From Thermoplasmata archaeon (GTDB lineage Archaea > Thermoplasmatota > SW-10-69-26 > JACQPN01 > JAJPHT01), in the NCBI GenBank assembly GCA_034667685.1, contig JAXDQU010000026.1, positions 1 to 10,890 of the forward strand: a stretch of 10,890 nt of DNA. The letters run 5' to 3'. Numbering within the stretch: the first letter of the stretch is position 1; every line of letters begins with the position of its first letter. This document shows positions 1-10,890 of the stretch, piece by piece. A program made the position numbers and the translations under genes. The notes below the pieces were generated by a model. The model saw only the letters and a list, made by a program, of their open reading frames with translations, was not told the origin of the DNA and searched no databases.

Positions 1-83
1 CCGTCTTCCCTCGCTTCCCGTCTTCCCTCGCTTCCCGTCTTCCCTCGCTTCCCGTCTTCCCTCGCTTCCCCTCTTCCCTTCGT
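1..83. repeat. Tandem 17-bp repeat (CCGTCTTCCCTCGCTTC) x4 plus one degenerate copy; probably the pyrimidine-rich arm of a truncated hairpin element
   Basis: Exact copies at 1-17, 18-34, 35-51 and 52-68, then degenerate CCCTCTTCCCTTCGT (69-83). No spacers. The reverse complement recurs at 10825-10847. Confidence 0.95.
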
Positions 84-171
84 TTCCCCTCGTCCGTTCG
101 TCGGCTGATCCGCGGATCGTCCGAGCCGCCAGGCGACAACCTCATTCGGCGGGATTCCACCGGTGGCCGCA

Positions 172-939
172 ATGCGCCGCCACCTCGTGTTTTTCCTCGC
201 GCTGGGCGTGCTCCTGGCGGGCTGCGCCAGCCGCACCGGCGAGAACACGGTGTCCGCCAGCCCGCCCGCCTCGACGACGCCCGCGACGCCCACGGGCAAC
301 GCCTCCGACGCCGCGTTCGTGCTCGCGGGTCCCACGCTGCGCTTCGCGGCCAACGGCACCGAGACGACGACGTTCCACGAGGACGACGACGCCCGGGCGC
401 ACTACGAGCTCTCGTTGACGCCGGGCGCCACGCGCGACGCGACCGCGCTGGCCGCGCTCGTCGTCGAAGGCAAGGTCGTCGACGTGCAGACCGTGCACCT
501 CCAGCCGGGCGAGACGCGCAAGTTCGACGAGCCGCTCTCGCTGGGCAACCTCGGCACGGTCCACGTCCAGGTGAAGGTCGGCGCCGCCGTGGGCAGCGTC
601 AACGCCACCATCGTGAAGTGGCCGCGCGCGAACGAGCAGCTCGCCCTCGGCGGCGGCACCGCGACCCTCACCGCGTGGTCCAACGACAGCGCGGGGCTCC
701 ACGCGACGCTCTACGTCTGGACGCCCGCGGACGGAAGCGTGGGCCAGGTCGAGGTCGCGCTGCTCTGCCCCGACGCCCACGGCAAGCTCCAGGCGTTGGG
801 CGCGCAGCCCGCGACGCTGGAGCCCGGCGCCGCGTCCGCCAGCAGCCTCGACTTCCCCGCCTGCGCCGCGCCCCACGGCCTCGCCTTCCACGAGACCGAG
901 ACGTCCGGGATCCACGAGGGCCGGATCCTCTTCGGCTGA
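172..939 (+). CDS. Secreted lipoprotein with beta-rich (CARDB/Ig-like) domains, function unknown
   Basis: MRRHLVFFLALGVLLAGC is a signal peptide ending in a LAGC lipobox, followed by a Ser/Thr/Pro linker. Four N-x-S/T sequons (NAS, NGT, NAT, NDS). ATG 172 preferred over GTG 163. Confidence 0.8.
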   Translation: MRRHLVFFLALGVLLAGCASRTGENTVSASPPASTTPATPTGNASDAAFVLAGPTLRFAANGTETTTFHEDDDARAHYELSLTPGATRDATALAALVVEGKVVDVQTVHLQPGETRKFDEPLSLGNLGTVHVQVKVGAAVGSVNATIVKWPRANEQLALGGGTATLTAWSNDSAGLHATLYVWTPADGSVGQVEVALLCPDAHGKLQALGAQPATLEPGAASASSLDFPACAAPHGLAFHETETSGIHEGRILFG

Positions 940-1054
940 CCCGCCTTGGGATATCAAGGAGCGGCCAAGGTCCCCTGAGCCCTTCGGGGGATCCGTTTCC
1001 CTGCGTATCCACAACCGTCTTCACGACCCGCCTACAGAGGGTTGGCCTGAGCCC

Positions 1055-1960
1055 ATGAGGAGCACCCACCTGGCGTGGGTCGCGCTCGCCGCGATCCTTG
1101 CCCTCCCAGCCGCCTTCGCCCTGGAGGTCCATGCGACCATCCAGCCGCCCCAGGCGCCGCAGGTCCCGAGCGTGCAGGCCCCGGGCCTCGCGCAACCGCC
1201 CCTCGCCCCCCCGAGCCTCCCGCGGGCTCCCCCCGTCTCCCCGAGCCTGCCCGCGATCCCCCGCGAGCTTCCCGTGCAGGCGCCCGCCGTGCAGGCCCCC
1301 GACCTCACGCGCGCCGACGTGCCCGTCCACGCGGACGTCGCGCTGACGCCCCAGGCGCGCGCCGCCGCGCTGGCCCACGAGGCCGCGCCGATCGCCAAGC
1401 GCGTCGCCCCGCCCGCCGTCGCGGCCGCGGGCCTCCTGGCGCTGCTCCAGGCGCTGGGCGCGTGGCGGCTCCTTGCTACCGGCGGCGTCGCGCTCTACTC
1501 GCGCCTCACGCGCAGCAACCTGCTCGACAACGAGCACCGCGACCAGGTCTACAAGCTCATCCAGGCCGAGCCGGGCCTCAACGTCAGCGAGATCGCCAAG
1601 CGCGCGCAGCTTGGCTGGGGCACCACCGTCTACCACCTCGACCGGCTGGAGCGCGAAGGCTTCGTCGCCGCGGAGCGCGGCGGCCTCTCCAAGTGCTACT
1701 TCGCCGTGGGCCTCCTCGACCGCGAGGCGCGCCGCGCCACCGCCGCCCTGCGCGAGGGCCCGCGCCGCGAGGTGGCCGCGGTCCTGCTCGCGCAGCCGGG
1801 CATCACGCAGGCCGAGCTCGCCCAGCAGCTTGGCATGAGCGCGTCGGCCGCCTCCAAGCAGGTCACGAAGCTCGAGACCGCGGGCCTCGTGCGCCGCGAG
1901 CGCGAATGGAAGACGGTCCGGCTCTTCCCCGGGCCCGGCCTCGCGGCGACCTCCGGATAA
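1055..1960 (+). CDS. Membrane-tethered transcriptional regulator: signal peptide, Pro-rich stalk, TM segment, two winged-HTH domains (COG3398/ArsR-MarR-like)
   Basis: First wHTH: LYSRL...LLDNEHRDQVYKLIQAEPGLNVSEIAKRAQLGWGTTVYHLDRLEREGFV. Second wHTH: QPGITQAELAQQLGMSASAASKQVTKLETAGLV. Hydrophobic N-terminus and a hydrophobic segment just before the first HTH. Confidence 0.85.
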   Translation: MRSTHLAWVALAAILALPAAFALEVHATIQPPQAPQVPSVQAPGLAQPPLAPPSLPRAPPVSPSLPAIPRELPVQAPAVQAPDLTRADVPVHADVALTPQARAAALAHEAAPIAKRVAPPAVAAAGLLALLQALGAWRLLATGGVALYSRLTRSNLLDNEHRDQVYKLIQAEPGLNVSEIAKRAQLGWGTTVYHLDRLEREGFVAAERGGLSKCYFAVGLLDREARRATAALREGPRREVAAVLLAQPGITQAELAQQLGMSASAASKQVTKLETAGLVRREREWKTVRLFPGPGLAATSG

Positions 1961-1974
1961 GGGTGATATCACCC
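1961..1974. promoter_or_regulatory. Perfect 14-bp palindrome GGGTGATATCACCC, candidate operator
   Basis: Perfect palindrome starting right after the regulator stop codon, 19-32 bp upstream of ATG 1993, where a TATA box of a leaderless gene would sit. Confidence 0.45.
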
Positions 1975-1992
1975 AACGCGCACGCTGGGGCG

Positions 1993-2544
1993 ATGTTCGC
2001 CCGTTACGAGCTCGCGCGCGCCCTCCGCCTGAACGCCAAGCTTGCCGAACGCCCCGCCCGGCTGCGCGAGCTGGACGACGCCGTCGCGCAATGGGAGAAG
2101 CTCCGCGCCGGGCGCCCCGAGGACTGGTGGACGATCCTGGGCCTCGCGGAGGCGCTCATGCGCCGCGGGAACCGGACCGGCCACGCGCCCGACCTCCGCC
2201 GCGCCCGCGAAGCGTTCCAGGACGCGCAGGCCCGCGACGATCGGCCCCTCGCGCGCGTCGGCGCGGCGCTCTGCGACTGCGCGCTGGGCTGGATCGACCG
2301 GGATCCCGCCACGCTGCGGCGCGGCATGGAGGCGCTGGCCCAGACGCGCCGCGCCACCGACGCCTCGCTGGGCACCGTCGCGCACACGCTCGTCGCCGAA
2401 TGGCAGGCCGCCGCGCGCCTGGCGCACCTCACGCGCGACCCGCGCGACGCCCGCCACGCGGACGACCTCGCGCAGAAGGCCGAAGGGATGCTCGGCGAGA
2501 CGTTCGGGCGGCTGCGCGACGACGCGAGGTTCCTGCACCTGTAA
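1993..2544 (+). CDS. Alpha-helical TPR-like hypothetical protein (183 aa)
   Basis: 3' part of track ORF 1075..2544 from MFARYELARAL. TPR-like helix pairs (DAVAQWEKLRAGRPEDWWTILGLAEAL; AREAFQDAQARD). Fills the gap between the regulator and the tRNA. Confidence 0.65.
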   Translation: MFARYELARALRLNAKLAERPARLRELDDAVAQWEKLRAGRPEDWWTILGLAEALMRRGNRTGHAPDLRRAREAFQDAQARDDRPLARVGAALCDCALGWIDRDPATLRRGMEALAQTRRATDASLGTVAHTLVAEWQAAARLAHLTRDPRDARHADDLAQKAEGMLGETFGRLRDDARFLHL

Positions 2545-2553
2545 CGAACATCG

Positions 2554-2571
2554 CGTTCGCTCGCGCGAACG
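2554..2571. terminator. Short hairpin between the convergent TPR-like gene and tRNA-Pro
   Basis: CGTTCGC-TCGC-GCGAACG, a 7-bp perfect stem, just after TTT downstream of the tRNA 3' end. Confidence 0.35.
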
Positions 2572-2574
2572 AAA

Positions 2575-2647
2575 TGGGCCCGCGCGGATTTGAACCGCGG
2601 TCACAAGCTCCCAAAGCTCGCAGGATACCAAACTACCCCACGGGCCC
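2575..2647 (-). tRNA. trnP: tRNA-Pro (anticodon TGG), archaeal type, no intron, CCA not encoded
   Basis: Reverse complement GGGCCCG TG GGGTAGTTTGGTATCCT G CGAGC TTTGGGA GCTTG TGAC CGCGG TTCAAAT CCGCG CGGGCCC A folds into a full cloverleaf with G1-C72 and A73. Confidence 0.97.
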
Positions 2648-2798
2648 CCGTGGTTGCGCCGCGCATGTTGACCATGCGATGATAGTCTTTTCCGCCGGCG
2701 CTTTTCGCGAGGCCGCGAAGCGGCCGAGCGGGATGATGGTCTTCCGCCGGGCTGCCCGGCGCGGGGATCGGCGAGCGCGCCGCACGCGCTTGAAAAAG

Positions 2799-2871
2799 CG
2801 CCCCGGGCGGGATTCGAACCCGCGTCAGAGCCTCGACAGGGCTCTATGATAGGCCGCTACACTACCGGGGC
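2799..2871 (-). tRNA. trnD: tRNA-Asp (anticodon GTC), no intron, CCA not encoded
   Basis: Reverse complement GCCCCGG TA GTGTAGCGGCCTATCAT A GAGCC CTGTCGA GGCTC TGAC GCGGG TTCGAAT CCCGC CCGGGGC G. Followed by a CTTTTT oligo-T tract (archaeal terminator-like). Confidence 0.97.
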
Positions 2872-2933
2872 AGACTCCGAAGGAATCCGCGGGCGCAACA
2901 GCGCCCTTGGGGCAACCCTCGAAGGAGGATGCC

Positions 2934-2942
2934 CTATTTAAC
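2934..2942 (-). promoter_or_regulatory. Candidate TATA box for tRNA-Asp
   Basis: Minus-strand TTAAATAG, the clearest AT-rich patch upstream of the tRNA, about 65 bp before the mature 5' end. Confidence 0.45.
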
Positions 2943-3127
2943 GATTGGGCGGGCGTGTCGTGCGCTCCGAATCGCCGCGCCGTGGTCGTCGGCTCCCGAG
3001 GCGCGAACGCTGCGCGCCACGCTCCCGCGCGCGCCGGAGACCTCCCTCGACCTCGCGCGGCATCCGCTCGAAAACATCCCGACCGCGCCAGAAAATGCCA
3101 CAGGGTTCAAGTAGTCGCGCCAGCACG

Positions 3128-3616
3128 ATGAGAGACTGGATGCACGCCTTCGATGGCGTCGGCAGCACGAAGAAGATGCTCGCGCGAGAGCTCCTGCTCG
3201 CGTTCGGCACGCTAAGGTGCCCGGTCTGCGGCGACGAGAAGCCGGTGGAGAAGCTCACCAAGCACCACATCCACCCGCGCTCGCTGGGCGGCCCGACGGA
3301 CCTGCGCAACCTCGTGCTGATCTGCCGCGCGTGCCACGACGACGTGCACCACTTCCCGAGCGCGTTCTGGGCGCGCGCCGCGCTCGAGGCGTTCCTCAAC
3401 TGCCGCGGCGTGGACCACCCGTTCCCGCCGCCGCCCGAGCCCGAGAGCGCCGAGGACACGCTGCGGATCTTCTTCGTGCGCGCCAGCGCCCGCGTCGAGC
3501 GCGACCAGAAGACGGCCGAGCGCAAGCGCAACCCGCCGTTCAACCCCATGTGGCCCGTGGCGCGCCACTTCGGCACGCTGCGCGAGAAGGCGCTCCACCT
3601 GCCCGCCGAGGCGTGA
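3128..3616 (+). CDS. HNH endonuclease (McrA-like, Zn-binding) with a C-terminal extension
   Basis: CPVC...LTKHHIHPRSLGGPTDLRNLVLICRACHDDVH is the canonical CxxC/HH/GG/NL/CxxCH signature. Start is ATG 3128 or ATG 3140; TATA-like TTCAAGTA at 3106-3113 favours 3140. Confidence 0.9.
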   Translation: MRDWMHAFDGVGSTKKMLARELLLAFGTLRCPVCGDEKPVEKLTKHHIHPRSLGGPTDLRNLVLICRACHDDVHHFPSAFWARAALEAFLNCRGVDHPFPPPPEPESAEDTLRIFFVRASARVERDQKTAERKRNPPFNPMWPVARHFGTLREKALHLPAEA

Positions 3617-4606
3617 TCACCATCCGCGGTGCGTCTCGACCACGCCGCCCGCGCTCGTGATATCAAACGACTCCAGCCCCCACTCGGTGTACGGATCGGC
3701 GGGCGTCCAGCCCGCGGGGCGCGTCGCGTCGTAGCGCTGCGCGACGTCGTAGAAGTCGACGTGCCAGCCGCCCGCGATCAGGTGCGCGCGCGTGACGAGC
3801 GGGCCGTAGTGCCCCAGGTGGAAGCCCTTGTACGCATCGCTCGCCTCGGCCTGCGCGATGGCGCCCAGCGCGTCGGGCGGCGCGTCGTCGGGGAAGACCT
3901 GCGCGTCGCGCGGCCCGCCCTCGCGCGTCCAGAGGAACGCCTCCCAGGTCCCGTTGGGCAGGCGTTGCGCGATCGTCCACTCGGCGGCGCTCGGGCGCGG
4001 GAAGACGAGCTGGCCCTCCGCGGCGGCGGGGCGCTCGAGGGCGCGCTGGACGCCGATCCCCGCGAGCACGAGGACGATCACGGCGGCGCAGGCGAGCGTG
4101 CCGCGGTACGAGAGCTTGCCCCAGGCGTGCAGCGCGAGGACGAGCGCGGAGACGGGCAGCATCCAGTCGATGAGCCAGTGGTACAATTCGAGCGACTGGC
4201 GCGCGTCGGAGAGCGGAAAGAGAGCCGGGACGCCCGCGAACGTGACGGAGTCGAGCGCGAGGTGCGTCCAGCTTCCGAGCACGAGGACGGGGACGAACGT
4301 CCAGCGCCACGCGAAGAGCCCGAAGACGCGCGGCCACGCGCGCGCCGCGAGCGCGAGGAGCGCCACGAGCAGCAGCGCGAAGACCGGCGCGCCCGCGAGC
4401 GAGTGCGAGAGCCCGCGGTGCTGGAGGAACCAGAGCGCGGCGTCCCGCCGCACCAGCGGCCGCAGCAGCCCGTCGAGGTCGGGCGCGAAGCCCGCGGCGC
4501 CGAAGACCGCGGCGTACGCGGCGCGCGTCGGATCGTCGCGGCGCCACAGGCCCAACGCGAGCAGGGCGAAGGCGTACGGCACGAGCGCGTGCGTGGCGAC
4601 GTCCAC
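3617..4606 (-). CDS. Membrane-bound metal-dependent hydrolase (YdjM/DUF457-like) with a C-terminal soluble domain
   Basis: Motifs MDxxTH, APDLD, HRGLSHS and THLALD with multiple TM segments. GTG start. Its stop abuts the convergent HNH stop. Confidence 0.88.
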   Translation of the reverse strand: MDVATHALVPYAFALLALGLWRRDDPTRAAYAAVFGAAGFAPDLDGLLRPLVRRDAALWFLQHRGLSHSLAGAPVFALLLVALLALAARAWPRVFGLFAWRWTFVPVLVLGSWTHLALDSVTFAGVPALFPLSDARQSLELYHWLIDWMLPVSALVLALHAWGKLSYRGTLACAAVIVLVLAGIGVQRALERPAAAEGQLVFPRPSAAEWTIAQRLPNGTWEAFLWTREGGPRDAQVFPDDAPPDALGAIAQAEASDAYKGFHLGHYGPLVTRAHLIAGGWHVDFYDVAQRYDATRPAGWTPADPYTEWGLESFDITSAGGVVETHRGW

Positions 4607-4610
4607 GCCT

Positions 4611-4650
4611 CCCCAGCCCCAGCCTCAGCCTTAGCCTTGGCCCCAGCCCC
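4611..4650. repeat. Hexamer tandem repeat (YRGCCY x6) with four C4/G4 tracts in the hydrolase leader
   Basis: CAGCCC CAGCCT CAGCCT TAGCCT TGGCCC CAGCCC at 4614-4649. Confidence 0.8.
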
Positions 4651-4652
4651 GC

Positions 4653-4732
4653 TCAACACGAAGGCACGAAGGCAAAAAGCCACGAAGAGCCTGGAAGCTT
4701 CGTGCCTTCGTGGCTTCGTGCCTTCGTGTTGA
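4653..4732. repeat. Intergenic hairpin element built from 8-nt CACGAAGG units
   Basis: Perfect 19-bp inverted repeat TCAACACGAAGGCACGAAG (4653-4671) / CTTCGTGCCTTCGTGTTGA (4714-4732), with four 8-nt units per arm. Confidence 0.92.
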
Positions 4733-4750
4733 CGTCGGGCGAAGAGGCGC

Positions 4751-4963
4751 CTAGCCCTGCGGCGCGGTGCGCCCCCACGCGATGCGGTCCCAGAGCTGCT
4801 CGTGCACGACGTAGAGCACCACGCGGATCAGGTTGAACGTCACGGTGATCCCGAGCGTCTCGGTCCACGAGCCGGTGAAGACGTAGGAGAGCGCGCCCAG
4901 GATCACGAAGCCCAGCACGCGCCAGACTAGGCTCTTGATCACGGAGCGGCGCAGCGTCTCCAT
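4751..4963 (-). CDS. DUF2061-family small membrane protein (70 aa)
   Basis: Family pattern METLRRSVIKSLVWR...YVVHEQLWDRIAWG with two TM helices. TATA-like GTTATG (minus strand, 4992-4987) about 25 bp upstream suggests a leaderless transcript. Confidence 0.88.
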   Translation of the reverse strand: METLRRSVIKSLVWRVLGFVILGALSYVFTGSWTETLGITVTFNLIRVVLYVVHEQLWDRIAWGRTAPQG

Positions 4964-5015
4964 GACATGGCTTCGTCTTGCGGCGGCATAACCTCGTGGT
5001 GTTTGCCGGTCCTTT

Positions 5016-5103
5016 TCCTCCAGCCACAGAGGACACAGAGGGCACGGAGGACGGAGGACAACAACGGCCTCTGTGTCCCTCTGTGTCCTCCGTGGCTGGA
5101 GGA
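5016..5103. repeat. Intergenic hairpin element built from 9-nt CACAGAGGA-type units, directly after the operon's last stop codon
   Basis: 27-bp arms 5016-5042 / 5077-5103 with one mismatch (a G-U pair on the minus-strand RNA), extendable inward. Lies 7 bp beyond the stop at 5111. Confidence 0.92.
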
Positions 5104-5110
5104 GGCGGCG

Positions 5111-6211
5111 TCAATGACGCGACACGAGGTAGATGAGCACGAGGTCCATGATGAACAGGACCACGACGATGCTCTCCAACGCCATGCCGCGGCGGTGCTC
5201 GACCTCGTGCGAGGCGAGCGTGTACAATTCGTTCAACGTCTGCATCTTCTCGCGCACGATGGACTCCCACTCGCTGAGGTGGAAGCGCTCGGTGAGGCCG
5301 ACGTGGAGCTTGGCGAGGTAGTAGTCGCCGAAGATCTTGCCGATGTTGTTGATGCTGTCCGTGACGCGGACGAAGTCGATGCGCGCCTCGGAGAGCTCTT
5401 CCTGGATGTTGCGCGCGCTGCGGAAGAGGCCGCCGCGGCCGTAGAAGCGCGTGAGGTCGTCGTAGGCGCGCTCCAGGACGAGGTCGAGGTAGCGGTCGTA
5501 GGCGCGCAGCTCCAGCAATTCGAGGTTCGCGCTCTCCATGACGCTGAGCACGTCGTCGTACTTGCCGCTGGGCTCGATGACGAGGGCGCGCTCCCAGTCG
5601 GCGACGACGAGGTCGTCCTGGTAGTAGCTGAACCACGTGCGCAGGTTGTCGGCCACCTCGTCGGCGCTGAGGCGCTCGGGCCTGCGCTCGCCCGCGACGA
5701 GGCCGGCGAGGGCCTGGCGCTCCAGGGTGAACAGCTCGCGCGCGGGGAGGTCGGTCTCCGTGAGGACGATGACCTGGTAGGGCTCGGGCTCGACGGGCGC
5801 GTCGTAGGTCTCAACGAGCGAGGCGCGCATGCGCGGCTCCAGCGTGCCCATGATCTCGCGCGCGATGCCCTCGAAGTTGGCGCCCTCGCGCGGGCGCAGG
5901 TGGCTCGCGTCGTTGACCTCCCGGATCGAGGCGAAGCGGAAGGGGAGGCGCAGCACGACGGCGATGGCGCCGATGGCGTAGACGTGCGCCTCGATCGCGA
6001 CGTCGAACGCGCCGTGCGTCGTCTCCAGCTTGCGCGGCGCGTAACGCAGCGTCAGCGGGCGCACGATCTGCACGTACGAGGGGGCGCTCTTGCCCGGCTC
6101 GATGCGCTCGGCCGTCTCGACGGTGGCGAGCAGGCGCGTGGCGTCGCTCATGCGGATCTCGCCGCCCAGGTCGAAGAGGAAGGTGAAGACGAACTCGCCC
6201 GCGTACGCCAT
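5111..6211 (-). CDS. RMD1/YagE (DUF155)-like protein with a C-terminal TM helix (366 aa)
   Basis: Begins MAYAGEFVFTFLFDLGGEI. Motifs SYYQDDLVVADW, ESANLELLELRAYD, KIFGDYYLAKL...RFHLSEWESIVREK and LESIVVVLFIMD. Strong SD GGAGGTGG at 6225-6218. Confidence 0.75.
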   Translation of the reverse strand: MAYAGEFVFTFLFDLGGEIRMSDATRLLATVETAERIEPGKSAPSYVQIVRPLTLRYAPRKLETTHGAFDVAIEAHVYAIGAIAVVLRLPFRFASIREVNDASHLRPREGANFEGIAREIMGTLEPRMRASLVETYDAPVEPEPYQVIVLTETDLPARELFTLERQALAGLVAGERRPERLSADEVADNLRTWFSYYQDDLVVADWERALVIEPSGKYDDVLSVMESANLELLELRAYDRYLDLVLERAYDDLTRFYGRGGLFRSARNIQEELSEARIDFVRVTDSINNIGKIFGDYYLAKLHVGLTERFHLSEWESIVREKMQTLNELYTLASHEVEHRRGMALESIVVVLFIMDLVLIYLVSRH

Positions 6212-6240
6212 GTGGTCCCACCTCCACGCGCAGCCGTCGG

Positions 6241-7080
6241 TCAGCGCCTGCGCAGCGCGAGCGCCGCGAGGGCGAGGGTCCCCAGCGCGAGCGGGAGCGC
6301 CGGCGCGGGGAGCTTGTGGGTGCCCCCGCCGCTGGCCGTCCCCTGCGTCGGGTCGGTCACGTAGAGGTGGAGGATGGGGATGTCCGCGTAATTGAACCCT
6401 CCCGATTGGCTGGCGAAACGGAGGTGGTACATCCCGGCCGTGGGGAAGGCGTACGAGGCGGTCCAGAGCCCCGTGCCCTGGTGGTCCATCGCCACGACGT
6501 GCGTGTCGTAGAGGATCGTGTGGTCGAGGCTCCAGTGCTCGACGCTCATGTTGAGGTCGTGGAGCTTGTCGACGCGGTGGCTGTCGAGCGGGTCGTCGAC
6601 CTCGATGGCGATCTGCGTCCGCTGGCCGGTCGTCAGGTCCTGGTTGGGGTCGGCCGACGCGATGCGCACGCCCACCTCGGGGTAGACGAGGAACGTCGTG
6701 GACTGCGAGTATTCCGTCCCGTTCTTGGCGCGCAGGGTGAACGTCGCGGAGTAGTTGCCCGCGGGTCCCAGCGCCATGCCCGCGACGAGGTAGCCCGTGG
6801 GGTCGTGGCCGAGGTTCACGCTCTTGTTCCAGCCGCCCGGGCCGACCATCTTCATCGTCCCCGTGAGGTCGGTGACGTAGTTGCCCGTGGCGTTGTCCGT
6901 GATCAGCGCCGAGAACGAGACGCTGTTGTTGCTGTAGAGGTCCTGCGGCTGGAGCTGGATGTAGGCCGCGTAGGGGCCCAGGGGCAGGCTCTGGTTCTGG
7001 CTGAAGGGGCCGATGTGGCCGCTCGCGGGCGGGACGAGGGCGAGGGCGACCAAGAGGGCGAGGGTGGGGACGGCGCGCAT
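6241..7080 (-). CDS. Surface-anchored His/Met-rich protein with two YtkA/FixH-like Ig-fold domains
   Basis: Signal peptide ...PPASG|HIGP. Strand motifs GPAGNYSATFT and FPTAGMYHLRF. His-rich second domain. C-terminal KLPA + hydrophobic helix + RRR. SD GGAGGT at 7091-7086. Confidence 0.75.
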   Translation of the reverse strand: MRAVPTLALLVALALVPPASGHIGPFSQNQSLPLGPYAAYIQLQPQDLYSNNSVSFSALITDNATGNYVTDLTGTMKMVGPGGWNKSVNLGHDPTGYLVAGMALGPAGNYSATFTLRAKNGTEYSQSTTFLVYPEVGVRIASADPNQDLTTGQRTQIAIEVDDPLDSHRVDKLHDLNMSVEHWSLDHTILYDTHVVAMDHQGTGLWTASYAFPTAGMYHLRFASQSGGFNYADIPILHLYVTDPTQGTASGGGTHKLPAPALPLALGTLALAALALRRR

Positions 7081-7083
7081 GCT

Positions 7084-7614
7084 CTACCTCCGGCGGACGA
7101 CGAGGGCGACGGCGACGAGCGCGAGGATGGCGCCCAGCGCGGCCTCGCCGCCGGACTTCTTCGCGGCGCCGCTGGAGGCGACGATCATCTCGCCGTACAT
7201 CTTGTTGTTCGCGTGGCCGGGCTTCGTGCAGAAGTAGTAGAACGTGCCGGCCTTCGACACGCTGGAGATGGTGACGTTCTTCTCGGCGTGGGCGGCGATG
7301 TCGTTGGTGAAGGTCCAGACGTCCTTGCACGTGGGCGAGAGGCTCGTCGTGGGATCGACGCCGTCGCCGCAGAACATCAGGTTGTGCGTGGAGTTGCCCC
7401 TGTTCTCGACGTGGAGCTTGAGCGTCTCGCCCTCCGCGACGTTGATCCGCTCGGGGAGGACGTGATAGCTTCCCGAGGGAAGCTCGTGGATCTGCACGTC
7501 GCACGACTCCACGGTGGCCGACTCCTGGACGCAGGCGCCCGGGTCGGGCGTGGGCTGCGCGAGGGCAAGGGGGGCCAGGAGCGTCGCGGCAAGGAGCAGG
7601 AGGATCGGTCGCAT
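7084..7614 (-). CDS. Surface-anchored cupredoxin (type-1 blue copper protein, 176 aa)
   Basis: Starts MRPILLLLAATLLAPLALA. Ligand set THN...GTFYYFCTKPGHANNKMYGEMIV (H; C-x4-H-x4-M). C-terminal KKSGG + TM + RRR. Confidence 0.92.
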   Translation of the reverse strand: MRPILLLLAATLLAPLALAQPTPDPGACVQESATVESCDVQIHELPSGSYHVLPERINVAEGETLKLHVENRGNSTHNLMFCGDGVDPTTSLSPTCKDVWTFTNDIAAHAEKNVTISSVSKAGTFYYFCTKPGHANNKMYGEMIVASSGAAKKSGGEAALGAILALVAVALVVRRR

Positions 7615-7619
7615 GGGGA

Positions 7620-9239
7620 TCACGAGGGGGCTTTCACGTCGACGTCGAAGGTGAGCTTGGCGAACTCGTCGGGCCTCTGCAGGAGCACCCAGACGCGCCA
7701 CGTGCCCACCGACGAGAAATAGGTATCCTCGCCGCTCCAGGTCTGCTCGTTGACCTTCTGGAGCGTGATTACGTCGCTGGGCTCCTTGGCGCCGGCCTTG
7801 GCGACCTTGATGGCGACGTCCGTGCCGCTGGGGATGTCCGCGGCGCTGAGCGGGTGCAGCGTGACGGCGAGCTTCTGGAGGCCGACCACGGGCGGGTTGG
7901 GGCTGATCTGGAGGACGACGTGCGTCGTCTTGCTCACGTTCGAAAGCTCCAGGTACGGCTGGGGCCCGATGGAGAGGTTCGCGGCGCCCTCCGGGGGCGC
8001 GGTGGAGGCGAGGACGCCCGCGGCGGCCAGCACGCAGACCATGGTGAGCGCCTCGACCTGGACGACGCGGCGGAAGAAGGCGGGCGAGGTCGCGCCGCGC
8101 CTCATGCGCGGGCCGAGGACCTCCTTGTTGTAGGCGCCGATGAGCACGAGCACGCCCAGGAGCAGCACCTTGAGCGAGACGAGCCGGCCGTAGGGATCGT
8201 TCCACAGGTCGCTCCACGCGGGGACGTGGCGCCAGCTCGCCCAGATGCCGGTGGCGAGAAGGACGCCGACGCTCGCGAGCGCCCAGGGCGTGAAGCGGAG
8301 CACGACGGCGGCGACCTGCTGCGCGGTGCGCCCCCAGACGGTGTGGAGGAAGCCGACCAGGCCGCCCACCCACACGGCGCCCATCGCGAGGTGCAGCATG
8401 TCGGCCGCGAGCGAGACGCCGCGAAGCTGCTGGTCCGCCGAGGCGTGGCTTCCCAGCGAGGCCGCGACGAGCGAGCCCGCCGCGAAGAGGATGCCCGCGC
8501 CCCCGAGCACGCGCCGCGCGCCGGGGGCGAGCGCGGCCACGAGCGCGCACAGGGCGCTCGCGCCCAGGAGGATGCCGCGCCAGAGGAACGAGAGCCCCGC
8601 GTCGGTCTGCGAGGCGTCCAGGAAGGAGAGCGCGGTGCGCTGCGCGAGGAAGAGGACGTTGAGCAGCGCGGCCGCGGCGCCCAGGAGGCCGAAGAGCGCG
8701 ACGGTGACGAACGCGCCGCGCGGCATCCCCGCGTCGCGGTCCACCACGAGCAGGAAGAAGGGGATCCCGAGCGCGAAGAACATGCCCGCGTAGTAGACGG
8801 CGCGCGCGAAGCCGTCCTTGACGACGTCGCCCGCCGCGTGGTCGTGCGCGGCGTTCGGGTCGATGGGCACCTGCACGGTCGCGTTGCCCACCGCGAAGAT
8901 GAACGCGCCCTCGGCCGTGTGCGAGTCGACGGAGAGCGACTTCCAGCTCACCGAGTAGAGGCCGTCCCGGAGCGGCGAGACGGGGACGTGGATCTGCGAG
9001 GCCTTCTGCGCGTCGAAGGCCACCGGGCCGGCCTTCACGCTGTTGCCTTGCAGGTCGAAGACGTCCGCGTCGGTGTAGCGGCGCTCGACCTGCTCGCTGA
9101 AGTTGATCGTGACCTCCGTGACGCCATAGCTCGCGTGCCCGTTGGCGGGCGGATCGGACGAGGCGTAGTTGGCATGCGCGGCGGCCAGCGGCGCCGCCAG
9201 GAGCAGCGCCGCCAGCGCGAGCAGGAAGGTCCGTCGCAA
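7620..9239 (-). CDS. copCD: CopC-CopD fusion copper transport protein (YcnJ/CutJ-like) with a C-terminal YtkA-like domain
   Basis: CopC: signal peptide then HANYASSDP, and YSVSWKSLSVDSHTAEGAFIFAV. CopD: TM region with GSHASA, LHLAMGAVWVGGL, LLATG and YGRLVSLK. Soluble C-terminal beta domain. TTG start. Confidence 0.93.
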   Translation of the reverse strand: MRRTFLLALAALLLAAPLAAAHANYASSDPPANGHASYGVTEVTINFSEQVERRYTDADVFDLQGNSVKAGPVAFDAQKASQIHVPVSPLRDGLYSVSWKSLSVDSHTAEGAFIFAVGNATVQVPIDPNAAHDHAAGDVVKDGFARAVYYAGMFFALGIPFFLLVVDRDAGMPRGAFVTVALFGLLGAAAALLNVLFLAQRTALSFLDASQTDAGLSFLWRGILLGASALCALVAALAPGARRVLGGAGILFAAGSLVAASLGSHASADQQLRGVSLAADMLHLAMGAVWVGGLVGFLHTVWGRTAQQVAAVVLRFTPWALASVGVLLATGIWASWRHVPAWSDLWNDPYGRLVSLKVLLLGVLVLIGAYNKEVLGPRMRRGATSPAFFRRVVQVEALTMVCVLAAAGVLASTAPPEGAANLSIGPQPYLELSNVSKTTHVVLQISPNPPVVGLQKLAVTLHPLSAADIPSGTDVAIKVAKAGAKEPSDVITLQKVNEQTWSGEDTYFSSVGTWRVWVLLQRPDEFAKLTFDVDVKAPS

Positions 9240-9268
9240 GGCAATCGCCGCCCACGGACCCTACGCTC

Positions 9269-9895
9269 TTAGCGCTTGCGCGCCAGCGCCACGGCCACCG
9301 CGCCGAGGCCCAGGACCACGAGGCCAAGCTCGACGGCGGGCGCGCCCTTGGTCGCGGAGGCGGGCGTGCTGGAGACGACCGTCGCGGGCGTGCTGCTGGT
9401 GGTCTTGGCCTTGGCCTCCAGCGCGGCGACGCGCGTCTGGAGGTCCTGCACCTGCGTGGCGAGGTCGCCGGAGGACGGGAAGGCGGCGTCGCTGCCGTTC
9501 TCCGCGGGCTCGATGGCGAAGTCCTGGCTGATCGGCGTGCTCGCGTCGAGCTTGCCGCCGACGTGGACCGTGTAGAGGCCCTCCTGCGTGGGCATGAGGG
9601 GCGCGCTGTAGTTGCCCGGGTCCTCGTCGGACTCCGCGAGCGCGAGCGTCTTCGTCTGGCCGCCGTGGGTCACGGTGACGTTGAGCGTGTCCGCGAGGCC
9701 GCTGACGCCCTCGCCCGTGTCGGTCTTCCAGACCTGGACGGTGACGTGGTTGCGCGCGCCGGAAGCCGCGGGCTCGTCGCCCCAGCCGACCTTGACGCTG
9801 TACGCGCCCTGGGTCTGGGTGACGTGCGCCGAGGCGGGCAGGGCGCTGAGCAGAAGGAAGCCGATCGCGATCAGGGGGAGCAGGATCTTGCGCAT
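9269..9895 (-). CDS. Surface-anchored secreted protein with N-terminal His, first gene of the copper operon (208 aa)
   Basis: MRKILLPL...LPASA|HVTQTQGAYSVKVGWGDEP, then a beta-rich domain, a short coiled coil (LATQVQDLQTRVAALEAK), a Ser/Thr linker and KGAPA + TM + RKR. SD GAGGTG at 9906-9901. Confidence 0.85.
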   Translation of the reverse strand: MRKILLPLIAIGFLLLSALPASAHVTQTQGAYSVKVGWGDEPAASGARNHVTVQVWKTDTGEGVSGLADTLNVTVTHGGQTKTLALAESDEDPGNYSAPLMPTQEGLYTVHVGGKLDASTPISQDFAIEPAENGSDAAFPSSGDLATQVQDLQTRVAALEAKAKTTSSTPATVVSSTPASATKGAPAVELGLVVLGLGAVAVALARKR

Positions 9896-9979
9896 GGAGA
9901 CACCTCGGGCCACAAGCCGATTTTTACAGGCCTCGAACGGCACGAGTTGCTTAAGCGTTCCGGATGCGATCGCGTGCCG
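9896..9979. promoter_or_regulatory. Divergent promoter region between the copper operon and the sensor/regulator pair
   Basis: 84-bp gap with two AT patches: TGTAAAAA (minus strand, 9928-9921) and palindromic GCTTAAGC (9949-9956, about 26 bp before ATG 9980). Inverted repeat CGGCACG (9938-9944) / CGTGCCG (9973-9979). Confidence 0.6.
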
Positions 9980-10291
9980 ATGTTCGTCCTGCTCGACGCG
10001 ACCAGCCCGGAGGCGACGCCGTACGCGTCGTTCATCTCCGCCGTCGCGGCCCTGCTCGCCACCGTCTTCGCCGTGGTCGCGTTCCGCGCCCTCGCCCGCA
10101 CCGGCAACCCCGCGCTGCGCTGGGTCGGGATCGCGTTCGTCCTGATGGCGCTCAAGGAGGTCTTCGCCGCCTACAACGTCGTGACCCACTTCGTGCCGCA
10201 CGACGCGATCGAGCTCGTGCTGGCGAGCTGCGACCTCGTCATCATGGGTCTGCTGTTCACGCCGCTCTTCCGCCGGCGCAGCAGGAGCTAG
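9980..10291 (+). CDS. Small three-TM membrane protein (103 aa), putative partner/sensor of the downstream regulator
   Basis: 3' part of track ORF 9563..10291 from MFVLLD. Three hydrophobic helices, AFRALARTGNPALRWVGIAF pattern, a THFVPHD loop and a basic tail. 4 bp before the wHTH gene. Confidence 0.8.
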   Translation: MFVLLDATSPEATPYASFISAVAALLATVFAVVAFRALARTGNPALRWVGIAFVLMALKEVFAAYNVVTHFVPHDAIELVLASCDLVIMGLLFTPLFRRRSRS

Positions 10292-10295
10292 CCGC

Positions 10296-10817
10296 GTGGC
10301 CGAGCCGCTCAAGGCCGGCATCCGCAAGCAGGTCTACGAGGCCGTCCGCCGCTACCCGGGCATCCACCTGCGCGCCCTGGAGCGCAACCTGGGCGTCTCC
10401 GCGCCCCTCGCGCAGTACCACCTGAAGCACCTCGCCAAGGCCGGCTGGGTGGAAGGGCGCGACCAGGGCGGCTACACGCGCTACTGGCCCACCGCGAAGG
10501 AGGCGCGCGTGCGCGACGCCGACCAGGCGATCCTGGGCATGCTCCGCGAGGAGGTGCCGCTCCACGTCGCGCTGCTCCTCCTGGACTTCGGCCCGATGAC
10601 GCACGGCGCGCTCGTGGAGCGCCTCGGCATGGCGAAGAGCAGCGTGAGCTATCACCTCGCCAAGCTCGCGCAGGCCAACATCGTCGAGCGCGAGCCCAAG
10701 ACCGCGCGGATCCGCCTCACCGATCCCGAGCGCATCACCGCGCTGCTGCTCGCGTACAACCCCACGCCCGACATGCTCGACTCGTTCGCCGATCTGTGGG
10801 GCGACCTGTACAAGTGA
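10296..10817 (+). CDS. Soluble double winged-HTH transcriptional regulator (COG3398/ArsR-like)
   Basis: RKQVYEAVRRYPGIHLRALERNLGVSAPLAQYHLKHLAKAGWV and GPMTHGALVERLGMAKSSVSYHLAKLAQANIV, with a C-terminal DSFADLW. GTG start. Confidence 0.9.
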   Translation: MAEPLKAGIRKQVYEAVRRYPGIHLRALERNLGVSAPLAQYHLKHLAKAGWVEGRDQGGYTRYWPTAKEARVRDADQAILGMLREEVPLHVALLLLDFGPMTHGALVERLGMAKSSVSYHLAKLAQANIVEREPKTARIRLTDPERITALLLAYNPTPDMLDSFADLWGDLYK

Positions 10818-10819
10818 TG

Positions 10820-10890
10820 ACGAAGGGAAGCGAGGGAAGACGGGAAGAAGGGAATCGCGGGGGAAGAAGGGGGCCGGTATGGGACCCTTC
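10820..10890. repeat. Purine-rich arm of a hairpin element of the same 17-bp family as 1-83, truncated by the window end
   Basis: GGGAAGCGAGGGAAGACGGGAAG (10825-10847) is the exact reverse complement of 14-36. ACGAAGGGAAG (10820-10830) mirrors 73-83. The final CCCTTC begins the return arm. Confidence 0.85.

Follow-up and report, generated by a model that had tools for sequence, protein, structure and literature searches.

The window, that is, the whole stretch of 10,890 nucleotides that was analysed, comes from a Thermoplasmata archaeon. Between positions 9895 and 6241 it carries four tightly packed genes, all on the minus strand and separated by gaps of 29, 5 and 3 nt, beside which runs a divergent pair of genes that ends at 10817:

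9269..9895, minus strand: P0001, 208 aa, with signal peptide, His1 beta-sandwich, helix and C-terminal anchor; founding member here of the His1-G[WF]xxEP family
9824..9826, minus strand: His24 codon, for the first residue of P0001 after the predicted cleavage; His in 154/155 aligned members
9770..9787, minus strand: GWGDEP motif, P0001 residues 37-42; G37, W/F38, E41 and P42 near-invariant
7620..9239, minus strand: P0002, 539 aa, TTG start; CopC-CopD-YtkA-like fusion of YcnJ-type architecture
7084..7614, minus strand: P0005, 176 aa; membrane-anchored type-1 cupredoxin, C-x4-H-x4-M
6241..7080, minus strand: P0004, 279 aa; signal peptide, His1 N-domain, second beta-sandwich domain and C-terminal anchor with RRR tail
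9977..10291, plus strand: DUF7521 membrane protein, divergent from the operon
10296..10817, plus strand: HVO_0163/MarR-type HTH regulator, divergent from the operon

A sequence-only reading had claimed that three of the four operon proteins carry His as residue 1 after signal peptide removal, and all three predicted sites lie in the sequence as described: ASA/HVTQ in P0001, AAA/HANY in P0002 and ASG/HIGP in P0004 (the slash marks the predicted cut). The N-terminus of P0001 reads MRKILLPLIAIGFLLLSALPASA/HVTQ and has the features of a predicted Sec-type signal peptide; the leader of P0002 ends in LLLAAPLAAA/HANY, with the His22 codon at 9174-9176 (minus strand), and that of P0004 in LALVPPASG/HIGP, with the His22 codon at 7015-7017 (minus strand). 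On reading the three sequences, the site before this His is the sole small -3/-1 pair past the hydrophobic core. The fourth protein, P0005, has its predicted cleavage at ALA/QPTP, and hence no His1. When a crude rule was applied genome-wide, 995 ORFs looked signal-peptide-like, and 23 of these (2.3%) have His at +1, among them a paralog and the three genes of the operon. The pattern in the operon exceeds chance, and conservation within the families is the stronger evidence, since the rule used for the scan is noisy.

P0001 consists of a signal peptide (residues 1-23), a His1 beta-sandwich (24-135), a predicted helix (145-166) and a membrane anchor (188-206) followed by a KR tail. At E ≤ 1e-3 its family profile retrieves 1666 cluster representatives, of which 957 also pass E ≤ 1e-10. 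Conservation was followed in an alignment of 155 sequences, made up of 6 close relatives and the other 149 of the 150 listed out of the 1666 (P0007 belongs to both sets). The conservation of His1, proposed earlier as a check, is nearly complete: His24 is kept in 154 of the 155 aligned members, the remaining one having a gap, and the equivalent His22 in 15 of the 15 members of the P0004 family. The VGWGDEP stretch that had been noticed close behind His1 is found at residues 36-42 of P0001, and within it Gly37 is kept in 151/155 members, Trp or Phe at position 38 in 153/155, and Glu41 and Pro42 in 154/155 each; Asn49 follows with 150/155. The invariant columns of the P0001-family alignment A3 are H24, E41, P42, G94 and G106. 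A second invariant His is absent from the family, the best conserved one being His111 (82/155). Ala occupies position -1 in 150/155 sequences and Ala or Val position -3 in 150/155, across bacteria and archaea, and among archaeal relatives the small-x-small/His junction recurs in 6/6 P0001-like and 7/7 P0004-like N-termini recovered.

It could be argued that signal peptidase does not cut before His, so that the segment stays as an anchor or is cut elsewhere and no free His amine arises, and archaeal signal peptides are indeed modelled less well than bacterial ones. This is very improbable in view of the conserved -3 and -1 residues, of the anchor that is already present at the C-terminus, and of the adjoining CopC domains, in which the same A/H junction corresponds to the known processed N-terminus of solved CopC.

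All source names seen for members of the P0001 family are 'hypothetical protein', no Pfam or NCBIfam model for it was found, the protein atlas returns unnamed clusters only, and no published description turned up in the literature searched, which lies outside subscription journals and supplements. Among bacterial loci it occurs in Actinomycetota, Thermoleophilia, Chloroflexota and Dormiibacterota (large uncultured soil lineages), and 77 of 79 complete bacterial ORFs have a membrane helix in the tail. Pfam gives P0001 weak Filamin and YtkA matches only, the YtkA-like score (14.2 bits) being below the cut-off of 25.9 (PF13115), and among 103 family members YtkA is weakly matched by 8 and FixH (PF05751) by 2. 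Comparison by hhalign with the YtkA-like domains of CopCD (probability 78.8%, 67 core columns) hints at a distant kinship. Against PDB sequences the family profile finds nothing significant, the best match being a filamin-type repeat (E 0.041).

Such weak matches would also be expected of ordinary Ig-like surface proteins, in which His and Glu-Pro are conserved for the sake of folding or processing and not of metal binding; beta-sandwiches are common, and Foldseek returns generic tandem-Ig matches only for the whole P0004 model. This explanation is quite improbable, as the residue behind the signal peptidase cut is normally free to vary (the crude scan gives the 2.3% of His genome-wide), yet it is held as His in nearly every member of both families, and as proteins with no part in copper handling would hardly be so closely linked to CopC-CopD.

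The gene adjoining P0001 provides this link. P0002 contains a CopC domain at residues 22-117 (8889-9176) with His1 and the D-x-H motif, a CopD core at about 145-415 and a YtkA-like domain at 436-516 (7692-7934). Pfam scores CopC with 55.3 bits (cut-off 23.3) and CopD with 75 (cut-off 32.1), YtkA reaching E 0.1, and the protein aligns from His1 onwards to PfCopC (6tpb), with SVDSH against SVDTH. Judged by its sequence, P0002 is a true member of the CopC family (PF04234). P0001 and P0004 were also considered as CopC proteins, and they have neither a CopC match nor a D-x-H motif; their likeness to CopC of the Cu(II)-only C0-1 type consists in His as residue 1, a beta-sandwich and the partnership with CopD.

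The association extends to bacteria. Eighty bacterial loci were gathered by one peptide pattern from one subgroup (the 10-sequence alignment A4) and are not independent, because they share this origin and are mutually related. Of these 80 loci, 56 have a CopC gene that follows on the same strand within 250 nt, and 10 more have one beyond an intervening gene of about 180 aa, for a total of 66/80, while 8/80 have no CopC nearby despite at least 1 kb of downstream sequence. The one downstream gene that was checked with Pfam encodes CopC, CopD and FixH/YtkA. In the CopC domains adjoining P0001-family genes Asp84 and His86 are invariant (28/28 aligned), and among these 28 every copy that reaches the N-terminus has His first. 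The order P0001-like, CopCD, cupredoxin, P0004-like is repeated at the loci of four archaeal relatives (L095, L096, L097 and L101); L099 has the cluster in separate parts and L100 has it incomplete, and in L098 the contig ends ahead of the P0001-like gene.

P0004, at the end of the operon, is composed of a signal peptide (1-21), a His1 N-domain (22-135; 6676-7017) and a second beta-sandwich (136-245; 6346-6675), and belongs to a rare archaeal family of 15 sequences. In its N-domain His22 is the sole invariant His among these 15 sequences. The proposal that P0001 and P0004 found two separate new families is refuted: hhalign aligns the P0004 N-domain to the P0001 family, His on His, with a probability of 98.4% (E 6.8e-15), and since by this profile comparison the two are homologous, they form one superfamily. 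A position with Glu in 10/15 members of the P0004 family is Gln in P0004 itself, and hhalign does not align it to Glu41. A P0004-type gene always accompanies the anchored cupredoxin, and stays beside it even where the pair is apart from CopCD (L099).

The second domain has conserved residues of its own, W183, H187, M217, Y218, H219, R221 and H238, all invariant in 15/15. It may be supposed that the working site of P0004 is this C-terminal His/Met cluster (W183, H187, M217, H219 and H238), His22 being no ligand, and that the protein, as a chaperone like YtkA or PCuAC, provides the cupredoxin with Cu(I). The invariance of the cluster speaks for it, as do a YtkA match at residues 166-221 that stays below threshold (E 0.0064, 17.5 bits, cut-off 25.9), the pairing with the cupredoxin gene away from CopCD and the low confidence of the P0004 model around His22 (blocks 40 and 53). 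Nonetheless, His22 is equally invariant and aligned to His1 of the P0001 family, and the P0004 family profile shows no relation to the YtkA-like domains of CopCD (probability 1.5%), so that this alternative is unlikely, if plausible. Both sites of P0004 may well be in use.

Predicted models place the His1 domains in a known fold class. The P0001 model, built on a 6-sequence alignment with a mean pLDDT of 68.7, has as its nearest folds among the matches listed FetP (3nrq, Z 11.6, rmsd 2.6, 113 aligned), DUF4426 (Z 10.7) and CrdA (Z 10.6); FetP, P19, FtrA, HftA and Tp34 appear at Z 10-11.6, and the next tier at Z 8.4. The P0004 N-domain model superimposes on CrdA (9ll2) with Z 14.4 and rmsd 1.8 over 103/108 residues. 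The similarity of the His1-domain models to CopC structures is limited to Z 6.5-7.2. YcnI structures are missing from the best 50 fold matches shown in both VIA-align searches, which is an absence from a list and not proof of a different fold, and the 14 PDB sequences that the P0001-family profile lists with E ≤ 10 do not include YcnI either. The fold class that CrdA, P19/FetP/FtrA/HftA/Tp34 and DUF4426 (PA0388) have in common with the P0001 and P0004 His1 domains is found without significant sequence similarity: with the P0004 profile nothing significant is found among PDB sequences, CrdA appearing only at E=1. Apart from DUF4426, these neighbours are periplasmic handlers of metal, mostly copper. 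CrdA and P19/FetP bind it at sites other than an N-terminal His, and in P19/FetP the copper site is internal. H. pylori CrdA lacks His entirely and relies on a Met-rich loop (PMC9182242); such a loop is absent from the P0001 and P0004 sequences.

With FetP and its relatives as best folds, the His1 site could serve another metal (Ni, Zn or Fe), or P0001 could be a P19/FetP-like, copper-containing component of periplasmic iron uptake instead of a Cu(II) partner of CopCD. In PMC12537917, DUF4198 is titled a secreted nickel-binding protein and Ang-1 binds both Cu and Ni; moreover, the window genome's own P0001 paralog (contig C25) is not beside copper genes and adjoins instead a Zn-type alcohol dehydrogenase and an HTH gene. 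Against this stand CopC(-CopD) downstream in most of the bacterial loci and in the archaeal operon, the absence of any listed Iron_transport (P19/FetP) match both in P0001 (E ≤ 1) and in 103 family members (E ≤ 0.01), and the absence of an iron-permease gene from the window, which together make the alternative improbable.

The closest parallel in organization is YcnI (DUF1775, PF07987). As described in PMC8424229, YcnI has a signal peptide, a domain and then a C-terminal membrane helix, and the two families further resemble each other in a conserved aromatic residue and a beta-sandwich ectodomain. In both, the signal peptide is predicted to be cut before a conserved His, and a conserved Glu follows about 20 residues on (His27/Glu50 in YcnI; His24/Glu41 in P0001); Glu41 and W/F38 are putative counterparts of Glu50 and Trp137. 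A CopC-CopD-YtkA fusion adjoins both the B. subtilis YcnI gene, where it is YcnJ, and the P0001 gene. The aromatic residue differs in position, lying three residues before Glu in the P0001 family and, as Trp137, in the C-terminal part of YcnI; the P0001 family extends to archaea, whereas DUF1775 is described across bacterial phylogeny in PMC8424229. In keeping with the earlier remark that the 9895 protein does not look like YcnI in sequence, no DUF1775 match was obtained for P0001 (E ≤ 1) or in 103 family members (E ≤ 0.01), even though layout and position ahead of CopC-CopD-YtkA are copied. The genome to which the window belongs, 99% complete, yields no DUF1775 match (the B. subtilis control was detected), and DUF1775 was likewise not found in 5/5 bacterial genomes that carry the P0001 family.

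Other families with an N-terminal His, namely DUF4198, DUF6702, Ang-1 and Ang-2, have recently been reported (PMC12537917). In RbAng-1a, which precedes a membrane permease domain, copper is bound in a mono-histidine brace by His1 and a single O-donor, Asn41. The P0001 family resembles these proteins in having a signal peptide, then an invariant His1 and an Ig-like sandwich, but the partner is CopCD instead of the HupE/UreJ of the families in that text, and CopD has 0 occurrences in the main text. Pfam matches to DUF4198 or DUF6702 are listed neither for P0001 and P0004 (E ≤ 1) nor for 103 family members (E ≤ 0.01).

The suggestion that the two proteins carry histidine-brace sites holds in part. 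His1 is invariant and a YcnI-like mono-histidine reading fits, but a classical two-His brace (LPMO/CopC type, T-shaped N3) would call for a further invariant His, and neither the P0001 family nor the P0004 N-domain has one. For this reason a mono-histidine brace of His1 and Glu is favoured as the likely site in the P0001 family, on the strength of the alignment. The proximity of His24 and Glu41 is taken from the predicted hairpin alone (strands 24-29 and 32-39), and the Glu41-bearing block, residues 41-50 of the P0001 model, has a mean pLDDT of 56.

Because their His would come first after export and their genes usually lie beside those of a copper importer, the P0001/P0004 family probably represents a new type of partner protein that catches copper. 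The model proposed here, to which a probability of roughly 0.6 is given, is that of an archaeal copper-acquisition operon of ycnJ-ycnI-like type, in which P0001 acts as the mono-His Cu(II) partner of CopCD and P0004 serves the cupredoxin. P0001 would be exported with its free N-terminal amine and His1 imidazole exposed, and His1 and the invariant Glu41, with W/F38 alongside, would make up a mono-histidine brace for Cu(II), open to solvent, on a beta-sandwich of CrdA/P19 type. There P0001 would capture or buffer Cu(II), and exchange the metal with the CopC domain (site His1/Asp/His) of the neighbouring CopC-CopD-YtkA importer. P0004, in which a diverged His1 domain is joined to a second domain with the conserved His/Met cluster, probably hands copper to the anchored blue copper protein, or serves that protein otherwise.

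A wider version of this model is conceivable, though tentative: His1-G[WF]xxEP, as a sandwich of CrdA/P19 type, would be a third scaffold, distinct in structure, for a Cu(II) site at an N-terminal His, with an origin independent of CopC and YcnI, and a general replacement of YcnI for CopCD in archaea, ammonia oxidisers included, and in several mostly uncultured bacterial phyla, and P0004 would be a two-site relay, from Cu(II) at His1 through the His/Met domain to the membrane-anchored blue copper protein. Little is understood of the ways in which cells acquire copper when it is scarce in their surroundings, and the hand-over of Cu(II) from YcnI to YcnJ has recently been proposed as a new paradigm (PMC12362106). 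The P0001 family would carry this YcnI-YcnJ paradigm to archaea and large uncultured soil lineages and, if the copper-site reading is true, would offer a clean example of an N-terminal His put to use convergently on a different fold; the copper hypothesis is directly testable.

The divergent DUF7521 and HVO_0163/MarR-type HTH pair, a candidate regulator, is conserved next to the operon in relatives.

Four genes, P0001, P0002, P0005 and P0004, form a minus-strand run with intergenic gaps of 29, 5 and 3 nt. They lie on contig C26, which the window covers in its entirety (10,890 bases), in a genome of 3.48 Mb and roughly 70% G+C whose HVO_0163-type HTH and DUF7521 families and above-threshold archaeosortase A match give it an archaeal appearance:

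9269-9895, minus strand: P0001, 208 aa
7620-9239, minus strand: P0002, 539 aa, TTG start
7084-7614, minus strand: P0005, 176 aa
6241-7080, minus strand: P0004, 279 aa

Neither P0002, a CopC-CopD-YtkA protein, nor P0005, a cupredoxin, is out of the ordinary. In Pfam, P0002 matches CopC with 55.3 bits (cut-off 23.3), CopD with 75 bits (cut-off 32.1) and, weakly, a YtkA-like C-terminal domain (E 0.1), a layout that corresponds to the architecture of B. subtilis YcnJ as outlined in PMC8424229. The C-x4-H-x4-M loop of P0005 aligns with the type-1 copper loops of nitrite reductase, plastocyanin and rusticyanin. P0001 and P0004 have no NCBIfam family, and Pfam gives them sub-threshold Filamin and YtkA matches only.

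The sequence-only reading had proposed that three of these proteins expose a histidine as their first mature residue. The predicted junctions are exactly as it described them: ASA↓HVTQ in P0001 (His24), AAA↓HANY in P0002 (His22) and ASG↓HIGP in P0004 (His22), and inspection of each sequence shows no other site past the hydrophobic core that has small residues at both -3 and -1. The VGWGDEP motif reported close behind His1 of P0001 is also present, at residues 36-42. A crude rule applied to the whole genome finds His at +1 in 23 of 995 signal-peptide-like ORFs (2.3%), among them the three operon genes and one P0001 paralog. This genome-wide rule is noisy, and weight was therefore placed on the conservation of His1. 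Other secreted-looking ORFs with His at the predicted +1 encode 531 aa on contig C12 (VAGA↓HVIAP) and 666 aa on contig C25 (ATLA↓HTSEG), and further ones are found on C97 (LASA↓HLADV) and C122 (SALA↓HVPHD), the contigs noted for such ORFs being C2, C12, C25, C97 and C122.

A word-based search with P0001 recovers only five relatives. The six-sequence P0001 profile, run against 1.84 billion cluster representatives, matches 1666 of them at E<=1e-3; a threshold of E<=1e-10 leaves 957, and one of E<=1e-30 leaves 13. The best 150 of the 1666 were inspected. Conservation was counted over 155 sequences aligned to the profile, namely the six and the other 149 of the best 150, P0007, a close relative of P0001, being common to both sets.

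Conserved positions in the P0001 family, as counts among the 155 aligned sequences
His, mature position 1: 154/155, the remaining one being a gap
Ala at -1: 150/155
Ala (131) or Val (19) at -3: 150/155
Gly37: 151/155
Trp38 (109) or Phe38 (44): 153/155
Glu41: 154/155
Pro42: 154/155
Asn49: 150/155
Gly94: 153/155
Tyr96: 147/155
Pro102: 147/155
Gly106: 155/155
Tyr108: 150/155
Gly114: 151/155

The conservation of His1 on which the proposal turned is thus borne out in the P0001 family (154/155, with one gap), and equally in that of P0004 (15/15). When 103 of these sequences were aligned with MAFFT, leaving aside P0026, P0050, P0067, P0081, P0096 and P0120-P0166, the only invariant columns were H24, E41, P42, G94 and G106. 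No second invariant histidine occurs among the 155, the next best being His111 (82/155). As to the His-brace copper sites that had been suggested, a mono-histidine type therefore appears likely from the conservation pattern, and the classical two-histidine type does not.

The same 103 family sequences give no match to DUF1775, CopC, P19, DUF4198 or DUF6702, which agrees with the remark that P0001 does not look like YcnI in sequence; their commonest weak matches are to Filamin (11) and YtkA (8). Against PDB sequences the family profile finds nothing significant (best E 0.041). The source names seen are all 'hypothetical protein'; Nitrosopumilaceae records are among those in one cluster. A second member is encoded in the same genome, on contig C25 (25951-26532; locus L002, 1480-2115, minus strand), with 36% identity. 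It shows ASA↓HMTAY, GFLNEP and a PGFEVAL tail, and its neighbours are a Zn-type alcohol dehydrogenase and an HTH gene, with no CopCD.

P0004 belongs to a rare family, which a second search seeded with a profile brought to 15 sequences. Invariant in it, besides His22, are W183, H187, M217, Y218, H219, R221 and H238 of the second domain. When its profile is compared with that of the P0001 family, the probability is 98.4% (E 6.8e-15, 151 columns) and His22 falls on His24. In relatives, the P0001 profile also weakly matches four P0004 homologs, in their N-terminal domains (E 1.8e-4 to 7.3e-4). Together these results indicate that P0001 and P0004 share one His1 domain, so that the two possible new families reduce to one superfamily. 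One acidic position carries Glu in 10 of the 15 sequences of this family; P0004 itself has Gln there, and the hhalign alignment does not pair it with Glu41.

P0001 was modelled with AlphaFold2 from a six-sequence alignment (mean pLDDT 68.7); the sandwich blocks mostly reach 81-95, and the block containing the Glu41 loop 56. Strand 1 of the model opens at His24, with strands at 24-29 and 32-39, and given a two-residue hairpin we infer that His24 would lie opposite Gly37. Among 48,161 PDB representatives, VIA-align places the model closest to the DUF4426 structure 3uc2 (Z 10.7, rmsd 2.3, 106 aligned) and CrdA 9ll2 (Z 10.6, rmsd 2.3, 98 aligned), with HftA, FtrA-P19 and Tp34 completing the top five (Z 10.0-10.4); the next tier stands at 8.4, and CopC structures at 6.5-7.2. 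A second look at the Foldseek list added FetP 3nrq (Z 11.6, rmsd 2.6, 113 aligned). The N-terminal domain of the P0004 model (mean pLDDT 74.6) resembles CrdA even more closely (Z 14.4, rmsd 1.8, 103 of 108 residues), followed by DUF4426, HftA, Tp34 and FtrA (Z 11.0-11.5) and then by a match at 9.9. CrdA contains neither His nor Cys, according to PMC9182242, and copper is thought to bind through its Met-rich loop. The predicted fold is thus of a class shared with copper-handling proteins, but the proposed His1 site is not theirs. Comparison of the P0001 family with the YtkA-like C-terminal domains of CopCD proteins (probability 78.8%, 67 core columns) hints at a distant common origin of the two.

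The bacterial gene neighbourhood ties the P0001 family to CopCD. A 10-sequence subgroup alignment (A4) led to 80 loci from species genomes, nearly all from uncultured Actinomycetota, Thermoleophilia, Chloroflexota or Dormiibacterota, the remainder being single Armatimonadota, Terriglobia and other records. With P0002's CopC and CopD domains as tblastn queries, CopC was found in 69/80 loci and CopD in 51/80; the cupredoxin and P0004 were found in none of the 80.

Where CopC lies with respect to the family gene in the 80 bacterial loci
Start <=250 nt downstream, same strand: 56/80
600-900 nt downstream: 9/80
Upstream, same strand: 3/80
Opposite strand: 1/80
No CopC match, at least 1 kb of downstream sequence: 9/80
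No CopC match, contig end within 1 kb: 2/80

In the nine loci with CopC 600-900 nt downstream, a membrane protein of roughly 180 aa is encoded in between. L047, one of the nine no-match loci with at least 1 kb of downstream sequence, has the same intervening gene and then a 661-aa ORF with a CopC-like start and a CopD match, bringing the loci with CopC downstream to 66/80. One downstream gene checked with Pfam encodes CopC+CopD+FixH/YtkA. The G[WF]xxEP motif is present in 79/80 family ORFs, the exception being GLGSEP in L041, and a histidine follows a signal-peptide-like stretch in 76/80 (73 by rule, 3 by eye); of the other four N-termini, two are cut by contig ends and two are apparently out of frame. 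A hydrophobic C-terminal helix is found in 77 of 79 complete ORFs. In the neighbouring CopC domains that were aligned, Asp84 and His86 are present in 28/28, and those reaching the N-terminus begin with His. Because the 80 loci are related and were picked by one peptide pattern, they document what a single branch strongly tends to do and do not count as 80 independent events. The intervening protein (L037, L041, L042, L043, L047, L049, L066, L077, L087 and L088, 10 bacterial loci in total) has MLAHAG or a near variant at its N-terminus in the seven whose start was read, and a scan of three of the ten (L042, L066, L047) yields a DUF4399 match below threshold (best E 1e-5).

The archaeal relatives are a second, distant branch of the CopCD-linked P0001 family. 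Matches to its profile occur in 18 of 41 genomes from the same phylum, the window's own included, and matches to the P0004 profile in 12 of the 41, among them every one of the 8 other genomes in the same taxonomic family. In loci of four relatives (L095, L096, L097, L101) the genes again run P0001-like, CopC-CopD-YtkA, cupredoxin, P0004-like. In L098, CopCD, cupredoxin and P0004-like genes are present and the contig ends before a P0001-like gene; in L099 a P0001-CopCD pair and a cupredoxin-P0004 pair lie 4.7 kb apart; and L100 holds a partial cluster. All recovered N-termini in these loci read small-x-small↓His (6/6 P0001-like, 7/7 P0004-like). A quick FastTree phylogeny of 96 domain sequences, rooted at the midpoint, groups P0001 with Nitrosopumilaceae-type representatives, and the CopCD-adjacent copies of three relatives with the C25 paralog, which implies that two family subtypes can fill the slot in front of CopCD.

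The closest functional parallel is YcnI. As given in PMC8424229, its Cu(II) ligands are the amine and N-delta of His27 and the carboxylate of Glu50, with Trp137 over the metal, and it has a C-terminal membrane helix; YcnI and the YcnJ CopC domain exchange Cu(II), according to PMC12362106. By analogy with YcnI, mature P0001 would expose a mono-histidine-brace Cu(II) site formed by His24 and Glu41, with W38 nearby. At the membrane surface it could bind incoming Cu(II) or serve as a buffer for it, in exchange with the His1/Asp/His site of the P0002 CopC domain, which in turn would feed CopD. P0001 is like YcnI in every feature that can be checked, but it gives no DUF1775 profile match and its model has a different nearest fold, and for these reasons it should not be filed as DUF1775. 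A profile search also finds no DUF1775 in the window's genome (99% complete) or in any of five bacterial genomes carrying the P0001 family, for which completeness is not stated. We rate P0001 as a non-homologous YcnI analogue for CopCD importers, with putative metal chemistry; sequence, conservation, context and predicted fold favour the histidine-first interpretation as far as such evidence reaches. Its logic resembles that of the His1 families DUF4198, DUF6702, Ang-1 and Ang-2 from 'signal strapping' in PMC12537917. P0001 matches none of those His1 families that have profiles; CopD goes unmentioned in the main text of that paper. No earlier description of the P0001 family was found in the literature outside subscription journals and supplements. 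In N. viennensis, genes close to copC/D and labelled 'exported protein of unknown function' go up when copper is limiting, according to PMC7785015. P0004, which accompanies the cupredoxin and combines a His1 domain with a second one rich in His and Met, is most simply read, with less confidence, as a putative copper relay or maturation factor for the blue copper protein P0005.

The C-terminal hydrophobic helices and Arg/Lys tails of P0001, P0005, P0004 and the C25 paralog look like PGF-CTERM archaeosortase signals, with PGFEVAL in the paralog and PGFEV or PGLEV in close homologs of P0001. Among the NCBIfam models listed for P0001 and P0004 themselves there is no PGF-CTERM one; on contig C34 (5140-5937) the same genome has a match to archaeosortase A that scores 144.9 bits and exceeds the cut-off.

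Flanking the operon, two further features recur in relatives:

5111-6214, minus strand: ORF of 367 aa that has a C-terminal membrane helix and lacks a Pfam family, beginning 26 nt past the P0004 stop
9977-10817, plus strand: DUF7521 membrane protein and HVO_0163/MarR-type HTH regulator, divergent from the operon

The 367-aa ORF shows 67-87% identity across four relatives, exceeding the conservation of the copper proteins, and directly follows the P0004-like gene in every case; it may be a fifth operon member. The DUF7521/HTH pair, which loci of four relatives (L095, L096, L097, L105) also have beside the operon, is a candidate copper-responsive regulator, YcnK-like in position.

Between a YdjM-like gene and the 367-aa ORF, a gene-poor stretch holds two strong inverted repeats, at 4653-4732 (35-nt arms, 10 nt apart, 89% complementary) and 5016-5103 (27-nt arms, 34 nt apart, 96% complementary). 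On the minus strand, tRNA-Pro(TGG) and tRNA-Asp(GTC) (2575-2647 and 2798-2871) stand beside an ORF with an HNH endonuclease domain, listed together with them under the further coordinates 2945-3616. The contig opens with five tandem copies of the 17-nt unit CCGTCTTCCCTCGCTTC (1-85), whose reverse complement occurs at 10819-10847, about 45 nt from the opposite end; the repeat probably marks the site where the assembly broke.

Follow-up and report, generated by a model that had tools for sequence, protein, structure and literature searches.

A candidate cell-surface copper-uptake locus around a YcnJ-like CopC-CopD fusion in an uncultured soil Thermoplasmatota archaeon

We examined a window of 10,890 nt (the whole stretch of DNA that was analysed) from a Thermoplasmatota genome with 71% GC. 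A six-gene locus lies at positions 6241-10817, in the head-to-head layout with four co-directional, closely spaced genes that had been described from the DNA letters alone (the sequence-only reading). The genes and features are as follows.

5111-6211, minus strand: gG, 366 aa, protein with a single C-terminal membrane helix, MJ0711_N / DUF155-like
6241-7080, minus strand: gD, 279 aa, anchored two-domain protein
7084-7614, minus strand: gC, 176 aa, predicted anchored type-1 cupredoxin
7620-9239, minus strand: gB, 539 aa, TTG start, CopC-CopD fusion
9269-9895, minus strand: gA, 208 aa, secreted protein
9896-9979: divergent promoter region between gA and gE
9980-10291, plus strand: gE, 103 aa, small membrane protein
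10296-10817, plus strand: gF, 173 aa, GTG start, predicted winged-helix regulator

The minus-strand genes gA, gB, gC and gD are spaced by 29, 5 and 3 nt, gE and gF by 4 nt, and 84 nt separate the divergently oriented gA and gE. A further gene, gG, follows gD in the same orientation after 29 nt and is possibly co-transcribed with the gD cluster. It had no match in a Pfam profile search, scored 0.98 in the Atlas search against clusters with PF27233 (MJ0711_N), and adjoined gD in 4/4 loci of the genus (L014, L015, L016, L018).

The protein encoded by gB has a signal peptide and eight hydrophobic segments, and both of its named domains scored above their cut-offs: CopC (PF04234) with 55.3 bits against 23.3 (E 1.4e-14) and CopD (PF05425) with 75 bits against 32.1 (E 7e-21). 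CopC was matched in 20/20 orthologues of gB, and in their alignment H22, E49, D105, H107, H265 and H283 were invariant throughout. These positions include the full CopC Cu(II) ligand set (mature His1, which is H22, Asp105 and His107), aligning with the corresponding residues of solved CopC and of the YcnJ CopC domain, and the two invariant histidines of the CopD part, H265 and H283. The family profile of gB matched CopC 6nfq (8e-26) and 9c14, the CopC domain of YcnJ (1.5e-22). No Met-rich Cu(I) motif was visible on inspection of the 20-orthologue alignment, and judged by its residues the gB CopC domain belongs to the Cu(II)-only (C0-1) type. Because there are eight hydrophobic segments, the C-terminal domain of gB is placed outside the membrane; this extracytoplasmic domain is beta-rich, with a position and predicted location as in YcnJ. 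The sequence-only reading had labelled it YtkA (PF13115), an identity that was not demonstrable: window gB had no match at E<=0.1, a match at E<0.01 was found in 3/20 orthologues (best 0.0011), and an hhalign comparison with a genuine YtkA protein (L028:2769-4148, PF13115 at 9.2e-25) gave a probability of 17.6%. For YcnJ of Bacillus subtilis a three-part CopC-CopD-YtkA layout has been described, as well as support of heme-copper oxidases under copper starvation and a requirement for the CopC histidine and a CopD histidine (PMC13344008). By analogy gB is a candidate copper importer of YcnJ-like architecture, in agreement with the earlier proposal of a copper-handling surface system built around such a fusion.

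The neighbouring gene gA encodes a secreted protein whose signal peptide is cleaved between ASA and H, leaving His24 as the mature N-terminus. The body is a beta-sandwich of about 115 aa with an invariant Glu41-Pro42, followed by a coiled-coil helix (145-167), a Thr/Pro-rich linker, a hydrophobic anchor and a terminal RKR. An alignment of 17 family members showed H1, E18 and P19 (mature numbering) to be invariant in 17/17, and invariance was limited to His1, Glu(-Pro) and Tyr/Gly. A profile search of a library of 1.84 billion proteins retrieved 1918 clusters matching the gA family at E<=1e-3. Among the best 149 of these matches we obtained 141 domain alignments from 138 small proteins, and in 101/101 alignments that started at profile position 1 this position was a His following an AxA motif. 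The N-terminal half of gD belongs to the same family (hhalign probability 98%, E 2.7e-13 for gA against gD), and together they define an undescribed beta-sandwich family, hereafter the His1 family, whose mature N-terminus is always His.

According to the predicted structure of gA (pLDDT 79.5; below 50 at residues 41-44, so that the loop with the invariant Glu is modelled poorly) the best structural matches of the His1 family are periplasmic copper-binding beta-sandwiches, and the fold of gA is nearest to CrdA, P19 and DUF4426. The fold search with gA gave Z scores of 10.9 for DUF4426, 10.8 for CrdA, 10.2 for HftA and 9.8 each for P19 and Tp34, and YcnI was absent among the 50 matches listed in each of the searches with gA and gD. 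In the Atlas search the clusters most similar to gA were mostly from Nitrososphaerota (score 0.91), which we take as a lead only. We also considered gA as a DUF1775 protein (PF07987), an assignment that we rejected with 0/17 family members matching at E<=0.5; the domain was found in 0/21 genomes of the host class, with a positive B. subtilis control. YcnI has been described with an N-terminal His, a Glu ligand and a C-terminal helix (PMC8424229), and gA shares with it the signal peptide, the first mature residue His, an invariant Glu, a beta-sandwich, the C-terminal anchor and the CopCD neighbour. This layout strengthens the ycnKJI analogy that had been drawn before, and on its basis gA is a candidate Cu(II) capture protein and YcnI analogue.

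In gD the His1 domain starts at the mature N-terminus His22 and is followed by a second, Ig-like domain, for which an alignment showed E181, W183, D186, H187, M217, H219 and H238 to be invariant. The predicted structure of this anchored protein (pLDDT 86.8) placed residues 25-132 closest to CrdA (9ll2; Z 15.0, rmsd 1.7 A, 103 aligned residues; next match Z 11.6). The YtkA-like label previously given to gD and a YtkA assignment of gA were dropped, in favour of the His1 family for gA and the N-terminal domain of gD: against a cut-off of 25.9 bits the YtkA profile scored 14.2 bits for gA (E 0.071) and 17.5 bits for gD (E 0.0064). Matches were found in 5/17 members of the gA family (best E 0.0076) and, at E<=0.5, in 8/12 gD orthologues (best 1.6e-4, sub-threshold), and hhalign of gD with a genuine YtkA protein gave a probability of 1.3%. 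A distant relationship to YtkA may exist for gA and likewise for gD.

The proposed type-1 cupredoxin was recovered in gC. As a single sequence gC scored 23.7 bits for Cupredoxin_1, under the Pfam cut-off of 27, and a profile built from seven orthologues reached 8.8e-18 with nitrite reductase 2dv6 (its cupredoxin domain) and about 1e-8 with plastocyanins. The type-1 ligands read His77, Cys129, His134 and Met139 (His...Cys-x4-His-x4-Met); H43, H51, H77 and M139 were invariant in 7/7 orthologues, and the Cys and His ligands were kept in 6/7. An NCBIfam search further gave a weak match to the CopI cuproprotein (E 0.0028). To judge from these ligands and profile matches, gC encodes a small C-terminally anchored type-1 cupredoxin.

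The C-terminal anchoring of the accessory proteins, part of the sequence-only reading, was retained with an amendment: in relatives these anchors appear to resemble PGF-CTERM/archaeosortase signals, beyond plain transmembrane tails. TIGR04126 (PGF-CTERM) matched 4/17 members of the gA family (best 2.8e-5) and PF18204 matched 2/17. In the window itself gA, gC and gD carry a hydrophobic helix, a basic tail and a degenerate PGF motif, with no match to TIGR04126 or PF18204. A gA paralogue in the same genome carries VPGFE, three genes of the exosortase/archaeosortase family are encoded in the genome, and the tail of the gA profile matched the C-terminus of the Haloferax volcanii S-layer glycoprotein (E 0.006).

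On the plus strand, gE encodes a three-helix membrane protein with a marginal match to DUF7521 (PF24365; 27.1 bits against a cut-off of 27), and this domain was matched at E<0.01 in 7/12 orthologues. K59, H74 and D85 were invariant in the alignment, N43 and E78 nearly so, and in a topology deduced from charge distribution the motif (H)xxxPH[DE]xxE falls at that end of helix 3 which is predicted to face outward. The protein encoded by gF begins with HTH_HVO_0163_N (PF24266; 60.4 bits against a cut-off of 31, E 1.8e-16), continues with a second winged helix of ArsR/MarR type (MarR_2, HTH_5 and others match residues 92-136; NF033788 at 56.2 bits against 55) and ends in a conserved acidic tail (PTPDxLDxFxxLWxDLY). 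From its domains gF is classed as a cytoplasmic HVO_0163-type regulator with two winged-helix domains. In an 11-sequence alignment of gF we found conserved His (H24, H42, H120), no conserved Cys and no recognisable metal site. In the relatives examined gE always immediately preceded gF in the same orientation, and gE is a candidate signal-sensing partner of gF. Each genome carries 8-20 members of the expanded gF family, with the top-scoring orthologue adjoining gE/CopCD. Two further gE-gF pairs are found in the same genome beside genes unrelated to metals, and two genomes of the class (G011, G015) encode gE-gF without CopCD. That gF is without a recognisable metal site and comes from a family of many copies, and that gE-gF pairs stand near non-metal genes or in genomes without CopCD, count against the best explanation of the locus, as do the missing DUF1775 match of gA, the undemonstrated YtkA identity of the gB C-terminal domain and the poorly modelled Glu loop of gA. 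A related membrane-protein/regulator pair linked to DUF7521 has been mentioned, uncharacterised, in Haloferax.

The divergent promoter region contains two AT-rich boxes, ATTTTTAC (9920-9927) and CTTAAG (9951-9956), each some 25 nt ahead of a start codon, that of gA and that of gE, respectively. Alignment of four orthologous intergenic regions and a palindrome scan revealed a conserved element, TCGAAC-N11-CTTAAG-N2-TTCCGG, at 9933-9963, which occurs once in the 3.48-Mb genome at <=1 mismatch (0 control hits) and which is a candidate operator. The previous suggestion of a divergent regulator unlike CsoR, CueR or CopY holds for this conserved, dedicated pair of a DUF7521 and an HVO_0163-type protein.

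The neighbourhood comparison that the sequence-only reading had called for showed an arrangement far beyond chance, conserved class-wide and in other classes of the phylum. A gene of the gA family lay <=500 bp from CopCD in 14/18 loci of the host class; the four loci without this neighbour had <450 nt of contig left on that side. The best gE was found <=5 kb from CopCD on the same contig in 14/19 CopCD-bearing genomes (a hand count). Outside the host class, CopCD was <=5 kb from gA in 8/12 gA loci (8/10 genomes), and the pairing recurs in other Thermoplasmatota classes. The conserved core consists of gA, CopCD and gE/gF. Both gC and gD are confined to one family of the class, so the three anchored copper-binding proteins proposed earlier do not form a conserved unit. 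Multicopper oxidases (L020, L022, L024), plastocyanin-like proteins (L019, L022) and ZnuA/ABC-3/NikR genes (L017, L020) were encoded near CopCD in some relatives, and a permease of the Ftr1/FetM type was found neither in the window nor in the related loci examined.

We also took stock of copper genes in the remaining genome. P1B-ATPase and multicopper oxidase genes are absent from the window, as had been noted before, and both are encoded elsewhere: a copper P1B-ATPase with HMA domain and its own AsnC-type regulator on another contig, and multicopper oxidases. A COX3-COX2-COX1 operon for an aa3-type oxidase is present and unlinked to the cluster, and Sco and PCuAC were not found in this 99%-complete genome.

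From the domain identities, ligand conservation, fold similarity, synteny and copper-gene inventory we infer, with moderate confidence, that the locus would serve cell-surface capture of Cu(II), its import and its delivery to cuproenzymes, with gA, gB and gE/gF as core. The protein gA would be held off the membrane by its coiled coil and Thr/Pro-rich stalk on the PGF-CTERM-like anchor, and would bind Cu(II) through its first-residue His (free amino terminus and imidazole) and the invariant Glu, in a site mirroring the mono-histidine brace of YcnI. Cu(II) might then be handed to the His1/Asp/His site of the gB CopC domain and carried across the membrane by the eight-helix CopD domain with its two invariant His, while the outside C-terminal domain of gB would relay copper to extracytoplasmic cuproenzymes, possibly the aa3-type oxidase and the multicopper oxidases. 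In the family that encodes them, gC and gD could join this relay, and gC might interconvert Cu(II) and Cu(I) in a redox step. Co-transcribed with gE, gF would control the divergent promoters via the locus-specific operator, and gE may report copper status through His/Asp/Glu at the outer face.

Analogy and genome context make uptake the most likely function, rather than resistance. A role in surface copper resistance or homeostasis, which we consider unlikely, would mean that the anchored proteins bind up or oxidise surplus copper outside the membrane like CopC/PcoC, CopI and CrdA, with CopCD feeding copper to a cytoplasmic sensor and efflux and the cluster being induced by high copper. It would fit with the His1 domain being structurally closest to CrdA, named as a copper resistance determinant, with the weak CopI match of gC (E 0.0028), and with the multicopper oxidases and blue-copper proteins beside CopCD in relatives, as in copABCD; CopC and CopD are moreover classically named resistance proteins (PMC7785015). 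However, the CopC domain of gB appears to be Cu(II)-only and without the Met-rich site of resistance-type CopC/PcoC, as these types are described in PMC7785015 and PMC8424229, and CopC-CopD fusions have been tied to import in Bacillus (PMC13344008) and are induced by limitation in Nitrososphaera (PMC7785015). The efflux ATPase with its regulator is encoded elsewhere in the genome, and the window is without a multicopper oxidase.

Copper could also be passed on without net import: the outside domains of gB, together with gA, gC and gD, would then directly supply the aa3 oxidase (at its CuA/CuB sites) and the multicopper oxidases in place of Sco and PCuAC, and CopD would either serve as a scaffold or export copper from the cytoplasm to them. 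The failure to find Sco or PCuAC in a genome that is 99% complete and encodes COX1-3, the His/Met cluster of gD that is typical of Cu(I) chaperones, and the help of the YcnJ YtkA domain and CtaK in CuA assembly in Bacillus (PMC13344008) are consistent with such a relay. We nevertheless regard it as quite unlikely, as the cluster is unlinked to the oxidase operon, gC and gD are missing from the conserved core in most lineages, and the copper sites of both CopC and CopD are needed in Bacillus (PMC13344008), consistent with import. Highly improbable is a service of the His1 proteins to another metal such as iron, with copper linked only through CopCD. The top structural matches of both gA and gD include P19, FtrA, HftA and Tp34, copper-dependent proteins of the P19/FetP/FtrA/Tp34 kind serve iron, and ZnuA/ABC-3/NikR genes occur near CopCD in L017 and L020. 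Against this, CopCD is the strictly conserved partner, the P19-type ligands (several His and Met) are not conserved in gA, and neither the window nor those related loci that were examined encode an Ftr1/FetM-type permease.

While the export of copper is well understood, its import and its delivery to extracytoplasmic enzymes are not, and least so in archaea. The locus brings in a new candidate copper-binding family, defined by sequence, with more than 1000 clusters, an invariant N-terminal His and strict linkage to CopCD. An aerobic archaeon without detectable Sco, PCuAC and DUF1775 raises the question of how its oxidase gets copper, and for the DUF7521-linked pair of small membrane protein and regulator the locus offers the first obvious candidate signal. 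As the organisms are uncultured soil Thermoplasmatota, the cluster informs on metal economy in soils. A bolder proposal, possible yet doubtful in our view, is that the His1 family might constitute a new histidine-brace-type Cu(II) class that replaces YcnI/DUF1775 as obligatory CopCD partner in archaea and probably some bacteria, and that DUF7521 might be a membrane sensor of extracellular copper gating a double winged-helix repressor. If true, sensing by DUF7521 would follow a mechanism unlike that of known cytoplasmic copper sensors.

Several known systems resemble parts of the locus. CrdA of Helicobacter pylori and P19/FetP/FtrA/Tp34 are small secreted copper-binding beta-sandwiches and the best fold matches of the His1 domain, with no sequence similarity detectable between them and this domain; their copper sites consist of internal His/Met, whereas the invariant feature of the His1 family is the N-terminal His. 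In Pseudomonas copABCD, Escherichia coli pcoABCDE and yobA-yebZ-yebY homologues of CopC and CopD act together as well, but as separate proteins instead of a fusion. Multicopper oxidases stand beside CopCD in some relatives of the window locus as in copABCD/pco, whose resistance-type CopC has a Met-rich Cu(I) site that is absent from gB; the window locus is also without an outer-membrane component and a multicopper oxidase. The sequence-only reading knew of no characterised archaeal system of this composition, and here the published CopC/D cluster of Nitrososphaera viennensis has to be added: its CopC/D fusions are described as among the most up-regulated genes under copper limitation and adjoin an ArsR-type regulator and exported unknown proteins (PMC7785015). 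This cluster (NVIE_014300/014310 and neighbours) comes from another phylum, and its fusions are likewise of the Cu(II)-only type (PMC7785015). With ycnKJI the locus shares a Cu(II)-only CopC-CopD fusion with an extra outside C-terminal domain, a secreted neighbour with mature His start, conserved Glu and C-terminal helix, a local dedicated regulator, and an organism dependent on heme-copper oxidases. It differs in that gA is not DUF1775 and has its nearest fold in CrdA/P19/DUF4426, in that the gB C-terminal domain is not demonstrably YtkA, in the DUF7521 membrane protein and double winged-helix protein in place of YcnK, in the putative PGF-CTERM-like anchors, and, in the family with gC and gD, in these two additional proteins, a cupredoxin and a His1 protein of two domains. 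By this comparison the Bacillus operon for copper uptake most likely has an archaeal counterpart in this locus, some of whose protein families are undescribed.

We found all six genes of the copper cluster proposed in the sequence-only reading in the places that it had assigned to them. The host genome (G000) has a size of 3.48 Mb, a GC content of 71% and a completeness of 99%, and the window is one entire contig of it (C26, 10,890 bp); soil metagenome runs also contain the stretch. Four minus-strand genes, separated by 29, 5 and 3 nt, are oriented away from a plus-strand pair with 4 nt between its members, and the divergent intergenic region measures 84 nt. The features were as follows:

2575-2647, minus strand: tRNA-Pro(TGG)
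2798-2871, minus strand: tRNA-Asp(GTC)
5111-6211, minus strand: gG, 366 aa, MJ0711_N/DUF155-like, single C-terminal membrane helix
6241-7080, minus strand: gD, two-domain His1 protein (His as first residue of the mature protein)
7084-7614, minus strand: gC, cupredoxin
7620-9239, minus strand: gB, CopC-CopD fusion (CopCD)
9269-9895, minus strand: gA, His1 protein
9980-10291, plus strand: gE, DUF7521 membrane protein
10296-10817, plus strand: gF, double winged-helix regulator

The gene gG starts 29 nt past gD, adjoins it in 4/4 loci of the genus and may be a member of the same transcription unit. A 17-bp tandem repeat (unit CCGTCTTCCCTCGCTTC) is found at both ends of the contig, at 1-88, with 5.1 copies on the left, and again at 10819-10871; the two arrays are inverted relative to each other, with arms 93% complementary, and are probably the reason for the assembly break. 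Related GA/CT-rich short repeats are also present within the contig. Two long near-perfect hairpins composed of 8-10-bp tandem units, at 4653-4732 and 5016-5103 (35-nt arms, 89%, and 27-nt arms, 96%), bracket a small DUF2061 membrane-protein gene (4751-4963, minus strand) and may act as terminators or represent a family of repeat elements. The plus strand encodes, at 3128-3616, a small HNH endonuclease that stands alone (PF01844, 1.2e-13; weak match to the IscB HNH region, 2e-10), and a relative carries an HNH gene at a similar distance from the cluster (L016:1366-2235).

The gB product scored over the Pfam cut-offs for both CopC (55.3 bits) and CopD (75 bits). Of the CopC-CopD-YtkA fusion described previously these two parts stood, while for YtkA there was no match in the window protein; 3 of 20 orthologues matched at E<0.01, and comparison of the gB profile with a genuine YtkA protein of a related locus was non-significant (hhalign, 17.6% probability). 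Among solved structures, the profile matched CopC (6nfq) at 8e-26 and, at 1.5e-22, the CopC-like part of YcnJ from B. subtilis (9c14). The CopC Cu(II)-site residues His22, Asp105 and His107 were invariant among the 20 orthologues and aligned with the corresponding residues of both structures, His22 being the first residue past the predicted signal-peptide cut. Glu49 and the membrane-domain residues His265 and His283 were invariant as well, and inspection of gB revealed no Met-rich Cu(I) motif. By hydropathy, gB has a signal peptide followed by eight membrane-spanning stretches, which would place a C-terminal domain of ~110 residues outside, together with CopC; this domain occupies the place of the YtkA domain in YcnJ. 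A search for related loci with an alignment of 8 closer sequences yielded only 10, and the same Thermoplasmatota contigs account for 5 of these.

As a single sequence gC remained under the Pfam cut-off. In a profile search with seven orthologues, 2dv6, a nitrite reductase with an additional cupredoxin domain, matched through that domain at 8.8e-18, and plastocyanins matched at ~1e-8. The type-1 ligands His77, Cys129, His134 and Met139 were all present in gC, confirming its assignment as a type-1 cupredoxin. His43 and His51 were also invariant.

The gA product consists of a signal peptide ending in ASA, His as first mature residue, a beta-sandwich of ~115 residues, a long helix (145-167), a Thr/Pro-rich stretch, a C-terminal hydrophobic helix and a basic tail. 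Invariant in the domain (mature numbering, 17 sequences of the archaeal class containing G000) were His1, Gly14, Glu18-Pro19, Gly83, Tyr85, Gly91 and Pro117. The gD N-terminus is similar, with ASG followed by His22 as first mature residue, and the two proteins are homologous by profile-profile comparison (probability 98%, E 2.7e-13), a score to which signal peptides and anchors contribute part. Two Ig-like domains make up the predicted structure of gD (pLDDT 86.8). The second contains invariant Glu181, Trp183, Asp186, His187, Met217, His219 and His238, a residue set of the kind met in Cu(I) chaperones.

We searched ~48,000 representative chains for related folds with VIA-align, which is independent of Foldseek. 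Residues 25-132 of gD matched H. pylori CrdA with Z 15.0 (rmsd 1.7 Å, 103 residues), well ahead of HftA (11.6), FtrA-P19 (11.4), Tp34 (11.4) and DUF4426 (11.3); for the gA model (pLDDT 79.5), Z values were 10.9 to 9.8 with this fold group and ~7.5 with CopC. The top matches of gA and gD are periplasmic copper-binding beta-sandwiches, a shared fold alone being no proof of function. Foldseek with gD returned generic tandem Ig/FnIII matches only, and the gA and gD profiles found only filamin repeats and coiled coils among PDB sequences. By hhalign, neither gD nor gA was significantly related to CopCD (32% and 24% probability), nor gD to a genuine YtkA protein (1.3%); the YtkA score of the second gD domain was under threshold, with 8/12 orthologues at E<=0.5 and a best value of 1.6e-4. 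Assignment of gA to DUF1775 was rejected, as 0/17 members and 0/21 class genomes matched and the B. subtilis control was positive. Structures of YcnI, a DUF1775 protein, were absent among the 50 matches listed in either gA fold search, an outcome still compatible with that fold.

Among the 21 species genomes of the class, 19 encode a full-length CopCD fusion. We scanned 18 CopCD loci with profiles, many of whose sequences had also served to build these profiles; L021, L025, L026 and L028 were newly detected. In 14/18 loci a gA-family gene was located <500 bp from CopCD, and the loci lacking one (L015, L023, L024, L031) have <450 nt of contig upstream of CopCD. The gE gene was found in 12/18 loci, mostly accompanied by gF. 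By hand count, the best-scoring gE lay <=5 kb from CopCD on the same contig in 14/19 genomes, the exceptions (G005, G006, G008, G014, G019) all being fragmented assemblies. In one genome (G012) CopCD is present twice, and both copies are accompanied by a separate gE/gF pair; two genomes (G011, G015) have gE/gF and no CopCD. The genes gC and gD were confined to family f1 (L014, L015, L016, L018, L029), with gC alone also in L019. This distribution indicates gA, CopCD and gE/gF as the conserved unit, and not the six-gene system as a whole. Across the phylum, gA-family genes occurred in 27/251 genomes sampled, 10 of them outside the class, where CopCD lay <=5 kb from the gA gene in 8/12 loci and 8/10 genomes. 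Further CopCD neighbours in relatives were multicopper oxidases (L020, L022, L024), ZnuA/ABC-3/NikR (L017, L020) and plastocyanin-like proteins (L019, L022); L028 in addition has a genuine double-YtkA protein.

At one locus (L068, G070:C14, 7606-9453) CopCD matched in two same-strand pieces, profile positions 5-168 and 176-541, owing to a frameshift or to a gene that is split in two. Outside the class, at L062 (G201:C6, 7001-8771), a gA paralogue adjoins gE-gF and CopCD is absent within 7 kb, which hints that the regulator pair may be linked to the His1 protein no less than to CopCD. A same-genus record (L032/L014, G003:C42), whose cluster is 72% identical to that of the window, is titled 'Proteobacteria bacterium'; this is probably a taxonomic mislabel, other relatives being titled Thermoplasmatota.

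No Pfam family covers the gA domain. A profile of this domain alone, run against a 1.84-billion-protein library, retrieved 1918 cluster representatives with E<=1e-3, of which 1045 reached E<=1e-10. Of the best 149 matches, 138 were proteins of at most 300 residues. These gave 141 domain alignments, of which 101 start at profile position 1, and in 101/101 this position is His preceded by an AxA-type cleavage motif; a hydrophobic stretch with basic residues closes the C-terminal end in 92/138. None of ten clusters looked up had an informative name. Atlas look-alikes belonged for the most part to Nitrososphaerota clusters (score 0.91, no more than a lead), and scanning metagenomes with an alignment of one gA sub-family gave only 5 loci, one a 1.1-kb contig with the gE/gA/CopCD arrangement. 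PGF-CTERM models matched some family tails (TIGR04126 4/17, PF18204 2/17), and the gA profile tail matched the C-terminal end of the S-layer glycoprotein from Haloferax at E 0.006. The window proteins' own tails gave no match to these models, the motif being degenerate. Three exosortase/archaeosortase-family genes are present in G000, and sorting of the window anchors by an archaeosortase is plausible. A gA paralogue of the same genome (L056, C25, 10931-11566, minus strand) has a clear PGF-CTERM tail (VPGFE, helix, RRRG). It adjoins three paralogous secreted Cys/Gly/Asp-rich proteins, and at a distance of 4 kb there is a 278-aa gene (6368-7204, minus strand) with multicopper-oxidase (Cu-oxidase_3) matches.

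The gE product passed DUF7521 marginally (27.1 vs 27 bits), with 7/12 orthologues at E<0.01. It has three hydrophobic helices, invariant Lys59, His74 and Asp85 and nearly invariant Asn43 and Glu78; by the positive-inside rule its (H)xxxPH[DE]xxE motif would sit where helix 3 reaches the outer face. In gF, the N-terminal winged helix is of HVO_0163 type (60.4 bits) and is followed by a second winged helix of ArsR/MarR type and a conserved acidic C-terminal tail, with no conserved Cys in the alignment. In the open-access literature searched, HVO_0163 turned up in a single, unrelated proteomics study; a preprint mentions an uncharacterised transmembrane protein beside a DUF7521-annotated regulator in Haloferax (HVO_B0192/B0193; bioRxiv 10.1101/2025.11.10.687552). 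The gene immediately preceding gF, in the same orientation, is invariably gE, and class genomes carry 8-20 gF-family (E<=1e-15) and 1-4 gE-family copies. Two further gE-gF pairs in G000 (C89, C8) have neighbours unrelated to metals, which rules out the family as copper-specific. Within the window, a gF paralogue at 1055-1960 (plus strand, profile E 6.4e-17) begins with a signal/membrane segment, contains a region of ~100 residues rich in Pro, and would be a membrane-tethered form of the regulator.

The gA-gE intergenic region contains two AT-rich boxes, each ~25 nt before a start codon, suggesting leaderless transcripts. An operator-like element, TCGAAC-N11-CTTAAG-N2-TTCCGG, is conserved in four orthologous regions of the genus and occurs once in the whole G000 genome (up to one mismatch). 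A regulon search with it in the rest of the genome returned only the gA-gE site itself, which fits a dedicated local regulator. Compared by eye, the N. viennensis promoter motif TTCSGSMTTTGWACYANT had no convincing counterpart.

Elsewhere, G000 encodes one Cu-type P1B-ATPase with HMA domain beside an AsnC-type regulator (C56), a COX3-COX2-COX1 operon (C85), multicopper oxidases (C44, C25) and the gA paralogue described above (C25); Sco and PCuAC were not found in this 99% complete genome. This inventory indicates that copper is needed outside the membrane, that efflux is encoded and regulated elsewhere and that the usual CuA chaperones are absent. That the locus handles copper at all is highly probable, and service to another metal is very improbable. 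By analogy we cautiously favour, at slightly better than even chance, that it would capture Cu(II) at the cell surface, import it and deliver it to cuproenzymes, as an archaeal functional counterpart of ycnKJI. Copper resistance is an unlikely reading, to which CrdA, the fold match of the His1 domain, lends some support as a resistance protein, as do the multicopper oxidases adjoining CopCD in relatives. A relay that would purely metallate proteins outside the membrane is a little less likely still.

The CopC-CopD importer type and its presence in archaea are already known. New are the His1 family, which is strictly linked to CopCD, a cupredoxin and a two-domain His1 protein that are both specific to the lineage, and the pairing of CopCD with a DUF7521/double winged-helix module; in the open-access literature searched we found no published account of the His1 family, gC/gD or the DUF7521 pairing. 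YcnJ has been described to support Bacillus oxidases in copper starvation and to require the CopC His and a CopD His, its YtkA domain overlapping functionally with CtaK (PMC13344008). Copper transfer between YcnI and YcnJ has reportedly been assayed (PMC12362106). In N. viennensis, CopC/D fusions, a nearby ArsR-family gene and exported unknown proteins were reported as up-regulated in copper limitation (PMC7785015). With copABCD, some relatives' loci have in common the multicopper oxidases beside CopCD. YcnI, often encoded beside CopCD, is reported to have a signal peptide and a C-terminal helix, its ligands being a Glu and the N-terminal His, which provides two nitrogens (PMC8424229); gA shares this published layout, though it lies outside DUF1775 by sequence.
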